Source: an uncultured Phycisphaerales bacterium (lineage in GTDB: Bacteria; Planctomycetota; Phycisphaerae; Tepidisphaerales; Tepidisphaeraceae). From it: DNA of 64,000 nucleotides. The notes beneath the pieces are model-generated. The model was given only the letters and a program-made list of their open reading frames with translations. It did no database searches and had not been told where the DNA came from. Position numbers and translations under genes: made by a program. Below are positions 1-64,000 of this stretch, piece after piece (positions within the stretch are counted from its first letter, which is position 1; each line of letters begins with the position of its first letter). The DNA lies in NCBI GenBank assembly GCA_963755915.1, contig CAVWLP010000002.1:1696001-1760000 (forward strand), written 5' to 3'.

Positions 1-1674
1 GCAAAGGACATCACGCTGATCGCGTCGCTGACGGGAAATACCGCGGAGGGAAAGGCGGTTTTGAGTGATCCGATCCTGCAGCGGAACGTGCTGGCGCAGG
101 CGAACCTGACTTTTCCGAACGGGATCGCGGCGGGGCTGGGGGATACGACCGACACGCGGGTGAATGCGGAGCAACTGGAGCTGCTGATCGCGGCAGCGCG
201 GGCGCGCGGGGATGCGGAGATGGAGGGGCGGTTTACTTCGATCCTGCGCGGTGAGATCGATTCGGGCAATGATGTGCGGGCGAATTCGCCGGACGATCTG
301 GTGGCGCTGACGAAGTTTGTGGGGGAGCTGAAGTCGGCGCCGGCGGGGCAATTGCCGCTCGTGAGAGCGTTCTTTGGAAGGCCGCTGAATGTGCTGATGC
401 TGCGGAATCTGACGGGGGATGTGCAGACATCGCTGGCGGCGGCGATGTATGGGACGGCGGGGGGGCATGTTCATGCCAATGGGCTGGCGATTGAGCTGTT
501 TGGCGCGGGATTGAAAATGGGGTGCGATCCGGGGCGGGGGGAGAGCTACTGGACGAGGGACCATGCGGAGTATTACAGCCAGCCGCCGGCGCATAACACG
601 GTGATCGTGGATGGGGTTTCGGATTATCGCGTGACGCCGCAGGAGCAAATCGGGATGACGGTGGAGCATTCGGAGCCGGCGTATTCGCTGACGGCTGAAT
701 CGTCGCCGGGGTTGTGCGCGAATATCGGGTTTGCGCAGTGCGGGTTTGAATATGACTCGCCCCCGGCGACGCAGCAGCGGACTTTGGCGCTGGTGCGGCC
801 GATGGAGGGAACGGGCGGGTTTTATTTCGACGTGTTTCGGTCGCGGGCTCAGCGGGGCGGGGCGCAATTTCATGATTATCTTTATCACGATATCGGGGAG
901 CTTGAGTCGCTGACGGATTCGGGAGGAAATCCGCTGCGCGTGGAGGCGACGAATCAGCTTCAGCATGACGGGAATCTGTTGCGGGGCTACAACTATTTTT
1001 CGAGGGAAAGGTCGATCAGGACGGAGGCGGGTTGGCGGGCGCGGTTTGGCATAGATGTCGGCGGCGTTGAGCGGCGGATGGATTTGTGGATGCCGGGGCA
1101 GGAGGGGCGGACAATTTTTTCGGTGGATGGGCCGGCGAACCATGAGATGCGGGACAATCAGAATGTCATGACCGCGCCGATGCCGACGATGATCGTTCGG
1201 CAGGAGGGGAGCGCGTGGGATCGGCCGTTTATCGCGGTGTATGAGCCTTCGACGGAGGAGCATCCGGCGAGCATCGGGGCGGTGGAGCTGGCAAAGATTT
1301 CGCCGCAGGATGGGGGGCTGGCGGCGTGTGTGGTGCGGGGGAAATCGTCAGCCTATAGAGCGGTTTTGTTGCAGGATGATCGCGCAGAGAGAAAACATGA
1401 AAACGTGGAGGGGGTTTCGTTTGCGGGAAGTTTTGGGGCGGTGATTCGGATCGCCGGGCAGGCGCCGGAGGTTTATCTGGGGAGTGGGACGATGATTTCT
1501 GATACAGGTGTCGCGGTGGAGGCGGCGGATCCAAAGGGAGGTGCGATTGGGGCGGCAGTTTGGCACGATGGCGACGGGTGGAGGTATTCGGCGACGGGGC
1601 GGGTTCGGGTGACGTTGGGTGTGGCGACGGTGATTTTGCCCGCGGCGGTGGATGGGAAGATTTCGGGGCCATAG
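1..1674 (+). CDS. Heparinase II/III-like polysaccharide lyase, 5'-partial
   Basis: Frame is open from base 1; motifs GGHVHANGLAIELF, DPGRG..Y and YYSQPPAHNTVIVDG typical of the heparinase II/III C-terminal domain. Confidence 0.75.
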   Translation, partial: AKDITLIASLTGNTAEGKAVLSDPILQRNVLAQANLTFPNGIAAGLGDTTDTRVNAEQLELLIAAARARGDAEMEGRFTSILRGEIDSGNDVRANSPDDLVALTKFVGELKSAPAGQLPLVRAFFGRPLNVLMLRNLTGDVQTSLAAAMYGTAGGHVHANGLAIELFGAGLKMGCDPGRGESYWTRDHAEYYSQPPAHNTVIVDGVSDYRVTPQEQIGMTVEHSEPAYSLTAESSPGLCANIGFAQCGFEYDSPPATQQRTLALVRPMEGTGGFYFDVFRSRAQRGGAQFHDYLYHDIGELESLTDSGGNPLRVEATNQLQHDGNLLRGYNYFSRERSIRTEAGWRARFGIDVGGVERRMDLWMPGQEGRTIFSVDGPANHEMRDNQNVMTAPMPTMIVRQEGSAWDRPFIAVYEPSTEEHPASIGAVELAKISPQDGGLAACVVRGKSSAYRAVLLQDDRAERKHENVEGVSFAGSFGAVIRIAGQAPEVYLGSGTMISDTGVAVEAADPKGGAIGAAVWHDGDGWRYSATGRVRVTLGVATVILPAAVDGKISGP

Positions 1675-1705
1675 ATGAGAAATCGGAATTTGTGGGGATC
1701 CGAAA

Positions 1706-1739
1706 ACGCGCCCCGCAAGCGGGGCGGCTACACAGGGAG
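1706..1739. repeat. GTAG-type REP-like hairpin, family A copy 1
   Basis: ACGCG-CCCCG-CAAG-CGGGG-CGGCTACACAGGGAG; related copies at 16031, 19201, 50171. Confidence 0.75.
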
Positions 1740-1765
1740 ATGGACGAGCTTTGCATCTTGGGATG

Positions 1766-2619
1766 TCATCTGGAATGCGGGACGCGGATTTTGATTTCGT
1801 AGTCGGAGCCGCCGTTGGTGTCGCAGAAATAAATGTTCAGGGCGTTGTCGGCTTTTTCCATGACGAGGGTGTCGCGGCCGGTCTGGGATTCGATTTGGGC
1901 GGAGGTGAAATCGAGGTTGGTGAAATCGATTTCATTGAAGGTGTGGGTTGCGTTGATGTCCCAGGGGTGATTGTTGATCTGGATGTTGGATGGCCAGTTT
2001 TCGGCGACGTGATTCCAGGTTGCGCCGGTGGGGGAGATGGTGAGAATGTCGCTGCCGTTGCCGATGGAGGCCTTGATGTCGAGGAGGGTGGAATCCGCGG
2101 GAAGGGTTGCGGGGGATGACGGGTTGGCTGCTGTGATTTGGGGAGGAAGATGAGGGCGATTCGATAGGGTGCAGCGCCGCTCTGGGGGTCGGCGAAGTGA
2201 ATGGCGATGCCGGTGGAGGTTTTTTCGAGGGCGACGGTGCCGCGGCCGTGGCGGCTTACGACGGTTGCGGTGGAGAGATCGGCATCGGAGAGGCCGACTT
2301 GGGCAAGCGTGCGGTGTGAGTCGGGATAAAAGCGTTTGTCATTGAGGGTCATAAATGGGGGAGGCTGCCAGGAGATGTGCCTGAGGGTGACGCCGCTGGG
2401 GGTGATGTTCAGGACGTCGCTGCCGTCGATCATGGCTTGAATTTCCAGGGGAATGAGCTGGTTTTCGGGGGTGACGGTTGCCTGGGCGGGGGACGGGGGC
2501 GCGGAGGGGTTTGAATTTTCGCCGAGGAAGAACCAGGCGATCAGAACGACGCAGAGTGCGCAGGCGAGGATCAAGGCGCTGATGGCGGCGGCGAGGAGGA
2601 GCTTTCTTTGGGAGGACAT
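1766..2619 (-). CDS. Membrane-anchored protein with two tandem homologous beta-rich domains (frameshift near 2110)
   Basis: N-terminal TM; domain 1 IQAMIDGSDVLNITPSG..HISWQPP..GRGTVALEK..FADPQSGAAPY; after the shift domain 2 IKASIGNGSDILTISPTG..HVAENWP..GRDTLVMEK..FCDTNGGSDY ending at TGA 1766. Confidence 0.65.
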
Positions 2620-2644
2620 GGAGCGGTCGATGGCGGTTTTTAGT

Positions 2645-4795
2645 TTACGACTCTTTCATCAGTAACAAAATTCTTGCGCTGAAAGGTTGGGGGGAATTCC
2701 AGGTGAGGGTTTCGTGGTCGAGAGAGATGGTTCCGTCTGTGCCGAAATTTTCTGCCATGCGCCAGTTTGCGGCGGGCAGGGGGACGTGAAGGGGTGAGGA
2801 TGGAGGGGAGGCGAATGTGTGCATCACCACTAGTGCGGATTGGTTGGCCGCGGATATTCGGCGGATCGCCTGCCAGCCGGTGGGGTGACGCCAGCTTTGG
2901 CCGATTTCGCCGAAGCGGTGGGAGATGCCGTCGCGGATGATCGTGGCGGCGCGGCGATAGATGTTCATCGCTTCCTGGACGCGTTGCCATTGGGCGGGCG
3001 TGAGGCGATCGATTTCGCCGCTGAGGCACATTCGGCCGAGGAAGGCAGCGGCGAGGCTGAAGTCGAGCCGGCGCGGGGAGTCGGCGGCGTGGAGGACGGC
3101 CCAGATCTGGCTTTGGCGCGGGAGCATCAGACGGTGCAGGTTGGCGGCGATGAGGGGGATTTCGGGAAGCTCATGGGCGTCGGAAAAACTGCTCATCGCG
3201 GTGCGCACCATCATGCCGGGCTCGAGGCGGTGGCCGCCGCTGGAGCAGTTTTCGATGACCAGGTCGGGAAGCTCGGCGCGGATGCGCTCGAAGAATTTAT
3301 AGACGGCGTCGATCTGTCGGCGGAGGGCTTCGCCGGGGCTTTCAGCGCCGTCGCAACCGAAGCCGATGGTTTCGTTGTAATCGACTTTCAGATAGCCGAA
3401 GTTGCAGTCGCGCAGGAGGGCGATGACGTGCTGGGAGAGGTAATCGACGGCGGCGGGGTTTTGCAGGTTCCAGAATCGGCGGTTGCGGACGGTGATGGGA
3501 ATGCCGTCGCGGTGAAGGAGCATGTCGACGAGTGAGAAGGCGGCGGAGCAGTCGCCGACGGTTTCCATTTCGAACCAGAGGCCGGGGATGAGCCCGCGCT
3601 GGCGGATGGCGGCGGCGGTGGTGGCGAGGCCTTCGGGGAAAAGTTTGGGGCTGGGGATCCAGTCGCCATGGCCGGTGGACCAGTCGCTGCCTTCGGTTTT
3701 GTACCAGCCGGCGTCGATGACGAGATATTTGATCGGCGAGCCCGCGAGGCGATCCGCGATGGCGACGAGTCGCTGGTGGCTTGGGTCGCCCCAGGTGGTG
3801 CACCATTCGTTGAAGACGATCGGCAGGTCGTGCTCGACCGCCGGCTGAGATTTGAGATGGCGGGCCTGGGCGGCGGTAAGGCGGTCGCAGAGGTCGTCGA
3901 GCGTGCCGGCGACGCAGGCGACGGTTGCGGGGGGAGTGGTGAAGGATTCGCCGGGGGAGAGGGTTTTCGTCCAGTGGCCGTATTCGCGATCGGCGATTCC
4001 GCCGCTGATGGAGAGGTCGTCATTCTGACGGGAGATTTCGAGTTGCCAGGAGCCTGCCCAGGAAAGCTGCGCCCCAGAGGACGCCGGCGGCGAGGTCTTC
4101 GACGGCGACGAAGGGAAACCAGCCGCGGACGGGCATGGAGCCGATCTGTCCGAAGCGTTCGCTGAAGAGGCCGGAGCCGCTCCAGCTTCGTTCGAGGTGG
4201 AGCTGTTCGATCGTTTGCGAATCGAGCCGCCCTTCGGCCTCCAGACGCTGCGGAAGCGGTGGACGCGGAGGCGGTTTGGGGCGTCGGCCGGATCGAACGG
4301 CGTGATTCCGCCGAGGGAGAAGGTGGTGAGCATTTCGAGGGTGACGGGCTTGGGGGACGCGTTGGAAATCGTCGTGTTGATTTGGGCGGCGGATTCGTTT
4401 TCGTGCCAGGTGAGGCGATGTTGAAGCGTCACAGCTTCGGGGGATCGTAATTCGGTGAGGATTGTGGTGACGCCATCTTTTTCGATGCGCTGCTGGTTGG
4501 CGAATTTGAAGCGATCGTTGGAGGGCGCGCTGCGCATGGTTCGGCCCTGGGCGAAAGCGCCGGGGTAGGGGTCGCCGACGATTTTTAGATGGACGAGTGG
4601 ATCTACGGCGATGGCCGGAGGCGGATTGGGATCGGGCAGGGCGTCGATGAACGGTTCACCGCGAAGGGTCTGCCGGCGCGAGGCGAGCTGATTGGCTTTG
4701 AATTTTGGGAAGAGGGTCAGGCCGACGCGGCCATGGGAGTCGGTGAGATACTGCGCCACGGTGTCGGCGAAGGGGAAGGAGGAGAGGGTTTGCAT
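2645..4795 (-). CDS. Alpha-galactosidase, GH36 (two compensating frameshifts near 4240 and 4075)
   Basis: PIVFNEWC, YLVIDAGWY, PGLWFEME, YLKVDYN, IENCSSGGHR motifs. Confidence 0.88.
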   Translation of the reverse strand: MQTLSSFPFADTVAQYLTDSHGRVGLTLFPKFKANQLASRRQTLRGEPFIDALPDPNPPPAIAVDPLVHLKIVGDPYPGAFAQGRTMRSAPSNDRFKFANQQRIEKDGVTTILTELRSPEAVTLQHRLTWHENESAAQINTTISNASPKPVTLEMLTTFSLGGITPFDPADAPNRLRVHRFRSVWRPKGGSIRKRSNSSTSNEAGAAPASSANASDRSAPCPSAAGFPSSPSKTSPPASSGAQLSWAGSWQLEISRQNDDLSISGGIADREYGHWTKTLSPGESFTTPPATVACVAGTLDDLCDRLTAAQARHLKSQPAVEHDLPIVFNEWCTTWGDPSHQRLVAIADRLAGSPIKYLVIDAGWYKTEGSDWSTGHGDWIPSPKLFPEGLATTAAAIRQRGLIPGLWFEMETVGDCSAAFSLVDMLLHRDGIPITVRNRRFWNLQNPAAVDYLSQHVIALLRDCNFGYLKVDYNETIGFGCDGAESPGEALRRQIDAVYKFFERIRAELPDLVIENCSSGGHRLEPGMMVRTAMSSFSDAHELPEIPLIAANLHRLMLPRQSQIWAVLHAADSPRRLDFSLAAAFLGRMCLSGEIDRLTPAQWQRVQEAMNIYRRAATIIRDGISHRFGEIGQSWRHPTGWQAIRRISAANQSALVVMHTFASPPSSPLHVPLPAANWRMAENFGTDGTISLDHETLTWNSPQPFSARILLLMKES

Positions 4796-5091
4796 TCGTC
4801 GGGTGCATTCTAATGGATTCGCGGCCACAGTCTGTGCCGGGCCTGGTCTCCATTTATGTTGTATAGTGGTTCGTCTCTGATTGCGGCATAAAGGGCGGGG
4901 ATTGCGTCAAAGGTTTCCGGCTACTTTCACTATTTGCCACATGGTAAATACGCGGTAGTTCTATGACGCATGCGACAGGTTTCTTTATATAAGTTGTTTA
5001 TTTAAAGAGTATTATAATTTTAACATCGTCTTTATCTATTAATTACCTCACATATCCCATAGATTATTGTTCAGATCAGGGCAGAATTTAT

Positions 5092-5120
5092 TTGCAATTT
5101 GTAAAAGGCTGTGAGATAAT
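5092..5120 (+). promoter_or_regulatory. Sigma70-like promoter in AT-rich divergent intergenic region
   Basis: TTGCAA-17 nt-GATAAT upstream of the ATG at 5160. Confidence 0.45.
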
Positions 5121-5159
5121 CGTTTTAAGCATATAGGTCTCATCTAATTGGAGGGCAAA

Positions 5160-6995
5160 ATGTCGAATACTGGGCGCGTTGTCGCGTGCAATTCCGGGAA
5201 GAAATCGAATCGGTTCAGTTCATCGGGCAAGTGGCTTGCGGCTGCTGCCGGCGCGGCGTGGGTGCAGATTTTGCCTTCGTCGCATGGATGGCAGACAGCT
5301 CGGGCCGATGTGGTCGTTTGGACGGCCGCGAGCAGCACTAGCTGGGACGGTACGAGTTCGAACTGGAACGATCTTACAAATCCGCCCACGACAACTTACG
5401 CGGATGGTGATGCGGTGCAGTTTTCAGGGTCGTCGCCTGGGGGAAATGTTGTCATCGGCAACGTAACGGGATCAACCCCCAATGGCGTTTCGCCGGCTTC
5501 AGTTGAGTTCACCTCCGGAAGTGACAGCTACACCTTCACCAACGCCAGCGGGGATACAAATGGTATCCAGGGCGCCGCGACCGTGACTCTCGATTCGGGG
5601 TACAGCGGAACGGCGTTCTTCAACAATACAAACACTTATACCGGTCAAACCACGATCGATGGCGGCTCACTTGAGATAAACGGTAGCATGACGGCGCCTT
5701 ATGGCGTCGGCAATAGCCCTATCGTGCTTGGCGGCGGAACACTGGCGCTTCATCAATCGGGCACCCTCAACTCAAACAATTCGATTACGGTCACTTCCGG
5801 AACCACCACGAGCGCAATTGCCGCGGGATCGACCGGGTATAACTGGGTCTATTCGGGCGCAGTGTCGAGTTCCGCCGGCGCGACCGCAACCAATACCGTT
5901 CTGAATTTTCTAGGTGGCAATACCAATACCCTTTCGACTCTGTCCGGCTTTACCGGCACGGTCGAACTTGGCGGCGATGGCGGTGGTTCCGTCCGCCTGA
6001 ATGACGGCGCGGCGACTGCTGCCGCGGGCGGCAGCGCCACGGCGATCTTCGATCTCGGCACCAGCACCGCGACCCTCGCATCCTATAACGGCGGAGGCGC
6101 CGCTCTGGCCGACGCGATTCCGCTTGGTGCTATCGAGGGAAGCGGCGCTAGCTTCCTCAGAGGCGCCGGACACTCCGGCAGCACGGTTTTTGCCATCGGC
6201 GGTTTGGGGCTGACCACCAGCTTCTCCGGCACGATTGAAAACGGTAGTGGCAGTGGCTCGCCTCCCCTAGGTCTCGAAATCGTCGGCGGTGCTTTGACGC
6301 TGACCGGCAATAACACCTACGGCGGGCTTTCGGGTCTCGTGGGCACCAGCATCGAGAACGGGGCACTCTACGCCAACAACACCACCAGCTCGACAGGAAC
6401 CGGCGGCGTCCTCGTCGCCGGCAAAACCGGCATCGGCGCCGGCTACGGCATCCTTGGCGGCAACGGAACCGTACTCGACGGCACCACCGTTAACAGCCCC
6501 ACCGCAGGCGTCTCTTCATTCGCAGAAGGTGGCCTCATTGCTCCAGGCGTTTCGGGCGTCTCAGGACCGGTCGGAACGCTCACGCTCACCGGCGGCCTGA
6601 CCCTCAACGACTGGACGAATCTGGCCTACACCCTCAATGACACGAACGCTTCCGGAAACGATCTGATTTCAACCCTCAACACCAACCTGACTCTTTCCGG
6701 CAACAGCCTGACGCAGGTCGCCTTCGCCTTTGATAACGGCGACCCGGCACTTGGTGTTCCCTACGATCTCATCAACTACGGTACGGGCACTCTCGGCTAT
6801 GTCGCCGGGGGCAGCAATGCAAGTGTTTCCGGCTGGACTGCCACGGGCGTGCCAGGCGGCGATACCGCCACATTCAGCACCCCGGGCAACGGACAGGTGG
6901 ACGTTACCTTCACTCCGGTGCCGGAACCGGCGACAATCGGAATGCTGGGCATCGCTTCACTTGGCCTGATGCGTCGCCGCAAAGCCCGGGCATGA
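5160..6995 (+). CDS. PEP-CTERM surface protein with autotransporter-associated beta-strand repeats
   Basis: C-terminal VPEPATIGMLGIASLGLMRRRK; repeats NTNTYTGQTTIDGGSLEI and LTLTGNNTYGG; Gly/Ser/Thr/Asn-rich. Confidence 0.9.
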   Translation: MSNTGRVVACNSGKKSNRFSSSGKWLAAAAGAAWVQILPSSHGWQTARADVVVWTAASSTSWDGTSSNWNDLTNPPTTTYADGDAVQFSGSSPGGNVVIGNVTGSTPNGVSPASVEFTSGSDSYTFTNASGDTNGIQGAATVTLDSGYSGTAFFNNTNTYTGQTTIDGGSLEINGSMTAPYGVGNSPIVLGGGTLALHQSGTLNSNNSITVTSGTTTSAIAAGSTGYNWVYSGAVSSSAGATATNTVLNFLGGNTNTLSTLSGFTGTVELGGDGGGSVRLNDGAATAAAGGSATAIFDLGTSTATLASYNGGGAALADAIPLGAIEGSGASFLRGAGHSGSTVFAIGGLGLTTSFSGTIENGSGSGSPPLGLEIVGGALTLTGNNTYGGLSGLVGTSIENGALYANNTTSSTGTGGVLVAGKTGIGAGYGILGGNGTVLDGTTVNSPTAGVSSFAEGGLIAPGVSGVSGPVGTLTLTGGLTLNDWTNLAYTLNDTNASGNDLISTLNTNLTLSGNSLTQVAFAFDNGDPALGVPYDLINYGTGTLGYVAGGSNASVSGWTATGVPGGDTATFSTPGNGQVDVTFTPVPEPATIGMLGIASLGLMRRRKARA

Positions 6996-7032
6996 TTTGA
7001 AGTGCCTGAGACTCCTCCGATTAGACAAATTT

Positions 7033-7073
7033 CTGCCCGGCTTGCTTCGGTAAGCCGGGCAGTTTTGTTTTTT
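7033..7073 (+). terminator. Intrinsic terminator
   Basis: CTGCCCGGCTTGC-TTCG-GTAAGCCGGGCAG followed by TTTTGTTTTTT. Confidence 0.85.
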
Positions 7074-7184
7074 GGGGTACCGCGCCATTTGCAGGCCGTC
7101 CGCATTCAGACAAAGGTCAACGGACCATCGGAGATGAGACGCTGATTGGTTGGGATTGCTGCGGCGGCTAAGATTCTATCGGGA

Positions 7185-9352
7185 ATGCCCGGTACGCGAA
7201 TCGAAAATTTGTTTGATCTGGCGCTTCAGCACCAGCGAGCCGGCCGGCTGAAAGAGGCGGAGGCGGCCTATCGGCAGGTTCTTGCCGCAGCGCCCCAGCA
7301 CGTCGATGCCCTTCAAAACCTGGGGCTGATCGTGCAGCAGACGGGACGGATGCAGCTTGCGGTGGATTTGATCGGCAAAGCCGTGCAGTTGCGGCCGGGG
7401 TATGCCCGTGCGGTGAGCAATCTGGCCCGGGCGCTACAGGACAATGGACAGATTGATGAAGCGGTTGCGACGGCGCGGCGTGCGATTGGGCTCAAGCCGG
7501 CGCTCGGCGAGGCGTTTAATAACCTGGCGAGCGCGCTGATTGCAAAAGGAGAATTCGATGAGGCGATTTCAGCCTGCCGGCAGGCGATTGCCATCAATCC
7601 GAAATTGTTTCAGGCGTATGGAAATCTTGGCACGGCGCTTACCGCCAGGGAACAATTTGCAGAGGCGATTGGGGCCTATCGGCAGTTGATCGCGCTGAAG
7701 CCTGACGTTGCCCAGGCGCATTTTAATTTAGGGGATGCGCTAACAAAAACCGGTCGGCTTGATGACGCGATCGCGGAATATCGCCGGGCGGTTGAATTGA
7801 AGCCGGATTACGTCGAGTGCCTGACCGAACTTGGATGTGCTTTGCAAACCAAGGGATTTGTGGGTCTGGCCATCGAGGCTTACCGCAAGGCGCTGGCGCT
7901 GAATCCGGAGCTCGGCGAGGCGCATGGCAATTTGGGCAACGCGCTGCGGGATAAGGGTGAACTGGACGAAGCCATCGCGCATCATCAGCGGGCGATTGTT
8001 CTTATGCCCAATTCTGCCCTGGCGCAAAACAATCTGGGAAGCGCGTTGCTGGGCGCGCAGAGCTTGATGACGCGATTGCCGCCTACAAGCGGGCCCTGGA
8101 GCTGAAGCCCGGTTATGCGGATGCGGACAGCAATCTGATTTTGGCGCTGCTTTATCGAAGCGGAGATGACGATGCGCTGATTGCTTCGCAGTGCCGCGCG
8201 TGGTCGGACGCGCATGTTCAGCCGCATCGATTTGAGATGGTTGGACATGCGAACGAGCGATTGCCGGAGCGGCGGCTGCGGATTGGATATGTTTCGGGGG
8301 ATTTGCGAAGGCATCCAGTCGGATATTTTTTGCAGCCGTTGCTGGAGCATCATGACCGCGGAAATTTTGAGGTTTACGGTTACTCGAACTCGAGAATTTC
8401 GGATGAGCATACGAAATGCCTAAGGGCATTTTGCGATGTGTGGCGCGATGTTGTGGACTTGCCGGATGAACAGGCGGCTTCGCAGATAAGGGAGGATGCT
8501 ATAGATGTTCTGATCGACCTGGGTGCGCATATGCGCGACAACCGCCTGATGGTGCTGGCGCGGAAGCCCGCACCGGTGCAGGTTGCGCATCTGGCGTACC
8601 CGGCGAGAATCGGGCTGGAAAGCATCGACTATCGGTTTACCGATCCGTATCTGGATCCTCCCGGCGAGGAGCCGGCGGGGGAACGAATCTTTCGCCTGCC
8701 GCATACTTACTGGTGCTATGTGCCGCCAATGGAGGCGGGGGAGATCGCTGAGCCGCCGATGTTGCGCGCGGGATTTGTCACCTTCGGGTGCCTGAATAAT
8801 TTTGCCAAGGTTTCGCCGGCGGCGCTGGAGGTGTGGAGGAAAATCCTTGTCGCTGTTCCGGAATCCCGTCTGCTGCTGCACGCGCTGGAGGGAAGTCATC
8901 GTGATCGAGTGTGGGAAATGTTTTTACAAGCGGGAATCGATCGTGGACGAGTGAGTTTCGTGGGGTGGATGAGTTCGAAGGAGCACATGGATCAATACCA
9001 GCGGATCGATATCGCGCTGGATCCGTTTCCCTTTGCCGGAGGGACGACGACGTGCAACGCACTTTGGATGGGCGTCCCGGTGGTGACTCTTGCCGGGCGA
9101 ACCTCCATCGGACGAGGGGGAGTAAGTATTCTGAGCAATGTGGGGCTTACGGAATTGATCGCGGGGAACCGGGAAGAATATGTACGGATCGCCGCGGAGC
9201 TGGCGGGCGATGCGCGCCGGTTGAATGAATACCGTGTGACGATGCGGGAGAAAATGCGGCAATCGCCGCTGATGGATGGGGAGGCGTATGCCCGGGGAAT
9301 TGAGGGGGCGTATCGGGAATTGTGGCGGAGATGGTGCTGCCGGCAGCCATGA
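7185..9352 (+). CDS. TPR-repeat GT41 (SPINDLY/OGT-like) protein glycosyltransferase (frameshift near 8060)
   Basis: Multiple TPRs then RLRIGYVSGDLRRHPV, RKPAPVQV, DIALDPFPFAGGTTTCNALWMGVPVVTLAG. Confidence 0.88.
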
Positions 9353-9397
9353 TTTGGAGCACTCGCCGTTGGGCGAGCGGGTATCTACAATAACGTC

Positions 9398-10102
9398 GTG
9401 AAATCAACGCCTGAGGAAATCCGCGCCGGTTCGATCGGGAAGTCGAGCGTTTTTCGGTGCTGGAGACGGGGCAGACCGCGACCATGGATGCGCCGCTGGT
9501 TCTGGAAATGATGACTGCGGCCGCGGCATCGGTGTCTCCGGCTGCGAAGCGCCTGCTCGATGTCGGTTGCGGGGCGGGAAATTATTCGCTTAAGATGCTT
9601 GGGCGCCTGCCGAAGCTTGACGTTACGCTGGTTGACCTCAGCAAGCCGATGCTGGACCGGGCACGGGAGCGAATCTCGGCCGCGGGGGCCGAAAAAGTTG
9701 AGACGATCCAGGGCGATGTGCGCGAAATCGAGCTGGGGGAGAAGCGCTTCGACATCATTCTCGCGGCGGCCGTGCTGCACCATCTGCGCGAGGAAGCGGA
9801 GTGGCGATCCGTCTTCGCAAAATTTTATCGCGCTCGCGCCGGGGGGATCGATCTGGATTTCGGACATGGTCCAGCACACGTTTGCGCCGGTGGAGGCGGA
9901 GATGAAAAGGCGCTATGGGGAATACCTGGTGAACCTCAAAGGGGAGCAGCATCGCGACGCGGTTTTCGCATATGTTGAGAAGGAGGATTCGCCGCGCAGC
10001 CTGGTTTTTCAGATCGATCTGCTTCGCGAGGTGGGGTTTAAGAAGGTGGAAGTGCTGCACAAAAACGCCATCTTCGCGGCGTTTGGGGCGCTCAAGGAAT
10101 AG
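9398..10102 (+). CDS. Class I SAM-dependent methyltransferase (frameshifts near 9428 and 9835)
   Basis: GTG start gives MKSTPEEIRA..; LLDVGCGAGN, VDLSKPML, VLHHL motifs. Confidence 0.8.
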
Positions 10103-10107
10103 ATTGG

Positions 10108-10368
10108 TTATTGCTGCTCGCTGGCGGATTGGGTGAGGATGGTGAGCTTGTTGTCCTTCATCTGGGCGACGCCGCCGCTGATCTGAAACATTTTCCGCTG
10201 CCCGGAGGCGAGATCGAGGCGCAGCGGGCCTTTGCCAAGCTTGGCAAGGAGGGGGGCGCGGTTGGTTAGGATGCCCAGCAGGCCGTCGACGGCGGGGATG
10301 ATCGCCTGGGTGAGGGACTTATCCAGCAGTTGTTGTTCGGGGGTAACCAGGACACAGGAAAAGGCCAT
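10108..10368 (-). CDS. atpC: F1 ATP synthase epsilon subunit, N-terminal domain only
   Basis: VLVTPE..IPAVDGLLGILTNRAPLLAKLGKG..ISGGVAQMKDNKLTILT. Confidence 0.8.
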   Translation of the reverse strand: MAFSCVLVTPEQQLLDKSLTQAIIPAVDGLLGILTNRAPLLAKLGKGPLRLDLASGQRKMFQISGGVAQMKDNKLTILTQSASEQQ

Positions 10369-10452
10369 AAATCGCTCCAATACGAGGCACAACAGCGGGA
10401 AAAGAGTTTAGAGGTAGGGAGTCTTTAGGTCAATTTGGCGGCGGAAAAGGCG

Positions 10453-10480
10453 TTGCCAAAGCCATCGGTTGATATATGAT
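10453..10480 (+). promoter_or_regulatory. Putative sigma70 promoter of greA-tRNA-Thr
   Basis: TTGCCA-16 nt-TATGAT. Confidence 0.4.
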
Positions 10481-10562
10481 TATGCCTACAGGATTTGACC
10501 ACCGCGCGGCATTACGCGGTGGTCCGTGTTTTTTTGGCAGGCATCGGACAGGAGCCGGCATC

Positions 10563-11030
10563 ATGCAGTTCGTCAGTGCGCAGGAAAAACAGGCCATGGA
10601 GCAAAAGCGCGAGGAGCTTTACAAGGCTCAGATCGACGTTCAGGATCGGATTCGCAAAGCGGCCAGCCTGGGGGACCTGTCGGAAAATGCCGAGTATCAC
10701 TTCGCCAAGGAGGAGAATCGCAACATCCAGCGGCAGCTTGCCGAGCTGGAGGCGAAGATCAAGAACATTTCGGTGGTCTCGAACGACGCGGTTCCGGACA
10801 ACATGGTTTTCATCGGGCACATTGTGAAGCTGATGGACCTGGACGATGAGAGCCAAATGATGGTGCGGATTGTGGGCGAAGCGCAGCCGGCCGCCGGTGC
10901 AGATATTACCAACGTGAGCGCGAACAGCCCGATGGGGGAGGCGCTGATCAAGGCGAGGGTTGGCGACACAGTGAAGGTGAGGGCGCCGCGCGGGACGATG
11001 GAATTCAAGATCCTCGAAATTGCGGGATAG
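10563..11030 (+). CDS. greA: Transcription elongation factor GreA
   Basis: GDLSENAEYHFAKE and SANSPMGEALI..GDTVKVRAPRG motifs. Confidence 0.93.
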   Translation: MQFVSAQEKQAMEQKREELYKAQIDVQDRIRKAASLGDLSENAEYHFAKEENRNIQRQLAELEAKIKNISVVSNDAVPDNMVFIGHIVKLMDLDDESQMMVRIVGEAQPAAGADITNVSANSPMGEALIKARVGDTVKVRAPRGTMEFKILEIAG

Positions 11031-11063
11031 TTGGGCTGGCGCTAGTTGTCGCGGGCTTTCATC

Positions 11064-11136
11064 GCCACCTTAGCTCAGTTGGTAGAGCAGCAGTTTTGTA
11101 AACTGCGGGTCCCCAGTTCGAATCTGGGAGGTGGCT
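11064..11136 (+). tRNA. tRNA-Thr(TGT)
   Basis: Acceptor GCCACCT/AGGTGGC, D arm TAGCTCAGTTGGTAGAGC, anticodon loop TTTGTAA, T loop GTTCGAATC; CCA not encoded. Confidence 0.95.
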
Positions 11137-11281
11137 TTTGGCTGTACCGATTCCGCCGTGTCGGTTCCCACAAATAATGTGTCGGACCATCCCTTCCCGT
11201 CACGGTAAAAGTGTTACTCACGTTCGAATTTATGGATTCGTATTTCAATGTTCTATGATCTCCTAGCCCACTAACATCCCA

Positions 11282-11632
11282 ATGAGCAAGCCCACGACCT
11301 ACATATCGCTTGGCCTGGCAATCCTTGCTTGGGTAAATTTCATCATCACCCAGTTCCTCTACCGCCCGGCCGACCCCATGCTCTTTATTTTGACTTTGGG
11401 CTGGCCGTGCTATTACGCCGTTCTTTTTGGCATCACGCGTGTTATCGCATGGCAAGCTACGCAGGCAAATTCCCCTGCTTGGTACCCCGCCCCGGTGGAG
11501 CGCGCATTTCCCTGGACCATCCGCCGCCGATTTCACGCCGCGATCGCGCCCGTTGCATTGATTAGCTTTTCTGTGATTGCTTTTTCAATTTCGATCGTTG
11601 CCGTCACCACCACGCTTCTCCATCACCGGTGA
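11282..11632 (+). CDS. Small hypothetical membrane protein
   Basis: 116 aa ORF with about three hydrophobic segments. Confidence 0.5.
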   Translation: MSKPTTYISLGLAILAWVNFIITQFLYRPADPMLFILTLGWPCYYAVLFGITRVIAWQATQANSPAWYPAPVERAFPWTIRRRFHAAIAPVALISFSVIAFSISIVAVTTTLLHHR

Positions 11633-11748
11633 CCGCTCTCCAAAAAAGTTACAAATCGGAGGTGAATTTTACCTTCAAGGTGGCTTGCATACTTGGGCAA
11701 AACGGTCGATGCGCTGGTACAATCGTCTACGCCGGCCGGCAGATTGCG

Positions 11749-12057
11749 ATGAAACTCAAGAACATGGAAATCCCCGCGGATCAAATCGAAGCCTTCTGCC
11801 GCAAGTGGAAGCTGAAGGAGCTTTCGCTCTTTGGTTCGGTGCTTCGGGACGATTTCGGCCCGGAGAGCGATGTAGATGTTCTGGTCAGTTTCGTGCCCGG
11901 CGCCGAAATGACCTTCGAGGGTTTTATCGAAATGCGCGAGGAGCTTTCCGGGCTGTTTGGCGGGCGGCCCGTCGATCTCGTGGAAAAGCGGCTGGTGCGC
12001 AATCCGTTCAGGCGATATGAGATTCTGACCACGCGAGAGGTTGTGTATGCCGCGTGA
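11749..12057 (+). CDS. mntA: Minimal nucleotidyltransferase antitoxin (MNT/MntA family)
   Basis: LSLFGSVLRDDFGPESDVDVLV and LFGGRPVDLVE motifs. Confidence 0.85.
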   Translation: MKLKNMEIPADQIEAFCRKWKLKELSLFGSVLRDDFGPESDVDVLVSFVPGAEMTFEGFIEMREELSGLFGGRPVDLVEKRLVRNPFRRYEILTTREVVYAA

Positions 12058-12102
12058 CCGCAGTGACGCGGCGCTGTTGCTGGACATGTTGAACGCCGCC
12101 GA
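12047..12102 (+). pseudogene. N-terminal remnant of HEPN/DUF86 toxin
   Basis: ATG overlaps the mntA end and reads MPRDRSDAALLLDMLNAA like DUF86 N-termini, then similarity stops; no RxxxxH motif. Confidence 0.55.
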
Positions 12103-12125
12103 AGTGCCATTCCTTGTAATCGAGG

Positions 12126-13190
12126 GTGAAATTGATGATACAAAGGATTCTCGTTCTGTTTGTTGCAGCGGTGAGTCTCGCCGTTTGTGATGGCGCGTTG
12201 TCCCAGACTAGCCCGTCGAATGTCGCCGGGTCCGCTGCCACGACGGCTCCGACGACGCTGCCGTCGGTCATCACCGTGGCTGCGGATGGTTCGGGGATGT
12301 TTAAGACCGTGCAGGCGGCGGTCGATGCGATTCCGGCATATCCGCGTCAGGTCTATGAGATCCACATTCTGCCCGGAACTTATTTCGAGCACATCACGGT
12401 TCCGCGGATCAAGCCGTTCATTCGTTTCCAGGGCGACGACCCGGCGAAAACGATATTGACGTTTAACCTTGGCGCACCGATGCGCGGGCCGGATGGGAAG
12501 CCGATCGGCACATTCGCCACTCCCAGCGTCAGCATTCTTGCCGACGATTTCACGGCGCAAAACATCACGTTTCAGAATACGTTTGGCCCGCATGGACAGG
12601 CATTGGCGATCGAGGTGGCGGGGGACCGCGTGGCGTTCGACAATTGCCGGTTTCTGGGGTGGCAGGACACGATGTTTGCCGACAGCAGCGGGCGGAATTA
12701 TTTCCATAAGTGCTACATCGAAGGGCATGTGGATTTTATTTTTGGGAAGTCGACGGCCGTTTTCGATTCGTGTGAGATTCGCAGCAAGCAGAAGGGATAT
12801 CTGACCGCCGCTTCGACTGAGCAGGGGAAGCTGTATGGGTATGTTTTTCTGCATTGCAAGCTGACGGCCGATCCCGACGTGAAAGCCGGGACGGTTTATC
12901 TTGGCCGGCCGTGGCGGTCGCATGGGGCGACGGCGTTTATCGAATGCCAGATGGGGCCGCAGATCCGGCCCGAGGGATGGTTTAACTGGAAAAATCCGGC
13001 GAATGAAAAGACGGCGCGGTATGCGGAGTTCGGGAACACGGGCCCCGGGGCGGAGACGAGCCAGCGCGTGAATTGGGCGCATCAGCTTAGCGCCCAGGAA
13101 GCCTCGCAATACCTGGTGACGAATATTCTTTGTGGAACGGACGGATGGATTCCGCCGTTTTTCATGGGGGAGACGCCGCCGGGTAAGTAG
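12126..13190 (+). CDS. Pectin methylesterase, CE8
   Basis: Signal peptide; VAADGSG.FKTVQAAVDA, QALA, GWQDT, IEGHVDFIFG, YLGRPW. Confidence 0.92.
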   Translation: MKLMIQRILVLFVAAVSLAVCDGALSQTSPSNVAGSAATTAPTTLPSVITVAADGSGMFKTVQAAVDAIPAYPRQVYEIHILPGTYFEHITVPRIKPFIRFQGDDPAKTILTFNLGAPMRGPDGKPIGTFATPSVSILADDFTAQNITFQNTFGPHGQALAIEVAGDRVAFDNCRFLGWQDTMFADSSGRNYFHKCYIEGHVDFIFGKSTAVFDSCEIRSKQKGYLTAASTEQGKLYGYVFLHCKLTADPDVKAGTVYLGRPWRSHGATAFIECQMGPQIRPEGWFNWKNPANEKTARYAEFGNTGPGAETSQRVNWAHQLSAQEASQYLVTNILCGTDGWIPPFFMGETPPGK

Positions 13191-13202
13191 TGGCGGATCA
13201 AC

Positions 13203-13787
13203 ATGGGTTCGATGGCTGCGATGATTCTGGCCGCGGGCGGCAGCACGCGGATGGGGCGGGCAAAGCAGCTTCTGCGGATTGGGGGGGAATCGCTGGTTCA
13301 TCGAACGGCGCGGGCGGCGGTGGAGGCGGGGTGCGGGCCGATTTTTGTGGTGATGGGGGCGGGCGCGGACGCCATTGCGTCGGAAGTTTCGGATTTGCCG
13401 GTGAAGTGTGCCTTGAATGCGGATTGGGAGAAGGGGATGGGGGGAAGTATTCGGGTGGGGTTGCGAGCGATATTGGCGAATGATCCGAGGGCCGAGGCGG
13501 CGGCGATTTTGCTTTGCGATCAGCCGGGGGTTGAATCGGGGGTTCTTCGCGAATTGTTCGCGGCGTTTTCGGACGGTGGAAAGCCGATGGCGGCGTGTCG
13601 GTATGGGGGGACGCTGGGGCCGCCGTGTTGTTTTGCGGAATCGATGTTTGAAGAGTTGCTGCAACTTGGGGACGGCGAGGGGGCGAAGCGGTTGCTGGTG
13701 AAAGATTCGTCGCGGGTGACGGTGATGGAATGGGCGGGAGGGGAGAGTGATTTGGATACGCCGGGGGATTGGGAGCGGTTTCGATAG
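13203..13787 (+). CDS. MocA/MobA-like NTP transferase (molybdenum cofactor cytidylyltransferase-like)
   Basis: ILAAGGSTRMGRAKQLL, GMGGSIRVG, LCDQP, GDGEGAK, DLDTPGD. Confidence 0.82.
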   Translation: MGSMAAMILAAGGSTRMGRAKQLLRIGGESLVHRTARAAVEAGCGPIFVVMGAGADAIASEVSDLPVKCALNADWEKGMGGSIRVGLRAILANDPRAEAAAILLCDQPGVESGVLRELFAAFSDGGKPMAACRYGGTLGPPCCFAESMFEELLQLGDGEGAKRLLVKDSSRVTVMEWAGGESDLDTPGDWERFR

Positions 13788-13811
13788 GGTTCGACTGGCA
13801 GTCGTGAACGG

Positions 13812-13850
13812 CCCCCTCCCTAACCCTCCTCCGGATTACCGGGGGCGGGG
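13812..13850. repeat. CCCTCACCCC-type palindromic repeat, family B
   Basis: CCCCCTCCCTAACCCTCCTCCGGATTACCGGGGGCGGGG; related to 17691, 20608, 20693, 33740, 41234, 56228, 62643. Confidence 0.65.
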
Positions 13851-13907
13851 AGAAGAGGGATTGGGAGCGGTTTTGCAAAACTTGTCTGCTTCGCGAGAAT
13901 CGGCGCG

Positions 13908-16016
13908 ATGAGGATATTCCTCGCGGTGGTGCTGGGCGCTTTGATTGGCACGAGTTCAATTTCACGTGGTTCGGACACCGATGATTCCCGCATCGAGAAA
14001 CTCATTTCGCAGATGACGCTGGCGGAGAAGATCGCGATGGTGCACGCGGACACGCGATTTTCCGCGGGGGGCGTGCCGCGGCTGGGGATTCCCCGGCTCT
14101 GGATGAGCGATGGACCCAACGGCGTGCGCGAGGATATCCAGGCCAATAGCTGGAATCCGGCCGGGAGCACGCAGGATTATTCAACCTGCCTGCCGCCCGA
14201 GCTTTGCCTCGCGGCGACCTTCGACACCAGCATCGCCAAAGACTACGGCGCTGTCATCGGTCAGGAGGCGAAGGAGCGGGGGAAGAATATCATGCTGGGG
14301 CCGAGCCTCAATATTCAGCGCACGCCGCTTTGCGGGCGGAATTTTGAATACCTGGGTGAAGACCCGTTTCTCACCGGGCAGATGGCCGTTGCCTATATCC
14401 ACGGAGTGCAGGGCGAGGGGATCGCCTCTTGCGCGAAGCATTTTGCGGCGAATAACCAGGAGACGAACCGCGACTCGATCGACGTGGAGATGGACGAGCG
14501 CACGCTGCGGGAGATTTATCTGCCGGCGTTTAAAGCCGCGGTGCAGCAGGGGGGCGTCTGGTGCGTGATGGGGGCGTACAACCAGTTTCGCGGCCAGCAT
14601 TGCTGTCATAACGATTATCTGCTTAATAAAATCCTCAAGGAGGAGTGGGGATTCAAAGGGATGGTGATTACCGACTGGGGCGGCGCCCACGACACCCGGC
14701 AGGCCGCGTTCAATGGGCTGGACCTGGAGATGGGAACCAGGGGAGCGTACGACACCTATTTCATGGCAACCGCGCTGATGCAGATGGTCGAATCGGGGCA
14801 GGTGCCGGTCGCCCTGCTCGATGACAAAGTCCGCCGGCATCTTCGCGTGATGGAAGCGATCGGGCTGCTGGACAACAAATTCGCCGGGGGCTCGCTGAAC
14901 ACGCACGAGCACCAGATGACGGCGCGGCGCGTGGCCGAGGAGGGGATCGTCCTGCTCAAAAACGACGCGAACGTGCTGCCGCTGGATTCGAGCAAAATTC
15001 ATTCGATCGCCGTGATCGGCGAAAACGCGGTTCGGCTGATGGCGCACGCGGGCGGAAGTGCCCAGATCAAATCGCTGTACGAAATCACGCCCCTGGCCGG
15101 GATTATTCAGCGGGCCGGGCCGAATCAGAACGTCACTTTTTCGATGGGGTACTCGCAGAAGGGTGGGAGCGACGACATGGCCGCCCGCGCCGTGCAGGCG
15201 GCGCGACAGGCGGATGTGGCGATTTTCGTCGCGGGGTTGCCGCATACGCGGTTTTATGACAGCGAAGGGACCGACCGGAAGGACCTGAAACTTCCGTTTG
15301 GGCAGGATGAATTGATCGAGAAAGTCGTCGCGGCGAATCCGCGAACGATCGTGGTGCTGATCGACGGCGGGGCAGTGGAGATGCCGTGGGTGGACCAGGT
15401 TCCGGCCATCGTGCAGGCGTGGTATCCGGGAATGGAAGGGGGGAATGCGATCGCGGGGGTTTTGTTTGGCGATGTGAATCCGTCGGGGAGGCTGCCTTGC
15501 ACGTTTCCGAAGAAGCTGGGCGATTCGCCGGCGCATGCGCTCAATGCGTTTCCCGGGGAAAAGGGCGTGGTGCGGTATACCGAGGGGATTTTTGTGGGGT
15601 ATCGCTGGTTTGATGAGAAGAATATCGAGCCGCTGTTTCCGTTTGGGTATGGGTTGTCGTATACGACGTTTGGATATTCGAATTTGAAGCTGACAGGGCA
15701 GGGGGGCTCGAAGGATTCAGTCAGCGTGCAGTGCGATGTCACCAACACCGGCTCGCGTGCGGGGGCGGAAGTGGTGCAGGTTTATGTGGGGCAGGCGCAT
15801 CCGAAGTTGCCTCGTCCGCCGAGGGAATTGAAGGGTTTTGCGCGGATCTATCTGAAGCCCGGGGAGACGGGGAGCGTTTCGATACCGCTGAATTTCAGCT
15901 CATTTGCTTATTACGACTCGGATCAATCGAAATGGGTGGCGGATGAGGACGATTTCAATATCGAAGTGGGGAGCTCGTCGCGGGATATTCGACTCACGGA
16001 TGTCTGGAAGCGCTGA
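13908..16016 (+). CDS. Beta-glucosidase, GH3 with C-terminal Fn3-like domain
   Basis: MSDGPNGVR, GRNFEYLGEDP, KHFAANNQE, VITDWG, PLFPFGYGLSYT. Confidence 0.93.
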   Translation: MRIFLAVVLGALIGTSSISRGSDTDDSRIEKLISQMTLAEKIAMVHADTRFSAGGVPRLGIPRLWMSDGPNGVREDIQANSWNPAGSTQDYSTCLPPELCLAATFDTSIAKDYGAVIGQEAKERGKNIMLGPSLNIQRTPLCGRNFEYLGEDPFLTGQMAVAYIHGVQGEGIASCAKHFAANNQETNRDSIDVEMDERTLREIYLPAFKAAVQQGGVWCVMGAYNQFRGQHCCHNDYLLNKILKEEWGFKGMVITDWGGAHDTRQAAFNGLDLEMGTRGAYDTYFMATALMQMVESGQVPVALLDDKVRRHLRVMEAIGLLDNKFAGGSLNTHEHQMTARRVAEEGIVLLKNDANVLPLDSSKIHSIAVIGENAVRLMAHAGGSAQIKSLYEITPLAGIIQRAGPNQNVTFSMGYSQKGGSDDMAARAVQAARQADVAIFVAGLPHTRFYDSEGTDRKDLKLPFGQDELIEKVVAANPRTIVVLIDGGAVEMPWVDQVPAIVQAWYPGMEGGNAIAGVLFGDVNPSGRLPCTFPKKLGDSPAHALNAFPGEKGVVRYTEGIFVGYRWFDEKNIEPLFPFGYGLSYTTFGYSNLKLTGQGGSKDSVSVQCDVTNTGSRAGAEVVQVYVGQAHPKLPRPPRELKGFARIYLKPGETGSVSIPLNFSSFAYYDSDQSKWVADEDDFNIEVGSSSRDIRLTDVWKR

Positions 16017-16030
16017 GATGAGGGACGGAA

Positions 16031-16065
16031 GACGCGCCCCACAAGTGGGGCGGCTACACGGGGAG
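16031..16065. repeat. REP-like hairpin, family A copy 2
   Basis: GACGCG-CCCCA-CAAG-TGGGG-CGGCTACACGGGGAG between convergent genes. Confidence 0.75.
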
Positions 16066-16067
16066 TT

Positions 16068-16910
16068 TTAGGCCGATAATACGTCGAGGAGTTGCTTGAG
16101 ATCTGTGCGCTGTGGATCGTCGGGATTATCGCGGAGATAGGCGTCGAGCCAGAGGCTTGCCGGACGCGACATTCCGATCCGCGCCAGCACCAGGGCCAGG
16201 TCGCGCTGGAGGTGGCCCTGATCGGGCCAGAGGATCATTTCCATTTCCAGGGTGGCGGCGACGTCGGCGTATTGGCCGTTGGTTCCGAAAATGTGCAGCA
16301 GGTTCTGAAGGATTCGCGTCAGCCAGTGGCGGTGCGAGGCGGGGCGGAGCATGTCGTCCGACCAGTGCATATCCGGGCCAAAGAGTTCCTGGAGCCGCTC
16401 GTTGGCTTCTTCGCGGGTCATGACCCGGCCGGCGGAGAAGGGGTCGACCAAAAGGATCGTCTCCGGACGCTCCTCGACGGCCACCAGGAAATGGCCCGGC
16501 AGGCCCACGCCCCAGCAGCGAAGACCCAGCCGCTCGGCGACGATTTTGTAGATGAGGCTCAGCGTGATGGGCAAGCCGCGCTTGGAGGACAAAACCGCTG
16601 GGAGATAGCTGTTGGCGGGGTTGTAATAATCTTCAGTGTTTCCGGTCAGGCCACCGGTGTCGAAAAGGACGTCGTGGAGATGGGCGAGGATCGCCTGGGG
16701 CTGGTCGCCCCGCACGCGTTTGCGGACGGCGGCGACGTAGCTCTGGATCTGGCGGTCGACGCGGCGGGGGTCGGCCGTCGGCATGAAGTTCATCGCAACG
16801 GCCACGGCGCCGTTGAGGAGGGCATCGCTGGACTGTAGCGACGACACCTGCCGGGCGAGCACTTTAAATGCCTCTGGGGAGCAGCATTGGGGCAGTTGCG
16901 GTTCGGACAT
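16068..16910 (-). CDS. SirB1-like transglutaminase-fold protein with C-terminal TPR
   Basis: GNTEDYYNPANSYL..RGLPITLSLIY..GVGLPGHFLV..DPF..RILQNL. Confidence 0.85.
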   Translation of the reverse strand: MSEPQLPQCCSPEAFKVLARQVSSLQSSDALLNGAVAVAMNFMPTADPRRVDRQIQSYVAAVRKRVRGDQPQAILAHLHDVLFDTGGLTGNTEDYYNPANSYLPAVLSSKRGLPITLSLIYKIVAERLGLRCWGVGLPGHFLVAVEERPETILLVDPFSAGRVMTREEANERLQELFGPDMHWSDDMLRPASHRHWLTRILQNLLHIFGTNGQYADVAATLEMEMILWPDQGHLQRDLALVLARIGMSRPASLWLDAYLRDNPDDPQRTDLKQLLDVLSA

Positions 16911-17083
16911 CACGGCCTCCCGTATTCGACCGAGGCTTATATCGGTCAAAGCTATGTTTCCTCTATGCAGAATATGTGCCACATCGCCTTAGAGTGCGGT
17001 CTGAATGCCGCAGGGCGTCAAGTTGGCGGGCTGGGGCGGTTTTGAGGTATCGTTTGGCTCGACTTGCTGGGAATATGGTGAAA

Positions 17084-17461
17084 ATGGCCCGAAAAGTTAA
17101 TGGATTTCCCCGCCAACACCGCCTGGGCGGGCGGGGCGTCTTCGCGGCGATTTATGCCCGGGGTTCACGGCAATCGGCGGGTCCGCTGCTGGTTTACAGC
17201 GTGCCGAATTCCCAGCCTTTTAACCGCTGGGGACTGAGTGCCGGGCGACGGATTGGTATAGCAGTGCGACGTAATCGTCTTAAGAGACTGATCCGTGAAA
17301 GTATTCGCTTACTTAAATGTGAGGTTGCTGGAGGATACGATGTGGTGATCGTGATCCGTCCCCATGAGCCGCTGACGGTTGGCCAATACAGACTGCGATT
17401 GAAAACGGCCATGACCCACGCGCATGAGCACTGGTCGAAGGTCGGGCCTAAAATCCCCTAG
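17084..17461 (+). CDS. rnpA: Ribonuclease P protein component
   Basis: FPRQHRL, RWGLSAGRRIGIAVRRNRLKRLIRE, YDVVIVIR. Confidence 0.88.
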   Translation: MARKVNGFPRQHRLGGRGVFAAIYARGSRQSAGPLLVYSVPNSQPFNRWGLSAGRRIGIAVRRNRLKRLIRESIRLLKCEVAGGYDVVIVIRPHEPLTVGQYRLRLKTAMTHAHEHWSKVGPKIP

Positions 17462-17466
17462 CAAAA

Positions 17467-17673
17467 ATGCGCTGGCTCCTGGTTCAACTTGTGATTCTCT
17501 ATCGCGGAACGCTGGGGCAGTTTCTCGGCGGGCAGTGCCGGTTTACGCCCTCGTGCAGCCAGTATGCGATTGATGCAATCAACAAATATGGCGCCCTGCG
17601 CGGATCGTGGAAAGCGCTGCGGCGGATGCTGCGGTGCCATCCCTGGGGGGGACGGGGGTATGACCCGGCGTGA
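17467..17673 (+). CDS. yidD: Membrane protein insertion efficiency factor
   Basis: CRFTPSCSQYA..RCHPWGGRGYDP. Confidence 0.93.
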   Translation: MRWLLVQLVILYRGTLGQFLGGQCRFTPSCSQYAIDAINKYGALRGSWKALRRMLRCHPWGGRGYDPA

Positions 17674-17690
17674 CGTAAAAATCCCTCTTT

Positions 17691-17765
17691 CCCCCTCTCC
17701 CGGTACCCCGGGAGATCAGAGGCTGAGCGAAGCGAAGTCCCGACTTGTCGGGAGTCGGGGCGGGC
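17691..17765. repeat. Family B repeat with nested short palindromes
   Basis: CCCCCTCTCCCGGTACCCCGGGAGA interrupted by GAGCGAAGCGA and CCCGACTTGTCGGGA. Confidence 0.5.
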
Positions 17766-17803
17766 CTAAAAAAAATCTGATGCGCCAGCGAGTCTCGAGA
17801 ACA

Positions 17804-18894
17804 TTACTCCGCCAAAAATCTCTGAAGCTTTTTGAACCTCTTGAGCACCCTCGCCCGCAGCGCCGCATGACCCGGTTTGAACTGGTGCCCATGCTCGGCG
17901 AGCCGCACAAATAGCTTCACCATGTTTTGCCAATCGGAGCGGTCGATATATTCGGGGCCGATTTTTTTGCGCTTTACATCCATGTTGTGATAGTTGCCCT
18001 GCGCGACGCAGAGTGAAGCGGCGGTGTACCCATAGACGTCGTAGACGGTTGCCTCGCACACGCCCCCGGGCATAAGGGCGCGCTGGTGGCGGAAGGCGCG
18101 GTCGTTTTTTTTCAATTCGTCGGCCTGCTGCCCGAGAAAATAGGTGAGTGCGGAGTTGAAGATGCTGGCGCGGTCGCCGACGCGGATGATGACGCCGTCT
18201 CCCTGCCGGGCCACCGGCTGCTCGCTGCTGCACTCGATGGCGATGACGCGGTCGGTTCCTCGCAGCAGCGTCCGATGCTCGCACGCGGCAATGCAGCCGA
18301 TGAAACCCTCCTCTTCGGCACGCGTGAGAAGGACGGCGACAGGGGATTTCAGTTTTCGCCCTTTCAGGCGGTCGAGCATCGCCAGGCAGGCGGAGGCGCC
18401 GCCGAGATCGTCGCACCCCCGGCAGAAGAATTTCCCGCCGACGTAGCGGCCGACGCCCTGGTCGAACATTCCGGGAGATCCGGGGGCCACGGGGCGGGAG
18501 ATTCGAACCGTCACCTCGTGCGGGACAGCGCGCTGGTCGTAATCGGCGACGGTGGCCTGGGTGACGACCCCGGCGGCTTCGCCGGCATCGTCGAAAAATC
18601 GCACGCGGGTGCCCTGGACGAAGTCGACCTTCACCCACCCACGGAAGTCGGCCCTGAGCGTCCGATCGTCGAGCATTTTCCGCGCGATAAAGCCGGGATG
18701 ATCCATATGGGCGGTGAAAACCCACCGCGGCAGGCGGGATCGCGATTTCAATTCGATGAGCAGATTCCCAAAGCGATCCTGCCTCATCGCCAGGTATTTC
18801 CGTGCCGCGACGAACCGGCGCCGAAATCGATCACGCGATGTTCGGCAAATGGAGCGGTCGGAACGGAGCAAAGCGTTTTGAGCAGGTCGGACAT
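17804..18894 (-). CDS. M42/M20/M28-like metallopeptidase (frameshift near 18830)
   Basis: N-term LLKTLCSVPTAPFAE; DRFGNL, FTAHMDHPGF, GCDDLGG, RAEEEG, GGVCEA, GNYHN. Confidence 0.78.
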
Positions 18895-19200
18895 TGATGA
18901 GGCTCTATCTTCTTTCAGTCATTGTCCCGGCAAAGGGTCTCGCGGTCGAGATCGGGGTCTTTGGCGATCTGGGACGATCGAGTAGTTCCCACATTTTCCC
19001 AAAATTTCTCACTTTTGGGGTGTGTTACCTTGTCTTGCCCGCGATTCGTTGGGGCGGTGAAGATTGCTGATTGAGGAGGCACAGGGAAAAATAGTGGGCG
19101 TCTATATACAGGTCCAAAAGGTGTACGTTTCGTACCTATTTTCGGGAATCCGGAGATTTTTGGGGTGAGATTGTTGAAGTTCGAAAGAATCTGCAAGTGG

Positions 19201-19240
19201 GGGACGCGCCCCGCAAGCGGGGCCGCTAAACGTGGGGATT
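19201..19240. repeat. REP-like hairpin, family A copy 3
   Basis: GGGACGCG-CCCCG-CAAG-CGGGG-CCGCTAAACG. Confidence 0.65.
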
Positions 19241-19267
19241 GGGGCTGCGTTGATATTCGCAGCACTT

Positions 19268-20461
19268 TCAGGACGCCTGGGCCTGGGCTTCGTCGCCGAT
19301 GGCCAGTTCGCGGAGCTTGGGCAGGAGGGTTTTGAGCGTCTCCGCCTGCGGGGAACTGGGGAAGCGCTGGAGAAGGTCCTGGGCTAGGTCGATGGCTTCG
19401 AAGAATTGGCGGCCGCGGATCAGCTCCTGGATGCGGCGTTCCTGCTCCTGTCGCTCTTCGATTTCCGCGTTTTCGCGGATGGTTTTGAGCTGGCTGCGGA
19501 TGGCGACGCTGCGCTTATGGCCGGGGGCGCATTCGAGAAGCTTGACGGCGTTTTCCATGGCCCGCCGCCAGAGGCGACGATCGATGTCGAGGCGGATCTC
19601 CTCGTAAAGCCGATTGGCGGTGTTTTCGACGTAGTTCTCGCGCTCGGCCATCACCCGCTGGAGCAATTGCCTGCCTTCTGCGTGGTTGGGGTAATTCTCG
19701 ACGAAGCGCGCCGTCTCGCTGTAAGCCTGGTCCCACGCCCAGACCGCCATGAGATTCTCGACGCGCTCCCGCAACTGCTCCATCGCCCCGACCTCGGCTT
19801 CCTTTTTGCCGGCCTCAAGCTGGGCCTTGAGCTGGGGAAGATCGGGATGATTGGGAAATTCGGTTTCCAATGAGACCAGCGCGTTTTCAACTGCGGCCCA
19901 TTCCTTGAGTTCGAGCAGCCGGCGCGTTTCGGTGAGATAGAAATTCTGTTTGTGCTTTTGCGACTCCGCGAAGCGCTGCTGCCGCTGGCTCTCATTCATC
20001 AGCGCCAGCTCGCGGATTTCGTGCAGGAGCGTCATCACCTGGTGAACGGTTTCCGGCATCGTCGCGCCGTGCATGGTGTCGGCCGGCGCCATGTCGGCGA
20101 GATTGGCCGGGCCATGGGCGGCCGCATCGCGCTGGCGATCGAGCAGGTCTTCGATTCCCGATTGCAGCCGCTGCATCGACTGGCGAAGCTCGGCAAGCGA
20201 TTGGTTGGTCTCTTTTGTGGCTTCGTCGGAGGGCCGGGCGGACATCAGCTCGGCAATTCCATACATCAGGACGCCGATGCCGATGAGGCCGAGGACGATC
20301 GCGACGGCTTCCATGAGCGCTGGAAGCCGGGCGGCGAGGGATTCATCGGGCCCGACCGGCATTCTGGCGACGCCATAGGCATCGAGAATCCCCAGGATCA
20401 CCCCGCCGATCAGTGAAAAAATCGCAAGCAACCGGAGAATGCCGGGTAGTTCTGGCTTCAT
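19268..20461 (-). CDS. Hypothetical membrane-anchored coiled-coil/helical-repeat protein
   Basis: Two N-terminal TM helices then helical repeats with FPNHP, YPNHAE, FPSSPQAE turns; upstream TATAAT and AAGGAAG. Confidence 0.7.
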   Translation of the reverse strand: MKPELPGILRLLAIFSLIGGVILGILDAYGVARMPVGPDESLAARLPALMEAVAIVLGLIGIGVLMYGIAELMSARPSDEATKETNQSLAELRQSMQRLQSGIEDLLDRQRDAAAHGPANLADMAPADTMHGATMPETVHQVMTLLHEIRELALMNESQRQQRFAESQKHKQNFYLTETRRLLELKEWAAVENALVSLETEFPNHPDLPQLKAQLEAGKKEAEVGAMEQLRERVENLMAVWAWDQAYSETARFVENYPNHAEGRQLLQRVMAERENYVENTANRLYEEIRLDIDRRLWRRAMENAVKLLECAPGHKRSVAIRSQLKTIRENAEIEERQEQERRIQELIRGRQFFEAIDLAQDLLQRFPSSPQAETLKTLLPKLRELAIGDEAQAQAS

Positions 20462-20607
20462 GGGAACTTCCTTTCGGAAGGGGATTATAGCGGTTGGCGG
20501 GAAATTGTTTCAGGTCTAAATTTTGGCGAAGGGATTTAAGCTTATTTCAAATCGGGTCTACCCCGTATTGCGGGAGTGCACTGATTTTCGGCGCATCAGC
20601 GCCTTTT

Positions 20608-20732
20608 CCCCTCGCCCTGTACTCAGGGAGAGGGCAAGCGGGCGCAAGCCCGCGCGGGTGAGGGCCATGTGTACATCAGATTTCTTCCAAGGCCCTCACC
20701 CCGACCCTCTCCCGGAGTACCGGGCGAGGGGG
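20608..20732. repeat. Inverted pair of family B repeats downstream of dnaB
   Basis: CCCCTCGCCCTGTACTCAGGGAGAGGGC[nested GCGGGCGCAAGCCCGC]..GGGTGAGGGC and CCCTCACCCCGACCCTCTCCCGGAGTACCGGGCGAGGGGG. Confidence 0.75.
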
Positions 20733-20757
20733 TAAGAGGGAACATGCGATCTCCCTG

Positions 20758-22116
20758 CTATTGGAACGGATCCACCGCCCGGCTCAGGTTCTCAAACCTC
20801 GTGGTTTTGCTCGAGAACGTCAGCTTGATCGTCCCCGTCGGCCCATTGCGCTGCTTGGCGACGATGACCTCCGCGATGTTATCCGGCTGGAAATCCGGCT
20901 CGCTCATGCGGTAATAATCCTCGCGATGCAGCAGCAGGACCACGTCCGCGTCCTGCTCGATGCTGCCCGATTCGCGCAGGTCGCTCATGCGCGGCCGATG
21001 GCCGTCGCGGCCTTCGGTGGCGCGGTTAAGCTGCGAGAGGCAAATCACCGGCACGTTCAGCTCGCGGGCAATCGATTTCATGGCGCGGGAGATTTCGCTG
21101 ATCTGCTGCTGGCGGCTCTCGGAGCCGGGGTTGTGCATGAGCTGCATGTAATCGACCATGATGCACTTCACGTCGTGCTTGAGCTTCAGCCGGCGGGCCT
21201 TGGCGCGAAGTTCCAGGGGCGTCATGCCGGCCGAGTCGTCGACCCAGATCGGGGCTTTGGAGAGTCCCTCGACCGTCTGGGCGAGCTGATGATATTCCGG
21301 CGCGCTCAGCATCCCCCGCCGGACCTTCTGCGCGTCGATGTTCGCCCGCGAGCACATCAAGCGCTGGGCCAACTGCTGCTTGCTCATTTCCAGCGAGAAA
21401 ACGCCGCAGCAAATCTGCGTGTTGGCGGCGATGTGCTCGACGATGTTCATCGCGAAGGCGGTTTTTCCCATGGAGGGGCGGGCAGCGACGATAATCAGCT
21501 CGCCGTTTTGCAGGCCGTTGAGCATGTCGTCCAGCTCGAAGAATCCGCATTCGACTCCGCGGCGGCCCTTATCTTCGAGCATTTCATAAACTTCGTGGGC
21601 GATTTGCCCCAGGCTGCTGATCGATCCGGAGGCTTTTTTTTCGGCGATCTGGAAGATCCGCCGCTCGGCCTTGTCGAGGACCAGGTCGGCTTCCTCATGC
21701 GGGGCGTAGGCGTCGCGAAGGATTTCGTTGCTGGCTTCGATCAGTTGCCGGAGCACCGACTTTTCGCGGACGATTCCGGCGTAGTGCATCCCATGGGCGG
21801 CGGAGGGAACGCTGTTGAGAATCTGCGCGATGTATTCGGCTCCGCCGACTTCTTCCAGCAGGTGGCGCTTGACCAGCTCCTCGAAGAGGATCACCGAATC
21901 GATCGGGCGATTGGCTTCATAAAGCTTGAGCAGCACGTCGAAAATGATCTGATGATCCGGCTGGCAGAACGAATCCCGCGTGATAACCGCGAGCGCCTGC
22001 CCGATCATGTCCTTGTCCAGCATCATGGACGCCAGGACGCACATTTCGGCTTCGATGGAATGGGGAGGCAGGCGATCGAACTGACGTGCTACCGAAGGAT
22101 CAATTAACTGGCTCAT
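20758..22116 (-). CDS. dnaB: Replicative DNA helicase
   Basis: PPHSIEAE, AARPSMGKT, FSLEM, DYMQL, SQLNR, DLRESGSIEQDAD, KQRNGPTG; no intein. Confidence 0.97.
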   Translation of the reverse strand: MSQLIDPSVARQFDRLPPHSIEAEMCVLASMMLDKDMIGQALAVITRDSFCQPDHQIIFDVLLKLYEANRPIDSVILFEELVKRHLLEEVGGAEYIAQILNSVPSAAHGMHYAGIVREKSVLRQLIEASNEILRDAYAPHEEADLVLDKAERRIFQIAEKKASGSISSLGQIAHEVYEMLEDKGRRGVECGFFELDDMLNGLQNGELIIVAARPSMGKTAFAMNIVEHIAANTQICCGVFSLEMSKQQLAQRLMCSRANIDAQKVRRGMLSAPEYHQLAQTVEGLSKAPIWVDDSAGMTPLELRAKARRLKLKHDVKCIMVDYMQLMHNPGSESRQQQISEISRAMKSIARELNVPVICLSQLNRATEGRDGHRPRMSDLRESGSIEQDADVVLLLHREDYYRMSEPDFQPDNIAEVIVAKQRNGPTGTIKLTFSSKTTRFENLSRAVDPFQ

Positions 22117-22170
22117 TGCAGGATTCCCTTCCCGTTGCGAAATCCGTTCAAATTTTTACAACCTGAAAAT

Positions 22171-22198
22171 ATGGTAACCGTCGATGGGCGGTTTACAA
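22171..22198 (-). promoter_or_regulatory. Putative sigma70 promoter of dnaB
   Basis: Minus strand TTGTAA-16 nt-TACCAT. Confidence 0.45.
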
Positions 22199-22226
22199 GA
22201 TTTTTGAACAGCCAATAAAGAGTGAG

Positions 22227-22303
22227 AACCGCGGATTACGCGGATGGGCGCGGATTTAAAAGGCGTTTTCCGTTATCCGTGCCCATCCGTGTAATCCGCG
22301 GTT
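22227..22303. repeat. Inverted nonamer-repeat element
   Basis: AACCGCGGATTACGCGGATGGGCGCGGAT ... ATCCGTGCCCATCCGTGTAATCCGCGGTT. Confidence 0.75.
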
Positions 22304-22337
22304 TTATTCTTTTCGCAGCCCATTCAGCCGGCACCAT

Positions 22338-22382
22338 AAAACAAAAATGCCGGCGGAAGCAGAAGTTGCTTCGCAACCGGCA
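22338..22382 (-). terminator. Intrinsic terminator after rplI
   Basis: Minus strand TGCCGG..GAAGCA-ACTTC-TGCTTC..CCGGCA followed by TTTTTGTTTT. Confidence 0.65.
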
Positions 22383-22431
22383 AGTTTTGCACCGGCGATT
22401 AACAATCCGGCCTTGAAACAATTCAACAGAT

Positions 22432-22971
22432 CTATCGCCGCACGTTCTCGAAATTGCTCGGCGCCGGCGGTTCCGCTGCCTTTGCCTTGGCTGACGCGTC
22501 GATGGCGGCCTTGCTCTCCGCATCGGGGGCGACCCAGACTTTCAGGTCGCTCTCCAGCCCCTCCGCCAGATGAATCTTCACGACGTATTTTTCGATCCGA
22601 TCGAGCTTGCCGGGCAGATAGACGTCGTCGGGATTGATATTGAATCCCTGGCCCTGCAGCGCCTTGGAAATATCGGTGGCGGTGACGGAGCCGAACAGAT
22701 GCCCCTGCTCGTTGGCCTTGCGTTCCAGCGTCACCTCGACGCCGACGAGCTGCTTGATGAGGGATTCCTGCTGATCGCGGCGTTCGCGCTCCTGCCGCTC
22801 GATCTCTTTTCGCCGGGCCTCGATCCGCTTCATGTTGGCCGGTGTCGGTTCGACCGCCAGGCCCTTGGGCAGCAGGCAATTCCTGGCATAGCCGGGCGAG
22901 ACTTCGACCACGTCGCCGACTTTGCCGACGTTCTTAATGCTTTCGTTGAGCAACAATTTTACGTTTGGCAT
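22432..22971 (-). CDS. rplI: 50S ribosomal protein L9
   Basis: GKVGDVVEVSPGYARNCLLPKGLA, LFGSVT. Confidence 0.96.
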   Translation of the reverse strand: MPNVKLLLNESIKNVGKVGDVVEVSPGYARNCLLPKGLAVEPTPANMKRIEARRKEIERQERERRDQQESLIKQLVGVEVTLERKANEQGHLFGSVTATDISKALQGQGFNINPDDVYLPGKLDRIEKYVVKIHLAEGLESDLKVWVAPDAESKAAIDASAKAKAAEPPAPSNFENVRR

Positions 22972-22982
22972 GGTTAGATCCT

Positions 22983-23504
22983 TTAAAACGGGATATCGCT
23001 ATCGTTGAAATGCTTTTCGTCCCCCATGGGCGGCTCTTGGGGCGCCGACTCTTCCGCCGGGGGCGGCGCCGGCCGCTGACCGCGCTGGGGAGGCCTGCCG
23101 GCCGGGCGGCTTTGATCGTCCCCCGAATCGGGGCCACCGCCACTTGCGCCGCCACCTCCACCGCCGCCTTCGCGTCCGCCGAGAAATTGAAAATTCTCGA
23201 CGACGACCCTCAATTTGCTGCGCTTTCCGCCGCCCTGCTTGTCTTCCCATTCATCCAGCTTCAGCCGGCCCTCGACGTAGAGCAGCTTTCCCTTCTGGCA
23301 ATACTGATTGATGACTTCCGCGGTTCGGCCGAAGGCGTTGCAATCGACGAAGCAGACCTCTTCGCGGTCCTCGCCGCTGGCGGCCTTGAACTTGCGATTC
23401 ATCGCCAGCCCGAATTCCACGACCGCCGTCTGGCTCGGCAGATATTTAAGCTGCGGATCGCGGGTGAGGTTTCCGACGAGGATGACTTTATTAACACTGG
23501 CCAT
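22983..23504 (-). CDS. ssb: Single-stranded DNA-binding protein
   Basis: NKVILVGNLTRDP, VEGRL, C-terminal DIPF. Confidence 0.97.
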   Translation of the reverse strand: MASVNKVILVGNLTRDPQLKYLPSQTAVVEFGLAMNRKFKAASGEDREEVCFVDCNAFGRTAEVINQYCQKGKLLYVEGRLKLDEWEDKQGGGKRSKLRVVVENFQFLGGREGGGGGGGASGGGPDSGDDQSRPAGRPPQRGQRPAPPPAEESAPQEPPMGDEKHFNDSDIPF

Positions 23505-23526
23505 AGATCACCTGATTGTGTGAATT

Positions 23527-24018
23527 TTATTCCTTGCCGACGGCTTCGGGCGATTCCTCGCCCCGGCCGCTGCGCGGCGGCCGATCCCGGTCGCGGCGCG
23601 GGCCCGACGGGCGGTCTTCCCATTGCGGGCGGTCCCAGGGATTCCGCTCTTCGCGCGGAATGATGGGCTGCGGTTCGACGGCCGCCATCTCATCGGCGTT
23701 GAGATGATCGGCTTTGGTGACCATCACGCGAAGGATGTCGTCGCTGAGGTTCACGTCGCGCTCGATTGCGGCGATGGCCGGCGGCGGCGCCGTGAAAAAC
23801 GCGATGATGTAGAGCCCGCGCTTTTCCCCGCGGATCTCATACGCCAGCTTGCGCTCGTCCCATTTCTTGAGGACGATGACCTTGCCCTCGTGCCGCTCGA
23901 CGATGCCGCGGACGACTTTCGTCGCCGCATCGATGTCGGTCGCGTGCGCCGAGCCGAGCAGGAACATCGCCTCGTAGGTACCCGCGGCTTTTTCTTCTGT
24001 CTTCTTCGCTTTCGCCAT
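23527..24018 (-). CDS. rpsF: 30S ribosomal protein S6
   Basis: YEAMFLL, WDERKLAYEI..GLY, ILRVMV. Confidence 0.93.
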   Translation of the reverse strand: MAKAKKTEEKAAGTYEAMFLLGSAHATDIDAATKVVRGIVERHEGKVIVLKKWDERKLAYEIRGEKRGLYIIAFFTAPPPAIAAIERDVNLSDDILRVMVTKADHLNADEMAAVEPQPIIPREERNPWDRPQWEDRPSGPRRDRDRPPRSGRGEESPEAVGKE

Positions 24019-24022
24019 AAAA

Positions 24023-24647
24023 TCACGACTCCTTATTGTCGCCTGAATCAGCGTTAAATAAACTCATGACCGTTTCAATATCTTTTTCAATCCATGTCAA
24101 AATTGCCGAAGCCGCCCGTGGCAGCGCCGCATCGACGGCCTTCCGCTGCTCGGGGCTGAACCTTCCCAGGACATAATCGCGTCCCGGAATCCGCGGGGGC
24201 GCCGGATCAATCCCGATCCGCAACCGCGGGTAGGCATCCGTGCCGACGGCCCGCTCGATGTCCTTCAATCCGTTGTGCCCGCCGCTGCTGCCGCCGGAAC
24301 GAATCCGAATCTTCCCGGCCGGCAGGGCCAGATCGTCGAGCACTACCATCATTTCCTTCGGCGCGAGCTGATAAAACTGCCATCGCCGCCTGCACCGATC
24401 GGCCGCTGTCGTTCATATAGGTCGTCGGCTTCAGCAGCAGCAGTTTCTCATATCCGCCGCTGTGAACCGGCGCCGATCCATCCAGCGCCAGTCCGTTGAA
24501 ATTACTTTTTCCCAGTCGGTTAAATTCCTCTTTCTTCGAAATCCATCCGAGCCGAACGGCCAGTTCATCCACGGCTTCCCAGCCAATGTTATGCCGGGTG
24601 CCGTTAAACTCACTGCCCGGATTACCAAGACCGACGACCAGGCGCAT
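24023..24647 (-). CDS. pth: Peptidyl-tRNA hydrolase (frameshift near 24370)
   Basis: VVGLGNPG..TRHNIG, KPTTYMNDSG, DDLALP, GGHNGLKDI, RLRIGI. Confidence 0.93.
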
Positions 24648-24650
24648 CGC

Positions 24651-25334
24651 TTACTTCTTTTCCTTGCGGCTTCCGCGGCCGGCGCTTCGCCCGCGGCCGC
24701 CTCACCTTCCTCGCCTTCAGCCGGCTTGCGGCCGATGACTTCAGGCTCCGCCGCCCCTTCCTCAGGCGCCGCCACAACCACTTCCAGGATCTCCTTCACC
24801 GTGGCGACGATCAGATCGCCATCCTGAAGCACGCGCACGCCCTCGGGAAGCTTCAGATCCTGAATGTGAACGACGTCGTTCAGCGCCATCTCCGAAACAA
24901 TGTGGCGGATCACCTCGGGGATTTCCGTGACCAGGCATTCCACTTCCAGCGAATTGATGATCTGTTGAAGCACCCCGCCGTCGGCTTCGCCCTTGGGCGT
25001 CCCCTTGAGCTCCACCGGAACAGTCACCTTCACCTTTTCGTCAAGGCTCACGCGCGCGAAATCGACGTGGATCACCTCGATGCCCAGGTGATCGAACTGC
25101 ACTTCCTTCACCAGCACCTTTTCGCTTTTGCCGTCGAGAGCCAGATCGAACAGGTGCGCCCCGTGATTCAGATGATCGACGACTTCCTTTCGCGGAAGAC
25201 GTCACGGGAACGATGGCTTCCTTGTGCCCATAAATCACGCCGGGAAGAACGCCCGACTCCCGCAAACGTCGGTTGGCCCGGCTTCCCAGCTCGCTGCGGG
25301 GCTTGGCGGTCACTTGTGCGCTTTTTACTGCCAT
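24651..25334 (-). CDS. rplY: 50S ribosomal protein L25/CTC (frameshifts near 25198 and 24668)
   Basis: RRLRESGVLPGVIYGH, VKEVQFD, HVDF, GGVLQQ, EPEVI. Confidence 0.92.
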
Positions 25335-25358
25335 TGCTGTCTCCTCGAAAAAACTCGC

Positions 25359-26337
25359 TTAAAATCCGTTGGAATCCTTCTTGAACAGTTCGCTGATGCT
25401 CTGGTTGTGGTGAATACGCTGGATCGCCTCGCCGACCAAACCGGCAACGCTCAGCTCCACGAGCCGGTCCTTGATCGTGTCCGCCCGGCTTCCCAGCGGG
25501 ATGGTGTCGGTGACCGCCAGCTTGGTGAACTGGCAATCCGCCAGCCGCTCCATCGCCGGCGGGGCGAAAACCGCGTGCGTCGCCGCGATGTAGATGTCCT
25601 TCGCGCCGTTCTGGCGGAGCACCTGGCACGCGGTCGTGACGGTGCCGCCGGTGGTGATCATGTCGTCGACGATGAGTACGTTTTTGCCCTGCAACATCGC
25701 CGATGACGTGCTTGGCTTCGGTGACGGTGCCGCTCTTGCGGCGTTTATCGATGAAGCAAAGTTCGCCGTTGAGAAGCTCGGCATAAACCTGCGCCCGCTT
25801 CACGTTGCCCACGTCCGGGCTGACGAACACGCGATTGGCGAGCTTCAAGCTCCTGAACCATTTTCCCAGCACCGGCCCGGCGTTGAGATGATCGACGGGA
25901 ATATCAAAAAATCCCTGCACCTGCGCCGCATGCAGATCGACCGCCACCACGCGATCGGCCCCGGCGCGCTCGACAAGATTGGCCACCAGCTTGGCGGTGA
26001 TCGGCGTGCGGCCGGCATGCTTCTGGTCCTGCCGGGCATATCCGAAATACGGAATCACCGCCGTCACCCGCTGGCGCTGGCCCGGCGAAGCGTGTCGATC
26101 CAGATGAACAGCTCCATCAGGTGCGCATTAATCGGATGACACGTCGGCTGGACGATGAAGCAGTCGCGGCCGCGCACGTCTTCCTCCACGCGAACGATCA
26201 GCTCCCCGTCCGGAAACAGTTCCGTCCCCCCTCGGCCAAGCGGAATCTGCAGATAGTCGCAGATCTTCTGCGCCAACTGCGGATTGGCCCGGCCGGTGAA
26301 AACTTTAAGACTGGTCTGGATCGGCTTTTGTTCCCAT
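25359..26337 (-). CDS. prs: Ribose-phosphate pyrophosphokinase (frameshifts near 26070 and 25690)
   Basis: FPDGE..VRGRD, VIPYFGYARQD, DLHAAQVQGFFD, SPDVG, VDDMITTGGT. Confidence 0.95.
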
Positions 26338-26350
26338 GGTCGTTTCCGCG

Positions 26351-27302
26351 TCAAATGCTTCCAGTGACCCTGGTTCCCTCCGGCACGATGCTCCCGCGCG
26401 GCAAATTGGCGAACGGGCCGATCACGCAATCGGCGCCGATCGTGCTGTCGCGGCCGATGAACGAGAACGGCGCGAATCACCGTATCCGGGCCGACGCTGA
26501 CGCCCGCCTCGACATACGTATTGAAGCTGCTGACAATCGTCACGCCGCTTTCGCGAATGGCCCGCTGAATGCGTTCCTGCATGGCGGCGTCCGCCTCCGC
26601 AAGCTGCTGCCGCGTATTGGGTGCGATCACATCTTCCGCCGTGACGGCCTGCACCGCAATCACTTTTTTCCCCGCCTTGCGCAGGATGGCGTAAATATCC
26701 GTCAGGTAATATTCGCCTTTCTTATTCGTGGTTTGTCAGCTTCGACAGCGCCAGCAGCAGGTCCTCGGTGCGGACGCAGTAATAGCTGGGGAAAACCTCG
26801 CGGATTTCGCGCTGCTGGTCGGTGCAGTCGATCTGCTCGACGATTTCGATGAATTCCCCTTTCTCGTCGCGGATGATCCGGCCATAGCCGGTGGGGTCGT
26901 CGAGGATCGCCGTCGCCATGCTGGCCGCGGCCCGGTCGTCATGATGGGCGGCGACCAGCGTCCGCAGGATTTCCGCTCGGATCAGCGGCGTATCGCCGGC
27001 CAGCAGCAAAACGTCCCCACTGTGGCCGCGAAGCAGCGGCTCGCACATCCGGGCGGCGTGCCCGGTGCCAAGCTGCTCAGTCTGCTCGACGAAATGAATC
27101 CGCTTGTCCTTGCCAAATTGCTCGATAATTTCGTCCTTGCCATGCCCGACCACGACCAGAGCGCGACTGACATCCGCCGCGAAGCACGCGTCGAGGATCC
27201 ACCCCAGCATCGGCTTGCCGCACACTTCATGCAGCGGCTTGGGCCGCGCGATTTCATCCGCGTGGATTTGCCCGCGGCGAGGATGATGGCTGTTAGACTC
27301 AT
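26351..27302 (-). CDS. glmU: GlmU-like uridyltransferase with only a stub of the acetyltransferase beta-helix (frameshifts near 27245, 26725, 26480)
   Basis: IILAAGKSTRMKS, EQLGTGHA, GDTPL, DPTGYGRIIRD, EYYLTD; stop at 26351 shortly after GPFANLPRGS. Confidence 0.8.
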
Positions 27303-27306
27303 AAAG

Positions 27307-27433
27307 CGAAAATCCGAAATCCGAAACCAGAATTCCGAATCAAATCCGAATGACGAAACCCGAATTGGTGGCATTCATTCGGTTATTCGGGTTTCGGGTT
27401 TGATTCGTCATTCGAGTTTCGGGCTTCTGGTTT
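27307..27433. repeat. Inverted heptamer-repeat element
   Basis: (AAATCCG)-like units followed by reverse-complement (TTCGGGT)-like units. Confidence 0.7.
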
Positions 27434-27454
27434 CCCGGCCCGGTCGGCCGGTCT

Positions 27455-27525
27455 CTACCCGGCCTGGATTCGAACCAGGACAAAGAGAACCAAAATCTCT
27501 TGTGCTACCGTTACACCACCGGGTA
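27455..27525 (-). tRNA. tRNA-Gln(TTG)
   Basis: Minus strand TACCCGG TGGTGTAACGGTAGCAC AAGAGA-TTTTGGT-TCTCTT .. CCTGGTTCGAATCCAGG CCGGGTAG. Confidence 0.94.
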
Positions 27526-27544
27526 ATAAGCGAATGGCGACAAC

Positions 27545-27725
27545 CGGACCGGGGGATCGGACGCTAAAATGGCCCAACCTCGGGATTCGACGTGACCGTT
27601 CGCGGAAAATCGCAGACTTCTCCCAGGAGCACCCGCCGGTTTAAACCGCGAATTCCGGCCGGTTACGTCTACCCATCCGGCAACGCGCCGGACCTCTCAA
27701 CGAACGCCCCATCGTGGGGGAGAAA
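27545..27725 (-). ncRNA. Candidate 6S-like rod-shaped RNA
   Basis: Nested helices GGGCGUU/AGCGUCC, GGUCC/GGGCC, GACGUAACCG/CGGUCACGUC, GGAAUUCGCGG/CUGCGAUUUUCC around a central internal loop; directly behind a strong promoter. Confidence 0.55.
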
Positions 27726-27730
27726 CCGGA

Positions 27731-27758
27731 ATGGTACGGGTAGCCCTTCCCGTGTCAA
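27731..27758 (-). promoter_or_regulatory. Sigma70 promoter for ncRNA, tRNA-Gln and glmU operon
   Basis: Minus strand TTGACA-16 nt-TACCAT. Confidence 0.75.
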
Positions 27759-27838
27759 GGTTGGCTAATTACCCAAAAAATGCCATCCCCCCGTTTGACT
27801 CCTCGTCAAATCAATGCCGATATGCTAGTTAAATAGCC

Positions 27839-28366
27839 ATGAAAGGCATCGCATTAACGCTATTGGCCGCGCTGCTTCTCGCCCCCGGCGGGGTGGTGCG
27901 GGGGGATGACGATTCGTCGGTTACCTTTAAGAGCTCCAATGGGCAGGTCCAGCTCACCATGCCCGAGGGATGGGTCCAGCAGCAGTCGAGCAATTCCACC
28001 GCGGCCATCGAAGCCCGCAACGACGATTACGACGCCTTCGTGATGGTCCTCATCGAGGACCGCGACGATCCCTACGCGGCACTGGAGGATTACGCCAACA
28101 GCCGGCGCGATGAGGTGCTCTCGCACCTGGTCAAGTCGAAATGCTCAGACGCCGAGTCGCTTGACATGAATGGCAACAAGGCCATCCGCTTCGAAATCCA
28201 CGGCACTTCCGCCAAATCGCAGGAAGACTTCGGGTATTTCCTGTGCATCGTTCAGATGCGGCATCATTACGTGGAAGTGGTTTCCTGGTCGCCGGAGAGA
28301 AGCTTCCCGGCCAATGCCCCGGTGCTGAGGTCGGCGGTGAAGAATGTGGGGTATAACGAGCAGTAG
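27839..28366 (+). CDS. Exported hypothetical protein, possibly PsbP/DcrB-like fold
   Basis: Signal peptide MKGIALTLLAALLLAPGGVVRG; QLTMPEGW motif. Confidence 0.6.
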   Translation: MKGIALTLLAALLLAPGGVVRGDDDSSVTFKSSNGQVQLTMPEGWVQQQSSNSTAAIEARNDDYDAFVMVLIEDRDDPYAALEDYANSRRDEVLSHLVKSKCSDAESLDMNGNKAIRFEIHGTSAKSQEDFGYFLCIVQMRHHYVEVVSWSPERSFPANAPVLRSAVKNVGYNEQ

Positions 28367-28387
28367 GGGTGGGGTATACTATAGATC

Positions 28388-28489
28388 ATGTCGTCAACGA
28401 TCAGACAGACTGTGACGGTTCAGCCGGGCGGTTTGGTCGAGATCCGTTCTCCCGAACTTCGCGAGGGGGACCAGGCCGAAGCCCAGTAG
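28388..28489 (+). pseudogene. Truncated small antitoxin-like gene ended by a REP insertion
   Basis: MSSTIRQTVTVQPGGLVEIRSPELREGDQAEAQ*; stop codon TAG supplied by the GTAG foot of the repeat at 28481; TATACT 7 nt upstream. Confidence 0.45.
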
Positions 28490-28599
28490 GGTGGGCGTAC
28501 TCGCCCATCGTCTCAGTGCGCATTGCGCCCGAAATGCCGTCCGACGAAATTGCAAAGTCCGCGGCCGAGTAATCCAAACGGCCGTTACTCCCACCCTAC
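28481..28599. repeat. REPIN-like element, copy 1
   Basis: GTAGGGTGGGCGTACTCGCCCA ... CCCACCCTAC; direct-repeat partner at 29031. Confidence 0.75.
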
Positions 28600-28670
28600 A
28601 TGACCGGCTTGATCGCGAAAACGTACACGAATATCGCGTGCCCGCCATAGCTAGCGGAAACAAAGACGGC

Positions 28671-28979
28671 TTATATCTTCAGATAAGCCGCTTGCTCCTT
28701 ATCCGGAACCATCCCACATTCCGGACACCGACCCGGCGAACCGCGCAAATCATATCCACAGCCCACGCACTGCCCCGCGTAAAACCGCCGCCAAATTCGC
28801 CGCCGCTGAATCCCCTTCATCGTGCCCACGATGATCAAGGCTGAGATCACCACCCAGATCAGGGCAAAGCCCGCACCGAGTGTCAGGCGCGATCGGAACC
28901 TCTGCGCCACAATCGCAACCGCGATTACCGGCAAATAGACCAGCAGCCATCGAAACGGATATTGCGACCGAGTCCTCAT
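28671..28979 (-). CDS. Two-TM membrane protein with C-terminal Zn ribbon
   Basis: Two hydrophobic helices, RRRIWRR, CVGCGYDLRGSPGRCPECG; TATAAT 8 nt before ATG. Confidence 0.75.
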   Translation of the reverse strand: MRTRSQYPFRWLLVYLPVIAVAIVAQRFRSRLTLGAGFALIWVVISALIIVGTMKGIQRRRIWRRFYAGQCVGCGYDLRGSPGRCPECGMVPDKEQAAYLKI

Positions 28980-29030
28980 CCCCGGCGATTATACCAGCGG
29001 GCGATTACCGGGGGCCGAGAAGAGCGGGCA

Positions 29031-29159
29031 GCCCAGTACGGTGGGCGTACTCGCCCACCATCTCAGGGCACGCTCTGCGGCCGAAATGCCGTTCGGCGAG
29101 ATTGCAAAGTCCGCGGGCGAGCAATCCAAACGATGGGCGATTACGCCCCCCTACGGGGC
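29031..29159. repeat. REPIN-like element, copy 2
   Basis: GTACGGTGGGCGTACTCGCCCACC ... CGAAATGCCGT..ATTGCAAAGTCCGCGG..AATCCAAACG ... GCCCCCCTAC. Confidence 0.75.
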
Positions 29160-29250
29160 TTACCACTAAGAGAAATTTTTCTACGCACGCACAAATACCG
29201 GATCAGCGCCGCGGCCCATGTTCCGAACCTACGAACATCGAGGTTCGTTC

Positions 29251-30669
29251 ATGCGGTCATATACCCGGCCATTCATGTTGCTGGAGCCCCTGGAAAGACG
29301 GCTCCTTTTATCGTCGGGCGGTCCCGCTTTCGCTCACATTGTCGTCCTGCTGGAAGAGAACCACGCCGCCGCGGAAATCTACCCCATTACCGACGCCCCC
29401 TATATAAACTCCCTCGCTGCCGGCGGCGCGGAATTCACCCAATCTTACGCCATAACCCATCCCTCCGAGCCAAACTACCTCGCACTCTTCTCCGGCTCCA
29501 CGCAAGGCGTCACCGACGACGGAAACTACTCATTCAACGGCCCAAACCTCGCCACCGAACTCCAGGCCGCCGGCCTCGGCTTCACTGGCTATGCCGAATC
29601 CCCCAGCGTCCAAAAACACGACCCCTGGCAAAGTTTTCCAAGCTCCGCCAACGACGGCGAAGACTTTTCCGATTTCCCCTCAGACTACTCGCAGCTCCCC
29701 GCTTTAAGCTTTGTCGTCCCGGATCTGAATGACGATATGCACGATGGCAGCGTCGCCCAGGGCGATGCCTGGGCCCAGGCCAACATCAACGGCTACGCCC
29801 AGTGGGCCAAGACCCACAACAGTCTGCTCATTGTCTACTGGGATGAAGACGACTACGAACATAACAACAATATCCCCACCATATTTTATGGCGCCGACGT
29901 GGTCCCCGGCGTCTATTCAGAAACATTCAACGACTACGGCGTTCTGCGTACGATTGAAGCTGCTTTTAACCTGCCGCTACTCGGCAACTCAGCCAACGCG
30001 ACCCCGATAACCGACGTATTCCAAACCGCGCAACCGACACCCACGCCTACGCCCACTCCAACACCAACGCCAACTCCGATCCCTACTCCAACACCGACTC
30101 CAGCGCCAACACCGACGCCGACTCCAACGCCGACTCCAACACCTGCTCCAACGCCCGCGCCCACTCCAACACCGACGCCGAGTCCAACACCGGCGCCCGC
30201 GCCTACTCCGCCGCCGCCTGCTCCGGCGCCAAATCCCACTCCGACCCCGGTATCCACGCCGACGCCGACGCCAACGCCAACGCCCGCGCCGCGTCCAACG
30301 CCGATATCGACTCCGACCCCGCCATCCCCTCCCGCGCCCAAGACGAAATCGGGGCATAAATCCGCTGCCCCAACTCGCCCGGTTCCAGTGGCTGCCCCAT
30401 TCAAAAACGTCGGCAATCCGCAAGGTTCCAGCACATCGCCCTGGGCGCCTCTTAATCAGAATCCGCCGCTGAATTACATCCTCCAGACCGGCACCCCATG
30501 GACGCCCGTGCCGTTCAATTTCGGTCCCGCTGGCGGCAACACAACCTGGCTGCTGGCGTACGGAAATCCGCCGACGAGCGGAAACTCCTCCACGCAAGGG
30601 CTGTACACCATTCCGGCCCTATTTCTGAACGGTTCGGAGCAGAGCAATATGTGGGGAACCGGCAACTAG
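29251..30669 (+). CDS. Secreted phosphoesterase/acid phosphatase with planctomycete N-terminal motif and Pro-Thr linker
   Basis: LEPLERRLLLS; HIVVLLEENH, THPSEPNYLALFSG, KHDPW, DMHDG, WDED; (PT)n tract about 30030-30330. Confidence 0.85.
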   Translation: MRSYTRPFMLLEPLERRLLLSSGGPAFAHIVVLLEENHAAAEIYPITDAPYINSLAAGGAEFTQSYAITHPSEPNYLALFSGSTQGVTDDGNYSFNGPNLATELQAAGLGFTGYAESPSVQKHDPWQSFPSSANDGEDFSDFPSDYSQLPALSFVVPDLNDDMHDGSVAQGDAWAQANINGYAQWAKTHNSLLIVYWDEDDYEHNNNIPTIFYGADVVPGVYSETFNDYGVLRTIEAAFNLPLLGNSANATPITDVFQTAQPTPTPTPTPTPTPTPIPTPTPTPAPTPTPTPTPTPTPAPTPAPTPTPTPSPTPAPAPTPPPPAPAPNPTPTPVSTPTPTPTPTPAPRPTPISTPTPPSPPAPKTKSGHKSAAPTRPVPVAAPFKNVGNPQGSSTSPWAPLNQNPPLNYILQTGTPWTPVPFNFGPAGGNTTWLLAYGNPPTSGNSSTQGLYTIPALFLNGSEQSNMWGTGN

Positions 30670-30699
30670 AAACCGGAGCGCAAAACCGGGACGAACGCG

Positions 30700-30742
30700 A
30701 AACGGGGACGCAGCTAGTTAAAAACTAGCTGCGTCTCCGTTT
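30700..30742. repeat. 43-bp palindrome, copy 1
   Basis: AAACGGGGACGCAGCTAGTT-AAA-AACTAGCTGCGTCTCCGTTT; near-identical copy at 36328. Confidence 0.85.
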
Positions 30743-30865
30743 GCCGTTCCGCATCAGCGCAGCGGTGCGGCGAGAGTGTCGCTTGCGGAATTATATAAGA
30801 CCAATTTTGCGTCCCGAACCGCGCAGGATTCGCTGCGCATCGGCTGTACAATACCCCTGTCAGGG

Positions 30866-31489
30866 ATGATGAGGCTTCTTAGACATGGATTTTCCCTTCT
30901 CCTCGCGTTGGCGTCCTTCGTCAGCGCCTCACTGGCGATCTATTCCCATAGCACCCCAACGTACATTGCTCTCGCAACCGATATTCATGGCTCCTTCAAC
31001 CAGCAGCCCGTCATCCTGGGCGAGGCATATGCCGGCCTCTACGCCGGGGCTGGGGCCATCGGGTTCATACATCATTCCGAAGTAATCAACGACCCCGAAA
31101 ATGCATCCAGCGCCGCTCTCCCGCCGCGTTCGCCGCATCTGATATGGGACCACTCCGCAAACCCGGCCGCCACCCTTCAGGGCAGCGCCAGCCTCGACGA
31201 ACTATCCTACGCCAAAACTTACTGCAGCTTCGGCATGACTCTATATGACGGAGACGACGACTGGCTTGGCGGATCCCAAAATAATCGTGGCTGGCTCATA
31301 AATGTCTGGATGTTTATCCTCGTTCCGCCCCTTCTCATTTTTCTTCTCTTTGCAATCCCGAGCCTTCCTTTTCGTCGCACTCGTGTTCCTGGCCTCTGTC
31401 CAAATTGCCGATACGACCTTCGCGTTCAACTCGAAGGCCGCGCCGGCGCCAATTGCCCGGAATGCGGTCGAGCCGTGCGGTCCGCGTAA
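30866..31489 (+). CDS. Membrane protein with variable loop and C-terminal Zn ribbon
   Basis: N-term TM, about 120-aa loop, TM, GLCPNCRYDLR..CPECG. Confidence 0.72.
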   Translation: MMRLLRHGFSLLLALASFVSASLAIYSHSTPTYIALATDIHGSFNQQPVILGEAYAGLYAGAGAIGFIHHSEVINDPENASSAALPPRSPHLIWDHSANPAATLQGSASLDELSYAKTYCSFGMTLYDGDDDWLGGSQNNRGWLINVWMFILVPPLLIFLLFAIPSLPFRRTRVPGLCPNCRYDLRVQLEGRAGANCPECGRAVRSA

Positions 31490-31774
31490 CTGACACGACC
31501 AAGTGACGGACACCGGCGAAAAGGAGGCATTCGCTTGAATAGAAAATCTACGTATGATTACCAAAGGCACCAGCTCCACGAAATATAATACCCCAAAACC
31601 CCCAGACTACCCATTTTATAGCGGCCTGTAAAGTTTTGTAAACCCTGCCCCCAGGACAAAAATCCATCGATCGCCCCCGGCTCAACACTGGAGACTAGAA
31701 ACTCGAAGGTTCGTCGGTATATTCTACGCCAGCGTCGGCAGGATGCCGGCGGGTTCAACCAAGGATGGTGCTCC

Positions 31775-33058
31775 ATGCTCGGGCGGAAATCCCTTTTAGC
31801 TTTGGTATCGGGTTTTGCACTCATGGCCGGATGCTCCCAGTCGCATCCGCCGGTCGAGGGTACGGCTGCGCAGATTCCGCAGCGGCATTATTTGCCGCGC
31901 GAGGACGCTTCGCAGAAGCAAGCGCAGACGGCTGCGCCCACCGACACCGATTCCCAGGCCGATGATGCGGCGCTGCTGGCGCAGAAGACCTCGGAATATG
32001 CCCACAGCGTTTCCCCGCTGCTGGGGCAGGGCGGAGCGGCGCCGGCGACGCAGCCGTCGGTGGTGCAGTGGAATTCACCGGCGGTGAAGCCGCCGGGGGA
32101 CACGCTTCCGCCGGCGTCGGTGCGGCCCACATCGAACCAGGGTGCGGCGCTGGCGGCAGCACAGTTTAAGCAGGACGACAGTCTTCCGCAGATTCTTCCG
32201 GAGAGCGCGGACTTTGCCGACACCGCCCATCCGTCCGCGGCGGGAACAGTCTCGGCGGGAACGCCGACTGCGGACGATGAAACGGAGCGGAAGATGCTGA
32301 AGATGGTCGAGGATTATCCGCAGGACCTGGGGTATCAGTTTGATTATGAGCTGCTTCGGCTGGTGCGGGACGAACCGACGCCGGAGCTTTCGACGGTAGC
32401 GCAGCTTACGCCGGAGGATCGGGACCTGCTGCTGGCGTTGATGGATGGGCTGAGCAATTTCCGCAACGCGGCCAAGGATGAGGGGAACATCATGCTGAAC
32501 CGCAAGATTCAGCCGCTGCTGGAGATGGCCGACCGATTGCGTTCCGAAGCGCAGCTTTCGATTCCGACGGTTGCGTTTTGCTCGCAGGTGCAGAGCTACG
32601 GCGTCTATACGCCGATGGCGACGTCGCAGTTCCCGGCGGGGCGCAACAACGACTTGATCGTCTACAACGATGTCGCGAATTTCACGTCGATCGAAGGCAG
32701 CGACGGGATCTGGCGGACCCGGCTTCAGCAGCAGATGGTGCTCTACACCGACAACGGCCTGGCGGTTTGGCCGGAGCGGAGCAACGCCGACACGTTCATC
32801 GATCAGTCGCGGAACCGGCGGCATGATTTTTTCATCTCCCGGCTGGTGAGATTGCCGTCGTCCCTGGCGGCGGGGAAATATGTGCTGAAGGTGACGCTGA
32901 CGGACGAGCAGTCGAACCGGGTAGTGGAGGCGAGTTCGCCGCTGGAGATCGTGGGGGATACTCAGGCGCCGCAGGCCCAGCCGGCGAGCGATCAGACGAT
33001 AGGTGGGCAGGGGGGTGGCGATCAAACCGGCGCGACGCCGGATGTGCTTTCGCCCTGA
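31775..33058 (+). CDS. Hypothetical lipoprotein
   Basis: Lipobox-like LMAGC; C-terminal beta-sandwich-like GKYVLKVTLTD. Confidence 0.7.
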   Translation: MLGRKSLLALVSGFALMAGCSQSHPPVEGTAAQIPQRHYLPREDASQKQAQTAAPTDTDSQADDAALLAQKTSEYAHSVSPLLGQGGAAPATQPSVVQWNSPAVKPPGDTLPPASVRPTSNQGAALAAAQFKQDDSLPQILPESADFADTAHPSAAGTVSAGTPTADDETERKMLKMVEDYPQDLGYQFDYELLRLVRDEPTPELSTVAQLTPEDRDLLLALMDGLSNFRNAAKDEGNIMLNRKIQPLLEMADRLRSEAQLSIPTVAFCSQVQSYGVYTPMATSQFPAGRNNDLIVYNDVANFTSIEGSDGIWRTRLQQQMVLYTDNGLAVWPERSNADTFIDQSRNRRHDFFISRLVRLPSSLAAGKYVLKVTLTDEQSNRVVEASSPLEIVGDTQAPQAQPASDQTIGGQGGGDQTGATPDVLSP

Positions 33059-33245
33059 TCCGTGGTGGGGAAAGCTGCAAAATCTTTCGTTTTTTTGATA
33101 AGTTGAACCAGGCGGCCTCATGAGAGACTTCCCGGCTAACAGAATCTAATGAAATAATTCGCGTCTAAATCGAAACCGTCGGTTTTCGCCGGCCGATGGA
33201 TTCGTTGCTGCGATTGAAGCTAAGCGTGCGCTTTGGACCGGCAGT

Positions 33246-33617
33246 ATGGAAACAAAACCCACAATATTGGTCATTGAAGACGACAAGCCGATAAGCGTCT
33301 TAACCTGTGGCCTGCTGGAAGATGCCGGATTTGCAACGAGGCCCGCATATTACGGGGGCGTTGGCATGCGTCTGGCACAGGAGAGTGTTCCGGATCTGAT
33401 ATTACTTGACCTGATGCTGCCGGATATTACGGGGTTTGAGGTGTGCGAGCAGCTCAAGCAGAATCCGCTGACGAATCGGATTCCGGTGGTGATTTGCACG
33501 GCGATGGCGGATGACGAGAGCCGCCGGCGGGGGATCGAGTGCGGGGCGCATGCGTATCTGATAAAGCCTTATAACCCCGAAACACTGGTGGAAATGGTCA
33601 GGAAATTGGCGGCGTAG
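33246..33617 (+). CDS. Single-domain response regulator
   Basis: ILVIEDD, PDLILLDLMLPDITGFEV, YLIKPY. Confidence 0.92.
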   Translation: METKPTILVIEDDKPISVLTCGLLEDAGFATRPAYYGGVGMRLAQESVPDLILLDLMLPDITGFEVCEQLKQNPLTNRIPVVICTAMADDESRRRGIECGAHAYLIKPYNPETLVEMVRKLAA

Positions 33618-33807
33618 CGAGCGCGATCAGACGGGGGCGACGCCGGATGTGCTTTCGCGGTGAAGGCGGGGGGAAGTGTTTGCGTCGGGATTAAAGTTTA
33701 TATTTGATGGCGTGCACGATCCTCGACGAGTCGAGGAACCCCCCACCTTGGGGTACCAGGGGAGGGGGGACGAGGAGGTACTGGGATAGGGGATAGAAGA
33801 CGCCGCC

Positions 33808-34515
33808 ATGAAATTCAAAAAACCCCCGCTTCGAATCCAGCCCACCACGCTTTGGGATTATCCGTCGCAGGATTATGGGGACGACGAGCAGGGGGTTTCG
33901 GGGTTTAAGGGGGCGACGCCGAGCTACATCATCTGGAATCTGCTGATGCGGTATACCAGGCCGAAGGATCTGGTGATCGATCCGTGCGCGGGGAGCGGGA
34001 CGACGCTGGACGTGGCCCGGGACCTGGGGCGGAGGGCGCTGGGGTATGACGTGGCGCCGACGCGGAAGGATATTTTCCGGGTGGATGCCCGGAAGCTGCC
34101 GCTGGAGGATGAGAAGGCGGATTTTGTGTTTATCGATCCGCCTTATTCGACGCATATTGAATATTCGAACGATCCGCGGTGCATCGGGAAGCTGGATGCT
34201 GCGGGGGCGGAATATTATCGCGCGATGGAGCAGGTGATTTCCGAGATTCATCGGGTGCTGCGGCCGGGGAAGCATATGGCGCTGTACGTGAGCGATTCGA
34301 TGGTGAAGGGGAAGGGGTTTTATCCGATCGGGTTTGAACTGTTTGAGAGATTGCGACGGAAATTTGAGCCCGTCGATGTCGTTGCCGTCGTCCGCCACAA
34401 CAAGACGCTGAAGATGGGGAACTATCGGGCGGCGGCGGAGGAGGGGAATTTTTTTCTCAGGGGGTTTAATTATTTGTTCATTATGAGGAAGGCGCAGGGG
34501 CTACAGAAGAAGTAG
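33808..34515 (+). CDS. Small orphan amino-methyltransferase (N4/N6 DNA methylase or TRM11-like)
   Basis: TTLWDYP, VIDPCAGSGTT, FIDPPY, HRVLRPG. Confidence 0.8.
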   Translation: MKFKKPPLRIQPTTLWDYPSQDYGDDEQGVSGFKGATPSYIIWNLLMRYTRPKDLVIDPCAGSGTTLDVARDLGRRALGYDVAPTRKDIFRVDARKLPLEDEKADFVFIDPPYSTHIEYSNDPRCIGKLDAAGAEYYRAMEQVISEIHRVLRPGKHMALYVSDSMVKGKGFYPIGFELFERLRRKFEPVDVVAVVRHNKTLKMGNYRAAAEEGNFFLRGFNYLFIMRKAQGLQKK

Positions 34516-35304
34516 AAGCGCACTGCGGCGTGGGATGGCGGGGAATCGCCAGCGTGTTCCAGCCGCATTTTGGCCAGGGAGTCTGGCCGGAGATGGGGAG
34601 CTTGGGATCGAATAAATCGTAGTCGGCACAGTGGAGGTGGTCGGTGACCGGGGCGCAGGTTTGTTCGGCGACTTCGATGTAGATGATTGGCCGTACCTGG
34701 CTGAGAAGGCGTTTGGCGCCCTGGAAGATGGCGACCTCGGCCCCTTCGACGTCGATTTTGACGAAAGCCGGCGAGGGGGAGATTTCCAGGAGATCGTCGA
34801 GGGACATCATGGGGACGAGCTGGCGTTCGCGAATGCCGCCCATTTGATTGGAGGGGCGCATGAACTGGGCGAGGGTGTTGGAGGCGCGCCGCGCTGGGCA
34901 ATAAGGAACTCGGCGGCGCGGTGGCAATCGCCGACGGCAATTGGAAGCGTGTCGATTTTGGCGCAGTTTTGGGGAAGATTTGCGGCGGTGCGACGAATTA
35001 ACTGGGCGAGCATAAGATCGGGTTCGACGCAGAGGACGCGACCGGCGGGCCCGCATTTGGCGGAAGCGGCCGCTCCGAAAACACCTACGTTAGCGCCAAT
35101 ATCCCAGACGATCTCACCGGGCTTGATGTGGGAAGAAGCCATCTGGATTAATTCGACATCGCACCAGTTTTCTCCGGGCTTGAGGAGGGCGAGGGCGGCG
35201 TCGGGGGTGACAAGGACGCGCACGTGAGAGAAGGGTCGGGGCAGGTGACGCCAGATGGTTTTGCCCCTGGACAGACGCTCAACGCAGGTACGGAGAAATC
35301 CCAT
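34481..35304 (-). CDS. FkbM family methyltransferase (frameshift near 34885)
   Basis: VWDIGANVG, VEPD, FVKIDVEGAE. Confidence 0.82.
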
Positions 35305-35419
35305 TTGGTCACCGGGATCAGAAAAAGGATAGATTTGCAAGCTTATTATGCACACGGGGGAGGCGTCAATGCGAAAATGAGAAGGGTATAGCCAGCAAAC
35401 CAGGCAGAATTCGATGGAG

Positions 35420-36316
35420 TCAAAGCCCGCCGCGCAGGGGGGTGATGATATGCAGGCGATCTTCGACGAGCTTCATGAGGAAGCTGAGGCGATTTTGGTG
35501 GAAGGCGCGGATGGGGGCCTGGGGGTCGGGGAAGTTTTGGGGGAGGGGCCAGTCGGGGGGGAGCAAATCTTTTTGGGGGATGTCGCGGGATTGGCGAAGG
35601 TCGCCGATTTCCATGTCGGTGAGGATTCGGGATTGGCACCAAGGGAGGATATCGCGGGCGTGGAGGGAGATGGGTTGTTCTGGCGCGGGGTCGGGCCAGG
35701 GGCCGATGCTGGTCCGGCGAAGTTGGCTGAGGTGAGCGCCGCAGCCTGCAAGACGTCCAAGGTCGCGGGCGAGGGCGCGGACGTAGTAGCCGCCGCGGAC
35801 GGTCATTTTGAGGGTGCTTTCGTGGGGGAGATTGTGATTCAGGAAGGCGGCTTCGTGGAGGTAGACGCGGGAGGAGGGCATGACGACGTCTTCGCCGCGG
35901 TGGGCTTTAAGATAGGCGCGTTCGCCGGCGACGCGTTTGTTGCTGGTGGGGTGGGGGGTTTGGTCGTGCCAGCCTTGGAATTGTTTCAGGAGATCGTCGA
36001 GGTGTTGGGGCGTGAGGGTGGAGGGATCGCCTTGGGAGATGATGTGGCCGTGGGGGTCGCCGTTGTCGGTTTCAGTGCCCCAGCGGATGGTGGCCTCGTA
36101 GGTTTTGGGGATGGGGTGGAGGTAGTCGAAGAGGCGGGTGGCGGGTTCGACGAGGATGATCAGGAGCCCGGAGGCGAAGGGATCGAGAGCGCCGCCGTGA
36201 CAGATTCGGGGTGGGCGGCGGCCGGGGGCGGGCTGGAGGGATTTCATGCACGTTTGCACGACGGAAAAGCTGGTGGGGCCTGGGGGTTTGTGGAGGAGGT
36301 GGATGCCGGGGGTCAT
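35420..36316 (-). CDS. truB: TruB-like tRNA pseudouridine synthase (divergent)
   Basis: LLHKPPGPTSF, HGGALDPFASGLL, KTYEATIRWGTETD, GYYVRALARDLG, LRRTSIGP. Confidence 0.78.
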   Translation of the reverse strand: MTPGIHLLHKPPGPTSFSVVQTCMKSLQPAPGRRPPRICHGGALDPFASGLLIILVEPATRLFDYLHPIPKTYEATIRWGTETDNGDPHGHIISQGDPSTLTPQHLDDLLKQFQGWHDQTPHPTSNKRVAGERAYLKAHRGEDVVMPSSRVYLHEAAFLNHNLPHESTLKMTVRGGYYVRALARDLGRLAGCGAHLSQLRRTSIGPWPDPAPEQPISLHARDILPWCQSRILTDMEIGDLRQSRDIPQKDLLPPDWPLPQNFPDPQAPIRAFHQNRLSFLMKLVEDRLHIITPLRGGL

Positions 36317-36327
36317 AGAAAAAACAC

Positions 36328-36370
36328 AAACGGGGACGCAGCTAGTTGAAAACTAGCTGCGTCCCCGTTT
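36328..36370. repeat. 43-bp palindrome, copy 2
   Basis: AAACGGGGACGCAGCTAGTT-GAA-AACTAGCTGCGTCCCCGTTT; contains the MFS gene stop codon. Confidence 0.85.
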
Positions 36371-37555
36371 CCTTATGGAGACGACGCAGGCGGCGAGGAC
36401 GCTGATCCAGAGGATGGCGGCGACGGCAAAGATGGCGATGTGCGGGTTGCCGGGATTGAGCGTGGCGGCGAGTGCGCCGCAACTGGGGCCGAGGACGGCG
36501 CCGACGCCGATGAGGGCTTCGTGGTAGGCGTTCTGGGCGGTGCTGCCGTCGCTGAGGACCATTCCGAAATAGAGGCTGGCGGCGTAGATGAGGCCCATGA
36601 CGGCGCCGAGGGCGATTTGCCAGAGGATCATGGAGAGGGCGGAGGGGATGAGGGTGGTGCCGAGGAAAGCGGCGAGGAGGATGATGGCGGCGATGAGAAG
36701 GGCGCGGGGACGGGTGTGCCACCAGTTGGCCATGCCCAGGGCGAGGAATGTGAACCAGCGGGCGATCATCCAGACGCTGGCGAGGAGGGTACCGACCTGG
36801 GGGTCGGCGGCGCGGATTACCGGGAGGGTGGGCATGATGGCGCCCAAGGCGTAGACCACGGCGAAAGTTGAAGGAAGGGCGATGCGCGAGAGGCGCTTGG
36901 CAAGGGTGCGGAGGGGGATCAGCTCGGGATTGGGGCGAAGCTGGGCGTGTGGATGGGGCGTTTGGCGCTGGATGCGCAGGAGCATTGCGCAACTGATGAT
37001 GTGGCCGGTGGCGGCGATGAGGAAGATTGCCTGGGGCCAATGGGCGAGGATCAAACCGCAGGAAGCGACGGTGGCAGCGCCGACGCCGGACCAAACGAGG
37101 TTGTAGGTGGAAATCCGTCGGGACATTTGCGCGGGGGTTGCGCCGATGGAGATGAGGCTTTCGAGCAGGGGCCATTGGGCGGCGCTGACGCCGGCGTAGG
37201 CGAGCAGGAAGATTGAGAGGATGGCGGCGGATGGAGCGTAGAAGGCGGCGACGGAGATGACGATGAGGGCGATCTCGAGATTTCGCAGGAGTATCTGGCG
37301 GCCGAAACGGGTGGAGAGGGGGTTGGCGGCGAGAGCGCCGAGGGTGTAGGTGAAGCCCTGGCCGGCGGAAAGTATCAGGCTGCTTTTGGCGTCCCAGAGG
37401 AACTGCTTCTTCATGTAGAAGAAGATGGCGTACATGAGGAGGTTGGCGGAGACGGAAACGAGGCCCTGGATGGTGAAGAATTTCACCAGGAAACCGCGTG
37501 GGATGAAGCGGGCGGGGGGTTTGGCGGGAAAGAGGTCGGCGGCGAGCGTTTCCAT
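36353..37555 (-). CDS. MFS transporter
   Basis: About 12 hydrophobic helices; motif-A-like LSTRFGRQ. Confidence 0.75.
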   Translation of the reverse strand: METLAADLFPAKPPARFIPRGFLVKFFTIQGLVSVSANLLMYAIFFYMKKQFLWDAKSSLILSAGQGFTYTLGALAANPLSTRFGRQILLRNLEIALIVISVAAFYAPSAAILSIFLLAYAGVSAAQWPLLESLISIGATPAQMSRRISTYNLVWSGVGAATVASCGLILAHWPQAIFLIAATGHIISCAMLLRIQRQTPHPHAQLRPNPELIPLRTLAKRLSRIALPSTFAVVYALGAIMPTLPVIRAADPQVGTLLASVWMIARWFTFLALGMANWWHTRPRALLIAAIILLAAFLGTTLIPSALSMILWQIALGAVMGLIYAASLYFGMVLSDGSTAQNAYHEALIGVGAVLGPSCGALAATLNPGNPHIAIFAVAAILWISVLAACVVSIRKRGRS

Positions 37556-37845
37556 TGGAATTCTGTTCGGCAGTTTAGGAGCGGTGGCGGAAAAAATCCT
37601 GTGAGGCGCGATCCTGCTGCGGCCGGTTGGCGTAGTGGTTGATGCAGATCGAATCGACGAATGGGCGGCAGCTTCAATTTGTATCGTCGAAAAGCGGAGA
37701 TGCGGAGCGATTTTCGGGTGTCTCCGGAGGCGGGAAATTGCCAAGATCGGAGGCACACGTTTGTGCCCGCTGCCATTGCAACATGGTGGCGCGTGTGCCG
37801 GGACGTTTTGTTTTGTCCCGGCCTTTTTTGCGCGGGAAGGGGAAA

Positions 37846-37889
37846 AGATTTGAAATTTGAGATTTGAGATTTGAGATTTCAGATTTGAG
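37846..37889. repeat. Tandem heptamer (AGATTTG)n
   Basis: About six units AGATTTG/AAATTTG/AGATTTC. Confidence 0.8.
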
Positions 37890-38104
37890 GATTTGGGGGC
37901 GATAACTTTTTGGGTTTGGTGAAAAAAGGGTTGCAAGCGCGGGGGTGTGGGCGTGTAATGTTTGGCGCGTTCGTCCGGCAATATCGCCAACGGCAATGCT
38001 GGGGCGGCGGTGGGTGTATATGTTGTCAGTCGGTGCCGTTCTTGGCCGATAACGACCGTGCGGATCGAGTATTAGGCCCGAAATTGGGAGAGGACTGATA
38101 TTTT

Positions 38105-39879
38105 ATGCAGACCGTTGTTCACGTCACCCACGAAGCGATTCAAAAAATTGGCGGAATTGGCGCGGTATTACACGGACTGCTCACCAGCCGCACCTATCTC
38201 GACAAGGTCCCGCGCAACATCCTGGTGGGCCCGTTCTGGCCCAGCGATGACATTGCCGAGCATCGGCTCGGTCCGCAGGGGGAAGTGCTTTATAGCAGCC
38301 TGGATCATCTCTATCGCTCGCCGCTGACGAGCCGGTTTCGGCAGATCGAGCAGGAGTTCGACGTTGGGATCGTCTACGGCCGGCGTAAATTTTCCGACAA
38401 GGAGACGGGGGTCACCAGCACGCCCGAAACGCTGCTGATCGACGTGACGCGGTATGACGCCCAGAAGATCAACCAGTTCAAGTTTGAGATGTGGAAGACC
38501 TTCGGGATCGAAAGCTCGAAGTACGAATCGATCTGGGATTTCGAGCAGTACATGCGCCTGGCCCGGCCGGCGATCGCGGCGCTGCACGCCCTGGGATGCG
38601 GCAGCGAGCTCGAGCCTTGCGTGATCCTCAGCCATGAATACATGGGCATGCCGACGGCGCTGGCGGCGGTTCTGGAGGGAGAGCGCAGCAATTTCCGCAC
38701 GATTTTCTATGCGCACGAAGTTGCCCCGATGCGGCGGGTGGTCGAGCACCATCCCGGCCACGACACCATGTTTTACAACGTCATGCGCTCCGCGGTCAGC
38801 CAGGGGCATTACCTGGAAGACGTCTTCGGCGACCAGAGCGAATATTACAAGTATTCTCTGGTGAAGGCGTCGCGCTTCTGCGACGGGATTTTTGCCGTCG
38901 GCGATTACGTGCTGAAGGAAATTCGGTTTTTGGGGCCGGACTTTGTGCACGTCGACAGCCAGATTGCCTACAACGGGGTTCCGTGCTGGAAGATCAGCGT
39001 TGAGGAGAAGATGTCGAGCCGGCAGAAGCTGCGCGCGTATTGCAATACGCTGCTCGGGTATGAGCCGGATTATGTTTTCTCGCACGTGACGCGATTGGTG
39101 CCGAGCAAGGGCTTGTGGCGCGATCTGCGCGTGCTGGAGCACGTGGAGCGGATCTTGCGCGAGCGCAACGAGACGGCCGTGCTCTTTACGCTGAGCACGG
39201 AGGTGCCGGGGCGGCGCGGCGATGATATCAGGAAGATGGAGCAGCATTATCACTGGCCGGTGGTGCATCGCGAGGGGCTGCCGGATATGTCCAACGGGGA
39301 GGCGGCCTATTACCAGGGCGTGCAGGAATTCAATGCCCGCTCGCGGAATGTGAAGGTGGTCTTCGTCAACCAGTTTGGGTTTGACCAGAAGGTTTGCGGG
39401 CTGAGGATGCCGGCGGATATGGAGTTCATGGATATCCGCAAGGGCTCGGACGCGGAGTTTGGGCAAAGCATTTATGAGCCGTTTGGGATTGCGCAGGTGG
39501 AGCCGATCAGTTTCGGCGGCATTTGCGTTTTCTCGAATGTGTGCGGATGCGCCGGTTTCGCGGACAAGGCGGCGGGGGGCAAGCCGACGCCGAACGTGCT
39601 GGTGGCGGATTACACGGATCTGCCGAACAAGACACTGCGCCGGATCAGCTCATGGCGATCGGTCAGCCGCAGCGGGATGAGATTGAGCATGCGGTTTCGG
39701 GCGTGGTTGCCCAAGAGCTTGTGCAACGGCTGCCGCGAACGCCGGCAGAGTTTGAGCAGTTCCTCGAGCGCGGGCACGCGCTGGCGAGCCAGATGAGCTG
39801 GGACGTAGTGGCGCGCGATTATGTGCTGCCGGGAATCCAGCGGGCGAGCCGGGCGAAGCGGTTGCAGCAGATCGCTTGA
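38105..39879 (+). CDS. GT-B glycosyltransferase resembling GT3 glycogen synthases (frameshift near 39635)
   Basis: THEAIQKIGGIGAV, SHEYM, YNGV, SIYEPFGIAQVE, MSWDVV. Confidence 0.65.
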
Positions 39880-39956
39880 GGAAGTTTCGAGTTGCTGGTT
39901 GCGAGATAAGAGCACCCTTTAACCACATCGTGTGACGCGCGGTATCATCTCTGGGC

Positions 39957-40559
39957 ATGAGACGCTTAGGGCGATCGGTGTTTAATGCGCTGGCGGTGGG
40001 ATCGCTGGTGCTCTGCATCGCCATTGGGGCCGCCTGGGCGCTCGGTTTTCCCTTGTCCGCAAAGAGAATGCATTCACTCGGCGCCCGATGGGAATTCGGG
40101 TGGTTTCTCGTGCGCCAGCCTCCCGTGCGAACAGAATGCCAAGCTGTACTCTGTCATTATTTACGCGACCTCGTGCCGGGCCCTCCAGCCCCTCCGGCCG
40201 GGTCCAATATACTAACCCCGCAGATCGTGGCTTGGAGCAAACAGTTTGGAAACACGCGAAATTGGGGCACGGCTGGGGGATTTTTTATAGCTGCGTGGCC
40301 GATTATTGGGGACATTCATTCAAAGCGGGTGGCGATGATGGGGTATGGGTACACCGTCGGTGCGCCGCCGTGGATCTGGATGGGACTTCTGGCGATTCTG
40401 CCGGCGATTGCCGCGATTCGCTGGCGCGGGCGGACTCGCAGACGACGACTGTGCGAAGGATTGTGCCCGGTTTGCGGGTACGATCTTCGCGCCACGCCCC
40501 AGCGATGTCCGGAGTGTGGGACGGCTGTTTCGATTGCGGTAGCAAGTCACAATGTCTAG
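39957..40559 (+). CDS. Membrane protein with variable loop and C-terminal Zn ribbon, tandem copy 1
   Basis: MRRLGRSVFNALAVGSLVLCI .. TM .. GLCPVCGYDLRATPQRCPECG. Confidence 0.82.
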   Translation: MRRLGRSVFNALAVGSLVLCIAIGAAWALGFPLSAKRMHSLGARWEFGWFLVRQPPVRTECQAVLCHYLRDLVPGPPAPPAGSNILTPQIVAWSKQFGNTRNWGTAGGFFIAAWPIIGDIHSKRVAMMGYGYTVGAPPWIWMGLLAILPAIAAIRWRGRTRRRRLCEGLCPVCGYDLRATPQRCPECGTAVSIAVASHNV

Positions 40560-40607
40560 GAGCGACGGATTCAGCGGGTACCCTCAAGCGCGGTATCATC
40601 TCCGGGC

Positions 40608-41222
40608 ATGAGGCGCTTAGGGCGATGGGTATTTAATGCGCTGGCAGTGGGGTCGCTGCTGCTTTGCATTTTCACGGGGGTTGTTTGGGGGCTGCATTTC
40701 AATTCCACAGCCATTGTAGCGATTAAACTGCCGTTCCGGTGGGAAACGGGGTGGTACCTTGGTAGGGGGATTGACGGGATTCATCGAGCTCAACTATCGG
40801 TGGCGTTTATGTATTCGCCGCCGACGCGAATCTTGAGTCCGCCGTTCTCGGGATTCGCCTTCACTCCGCAGGATCGAAAATGGATGAATCAGTTTGGCGC
40901 AGGATCGCGATCGGGTCGCGGAGCATTTCAATTCAGCGAAGGGCCGGTGATCGTCTACGACCGGACGCTGGGGCGCCTTGTGATGTTTGGGTACACACAT
41001 GAAATCGGCCTTCCCGTGTGGTTCGTCATGGTGCTTTTGGGGATTCTCCCCGCGCTGGCAGGGTGGAGATGGCGGCGGATTCGGATCGAGCGGGCTCGGA
41101 AGGGATTGTGCCCGGTTTGCGGGTATGATCTTCGCGCGACGCCCCAGCGATGTCCGGAATGTGGGACCGTTGCTGCTCCGAAGGGACCGTTGGAGATCAA
41201 GGCAGGTTTGTTCGGTCGGTGA
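40608..41222 (+). CDS. Membrane protein with variable loop and C-terminal Zn ribbon, tandem copy 2
   Basis: MRRLGRWVFNALAVGSLLLCI .. TM .. GLCPVCGYDLRATPQRCPECG. Confidence 0.82.
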   Translation: MRRLGRWVFNALAVGSLLLCIFTGVVWGLHFNSTAIVAIKLPFRWETGWYLGRGIDGIHRAQLSVAFMYSPPTRILSPPFSGFAFTPQDRKWMNQFGAGSRSGRGAFQFSEGPVIVYDRTLGRLVMFGYTHEIGLPVWFVMVLLGILPALAGWRWRRIRIERARKGLCPVCGYDLRATPQRCPECGTVAAPKGPLEIKAGLFGR

Positions 41223-41233
41223 GTTGTATCAGG

Positions 41234-41273
41234 CCCTCACCCCAGCCCTCTCCCTGAGTACAGGGAGAGGGGG
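41234..41273. repeat. Family B repeat
   Basis: CCCTCACCCCAGCCCTCTCCCTGAGTACAGGGAGAGGGGG. Confidence 0.75.
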
Positions 41274-41290
41274 TCGGAGGGGAAGAGCAC

Positions 41291-42031
41291 ATGTATTCGA
41301 TTGTCATTTGCTCGAAGGATGATGCGAAGTTCTCCGCCGTGTCGGCGAACCTGAGAGACCGGTTCGGCGGGCGGGAATTTGAGATCGTGCGGATTGCTGA
41401 TGCGCAATCGATGGCCGAGGGGTATAACCGCGGGGTGGCGCAGGCGCGCGGCGAGCGGGTGGTTTTTTGTCACGATGATATTGAGATTCTCAATCCCGAG
41501 GCGGTCGAGCGGCTGGAGGAGCACCTGGGAAAATTCGACATCGTGGGGATCGCAGGGGCGGATCGCCTGATCGTGGCCTCCTGGGTGGGCGCGGGACCGC
41601 TGCATACGTTTGGGCAGGTGGCCCAGTTTCAGGAGGACGGGAGCCTGGCGGTTTTTCTGTTTGGGACATCCCAGCGCGTGACCGGGGGGATGCAGGCGCT
41701 GGATGGGGTCTTTTTGGCCGTGAACCGCCGGGTGTTTGCGAAGATTTCGTTTGACGCGAAAACGTTTGATGGGTTTCACCATTACGATCTGGATTTTACG
41801 TTTGCGGCATACCTGGCGGGATTTCAAATCGGGGCGGCGAGCGATGTGCATTTGCTGCACGCGTCGATGGGGACCTGGGACGAGGCATGGAGGCGGTATG
41901 CGGGGATTTTTACGGCGAAATATCGGAAGCAGCTTTATCCAGAGCCGCTGAGGAAGCATTTTTCGGCGCGGATATTCGCGAAGAGCAAGGAGGAGTGTGC
42001 GGAAATTATGCGCGAGGCGACGCCGAAATAA
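41291..42031 (+). CDS. GT2-like (GT-A) glycosyltransferase
   Basis: YSIVICS, SMAEGYNRG, FCHDD, ALDGVFLA, FDGFHHYDLD. Confidence 0.82.
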   Translation: MYSIVICSKDDAKFSAVSANLRDRFGGREFEIVRIADAQSMAEGYNRGVAQARGERVVFCHDDIEILNPEAVERLEEHLGKFDIVGIAGADRLIVASWVGAGPLHTFGQVAQFQEDGSLAVFLFGTSQRVTGGMQALDGVFLAVNRRVFAKISFDAKTFDGFHHYDLDFTFAAYLAGFQIGAASDVHLLHASMGTWDEAWRRYAGIFTAKYRKQLYPEPLRKHFSARIFAKSKEECAEIMREATPK

Positions 42032-42248
42032 GTTTTTTGTCCGTTTTGAGGGGCGAGCGGCCATATATATCGGTGACACCCGAGCAGTTTCTGGGGCAGT
42101 TTCTGCGCCATCGGGGAGCTCGATCTGCAACAAAGGTCGAGGATCGTCGTCTTAATAGGTTGATGGACGGAATGCCGTGGCCGGTCAACCTTGCTGCGCG
42201 GGGGGGAGGTTTATTCTGGTCTGGTGACCACTTCTATAAACCGGAGCT

Positions 42249-44486
42249 GTGAATGATCGGCGGAGGGAAGGAGCAACTGATGCGAATCGGGGGGAGAAGA
42301 ATCTTCGATTGGCGGGGTGGGTGATGGTCGTGGGGGTGCTGGTTTGCTATTCGATTCATATCGCGAGACTGGGGCTCGACTGGCGGCAGGATTTCTGGGT
42401 CTTCTGGGCCCCGGAACATGCCCAGGGAGATATCGATAATGCGATGAAGAATGGGGACATGGTGCTGCGCCATGCGGATGACATCGCCCAGGCGGATTCG
42501 AAGAATAGCCGGGGGCCGCTAGAGGTGAATGCGGCAACCATCGAGCATCCCGGGCCAGGCCTGTTTGATTCGCCGTTTACGGTCGGCAATTTTTTCCAGC
42601 GCTGGCATCGGCTCCGGCCCGTTTATGGGCAGATTATTCGCGGGTGGGTTGCGACCTATGAGGATCTTTTTCACAGCAATCCCGACCAGGATTACGATCT
42701 GGATTATCCACCGATGCGGCTGCTGACGATGACGCTTTGGACGTGGAAGGTGCAGAGCGAGTATCCGGGGCTGACGCAGTTTCCGCATCAGCCGCAGCGG
42801 GTGTTCGACCCGTATCGGAACCAGTCGGTGCTGGCGACGATGGACGTGGCCCAGCCGGTGCTGAGGATCAACGAAATTGCCGAGGGAACGACGGCGATCT
42901 CCGTTTTCCTGCTGGTGTGGCTCTGGATGGAGCGGCGGCCGAAATCGCTGGGGCTGGCGCCGTTGGGGTGTGCGCCGGAATCCTGGCGGGCGCGGTGGGG
43001 GGATCCGATGCTGCTGGCGCCGGTGGTGATCCTGGGGATTTGCGCACTGTTCCGGTCGAACGTGACCTGGACGTGGGCGCTCTCCGCGCCGGATAGTCTC
43101 AGTACATCGCTCATCGATCCGCGGGTGGTCAGCGTGAGCTGGTGGGTGATGCTGCTGCTGAGATTTTTGTCGGCCGTCTCCCTGGCGCGATTTTTGCCCC
43201 GGCCATATCGAGCGCCGATGTGCGCGCTCGTGGCCGGCACGTTTGCCTGGCTGAATCCCGCCTCGATTTTGGATTCGTTCGGCTGGCCGCAGTGGGACAC
43301 CTGGCTGCCGCCATTTTTCCTGGTGGCGGCCGTGCTGGCGACGCTCGACTGCTGGGTGATCGCGGGGCTGGTGCTGGGGGTGGGGTGCATGTTCAAGGGG
43401 CAGTTGATTTTCGTTTCGCCGGTGCTGTGGCTTTGCCCGCTGCTGGCGGGGTGGCCCGGGAAATTCATGCGGATCGTCACCGGGACCGCGGCCGGGGCGG
43501 GATTGATCGTCTGGCCCTGGCTGGTGACCAATGAGATGGCGCTGAAATGGGTCTTCTTCGCGGTGGCGACGGCGGTGTTTTTCTGCGCGCTTTCGGTGCT
43601 GCGGGGATTTTTGTGGGAAGAAGGGAAGGAGGCGTGGCGACAGTTATCCGGGAAATGGACGCCCCGCGTGAACCAGGGAATCCTGGCCGGCGGAGGGATC
43701 GGAATCGTAGCCGTGCTCTGGCTGACGGGGGCGCTGATGATTCGCCACGGAACGTCGATCGCGCCGGTGCTGCTGGGGATCGCCATCGTCGCGGTGCCCT
43801 GGGTGCTGCGCCGAAAACTGACGGGGGCATGGATTTTGTTCGTCTTCGCGGCGTCGCTTTGGCTGGTTTATGTCTACGCGGGAGGCAGTACGTCGTGGTG
43901 GGACGTGGGATTTGTGTATGGCACGCAGAAGCATTCCGTCATGCAGCTTGGGGCGGAGAGCCTGAGCAATCTCTCGTCGCTGCTGCATGAGCGATATCAA
44001 TGGGAGCTACACGATCACGTGACGACGCTGAATTTGCTGGGGCATCCAATCGATCTGGACGTGCAGGGGTTTTGCGGGGCGATTTATTTCGTATGCGCGT
44101 TTTTGTGCGCCGGCGCGGCCGCGATGCACATGCGGCGCAATGACGCCCGGTTTCTCATCGTATTGGTAGCCCCGTGGGTCCTGTTTACCATGCTCCTGAC
44201 GCAGATGACGGCGCGGTATACGGTGCTGCCGGCGGTGGTTGCCTCCAGCCTGGTGGGGGTTTCGGTGGAGATGAGCTTGTTCCCGTTTTTGCAGACGGTG
44301 CTGGCGTGTCTGATGCTGGGGAACCAGACCATGGGAAGCCAGAGCGCCACTGCGCCGATCACATTTTCGATCACCTCGCCGACGTATCCCGATCTGGGCT
44401 GGCTAACGGTTCTGCTGGCAGCGGTCTTCCTGGTGAGCGCGCTGATGCCGACGATTCGGTGGCGGCGGCGGGTCGAGGTGCTCTGA
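42249..44486 (+). CDS. Polytopic GT-C glycosyltransferase-like protein, ALG6/ALG8-type motifs, paralog 1
   Basis: More than 12 TM segments; DYDLDYPP, NPASILDSFGWPQWD, CMFKGQ, QMTARY. Confidence 0.65.
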   Translation: MNDRRREGATDANRGEKNLRLAGWVMVVGVLVCYSIHIARLGLDWRQDFWVFWAPEHAQGDIDNAMKNGDMVLRHADDIAQADSKNSRGPLEVNAATIEHPGPGLFDSPFTVGNFFQRWHRLRPVYGQIIRGWVATYEDLFHSNPDQDYDLDYPPMRLLTMTLWTWKVQSEYPGLTQFPHQPQRVFDPYRNQSVLATMDVAQPVLRINEIAEGTTAISVFLLVWLWMERRPKSLGLAPLGCAPESWRARWGDPMLLAPVVILGICALFRSNVTWTWALSAPDSLSTSLIDPRVVSVSWWVMLLLRFLSAVSLARFLPRPYRAPMCALVAGTFAWLNPASILDSFGWPQWDTWLPPFFLVAAVLATLDCWVIAGLVLGVGCMFKGQLIFVSPVLWLCPLLAGWPGKFMRIVTGTAAGAGLIVWPWLVTNEMALKWVFFAVATAVFFCALSVLRGFLWEEGKEAWRQLSGKWTPRVNQGILAGGGIGIVAVLWLTGALMIRHGTSIAPVLLGIAIVAVPWVLRRKLTGAWILFVFAASLWLVYVYAGGSTSWWDVGFVYGTQKHSVMQLGAESLSNLSSLLHERYQWELHDHVTTLNLLGHPIDLDVQGFCGAIYFVCAFLCAGAAAMHMRRNDARFLIVLVAPWVLFTMLLTQMTARYTVLPAVVASSLVGVSVEMSLFPFLQTVLACLMLGNQTMGSQSATAPITFSITSPTYPDLGWLTVLLAAVFLVSALMPTIRWRRRVEVL

Positions 44487-44487
44487 C

Positions 44488-47183
44488 GTGACCACGCCAA
44501 CCACCCAGGCTTACGATTTGAAGGATTCAGCGCCGGCGCTGCCGGCGGCGGTGGCAGCGCCGCCTCCGCCGGTGATGATGGTCCGTCGCGACCGGCGGCT
44601 TCAGTGGTGGGGCAAATTCCTCACCTGGGCAATGGTGGTGGTCTTCCTCGCCGGCGGCACGCGCTGGGCCCTTCGCGCGGGCTTGGCCCAGCGCGATGAA
44701 ATGTGGCAGTACACCCATTCGATCCGCTTCAAGGAGGACATCAGCCGGGGGTATCAGTTCGGAAACGCGACGCTGCGCTACGCCGAAACCCAGGCGGGGC
44801 TCGATCCCTTGGCGGATGCCTATGCCGCACAAACCGCTGACTTTCTGCGCAAGCACGACCGCCCGGATTTAATCGGCAAGCAAAGCCCGACGTTTCGCCG
44901 GCTCACGATTCGCGAGGTGGCGGGCGGAATCGTCGGGTATATCGATTCGGTTGTGGAGCAGGGAGGCGATTACGACCTCGATTATCCGCCGCTTCGGCTC
45001 GGGGTGATGACGCTTTGGGTGCGGCACATTCAGCGCACGCATCCCGAGCTCGACACGTTTCCGCAGGAGCGAGCCGACGACACCGACCTGGTGCAGGAGG
45101 AGGACATCGCCGGACCGGTGCTGAATTTCAACAGCTTCTGCGAAGGCGCGGCCGCGGTGGGGATGTTTCTGCTGGTGTGGCTGTGGGTGCATCGGAGTTT
45201 CAAGCCGGTTGCGCCGCTGGCGATTGGGAGATGGATCCGGAAATTGCGCAGCGCGCCGAAGCCGCTGCTGACCCTGCGCCGCGCCCGTCGGGCCGCTGGG
45301 GTTGGACGGTCCCGCACGGGATTTTCGCCTTCATGGCGGCGACGACGGCGTTCTGGTGCGCGTACTCGGCGCTGGTGAAGTTTCCACCGCGACCGACGCC
45401 GGCGGTTTCGGTGGTGCAGATTCAGCCGGGGGACAATGGGGCGACGGTCGTGGTGAATGTTGACGCGCAGGGACAGGAGAGACGCGCAGTGGCATTTGCA
45501 GTGGGGGCCGACGGGGAGTTATGGGGAGAATTCCGCGGCGCAGTCGCTGGATTCATCGGTGGGGGACCAGCAGGTGAGCGCGCAATTGAGCCCGGTGCAG
45601 CCAGGCGAGACGATTCATTTTCGGGTATGCGCCAGCAGCCCCGGAGGGTGGACGAGCAGCGACGATTTTTCGTTCGTGAACCGCGGGGGAGCGATCGACG
45701 TCAACAGCGACCCGGTGGGGGGGATCGATTGGCCGAGCGCGACGGTTTGGCTGCGAATGCTGGTGCTGTTTGTCGCCATGGTCCTCAGGCGCAACTCCTG
45801 CCGCAGATGCACAAGGGGTGGGCGTGCGGAGCCGTGGCGGCCATGCTCGTCTGGTTTGATCCGATTATCCTCATCGATTCGCACGCCTGGCCGCAGTGGG
45901 ACGTCTGGATCCTGCCGATCTTCATTTTCGCGGTGCTGGCGGCTTCGCTGGACTGGTGGATGCTCGCCGGGGCGATGATCGGAATCGGGTGCATGTTCAA
46001 GGGGCAGATGCTGCTGGGGGGGCCGGTGCTGCTTCTCTGGCCCCTGATCGGTGGGCGATTGAAAATGTTTGGCCGGGCCGTGACCGGATTTGTGATTGCG
46101 GCGGAGCTGATCGTCTGGCCGTGGATCGTGAATTCATCAGCGGGATTGCACTGGATTGAATGCGCGATCATCGCGGCGCTGCTGCTGATGGGCGTTTCGC
46201 TGATGCGCCGGCAATTGTGGACGGCGATCCGCCAATGGCTGATCGACCCGCTCATCGGCCCGCGGAAGGGTTCGCGCGATCTGCTGGCAGATGGCGGTGG
46301 AGACAATGCGGCGACGGCGCTGGTAACCGCGTCGTCCGTGCTGGCCGCGGTCATCGTGGCGATGGTGCTGATCTTCGCCGGGATGATGCACAAGCAGTCG
46401 GCGCTGCCGCCGGGGACGATGACACTGTTTCTTCTGTTCGTGCTGGTTCCGCCGTGGCTGCTGCCGCGCAGGTCGCTCTTTTACTGGATGGCCGCCGTAG
46501 CCGCGGCCGCGATCTGGATTTCCTCCTCGGCATTCAACGGAAGCTATTCGTGGGCCGAGCTGGGCTTTGCCTATGGCGCGGTCAAGCACGACCAGATGCA
46601 GATGGGGCTGCGGAATTATTCGAATCTCACGTCGATCCTGGCCCAGAATTACCAGTGGGACATTCACGACACCATGGGCACGCTGCGCTTCGCCTTTTCC
46701 ACGCCGGGACCGTGGCGGATTGGAAGTTGGGCCATCCCCTCCGTGAAATGGAGCTGGTCAAGCGACCTGGACACGAAAACAACAATGGCCACGGTTTACG
46801 GCATTTGCCTCCTCATCTCCGCGGCCGCGGCGGCGCTGCACAGCCGCCGCAACGACCGGCGGTTCCTCGTGGCCATCATGGTGCCCTGGGTGGTCTTCCC
46901 GATCGTCATGTGCCAGATGGGCGGAAGATATCCGATCTGGGCATCGGCCCTCTCGGCAGCGATGGTCGCTGTGTCGCTGGAACTATCATTGTTGCATGTT
47001 TTGCTGGCAGTGGTCGGGTTTGCGACGATTGCGCATCAGCTTTTGAATTTTGACAATTCGCGGTGGCCGCAGTTGTTTGAGTTTATGACGCCGACGTTTC
47101 CCGGGGCGGGGTGGCTGATGGTGTTTGTGATGGGAATCTTCTTTTTCGCGGGGTTGGTGCCGAGTCGGACGTGCTCGGAGTGA
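44488..47183 (+). CDS. Polytopic GT-C glycosyltransferase-like protein, paralog 2, with inserted FN3-like domain (frameshifts near 45275, 45480, 45785)
   Basis: DYDLDYPP, DPIILIDSHAWPQWD, CMFKGQ, QMGGRY; colinear with paralog 1. Confidence 0.62.
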
Positions 47184-47186
47184 AGA

Positions 47187-47265
47187 TATTGCCTATTTCC
47201 AATTTCCTATTGATGGATCGCGATTTTTTTCTTCAATAGGCAATAGGAAATCGGCAATAGGAAAT
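47187..47265. repeat. Inverted heptamer-repeat element
   Basis: TATTGCC TATTTCC AATTTCC TATTG ... CAATAGG CAATAGG AAATCGG CAATAGG AAAT. Confidence 0.75.
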
Positions 47266-47312
47266 CATCCTCGCGTTGGAAATTAACGCCAATCCCCCTT
47301 AATCTGCATCCC

Positions 47313-48413
47313 ATGAACGTAAAGCTTTTGGATTTACAGGCGCAGTACGCGCCGATCCGCGAGGAGATTCGCGCCGCGCTGGATGAAGTTTTCGATCACC
47401 AGGCCCTGGTGCTCGGGCCGCATGTTGAGAAGTTTGAGAAAAACCTGGCCGCCTATTGCGGCGTAAAGCATGCCATCGGCGTCAGCAGCGGCAGCGATGC
47501 GCTGCTGTGCTCGCTGATGGCCCTGGGGCTGAAGCCTGGCGATGAAGTCATCTGCCCGACGGTTACGTTTTTCGCGACCGCCGGAGCGATCGCCCGGCTG
47601 GGGGCCAAAATCGTCTTCGCGGATATCGAGCCGGCGACGTTCAACATCGATGTCTCCACGCTTGAGAAAAAGGTCACCCCCAAAACGCGGGCGATTATCC
47701 CCGTCGATCTCTTCGGTCAACTGGCGAATCTGGAGGCCGTGAACGAAATCGCCGCAAGGCACGATCTGAAGGTAATCGAGGATGCGGCCCAGTCGATTGG
47801 CGCCAAGCGCCATGGAAAGCGCGCCTGCTCGGCGGTCTTCGCCGGATGTTTGAGCTTTTATCCCACCAAAAATCTGGGCTCCTTCGGCGACGCCGGCGCC
47901 ATCTGCACCAACGACGACAGTTTCGCGGAAATCTGCCGGCTCATGCGCGTGCACGGCTCCGGCCATCAATATTTCCACAAATACGTCGGCGGGATGTTCC
48001 GCATGGCGGCCGTGCAGGCCGCGGTCCTGAACGTGAAACTAAAATATCTCGAGCAGTGGCACGAAGCCCGCCGGCGCAACGCGGCGATCTATGACACCAT
48101 GCTGGCCGGAAGCAAGGTGGTGACGCCGAAGATCGATGCCGGCAATTGGAGTATTTACAACCAGTACGTGGTCCGCGTGCCGAACCGCGACCGGGTAAAG
48201 CAGGTCTTGCAGGAAAAGGGCATCGGCTCGGCGATCTATTATCCACTGCCCCTGCATATGCAGGAGTGTTTCGCCTACCTGGGGTACAAGGCCGGGGATT
48301 TTCCGCAGAGCGAGCGGGCGTGCGCGGAGGTGCTGGCGCTGCCGGTTTATCCGGAATTGCCGGAAGAACAGGTGAGATACGTGGTAAAAGAGTTATTGGC
48401 CGCGGTCGGGTAA
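47313..48413 (+). CDS. DegT/DnrJ/EryC1/StrS sugar aminotransferase
   Basis: GVSSGSDAL, IEDAAQS, SFYPTKNLGSFGDAG, IYYPLPLH. Confidence 0.93.
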   Translation: MNVKLLDLQAQYAPIREEIRAALDEVFDHQALVLGPHVEKFEKNLAAYCGVKHAIGVSSGSDALLCSLMALGLKPGDEVICPTVTFFATAGAIARLGAKIVFADIEPATFNIDVSTLEKKVTPKTRAIIPVDLFGQLANLEAVNEIAARHDLKVIEDAAQSIGAKRHGKRACSAVFAGCLSFYPTKNLGSFGDAGAICTNDDSFAEICRLMRVHGSGHQYFHKYVGGMFRMAAVQAAVLNVKLKYLEQWHEARRRNAAIYDTMLAGSKVVTPKIDAGNWSIYNQYVVRVPNRDRVKQVLQEKGIGSAIYYPLPLHMQECFAYLGYKAGDFPQSERACAEVLALPVYPELPEEQVRYVVKELLAAVG

Positions 48414-48472
48414 GAATTCCGCGAAGATTGAGCGTACTCAGCCGGAACAGCGGGCGCTGAAGATCGGGGTGA

Positions 48473-49261
48473 ATGCACGACCCTAATTCCTGGCAGAACA
48501 AATTCCACCCCTACACGCTAACCCATCTATGCGTCGTGCTGGTGTTTCTGGCGTTCGTGGTGGCGATGGTGCTGATGCGGCGGAGCGATGTCGTCGCCGA
48601 CGATCCGCCGCTCCGGCGGAGGATGGATCGCATCATCGGGTGGATCTGCCTCGCCGGGGCCTGTTTCGTCCAGCTTGTCACGCTCTGGCCCTCGCGGTTT
48701 GATTATCGCGCCTCGCTGCCGCTGCATATCTGCGACATTGTGATGTTTGTGGCGCCGCTGGCGCTTTTGCTGCACTGGCGGTCGCTGCGGTCGATCGCCT
48801 ATTTCTGGGGGCTGGGGCTATCGTCGATCAGCTTTATTTATCCCGATCTGTGGTTTGGCCCAGGGCATTTTCAGTTCTGGGTCTTCTGGACGGGGCATGC
48901 CTGCATCGTCGGTGCGGCGCTCTATGACATCACCGGCTGCGGGTTCAGGCCGAAATGGCACGACTACCGCTTCATCGCCTGGTTTTCGATCCTGTACGTC
49001 GCCATCCTGCTTCCGATCGACGCCCGGTTTCACCTGAATTACGGCTATATCGGGAAGACCTATGGCGGCCAGCGCTCGCCCACGGATTTTCTGGGCGTCT
49101 GGCCCTGGCGGGTCCCCTTAATGCTCCTGATGGCGCTGGGGATAATGTTTGCTCTGCTGCTGCCCTGGGTGATCCGCCACAAGATCGCCGCGAAGAACCT
49201 GGAAGAGAAGCAGGAAAGCGGGGGACCGGCGCCGCAAGGGTTGCAGAGCGGGGTCCGATAA
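48473..49261 (+). CDS. YwaF/TMEM164-like integral membrane protein
   Basis: LPLHICD, YFWG, FWTGH, NYGY, LGVWPW. Confidence 0.78.
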   Translation: MHDPNSWQNKFHPYTLTHLCVVLVFLAFVVAMVLMRRSDVVADDPPLRRRMDRIIGWICLAGACFVQLVTLWPSRFDYRASLPLHICDIVMFVAPLALLLHWRSLRSIAYFWGLGLSSISFIYPDLWFGPGHFQFWVFWTGHACIVGAALYDITGCGFRPKWHDYRFIAWFSILYVAILLPIDARFHLNYGYIGKTYGGQRSPTDFLGVWPWRVPLMLLMALGIMFALLLPWVIRHKIAAKNLEEKQESGGPAPQGLQSGVR

Positions 49262-49311
49262 CCCGCGACGGTTGTAATAGAAGCTTAACTCGCGCCCGGA
49301 CCGATAGATGA

Positions 49312-50122
49312 ATGGACGGCGTGAGCGACGTGCAACCCCCTACTGCCGGAATCGAGCAATCCCTGCTGGGCCAGCTTGGCCAGACCCAGCGGCAGCTTGA
49401 CGAGCTGCGCCAGCAGCTAACCGAATCCCAGCGCCTCGCCACCATCGGCACCATCTCCGCCGTCATCGCCCACGAGTTCAACAATCTCCTCACGCCGATG
49501 GTGAGCTATTCCCAGTTTGCGCTTCAGAGCGCCAAAAGCGATAAGCCCGACATGGAGCTGATCATCAAGGCCCTGGGCAAGGCCTTCGCCGGGGCCGAGA
49601 AGGCCGGGAAGATCTGCGCGGCGATGCTGGCCCTGGCGCGGGGGGAGACGTCGTTTAACAAGGTGCCGGTGCAGACGCTGATCGACCAGGTGCTGGCAGT
49701 GCTGGCGCGATCCGCAGAAGGACGGCATCGCGCTGCGCGTCCAGGTGCAGGGGGATCTGTGCGTGCAGGGGGAAGACGTGCAGCTTGAGCAGGTGCTGCT
49801 CAACCTGCTGATCAACGCGCGGCAGGCGATGCTCGGCAGGGGCGGCTCGCTGACGATCAAGGCAACCGCGACGGGGGAGAGCGAAGTAAAAATCCAGGTC
49901 ATCGACACCGGCCCGGGGATTCCGGAGAACCTGCTGCCGAAAATTTTTCAGCCATTTTTCACCACCAAGGGGACGACGAAAAAAGACGAGGCGCGGGGCA
50001 CAGGATTGGGCCTGGCGATCTGCAAAGACATCATCGAGCATCACAAGGGGCGGATCACGGTCGAGAGCAAGGTTGGGGAGGGGACGACGTTTAACGTCTT
50101 TCTGCCGGCCGCGACAAACTAA
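49312..50122 (+). CDS. Histidine kinase without sensor domain (frameshift near 49710)
   Basis: IAHEFNNLL, QVLLNLLINARQA, DTGPGI, FFTTKG, GTGLGL. Confidence 0.88.
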
Positions 50123-50170
50123 CAAACCACTCCCACCCGGAATCCGCCTCTCATCAACTACTATTATTTT

Positions 50171-50230
50171 TCCCCGTGTAGCCGCCGGGCTTGACCTCGG
50201 TGAGCTGTGTCGAACCGCCCGGCGCGTCCC
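50171..50230. repeat. REP-like hairpin, family A copy 4, with nested insertion
   Basis: Reverse complement GGGACGCG-CCGGG-C[GGTTCGACACAGCTCACCGAGGT]CAAG-CCCGG-CGGCTACACGGGGA. Confidence 0.65.
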
Positions 50231-50311
50231 CTGACACCTCAAGGCCCCCCCGAACGTAACCAGGGCAAATAAAATTATGCCGCTTTCCATCGCGACGGTA
50301 GACTGAGGCCT

Positions 50312-50908
50312 ATGTCCGAAATCGAAACACTCGAAGCGGAAATTCAAAAGAAGATCGCCCGGCTGAATGAGCTGCGCAAGAAGGTCAAACCCGCGGCCGT
50401 GAAGAATTATCAGTTCAAAACGCTCGACGGCGGCGTCTCTCTGCTTGAGCTCTTTGGCGACAAATCCAAACTCTTCGCCATTCACAACATGGGCCAGGGC
50501 TGCCGCTATTGCACGCTCTGGGCGGATGGACTCAACCCGTTTGTGCCGCATCTGGAGAGCAAATTTGCCGTGGTCCTGCTTTCAAAGGATCCGCCCGATG
50601 TCCAGCGGGCGTTTGCCAATTCGCGCGGATGGCGGTTCCGCACGGCCTCCCACGGCGGTGGGAAATATATCCAGGAGCAGACGACCCATAAGGGCCAGGA
50701 CAATTTTCCCGGCCTCGTCTGCTATCAGCGGAAGGGGAACAAAATTTTCAAATTGAACTCCGTGGAATTCGATCCCGGCGATCTCTATTGCCCCATCTGG
50801 CATATCCTGAGCCTCGGCGGAATGGGCGAGGAATCCTGGACGCCGCAATACTCTTACTGGAAACGCCCGCAGAAGCTGGATGATGGAGGACAGAATATTC
50901 TCGAGTGA
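50312..50908 (+). CDS. DUF899 thioredoxin-like protein
   Basis: VSLLELFGDK..HNMGQGCRYCTLWADG..RGW. Confidence 0.8.
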   Translation: MSEIETLEAEIQKKIARLNELRKKVKPAAVKNYQFKTLDGGVSLLELFGDKSKLFAIHNMGQGCRYCTLWADGLNPFVPHLESKFAVVLLSKDPPDVQRAFANSRGWRFRTASHGGGKYIQEQTTHKGQDNFPGLVCYQRKGNKIFKLNSVEFDPGDLYCPIWHILSLGGMGEESWTPQYSYWKRPQKLDDGGQNILE

Positions 50909-51011
50909 GCTACGGGGATCAGGGCTTCATCCGCTGAAAAATCCACATTTTTATCGGACTATCTCACGTTTTCGCGCGGGCCGAGCCGATAGGAGGGTCG
51001 GGAGTCTATCT

Positions 51012-51623
51012 ATGCCCGTCACCGTCGATCATTCGCCCCTGTCCGCCGAGGAACTGGGTCTCAAGACCGTCGGACAGGTCCTCGCCCACCTCCAGAGGAA
51101 AAAGCGCCTGGTCGTCCACGTCCTGATCGACGGCTTGGTGCCCGACCTCCGCCACCTCGGCGACATGCGGCAATCGCCGGTCGAGAAGCATCACGTCTTC
51201 ATCGAAACCGCCGACCCCCGCGAAATGGCGATGGAAGTCCTCAAGCAGGTCGAAGCCCAGATCGGCGAGGCGGACCGCATCAAAAATGAAGCGGCCAGGC
51301 TGCTCCAGACCAATCAAAATGTCCGCGCGATGGAGAAACTCTCAGGATGCCTCACCACCTGGCATCACGCCCAGGAATCACTCCTGAAAACCGCCCGGCT
51401 CATGAAGATCGATCTGGACAAGATCACCGCCGGCGGTCGCCCCATGAAGGAATCGATCCTCCTTTTCGCCGAACAGCTCAAGCAAATCCGCACCGCCCTG
51501 GAAAACCGCGATTTCGTGACCCTCAGCGACGTGCTGATCTACGAAACCGAGCAAACCGGGCCCCGGTGGCGCGACATGCTCGATGCGCTGCGCCGCGCAA
51601 TCGGCGCGGACGCGCCCGCGTAG
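51012..51623 (+). CDS. Hypothetical protein
   Basis: 203-aa ORF with coding-like codon use; helical C-terminus ENRDFVTLSDVLIYE. Confidence 0.6.
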   Translation: MPVTVDHSPLSAEELGLKTVGQVLAHLQRKKRLVVHVLIDGLVPDLRHLGDMRQSPVEKHHVFIETADPREMAMEVLKQVEAQIGEADRIKNEAARLLQTNQNVRAMEKLSGCLTTWHHAQESLLKTARLMKIDLDKITAGGRPMKESILLFAEQLKQIRTALENRDFVTLSDVLIYETEQTGPRWRDMLDALRRAIGADAPA

Positions 51624-51629
51624 AAAGCA

Positions 51630-52568
51630 TCACAGTTCCTTCGTGAGTTCCGGCGGCTTATTGACGCCGGCCTTGCCCCTGAAATCCCGGCATCCCGGTC
51701 CAGCACCCAGCCGCTCAAAATCGATTTCGCTGTTGATCTCAGCGCCCACCAGCAGCACCAGCCCGTCGATATAGAAAAAAAGCAGAAGAATCGCCGCGCC
51801 GCCCACCGTCCCGTAGGTCTGGTCGTAGCGGGCAAAGCGATTGACATAAAACCGAAAAACAAAATTCGTGAGCAGCCAGACGAGGGCCGTGAAAATCGCC
51901 CCGGGGCTGAGAAGGTTGAACCGCTGGCGGATGTTGGGGCCGAATTGGTAAATCACGCCCGTAACGGCCAGCGCGAAAAAGATGGACAGAACATATCGCG
52001 CCGCGTCGAAAGCGAAATAGATGCGCCCGGTGATGACGCCGTGTGACGCGGCCCACGCCCCCACGGCTTCACCGATGGGCAGTAGAACAATCAGGAACAG
52101 CACACCAATCGTCACCCCGATCGTCAGCACAATGGCGACCGCCCGCTGGTGGATATACGACCGGGTCTGCTTCACGTCGTAGCACCGGTCCAGCGCCGAC
52201 ATCGTCATCGACATTCCCCCGCTGGCGACCCACACGCTCACCACCAGCCCGATTCCCAGCCAACCCGTCCGCGGCTTGTCCACGACCTGCTTGATGTTGT
52301 CGTTGAGCGTCGAGGCTTCCTTTCCCAGAATCTGGCTGATGAACCCCGCCACGGCGCTGCTGGCATTTGCCCTGGTTTTGTCCGGGAGATACGGCACGAG
52401 GCTCAGCAGCAGGATCAAAAACGGAAAAATCGAAAAGAGCCACGAATACGCCAGTGCCGATGCCCACACGTAAATCCCATCTTCGTTCATCTGCTGGCGG
52501 ACGCAGCGCAGGAACGCCCAGGCTCCATGAGATTTCAGCACCGGGCGAACGTCACGCAGAGAGGCCAT
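51630..52568 (-). CDS. YihY/virulence factor BrkB family membrane protein
   Basis: ASALAYSWLFSIFPFL, YQFGPN, PGA, YDQTYGTVGG, GAEINS. Confidence 0.9.
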   Translation of the reverse strand: MASLRDVRPVLKSHGAWAFLRCVRQQMNEDGIYVWASALAYSWLFSIFPFLILLLSLVPYLPDKTRANASSAVAGFISQILGKEASTLNDNIKQVVDKPRTGWLGIGLVVSVWVASGGMSMTMSALDRCYDVKQTRSYIHQRAVAIVLTIGVTIGVLFLIVLLPIGEAVGAWAASHGVITGRIYFAFDAARYVLSIFFALAVTGVIYQFGPNIRQRFNLLSPGAIFTALVWLLTNFVFRFYVNRFARYDQTYGTVGGAAILLLFFYIDGLVLLVGAEINSEIDFERLGAGPGCRDFRGKAGVNKPPELTKEL

Positions 52569-52617
52569 GGGCCAATTGTTGGTCCGCCCATTCAGAATTG
52601 CAATGGAGTTTCCTGAT

Positions 52618-53239
52618 TCAATGACCCGTCGTCGCAGCGGTTTTTCGCACCAGGCGGTAAAGCAGCAGGATCGCAATGATCGCGATGAACGCGGTCTGCT
52701 TGAGGTGATACCCGTCGATGAGCGCCTGCCACCCCACCAGCTTGCCGAACATCGCATAGTGCATCCCGGCACAAATGACCGAGATATACACAAGCTCATG
52801 CAGCCGCTTCCATCGCGCCGCCCCGAGCCTCTTGATGCTGGCGTTGGTGGACGTAAGGGCCAGCGGAACCATCAGCAGCAGCGCGATCATTCCAAAGAGG
52901 ATGAAGTTGTTCTGAATGACGTCCAGCACGACGGCGCTCACACTGAGCTGCCGCTCAACGCAGAAATAAATCGAGAAATGCGCGCAGCGCGTAGAAGAAA
53001 GCAAACAGCCCCAGCATCCTGCGGAAATGGCTCAGCCAGTTCCACCCCGAAATCTTTCGCAGCGGCGTTACCGTCAGGGTAAGAACCAGGAAGGTAAGCG
53101 CCGTCAGTCCGGTCACGTGGATCGCGCGGTCGACGGGATTAGCGCCGAGCTGATGCCAATAGTTGTCCCACATCAACATCGCCCCCGGCACCAGGCCGTT
53201 GACGAGCAGCGCGAATTTTGCGAAGCCGGGATCTTTCAT
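52618..53239 (-). CDS. msrQ: Methionine sulfoxide reductase heme-binding subunit (frameshift near 52985)
   Basis: LGANPV..TG..TLTVTPL, RRMLGLFAFFY, PLALTS..WKRLHELVY. Confidence 0.88.
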
Positions 53240-53245
53240 CTGAAT

Positions 53246-54219
53246 CTAAAAATTCTTCCGCAAATCCATCCCCGCATACAGATACCCGACTTCATCAGCG
53301 TAGCCGTTAAACATCAGCGTCGGCCGCTCGCCAACGCCGATGCGCCGTTCCGTCGCCTGGCTCCAGCGCGGGTGATCCACGTTCGGATTGACGTTGGCGT
53401 AAAAGCCGTATTCGTCGGGCGCGACAATGTTCCACGTCGTGGACGGCATATCCGCCTGAAGCGTGATCTTTACGATCGACTTAATCCCCTTGAACCCATA
53501 CTTCCACGGCACCACCAGCCGAACAGGCGCCCCGTCCTGAGGCGGAAGCTGCTTGCCATATATTCCGCTGGCAAGAATCGTCAGCGGATGCATCGCCTCG
53601 TCCATGCGCAGCCCTTCGACGTAAGGCCACGGAAGCCCGTCGCCGGATTGATTGGGAAACCGCCCGGGGTCGAGTAGCGATTGAAACCCGACATATTTTG
53701 CCGAGCTGAGCGGCTGCACGTGCTCGAGAACCTTCGACAGCGAAAACCCGTCCCATGGAATCACCATCGACCATGCCTCGACACACCGCATGCGATAAAC
53801 CCGCTCCTCGATCCGGGCGATCTTCAGCAAATCATCGATGTCGAAAGTCGCCGGCTTCGAGCAAAGCCCGCCCACGGCCACCTGCCACGGCCGGCTGACG
53901 AATCCAGCAGCAGCGTCCGCCACCGCTTCCTTCTCAAATGAAAACTCATAGAAATTGTTGTAATGCGTGATGTCTTGGAAGCTGGTAAGGGCTTCGCTCG
54001 TCGCAAACCCCGCGGTGTTCAGGCCGCCCGGCGCGTGGTGGCGGCGGGGATGGCGATGTCACCGATCGGCGCGAAAGCCCCCGCTTTGGGCGCAATTGGA
54101 TTGAGCTTGCGATAAACCCACCCCGTCGCCGATACCGACGCCGCCAGCACGCCGGCGCGGAGAAAGTTCCGGCGGTTGAGATACAGACGCTCGTCGGTAA
54201 TCTCGTCGGTAGCCGCCAT
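53246..54219 (-). CDS. msrP: Methionine sulfoxide reductase molybdoenzyme subunit (frameshift near 54020)
   Basis: Tat [57 protein letters not shown]. Confidence 0.92.
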
Positions 54220-54270
54220 ATTGGAATTCTACGCGTGAATTCGCCAAATAGATGCTAAAATACCCTGGCC

Positions 54271-55465
54271 CTAAGCCGCTTCCAGACGATTGCGTTGCGT
54301 TCCCCCGGAGTCAGGCAAAAATTTCGACAGCACCACAATCAAAACCCCCGGCACCATAAAAACCATCTTCTCATCCGCAAATCCCAGCCAATACATCGGC
54401 GCCGCCACCACGATCGCCGTCACCACCCGCAGCATCGACCTTCTGGGCGGCACGATCCTCAGCCAGACGATGGCTGGAAACACCAGTCCGTAAAACCCCA
54501 GGAATCCCCGGTAAATGAGTTCCCCGAGCTCGATTCCGTTGTAAGAAAACTGTCCCCACTGCCAAACCCCCAGTCCCACCGCGATCAGCAGTATGAGCCC
54601 AAAGACCAGAAAATGTCCAAACGACGGCCGCCGATCCCCCGGCGAAATCTGCCGGACATGCAGCGCCACCGTCAGGCAGCTCTGCACGATGAGGTGGACC
54701 GCCAGGATCATCGCCACCTGCGGATTGCGCCGGATCGAACGCGATAAACCAGCCGCTGTATCCCACCGTGATCGCAAGCATCAGCGTGAAGAGGATTCCA
54801 AATCCAAACGCAAACGCCGCCCGGGCCTCGGTGCGCGGCATCGCCTGTCGTGCCGCGTGAAATGTCATGTCCAGAAATGGGCAGCAGAGAAAACCAAAGA
54901 TCCAGACCGGCGCCAGCCAGAGATTGTTGATGGGATCGAGCCGCATTGCTCCGACCGGATGTGCCAGATACGGGAGATCTTTGCGCCAGATTCCCCAGGC
55001 CATCACGACAATCGAAATCAGCAGCGCCATCGCGGGCGCCAGAAAATTCCCGCCCTTTTTCCAGTGCAGCATCACCCAGAAACAAAAAAACACCGCGGCC
55101 ATCGCCGGCCCGGCACTGGGGCCGATAAGCCATCGAATCATCCACGCCGCGAAAAACGCGTGATAGGCGATCGTGATCAGCGAAAACCACACAAACGACG
55201 CCCGATTTTCCTCGATCATCCGCCGGCTCTCATCCGCCCCGCGGATGATCCATCCCATCGCGGCCGCGCCGACAATATTGGGCACCGCAAAGAAAATGAC
55301 CCCGGTAATCCCCAGCTCGCGCATCAGCAGCACCGGCAAAAACATGCCGATGCACCACGTCCACGACATCGCAAGATAAACCGCCCATCCCCCAGTTCGC
55401 GCGACCGTTTGCGCGACCGTTCCCCCCACCGACTTCAGTCCGCCGTTTGTCGAAATATCGCTCAC
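54271..55465 (-). CDS. Polytopic membrane protein, possibly solute:sodium symporter-like (frameshift near 54735)
   Basis: About 12-13 TM; SWTWCIGMFLP..G..FAVPNIVG and PFLDMTFH. Confidence 0.55.
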
Positions 55466-55469
55466 GAAT

Positions 55470-56117
55470 TTACAGGCTCTGGCTCAACTCGGCCGCCGCC
55501 CGCTGCCGCGCCTTCTTCAGCTTATGCTGAATCTTCGGCGTGACGTGAAACGTCGCCTCGCATCGCCCCACGCGCTTGTCCTTCTCCCCGATCGTCGATA
55601 CCTGCTGCAGAATCTCCAGGTCCAGCGTCACATTAAATTCCTGCCCGGTCTCCAGCATCTGCCGAATATTCTCCCGCGGCGTCATCCGATAAACCGCCGG
55701 CCCAAAACACGGCCGCATGAACGTATATTCCAAATGCTTGCAAACCACCGTGTAATCCCCCCCGCAAATCCCAAACACATACATCCCCCCGGCAATCTCG
55801 CTGTTCGCCAAAAGCGCCCCGCCGGCCATCGCCCGGTACCAGTTCCGGTTAAACCTTCTGAACGGCAACACCGCCGCGTAAGTGTCGGCCGACATGGCGG
55901 TGATCTTGATGCCGCTGAAGAATGCGTAAGGCAGCCAGATCAGCGAACAGATCCGATGCCAGAAGTTGTCGCGAACCGACAATCGGCTGACAAACGCTTC
56001 GATCCGGTCGTACAAGCGCGAAAGTCGCCCGCTGGGAATCCGCGACGCAATCGGCCGCGCCTCTTCCGTGGCCTCCGTTGCCTTAACATTGCTTGTTGGT
56101 ATCGGTAGTGTACTCAT
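55470..56117 (-). CDS. Hotdog-fold/thioesterase-like protein
   Basis: SGIKI..LPFRRFNRNWYRAMAGGAL..V.K.LEYTF.RP pattern. Confidence 0.6.
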   Translation of the reverse strand: MSTLPIPTSNVKATEATEEARPIASRIPSGRLSRLYDRIEAFVSRLSVRDNFWHRICSLIWLPYAFFSGIKITAMSADTYAAVLPFRRFNRNWYRAMAGGALLANSEIAGGMYVFGICGGDYTVVCKHLEYTFMRPCFGPAVYRMTPRENIRQMLETGQEFNVTLDLEILQQVSTIGEKDKRVGRCEATFHVTPKIQHKLKKARQRAAAELSQSL

Positions 56118-56227
56118 TCAAAACAGCGGCAAATGGCTGGCTGAATCATAGGGAGGGCCAATGTCTCACGCAACCGCGAGGGCCACCCTAAGCCTTCATG
56201 CCCAGGGCAATCGCATCTTCCCTCTTA

Positions 56228-56268
56228 CCCCCTCGCCCGGTACTCCGGGAGAGGGTTGGGGTGAGGGC
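56228..56268. repeat. Family B repeat, opposite orientation
   Basis: CCCCCTCGCCCGGTACTCCGGGAGAGGGTTGGGGTGAGGGC. Confidence 0.75.
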
Positions 56269-56305
56269 AGTGAAAGAATTTTGGGCCATACGCGACTGCC
56301 TGCCT

Positions 56306-57559
56306 TCACGCCGGATGATATGCCTGCTCGATCAGGTCAGCGGTCTGCCCAATCGGATTGCCCGCCCGTAACTTTTCGCGAATCGACACACACGCCTCCC
56401 CCCGCGACCCATCAATGATTTCTCCCAGCGCCCGCGCCGCCCGCTCCCCCGAAAATCGCCTCGCGGCAACGATTTCCCCCACCCCCAACCGCTTCAATCT
56501 CTCCGCATTATCAAACTGATCATGCGCCATCGGCACCGCCAGATGCGGCACACCCGCCGCCAAACCCTGCGCCGATGTCCCAATCCCTCCATGATGCACC
56601 ACCGCCGCGCATTTCGGAAACACCCGGCTGAACGGCGCATACTCCACATACCGAATCCCTGCCGGCAGATTCCCCGGCACATTCTCCGCATGCCGCGAAA
56701 GCAGCAATCCCCGCCGCCCCAGCATCACGCACGTCTTCACCGCCTCCTCAAAAAATCGGTCCCCATGCTTCATCGCGCTCCCCGCCGTAAACGCGATCGC
56801 CGCCTCCCCCTCATTCAAAAATCTCTCCAGCCCCTCATCCACCGGCGCGATATCCGCCTCGTCATAAAGCGGAAACCCCGTCAGCACCGTCTGCTTCGGC
56901 CAATCGGCCGCGGGCGCCGCAAACCACTCCGGAAAGAGTCCAATCACCCGATCCGGCGAATGAATCCACCCCCCCATGATCCGCGTCACCGGCTTCAGCC
57001 CCACCTTCGCCCGAAACGCATTCACCGGCGTCGCTATTGCCGGATCGATTGCCAGCCGATCCGCGAGCCAATAGGTGAGCCGATTTCCCCATTCCGGCAC
57101 CCAATCCGCAACGGGAAGGGGGGGTGTCTTGGCCGGACGAATCGCACTCCGAAACACCGCCGGCTGCAAATGCACCGACACCGCCGGGATCCCCATCACC
57201 TCCTGCGCCACCCGTCCCGCCACCGCCAGCGTCGACAAAACCAACACCGTCCTCCCTGGCACATAATTCTTCAGGATCGCCTCATAACACGGCCCCATCA
57301 TTTCCCCCACACCTTCCGCCACCACCTGAAACCCCCGCACCGGCCGCCACAATTCCGGTCGCGCCGACATCTTTTCAAACTGCTCAATAGTTCCGATCGC
57401 TGCAAACTCCAATCCCACCGCCCGCGCCAGCTCCTCAAACATCGCCGGCAAAATCACGCACACCTCATTGCCCCGCCGCTTCAGTTCCCTCCCGATTGCC
57501 AGAAACGGATGGACATCGCCATGACTCCCGAGGGCGACGATGAGAATTCGAAGGGACAT
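56306..57559 (-). CDS. GT1 family glycosyltransferase (RhlB/sterol glucosyltransferase-like)
   Basis: GSHGDVHP, VVHHGGIGT, PMAHDQFDNA. Confidence 0.88.
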   Translation of the reverse strand: MSLRILIVALGSHGDVHPFLAIGRELKRRGNEVCVILPAMFEELARAVGLEFAAIGTIEQFEKMSARPELWRPVRGFQVVAEGVGEMMGPCYEAILKNYVPGRTVLVLSTLAVAGRVAQEVMGIPAVSVHLQPAVFRSAIRPAKTPPLPVADWVPEWGNRLTYWLADRLAIDPAIATPVNAFRAKVGLKPVTRIMGGWIHSPDRVIGLFPEWFAAPAADWPKQTVLTGFPLYDEADIAPVDEGLERFLNEGEAAIAFTAGSAMKHGDRFFEEAVKTCVMLGRRGLLLSRHAENVPGNLPAGIRYVEYAPFSRVFPKCAAVVHHGGIGTSAQGLAAGVPHLAVPMAHDQFDNAERLKRLGVGEIVAARRFSGERAARALGEIIDGSRGEACVSIREKLRAGNPIGQTADLIEQAYHPA

Positions 57560-57572
57560 TGGAGTGAATCAT

Positions 57573-57647
57573 AATGCCGAATGCCGATTGCCAAATGCCG
57601 AATGAAAAATGCGGCGGTTTTCGTTCGGCATTTGGCAATCGGCATTC
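57573..57647. repeat. Inverted heptamer-repeat element
   Basis: AATGCCG AATGCCG ATTGCCA AATGCCG ... TTCGGCA TTTGGCA ATCGGCA TT. Confidence 0.78.
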
Positions 57648-57727
57648 CCCCCTCCCCTTGCATCCCATCTCCCCCATTCATAGACTTTGCGCCCTCCCCG
57701 GCTCTAAAAACCGGTGAGATGTTTTAA

Positions 57728-58642
57728 ATGCTTGCAATCGCTTCAACATTGGCTGCCGCTCCTGACGCCGGCGCGACGAACTTCTACCTCATCGAGCCGA
57801 TGATCATCCTCCTGCTTTGCGTGGTAGGGGGGGTCGCGACGATGTTTTTCCTCCCCGGACCCAGGCAAGCCCCCAAGCTCGGCGGGTTTATGCTTACCGT
57901 CGCCGGCATCGCCTTTGCCCTGATACTCCTCCGCGTCGCGGCAGGGCCTGCCAATTCGACCGTCGGACCCTATTTCTGGATTTTCTCCGCCATCGCCCTC
58001 GTTGGCGCCGTTCGCGTGATTACCCATCCCCGGCCGGTTTATTCCGCCCTCTATTTCGTCCTCACTATATTTGCCAGCGCCGGCCTGTTCATTCTCCTAC
58101 ACGCCGAATTCATGGCGGCCGCACTCGTGCTCATCTACGCCGGGGCGATTCTAATCACCTATGTTTTCGTGATTATGCTTGCCGCCTCCGCCCAAACCAC
58201 GGGCCACGGCTCCCTCGCGGGCTTAGCTGAGTGCGACACCGTCTCCCGCGACCCCTTCGCCGCCTCCTGCGTCGGCTTCGCCCTCATGGGCGTCCTGCTC
58301 TTCGTCATTTTCGATAAATCCGATCCGGCTCCTCCCCTAAGCCCAACCCCGCCGGACATTGCCATCATGCCCGAGGAGCTGGTTCACGGCTCCACCCAAT
58401 CCATCGGGCAATATCTCTTTCAGGACCAGACGGTTAATCTCGAGCTTGCCGGGCTTATTCTCACCATCAGCATGGTCGGCGCGATCGTGATCGCCCGCCG
58501 GCGCGTCACCGACGTCGACCAGGCCTACGAGCCCAGCTCAGAGGCCATCACCGCGACAGCGACGCCGGTCAACGACGATCCGCACAGCATCCCGGTTTAC
58601 GGAACCACCAACCCCAAGCAAAAGGCCTTTCCGGAGCGATGA
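57728..58642 (+). CDS. nuoJ: NADH-quinone oxidoreductase subunit J
   Basis: PVYSALYF, LHAEFMAAALVLIYAGAI, LELAGLILTISMVGAIVIA. Confidence 0.9.
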   Translation: MLAIASTLAAAPDAGATNFYLIEPMIILLLCVVGGVATMFFLPGPRQAPKLGGFMLTVAGIAFALILLRVAAGPANSTVGPYFWIFSAIALVGAVRVITHPRPVYSALYFVLTIFASAGLFILLHAEFMAAALVLIYAGAILITYVFVIMLAASAQTTGHGSLAGLAECDTVSRDPFAASCVGFALMGVLLFVIFDKSDPAPPLSPTPPDIAIMPEELVHGSTQSIGQYLFQDQTVNLELAGLILTISMVGAIVIARRRVTDVDQAYEPSSEAITATATPVNDDPHSIPVYGTTNPKQKAFPER

Positions 58643-58947
58643 GCCCTATCGAGCTTCAACATTATCTGGCCGTCGGGGCAATCATGTTCGTGATCGGCCT
58701 CATCGGCTTCATCACCCGCCGAAACCTCATCGTCATCTTCCTCTGCACAGAACTCATGTTCCAGGGCGTGCTGATTAATCTTATTGCCTTCAGCAGATAC
58801 TCCGGCAACCTGGCGGGCCAGGCATTTGTGATTTTCGTCCTCGTCATCGCCGCCTCGGAGGCCTCTTTGGCGCTCGGCCTCGTCGTCCTCCTCTTCCGTC
58901 AGAAAAATACTCTCGACGCCGACGCCTGGCGGGAATTGAAGTGGTGA
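58639..58947 (+). CDS. nuoK: NADH-quinone oxidoreductase subunit K
   Basis: RRNLI..ELM..N, GQAF..IAASEASLAL. Confidence 0.93.
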   Translation: MSPIELQHYLAVGAIMFVIGLIGFITRRNLIVIFLCTELMFQGVLINLIAFSRYSGNLAGQAFVIFVLVIAASEASLALGLVVLLFRQKNTLDADAWRELKW

Positions 58948-58969
58948 TACAGCTCATTTTGGTAAGGGA

Positions 58970-61071
58970 ATGGAAGCACTCTTCGCAGCAAAATTTTCAT
59001 ACCTGATCCCCCTCCTGCCCCTCATCGGCGCGGCCATCGCGGGATTCTCGGCGCACAAATGGCTCCATGGCCAATCCCACTGGCCGATCTGGATCGGCGT
59101 CGGCCTCAGTGCCGTAATCTCGCTTTCGCTCCTCTTCGGAATGCTCGGCCTCTGGCACGACGGCAAACCCCTCTCCATCGTCATCGACTGGTACACTTGG
59201 ATCGAAGCCGGCTCCTTCAAAGCCACCGCGGGCTGCTTCTTCGATCCCCTCACTGCCGTCATGCTCAGCGTCGTCACCGGCATCGGCTTCCTTATCACCG
59301 TCTACGCCGCCGGGTACATGAAAGGCGAGGAAGGCTATTTCCGCTTCTTCGCCTATCTGGGCATTTTCATCTTCTCCATGACCTGCCTGGTCATGGGCAA
59401 CAACTTCATCATGCTCTATCTCGGCTGGGAGGGCGTCGGACTCTGCTCCTACCTCCTCATCGGCTACTACTACGACAAACCCAGCGCCCGCGAAGCCGCC
59501 AAGAAAGCCTTCATCACCACCCGCGTCGGCGATTTCGGCTTCGGCCTTGGCATCATGCTCATCTGGTTCGCCTTCGGCACCGTCAGCTACTTCGGAACCG
59601 GCGTCGGCACCCACACCGGCGTCCTCGAACTCGCGACCCTGCCGCTAGACCAGCTCGCCAACATCCCCGGCGTCAACGCCTCCCTCGTCCCCTCCGCCAT
59701 GAAGTGGATCCCCTTCCTCCTCATGCTCGGCGCCTTCGGTAAATCCGCACAATTCCCCCTCTACGTCTGGCTCCCCGACGCCATGGAAGGCCCCACCCCC
59801 GTCTCCGCCCTCATCCACGCCGCCACCATGGTCACCGCCGGCGTCTACATGATCGCCCGCTGCGGCACGCTCTTCGTCACCAATGGCAACGCGATGACCA
59901 CCATCGCCTGCATCGGCGCGTTCACCAGCCTCCTCGCCGCCACCATCGCCTTCGCCAGTTCGACATTAAAAAGGTCTTCGCCTACAGCACCATCAGCCAG
60001 CTCGGGTTCATGTTCGTCGCCGTCGGCTGCTTTTCCCCCGTTGCCGGCGTCTTCCACCTCGTCACCCACGCCTTCTTCAAGGCCCTCCTCTTCCTCTGCT
60101 GCGGCGTCGTCATGCACGCCATGCTCGGTGAACTCGATATGCGAAAAATGTCCGGCCTCAAGGCCGTCCTTCCCAAAACCCGCTGGCTCATCCTCATCGG
60201 CTGCTTCGCCCTCTCCGGCTTCCCATTCTTCAGCGGCTTCTTCTCTAAGGACCAGATCGTCGACGCCGCCTTCGCCCGAAACAATTTCCTCGGCCTCTTC
60301 ATGCTCGGCGTCGCCTTCATGACCGCCTACTACACCTTCCGCCTCTATTTCCGCGTCTTCGAAGGCCCCCTCGTCCTCCCCCCTCCTCCAGAGCCGGCCC
60401 CGCACGCCCCCGATCCCCACGGCCATTCAGACGAACATGCCCACGATTCCCATGGTCATGACGCCCACGAGCACGAACATCACAATCACGAGCCCATGCT
60501 CATGATCGCTCCCCTCTTCTTCCTCGCCATCGGCGCACTCTTTGCCGGCTACATCAATTTCCCCGCAACCCCCTTCGGCCAGTTCCTCGGCAAGAGCCCC
60601 TCCCTGATTAACGCATACAACATGGTCCAGGGCGCCGCCGGCATTCCCGAAGGCATTGCCAATTCCATGGGCCAGAGCGATGAATCTGAAAAAGTTCACT
60701 TGCTCATGATCCTGAGCGGAGTTATTTCCGCTTTTGGAATCGCACTCGCCTGGTACCTTCACCTCGCAAACCGCACCCTCGGCGACGAAATCCCCCAGCG
60801 CTTCGCGCCCCTTTCCCGTCTCATCGAAAATAAGTTCTACGTCGACGAAATCTACCAGGCCTGCATCATCGAGCCTCTCCGAACCCTCGGAAACATCCTC
60901 TACAACTTCGACCGCTGGGTCATCGACATGCTCGTCAACGCCGCCGGCTGGATTTGCCAGCTCGTCGGCTATTTCCTCAAGTTCACCACCCAGCGCGGCT
61001 ACCTCCAGGGATACGCCGGCGCAATGATCCTCTGCCTCGCGGCAATCCTTCTCCTGATCTTCATGCACTGA
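58970..61071 (+). CDS. nuoL: NADH-quinone oxidoreductase subunit L (frameshift near 59955)
   Basis: GWEGVGLCSYLLIG, GKSAQFPLYVWLPDAMEGPTPVSALIHAATMVTAG, THAFFKALLF. Confidence 0.95.
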
Positions 61072-61072
61072 T

Positions 61073-62725
61073 ATGAGCCCAACCCTGATCATCCTCCTGC
61101 TCCTCCCAGCCGCCGGCGCTCTCATCGGCGCCTTCATCCCCGTCGCCGCCGCCAAAACCTGGGCGTTGCTCGTCAGCCTGGCCACGCTTCTTGTCGCCTT
61201 CATCGCCCTCTGCTCGTTCCATTTCGACGCGCCCGGCTTTCAGCTTGCTTTCGATAACGCCGCCCTCGCCCTGCCTGTCCACGCCTCCTTCTCCCTCGGC
61301 ATCGACGGCATCAGCCTTTGGCTCGTTCTCCTCACAGCTTTGCTGATGCCCTGCGCCATCGCCGCCAGCTTCGAGAGCATCAAGGACCGCCCCCGCGAAT
61401 ATTACGCCTGGATGCTCCTGCTCCAGTGCGCCATGCTCGGCGTCTTCGTCGCCCGCGACATCCTCGTCTTCTACATCTTCTTCGAACTCACCCTCGTCCC
61501 CATGTTCTTCATCATCGGCATCTGGGGCGGACCCTCGCGCCGCGACGCTGCCGGTAAATTCTTCCTCTTCACCTTCACCGGCTCCCTCTTCACCCTCGCC
61601 GGAGCGGTCTATCTCGGCTACCACGCCGGAACCTTCGACATCCAGGCAATCGTCGAATACGCCCGCACCTCGCTCACTCCCACCGAGCGCTATTGGGTCC
61701 TCCTCTCCCTCATCGCCGGCTTCGCCGTCAAGGTGCCCCTTTTCCCCGTCCACACCTGGCTCCCCCTCGCCCACACCGAAGCCCCCACGGCCGGCAGCGT
61801 TATCCTTGCCGGCGTCCTCCTGAAGCTCGGCACCTATGGCCTCATCCGCCTCGCCGTACCCATTGGCCTCCTCGCCGCCGACTCTTCCGTCACTTTCCCC
61901 GGCGTCATTCATTTCCTCGGCGTCCTCTCCGTCATCGGCGTCATCTACGGCGCCCTCGTCGCCTGGGTCCAGCAGGACATCAAAAAACTCGTCGCCTACA
62001 GCTCCGTCTCCCACCTCGGCTTCTGCGTGCTGGGAATGATGGCCCTCAATCTCCACGGCCTCGAAGGCTCCGTCCTCTACATGCTTAACCACGGCCTCAG
62101 CACCGGCGCAATGTTCCTCGTCATCGGCATGATCTACGAGCGCTACCACACCCGCGACATCAACCAGCTCTCCGGACTCGCCCGCCGAATGCCCATCATG
62201 GCCTTCTTCTTCGTCTTCTTCACCCTCGCCAGCATCGGCCTCCCCGGCCTCAACGGCTTCGTCAGCGAGTTCCTCACGATATTCGGCGCCTTCACCAGCC
62301 CCCACCTGGGCGTCGTCTACGGCTCCTTCGCCGCCCTCGGCATCATCCTTGGCGCCGTCTACATGCTCCACATGACCGCCCGCGTCATCTTCGGCCCCCT
62401 CAAAACACCCGAACTCCACGGCGAACACGCCCACGAAACCCCAGGCGACATCGGCCCCCGCGAAATCGCCATCCTCATCCCCCTCGCCATCGCCGTCGCC
62501 TACCTCGGCGTCTACCCCTCCGGCGTCCTCCGCTCCATGAATAACCCCCTGAACTACATGACCCAGCCGATCACAACTTCCGAAGCCAGAAATCAGATAC
62601 ACCAACCAATCCCGAAAACTCAATTGACGAATTCCCCCTCTTCCCCCTCCCCTTGTACTCCGGGGGAGGGCAGGGGTGGGGGCCGTCTTCAAGCGTGGCA
62701 ACGCTCTCGAAGCCGACTCGAATGA
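61073..62725 (+). CDS. nuoM: NADH-quinone oxidoreductase subunit M
   Basis: GIDGISL, KVPLFPVHTWLPLAHTEAPTAGS, AYSSVSH, GLPGLNGFVSE; C-terminus runs through a family B repeat. Confidence 0.95.
   Translation: MSPTLIILLLLPAAGALIGAFIPVAAAKTWALLVSLATLLVAFIALCSFHFDAPGFQLAFDNAALALPVHASFSLGIDGISLWLVLLTALLMPCAIAASFESIKDRPREYYAWMLLLQCAMLGVFVARDILVFYIFFELTLVPMFFIIGIWGGPSRRDAAGKFFLFTFTGSLFTLAGAVYLGYHAGTFDIQAIVEYARTSLTPTERYWVLLSLIAGFAVKVPLFPVHTWLPLAHTEAPTAGSVILAGVLLKLGTYGLIRLAVPIGLLAADSSVTFPGVIHFLGVLSVIGVIYGALVAWVQQDIKKLVAYSSVSHLGFCVLGMMALNLHGLEGSVLYMLNHGLSTGAMFLVIGMIYERYHTRDINQLSGLARRMPIMAFFFVFFTLASIGLPGLNGFVSEFLTIFGAFTSPHLGVVYGSFAALGIILGAVYMLHMTARVIFGPLKTPELHGEHAHETPGDIGPREIAILIPLAIAVAYLGVYPSGVLRSMNNPLNYMTQPITTSEARNQIHQPIPKTQLTNSPSSPSPCTPGEGRGGGRLQAWQRSRSRLE
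62643..62683. repeat. Family B repeat, opposite orientation, inside nuoM 3' end
   Basis: CCCCCTCCCCTTGTACTCCGGGGGAGGGCAGGGGTGGGGGC. Confidence 0.7.
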
Positions 62726-62753
62726 ATCCAATTTTGATGGCGGGGGCCAGTCA

Positions 62754-64000
62754 ATGAGCGAACTCCTCACCGCCATGTTCCCCGAGATCCTCCTCTGCGC
62801 AGTCGCCTGCGTCCTCATCCTCATGGGCGTCTCCTTCAAGCCCGCCGTTCGCCGCGCCGCCCCGATTCTCTCCATCATCGCTCTCTTCATCGCCGCCGTC
62901 TCCCAGCTTTCCCCCATCGCCGGCAACGCCCCGCGCTTCGACCTCCACTGGTACACCGTCCACGTCTATGAATTCGCCCGCTACGTCAAAATCCTCTCCT
63001 CCGGCATGGGCATTCTCCTCGTCCTGCTCGTCTGGCCCTCCAACCGCGACGCCACCGGCGGCCCAGCCCACAACTTCGCCTCCGAAGCCTCCGAATTCTT
63101 CGCCCTCATGCTCCTCTCCATCGCCGGCATCTTCATCATCGCCAGCGCCAACGACATCATGCTCCTCTTCCTCGGCTTCGAACTGGCCAGCATCCCCACC
63201 TACATCATGGTCAGCATCTCCCGCCCCCAAACCACCGCCCATGAAGCCGGCGTCAAATATTTCTTCCTCGGCGCGATGGCCTCCGCGCTGCTTCTCTTCG
63301 GCCTAAGCTATCTCTACGGAATGACCGGCACCACCCGGCTCGACCTCATCACCGACAATGCCGTCCCGGCCGCCGGCCTCTCCCCCTGGCTCATGCTCGC
63401 CGTCGTCATGATCATCGCCGGCCTCGCCTTCAAAATGGCCATCGTCCCCATGCACTTCTACGCCGGCGACGTCTACCAGGGCGCCGCAACCCCCGTCACC
63501 GCCTTCCTCAGCTTCGTCCCCAAGATCAGCGGTTTCGCGGCCCTCCTGAAAATCCTCTTCGCCGTCACCGGCGGCACCTGGCATATCGACCACCAGATCG
63601 TGAAGCTGATGTGGGTTCTCGCCGCCCTCACCATGACCGTCGGCAACGTCCTGGGCCTCGTCCAGATCAACGTCAAACGCGTCCTCGCCTACAGCTCCAT
63701 TGCCCACAGCGGCTACATGCTCGTCGGCGTCACCGCCCTCCTCAGTTCCAGCAGCTACGACGTCCAGACCTCCGCCCTCCAGGGCATCCTCTTCTATCTC
63801 GCCGCCTACGGCCTGACCAACGTAGCCGCCTTCGGCGTGCTGATCCTCCTCCCCGCACGGTCCCCCCAGACCGCCGCCAGCGCCGAAACCTTTGACGACC
63901 TCGCCGGCCTCGGACGCGAGCACACCCTCCTCGGCCTCGCCATGGCCGTCGCCTGCTTCAGCCTCATCGGCATCCCCCTCACCATCGGCTTCATCGGAAA
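62754..64000 (+). CDS. nuoN: NADH-quinone oxidoreductase subunit N, 3'-partial
   Basis: Open frame from ATG 62754 to window end; EAGVKYFFLG, FKMAIVPMHFYAGDVYQGA, KRVLAYSSIAHSGY. Confidence 0.93.
   Translation, partial: MSELLTAMFPEILLCAVACVLILMGVSFKPAVRRAAPILSIIALFIAAVSQLSPIAGNAPRFDLHWYTVHVYEFARYVKILSSGMGILLVLLVWPSNRDATGGPAHNFASEASEFFALMLLSIAGIFIIASANDIMLLFLGFELASIPTYIMVSISRPQTTAHEAGVKYFFLGAMASALLLFGLSYLYGMTGTTRLDLITDNAVPAAGLSPWLMLAVVMIIAGLAFKMAIVPMHFYAGDVYQGAATPVTAFLSFVPKISGFAALLKILFAVTGGTWHIDHQIVKLMWVLAALTMTVGNVLGLVQINVKRVLAYSSIAHSGYMLVGVTALLSSSSYDVQTSALQGILFYLAAYGLTNVAAFGVLILLPARSPQTAASAETFDDLAGLGREHTLLGLAMAVACFSLIGIPLTIGFIG

Follow-up and report, generated by a model that had tools for sequence, protein, structure and literature searches.

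A pair of adjacent genes from a soil planctomycete, here called ORF A and ORF B, encodes two large membrane proteins. Their family is unnamed, and they most likely transfer sugars from lipid-linked donors to the cell surface. The two genes, found in a window of 64,000 nucleotides (the whole stretch of DNA that was analysed), are real, intact and ancient paralogues; they are coupled, conserved and under selection. As judged from their sequences, the products of this coupled pair are probably paralogous inner-membrane enzymes of an unclassified family that most likely adopts the GT-C (class A) fold. The value of this assignment is that of a useful annotation; it does not describe a new kind of biology.

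Two coupled paralogous genes

The two genes and their principal features are as follows.

42249–44486, + strand: ORF A, GTG start, 745 aa, polytopic, member of the A-type clade (unclassified GT-C-like family)
42429–42431, + strand: ORF A D61
42690–42713, + strand: ORF A DYDLDYPP, residues 148–155
43284–43298, + strand: ORF A WPQWD, residues 346–350
43389–43403, + strand: ORF A MFKGQ, residues 381–385
44214–44219, + strand: ORF A R656-Y657 (RY of QM..RY)
44488–47183, + strand: ORF B, GTG start, B-type paralogue, 898 aa after three single-base corrections
approx. 45387–45726, + strand: FN3-like beta-sandwich insert of ORF B, about 113 aa, from an alignment of 8 inserts

The motifs of ORF A recur in ORF B at B161 (DYDLDYPP), B468 (WPQWD), B503 (MFKGQ) and B814 (RY of QM..RY), and the proteins are 30–32% identical in their N-terminal and in their C-terminal parts. 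Coordinates, motif positions and identity thus bear out an earlier, sequence-only reading of this DNA, which had described adjacent paralogous polytopic proteins with common motifs. That reading had also proposed translational coupling, and rightly: the TGA of ORF A occupies 44484–44486 and the GTG of ORF B begins at 44488, a B start codon lies 2 nt past the end of the A stop, with one base between the two codons, in all nine same-genus loci, and it overlaps the A stop in two loci of another genus. A and B are almost certainly co-expressed.

The reading frame of ORF B

As assembled, ORF B changes frame at about 45265–45285, 45470–45485 and 45780–45795. Three frameshifts within 520 bp, one of which recurs in L009, a related long-contig MAG, could point to a decaying pseudogene, the pair then being one working gene and a remnant; this explanation is extremely improbable. 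Near-identical short-read contigs from one study (runs X1–X4) carry corrections at all three sites, each of a single base: an added C after 45278 (X1 and X2), one base fewer at 45482 (X1, X3 and X4) and an added C after 45788 (X1), so that the assembly has one base missing after 45278, one extra at about 45482 and one missing after 45788. Once this repair, which the sequence-only reading had called for, is made, ORF B is one open frame of 898 aa with zero internal stops, in keeping with the length of about 900 aa then claimed, and it aligns end to end with intact homologues of 855–927 aa at 56–62% identity. Third codon positions account for 203 of the 269 substitutions between the window and L009 in four segments of B, and they dominate in each of the four; L011 has an intact B of 911 aa. 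Frameshifts relative to relatives occur in other genes of the window too, four of the seven other paralogues in this genome seem split, and the genome, in 3 contigs, is only 81% complete. Consensus errors fit the short-read corrections, the open frame, the third-position bias, the other split genes and the 81% completeness, and on these comparisons of sequence the three frameshifts in ORF B are assembly errors.

Family, conservation and predicted topology

Searches of both Pfam and NCBIfam matched A and B to no family in either. The family to which they belong comprises 677 representative clusters and was seen, among the genomes sampled, in one planctomycete order, some of the matches being named Tepidisphaeraceae; the genome of the window has nine paralogues, and the neighbours of those away from A and B include genes of the TPR-GT41, GT4 and Wzz types and a GT25 gene together with a sulfotransferase. 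A single branch sets off each of four groups, namely A (support 100/100), B (100/98), B2 (100/100) and short-type (100/97), and A and B are in separate, well-supported clades. Among 111 members, D61 is kept in 107, D152 in 109, P155, R157, K383 and R656 in 110 each, and Q385 in all 111; at this level of conservation, the motifs common to A and B are not due to chance.

Hydropathy predicts about 13–14 transmembrane (TM) helices in ORF A, with TM1 followed by a 160-aa loop that bears D61 and D152-Y-P-P, and the loop after that contains five Lys/Arg. WPQWD and MFKGQ lie at predicted periplasmic edges, and the near-invariant Asp, Lys and Arg residues are predicted to be on the periplasmic side. 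By the description in the PimE paper (PMC12041525), proteins of the GT-C class A fold share a core of seven helices, and their first outer loop holds two juxtamembrane helices. A conserved acidic residue soon after TM1 in the first extracytoplasmic loop, a trait of this class, is present in ORF A as D61, about 20 residues past TM1, and the same loop bears D152 of LDYPP. The predicted 13–14 helices and 160-aa loop are compatible with GT-C class A and not diagnostic of it.

The FN3-like insert of B, which A lacks, belongs to the loop that joins TM3 to TM4 and is predicted to be periplasmic; two of the assembly errors in B put the insert out of frame in the window. A profile of 8 such inserts matches the FN3 arrays of titin (E 1.2e-5) and, more weakly, other FN3 domains (E 0.3–1.7); Pfam fn3 appears in 3 of the 8 (best E 0.0018, below cut-off), as does Pur_ac_phosph_N.

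Relation to known GT-C families

The Pfam cut-off is 25 bits for both Alg6_Alg8 (PF03155) and GT87 (PF09594). Against PF03155, A and B gave no match at E up to 0.01, and the best score across the whole genome was 10.9 bits (E 0.5), below the cut-off; PF09594 did not match A or B, and none of the nine paralogue loci passes it. The eight GT87 genes of the genome, at 26–94 bits, are all elsewhere than A/B and the paralogues. By these profile scores A and B are outside GT57 and outside GT87. The GT-C interpretation of the sequence-only reading survives in part: membership in GT57 is not supported, as A, B and the nine paralogues all fall below the Alg6_Alg8 cut-off, whereas the nearest neighbours of the family, by sequence, are GT87 and Alg6_Alg8. 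When 39 family members were scanned, P0112 passed Alg6_Alg8 (27.1 bits; residues 101–315 on profile positions 42–252, beginning at the LDYPP-type motif), and P0115, P0116 and P0197 passed GT87 (34.7, 28.0 and 25.0 bits). Across 141 genomes of the order, the top Alg6_Alg8 score, 25.5 bits, also belongs to a family member, a short-type ORF of L066, and language-model neighbours (scores 0.97–0.99) are clusters partly annotated as GT87, Alg6_Alg8 or PMT_2.

Profile–profile alignment with hhalign gave a weak, local match of the family to a 43-sequence GT87 profile (E 0.0012, probability 20%), and a second run with another family alignment gave the same register (E 0.012, probability 3.7%), which came up in one further comparison of low probability as well; these links span 80–101 columns and place WPQWD on the HQQTD of GT87 and MFKGQ on its conserved AAAxKxTP. 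None of 40 block-shuffled profiles reached the real score of 37.1 (best shuffle 35.7), and reversed profiles scored 21.5 and 16.3. The same GT87 profile finds 9dm5, a mannosyltransferase of known structure (E 3e-19), and GPI mannosyltransferase 1. The family profiles matched no PDB sequence at E up to 10, bar cytochrome b6 (E 0.23), and their sub-threshold matches showed no enrichment in the eight genes of this genome that are genuine GT87 members.

Two other identities for A and B have to be weighed against this background. That they belong to ALG6/ALG8 (GT57) as true bacterial representatives, or are its direct forerunners, adding two successive glucoses from polyprenyl-phosphate-glucose, is suggested by the LDYPP-type motif in the first outer loop, at which the Alg6_Alg8 match starts, by the two short-type members that reach the Alg6_Alg8 cut-off, and by the occurrence of paralogous genes as a pair, as for ALG6 and ALG8; yet A and B themselves score nothing against PF03155, more relatives reach GT87 than Alg6_Alg8 (3 of 39 versus 1 of 39), and YPP is near-invariant in GT87 too and so is not specific to GT57, which makes this origin very unlikely. 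In ALG6, Asp99 and His378 are given as essential residues (review, PMC10859629). A function other than glycosyl transfer (for example transport, the polymerisation or ligation of glycans, or a non-catalytic role as a scaffold like PIG-U), with the resemblance to GT87 and Alg6_Alg8 arising from composition and short motifs only, is unlikely; it would agree with the lack of a significant match to any solved-structure sequence, with the low hhalign probabilities and with the likeness to the GT-C class A fold of proteins such as PIG-U that are not glycosyltransferases, as noted in PMC12041525. Against it, two GT-C families have curated cut-offs that independent members pass, hhalign scored the real profile above all 40 shuffles and both reversals, and near-invariant Asp, Lys, Arg and Gln residues stand at predicted periplasmic membrane edges, which favours catalysis over scaffolding.

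Neighbouring genes

The genes on either side of A and B are as follows.

38105–39876, + strand: GT-B-like protein, upstream conserved neighbour, weak Glycos_transf_1 and Glycogen_syn similarity only
39957–40559 and 40608–41222, + strand: tandem pair of paralogous membrane proteins, each with a zinc ribbon at the C-terminus
41291–42031, + strand: GT2-like gene, 246 aa, PF13712 Glyco_tranf_2_5, E 9e-21
47313–48413, + strand: DegT-family sugar aminotransferase, 366 aa, PF01041, E 6e-116
48473–49261, + strand: TMEM164/TP0381-family integral membrane acyltransferase-like protein, 262 aa

The GT-B-like neighbour is 84–97% identical across related loci and intact in L009 (591 aa), and the window copy of its gene has a frameshift near 39640. 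The zinc-ribbon genes are part of a lineage-specific insert between this gene and ORF A; only L009 and L055 have similar genes next to the array, and in L044 a single such gene, on the other strand, lies some 4 kb upstream of A. In 6 of the 19 related loci the gene after DegT is the TMEM164/TP0381-family one.

The GT2-like and DegT genes flank A and B on the same strand, as the sequence-only reading had claimed, and it had gone on to propose transfer of an amino sugar. In the ArnT-like system that this implies, DegT would make the amino sugar, the GT2 protein would load it onto lipid phosphate, and A and B would pass it to lipid A or surface proteins. The common strand of the four genes and the presence of DegT downstream of the array in 11 of the 19 related loci speak for such a system; the GT2-like gene, by contrast, is shared with the window by just one of the 19 related loci, L009, and its proposed part in the system is not supported. 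Synthases such as GtrB, ArnC and DPM1 are of the PF00535 type, against which the GT2-like gene scores 18.4 bits, below the cut-off of 23.3. DegT is 66–97% identical across loci in which A, with the closest relative L009 set aside, is 31–65% identical, as would fit a housekeeping gene held by synteny; the solved proteins nearest to DegT are 7b0d, WbpE and QdtB, whereas entries for ArnB match it only at E 1e-34 to 1e-50, and the ArnB NCBIfam model gives it 181 bits against a cut-off of 631. An AT-rich spacer of 129 bp separates B from DegT in the window, and inserts of 3.5–6 kb do so in L043, L044 and L054. As DegT is often syntenic but far more conserved than A, and is WbpE/QdtB-like, the amino-sugar idea is unsupported and the ArnT-like system very unlikely. 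PEP-CTERM proteins, also suggested as targets, could be linked to A and B by nothing beyond a single such gene 35 kb away, and that suggestion is not upheld. Neither a polyprenyl-phosphate-sugar synthase nor a GtrA-type flippase was found as a constant neighbour in the related loci or the paralogue loci. Among known systems, the ArnB/ArnC/ArnT type (GT83) was considered and rejected, the pairing of an ArnB-type aminotransferase with a GT2 synthase not being conserved beside A/B.

Proposed function and comparison with known systems

By analogy with PimE, ALG6 and ArnT, we infer that the donor of each of the two putative GT-C enzymes is a polyprenyl-phosphate-sugar, used at the periplasmic face of the membrane. 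In A, D61 or D152, both in the long first periplasmic loop, may be the catalytic Asp that acts on the acceptor hydroxyl, and K383 (of MFKGQ) and R656 may hold the donor phosphate. The sugar acceptor could be an envelope glycan, a glycolipid or a protein. A and B would be specialised, not redundant, acting in successive steps on one product or as a heteromer, and B would probably hold the acceptor with the help of its FN3-like insert in the periplasm.

Three known groups offer comparisons. The proteins of GT87 (PF09594), which include the mycobacterial polyprenyl-phosphate-mannose-dependent alpha-1,2-mannosyltransferase PimE and the solved 9dm5, are likewise polytopic, with a YPP motif in a long first outer loop and an Asp motif followed about 30 residues on by a conserved Lys (HQQTD...AAAxKxTP, against WPQWD...MFKGQ). 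Members of the A/B family differ in size (550–930 aa versus about 400–480 aa), in added C-terminal conserved motifs (W550, N574 and QM..RY) and, in the B type, in the FN3-like insert. The eukaryotic ER glucosyltransferases ALG6 and ALG8 (GT57, PF03155; solved 6SNH/6SNI), whose donor is dolichyl-phosphate-glucose and whose acceptor is a lipid-linked oligosaccharide, resemble A and B in being two paralogues, possibly sequential, and in an LDYPP-type motif in the first luminal (ALG6/ALG8) or periplasmic (A/B) loop, and two short-type relatives of A/B just reach the Pfam cut-off; A and B, however, are bacterial, from a family of one planctomycete order in the genomes sampled. In three-component periplasmic glycosylation, as in Gtr-type O-antigen glucosylation and the GT136 pentofuranose system (PMC11127046), a GT-C enzyme likewise modifies a surface glycan outside the cytoplasm, and the GT136 enzyme is described as bearing an extra carbohydrate-binding domain (PMC11127046), as B bears an FN3-like domain. 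These systems differ in that no conserved lipid-phosphate-sugar synthase or flippase stands beside A/B, and they use one GT-C enzyme, whereas arrays of the A/B family carry two to five tandem GT-C-like paralogues.

Genomic Context of the ORF A–ORF B Pair

ORF A and ORF B, the two adjacent paralogous membrane-protein genes of the window, lie among the following genes:

38105–39876, + strand: GT-B-like protein with weak similarity to Glycos_transf_1 and Glycogen_syn (E about 5e-4); intact copy, 591 aa, in the closest related locus at L009:4279–6054
39957–40559 and 40608–41222, + strand: two tandem paralogous membrane proteins, ~200 aa each, with a C-terminal CxxC...CxxC zinc ribbon
41291–42031, + strand: GT2-like gene upstream of A, 246 aa (PF13712 Glyco_tranf_2_5, E 9e-21)
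42249–44486, + strand: ORF A, GTG start, 745 aa
44488–47183, + strand: ORF B, GTG start one base past the TGA of A
47313–48413, + strand: DegT gene downstream of B, 366 aa (PF01041 DegT, E 6e-116)
48473–49261, + strand: TMEM164/TP0381-type membrane acyltransferase-like gene, following DegT

This confirms the description of the pair in the sequence-only reading: the motifs that it listed occur in both proteins, and the flanking genes are of the types it named. The AT-rich spacer of 129 bp between B and DegT (47184–47312) holds a 13-base word ending AATAGGAAATC in a near-tandem repeat, preceded by a T-run; the repeat may be a regulatory site, and a consensus promoter/terminator scan that included this spacer found nothing above shuffles. 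Relatives of the zinc-ribbon membrane proteins stand beside the array in two related loci (L009 and L055) and on the opposite strand ~4 kb upstream of A in a third (L044). Far from the pair lies the sole PEP-CTERM protein among the ORFs scanned:

5148–6995, + strand: PEP-CTERM protein, 615 aa, with the C-terminal sorting motif PF07589 (E 1e-5)

Integrity of ORF B and Errors in the Assembly

The frame of B changes three times in the assembly, near 45270, 45480, and 45790 (tblastn with an intact 855-aa homolog as query). Comparison with the 92%-identical relative L009 yields 271 mismatches and two indel columns only, at 45479 and 45788. Each of the four segments of B, taken in the frame inferred for it, has its substitutions mostly at third codon positions (61 of 82, 25 of 35, 29 of 36, and 88 of 116); the coding sequence is thus under purifying selection over its whole length. 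Logan contigs from a single soil-metagenome study (four short-read runs, X1–X4), near-identical to the window apart from indels, carry an extra C after 45278 (X1, X2), one base fewer at 45482 (X1, X3, X4), and an extra C after 45788 (X1); these runs, which may include the source sample of the window, provide an independent type of read rather than a second, independent organism. With these three single-base changes B becomes one open frame of 898 aa, which aligns end to end with homologs of 855–927 aa at 56–62% identity, and L011, a relative assembled in short contigs, has an uninterrupted B of 911 aa (L011:3732–6467). In nature, ORF B is an intact gene.

Frame changes relative to L011 also affect the GT-B-like gene (near 39640) and a histidine-kinase-like gene (near 49710), and four of the seven other family paralogs in the genome of the window (G000; 3 contigs, 6.6 Mb, completeness score 81%) look split. 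The analysis shows the broken genes of this assembly to be consensus errors, not pseudogenes; single-base indel errors are many, and apparent pseudogenes in G000 are not to be trusted without reads. Such errors extend beyond the window:

G000, contig C2, near 114.5–116.5, 667–670, 2701–2703, and 4631–4633 kb: indel-error sites

Distribution and Subfamilies

A and B belong to an unclassified GT-C-like family that accounts for 677 representatives of 50% identity clusters at E ≤ 0.001, and 231 at E ≤ 1e-30, when 1.84 billion cluster representatives were searched. All 297 matches in a word-indexed search are unnamed or 'hypothetical protein' (some labeled Tepidisphaeraceae or Planctomycetota), a cluster name look-up gave no informative names, and no paper about the family was found in the literature on Tepidisphaera/Phycisphaerae and on GT-C families, covered mostly by titles and abstract openings. 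A whole-genome search of the window's order, which comprises a single taxonomic family, gave matches at E ≤ 1e-5 in 80 of 141 genomes, among them all 12 other genomes of the genus. Across the phylum, protein A matched nothing at E ≤ 1e-10 in 400 other, evenly sampled genomes, and a profile of the short-type members matched weakly (E 1e-11 to 1e-7) in 4 of 300. The window's own genome has nine family loci, separated from noise by a clean gap (E 1e-22 or better vs. 0.4 or worse); the other A-like paralog among them, P0067, lies at about 668 kb on C2.

A maximum-likelihood tree of 59 members resolves four groups: A-type (15 rows, support 100/100), B-type (14 rows, 100/98), B2, a second long group (12 rows, 100/100), and a short group of 550–670 aa (18 rows, 100/97). 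Two further trees agree with this split; the groups were first drawn from FastTree, the later trees being confirmation and not independent discovery. A and B fall in separate supported groups and are 30–32% identical, and are therefore old paralogs rather than products of a recent duplication.

Neighborhood Across Related Loci

The comparison, made by means of the window proteins, covered 19 related loci: nine belong to the window's genus, and the remaining ten are spread over seven further genera. In all nine same-genus loci a B-type gene directly follows A, and its start codon lies exactly 2 nt past the end of the A stop codon, which upholds the earlier proposal of a coupled pair. The loci of other genera contain an A-like gene with one or two B-like genes after it (L047, L051, L052, L055, L056; the B start overlaps the A stop in L047 and L051), an array containing several B-like genes (L053, L054), or a lone A-like gene (L048–L050).

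The upstream GT-B-like gene is present in 12 of the 19 loci, DegT in 11 (66–97% identical; adjoining the array in eight and behind 3.5–6-kb inserts in three), the TMEM164-like gene in six, and the GT2_5 gene in L009 alone. The GT-B-like protein is 84–97% identical across genera, vs. 31–65% for ORF A outside L009; this gene is unusually conserved and without a family, with no NCBIfam match for the window copy and no match among PDB sequences. The array thus sits between two far more conserved genes, at a spot of varying gene content. The GT2 gene arrived here recently, and its occurrence in one related locus of 19 speaks against the partnership first proposed for it. DegT looks like a conserved neighbor rather than a dedicated partner; among solved structures it is closest to 7b0d (E 2e-100), WbpE (7e-89), and QdtB (1e-81), ArnB entries rank lower (E 1e-34 to 1e-50), and it passes no NCBIfam equivalog model, which leaves the suggested amino-sugar donor unsupported.

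Among the genes of the variable gaps are TPR-GT41, a YfhO-like membrane protein, a GFO/IDH/MocA oxidoreductase, Kdo hydroxylase, and signaling proteins. Neither a GtrA- nor a GtrB-type partner recurs in them; the sole GtrA-like match in the genome is sub-threshold and far from the pair. Four loci of the seven other paralogs adjoin TPR-GT41, GT4, GT25 plus sulfotransferase, and a Wzz-type co-polymerase, and the remaining three have neighbors that are unrelated or have no Pfam match. A functional link between the family and the recurring TPR-GT41 genes is possible:

Window 7146–8105 and 8141–9352, + strand: TPR + GT41 (O-GlcNAc-transferase-like) gene, probably frameshift-split, 35 kb from the pair
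L072:2482–4257, − strand: TPR + GT41 gene beside another family paralog of the window's genome
L043:3997–6195, − strand: TPR + GT41 gene of a related genome, flanked immediately by B and DegT

Some oxidoreductase/aminotransferase pairs make 3-amino sugars, and the WbpE-like DegT at other loci, together with the following gene, is reminiscent of such pairs:

L046:5975–7168, − strand: GFO/IDH/MocA oxidoreductase after B, in place of DegT, in one same-genus relative

Affinity to GT-C Glycosyltransferases

When 39 family members were scanned against Pfam, with a cut-off of 25 bits for both models, one passed Alg6_Alg8 (P0112, 27.1 bits) and three passed GT87 (P0115, 34.7 bits; P0116, 28.0; P0197, 25.0); all four belong to the short type, and the remaining 35 reached no GT-C family cut-off. 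The top Alg6_Alg8 match in 141 genomes of the order is a 582-aa family ORF (25.5 bits with neighbors; family profile E 7e-146), and 14 control genomes gave no match to that model. Protein-language-model neighbors of A and the family member P0036 are bacterial clusters in which GT87 is found in 13–46% of members, Alg6_Alg8 in 12–18%, and PMT_2 in 14%.

A GT87 profile of 43 sequences, built from the GT87 genes of G000 and their homologs, matches the solved mannosyltransferase 9dm5 (E 3e-19) and GPI mannosyltransferase 1 (E 8e-5). In hhalign the short-type profile aligned with it over 80 columns (E 0.0012, probability 20%), pairing WPQWD, a motif common to A and B, with GT87 HQQTD, and the likewise common MFKGQ with a conserved GT87 AAAxKxTP; the whole-family profile fell in the same register (E 0.012), as did, not significantly, the alignment with a thin set of eight GT87 sequences. 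Reversed-profile controls scored 21.5 and 16.3 vs. 37.1 for the real alignment, and none of 40 block-shuffled controls reached that score (top shuffle 35.7). The sequence evidence for a GT-C enzyme is concordant but modest. The genome's own GT87 genes are eight:

G000, contig C2 at 486, 502, 842, 1475, 4354, 4559, and 4735 kb, and contig C3 at 1209 kb: GT87 genes, 26–94 bits

For a single bacterium, these and the nine family members are a very large complement of GT-C-type membrane proteins.

Predicted Topology and the FN3-Like Insert

Alignment-averaged hydropathy and the positive-inside rule predict ~13–14 helices, with TM1 at about 21–41 (ORF A numbering). A predicted outer loop of 160 aa after TM1 holds R46, D61, G69, Y137, D152, Y153, P155, and R157 and is followed by a predicted inner loop with five Lys/Arg; WPQWD and K383 fall at predicted outer membrane edges. 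Among 111 family members, D61 is conserved in 107, D152 in 109, K383 in 110, Q385 in 111, and R656 in 110.

B-type proteins have an insert of ~113 aa between predicted helices 3 and 4, which predicted topology places in the periplasm. A profile of eight inserts matches titin FN3 arrays (E 1.2e-5) and, at E 0.3–1.7, individual FN3 domains from neogenin, RPTP-F, and sidekick; three of the eight inserts match Pfam fn3 and three match Pur_ac_phosph_N, all below cut-off.

Proposed Function and Alternatives

The analysis establishes that the two genes are whole, under selection, and coupled, that their family has distinct subfamilies and conserved residues, and which families lie nearest to it in sequence; the fold, the residues that catalyze, the sugar donor and its acceptor, and the order in which A and B act are inferred. 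A and B would be periplasm-facing glycosyltransferases dependent on lipid-phosphate sugars, made in fixed proportion from one message and acting in sequence or as a heteromer; the acceptor may be an envelope glycan, glycolipid, or glycoprotein, the FN3-like domain of B would contribute to acceptor binding, and the genes for making the sugar donor would lie at another place in the genome. Taken whole, such a coupled, lipid-phosphate-sugar-dependent periplasmic pair, with an FN3 domain aiding acceptor binding, is our favored account and somewhat probable.

The chief rival holds that A and B are polytopic proteins of another function. Several results count against a GT-C enzyme: neither A nor B matches any Pfam-A or NCBIfam model, the whole-family and short-type profiles found nothing useful among PDB sequences, and the eight true GT87 genes of G000 are not enriched among weak matches to the family profile. 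The short-type members that pass GT-C models and the common register with GT87 point the other way, and we regard another function as unlikely. A bolder reading, which we consider very improbable, makes the family a bacterial lineage between GT87 and eukaryotic ALG6/ALG8, some of its members passing the first of these models and some the second, and A and B an obligate two-subunit GT-C enzyme whose FN3-like domain selects the acceptor; if true, it would offer a prokaryotic model for the origin of the paired ER-lumen glucosyltransferases.

Should A and B indeed be GT-C enzymes, a family of 677 clusters without a curated model would gain a name and a testable role, and the nine copies and eight GT87 genes of this soil planctomycete would point to unusually elaborate periplasmic envelope glycosylation in the Tepidisphaeraceae, a group with a surface chemistry that has received little study. 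Cultured species of this group include Tepidisphaera mucosa, Fontivita pretiosa, 'Humisphaera borealis', and Terricella alpina (PMC13514998). The coupling of stop and start codons, conserved between anciently diverged paralogs, would then also be a clean system for distinguishing ordered pairs of GT-C enzymes from complexes.

Relation to Known Families

Since the cut-offs of the defining models were tested and not reached, A and B are members of neither GT87 nor GT57, although they may function like enzymes of either. Of the ALG6/ALG8-like assignment in the sequence-only reading, a GT-C-like character is probable from sequence comparison, and GT57 membership falls with the lack of an Alg6_Alg8 match for A and B. 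YPP, part of the motif that had suggested ALG6/ALG8, is near-invariant in GT87 as well and thus marks a wider group. In a 2016 survey of the origin of N-glycosylation, prokaryotic relatives of the ER-lumen enzymes are described as very distant and of PMT or DUF2029 type only (PMC4973528), and the family lies in the same twilight zone as those relatives. GT-C class A enzymes, as characterized in the PimE paper, carry their catalytic Asp a short way past TM1, where the first juxtamembrane helix has its tip, and hold the donor phosphate with Lys and His (PMC12041525); the predicted topology and conserved residues of the family match that description.
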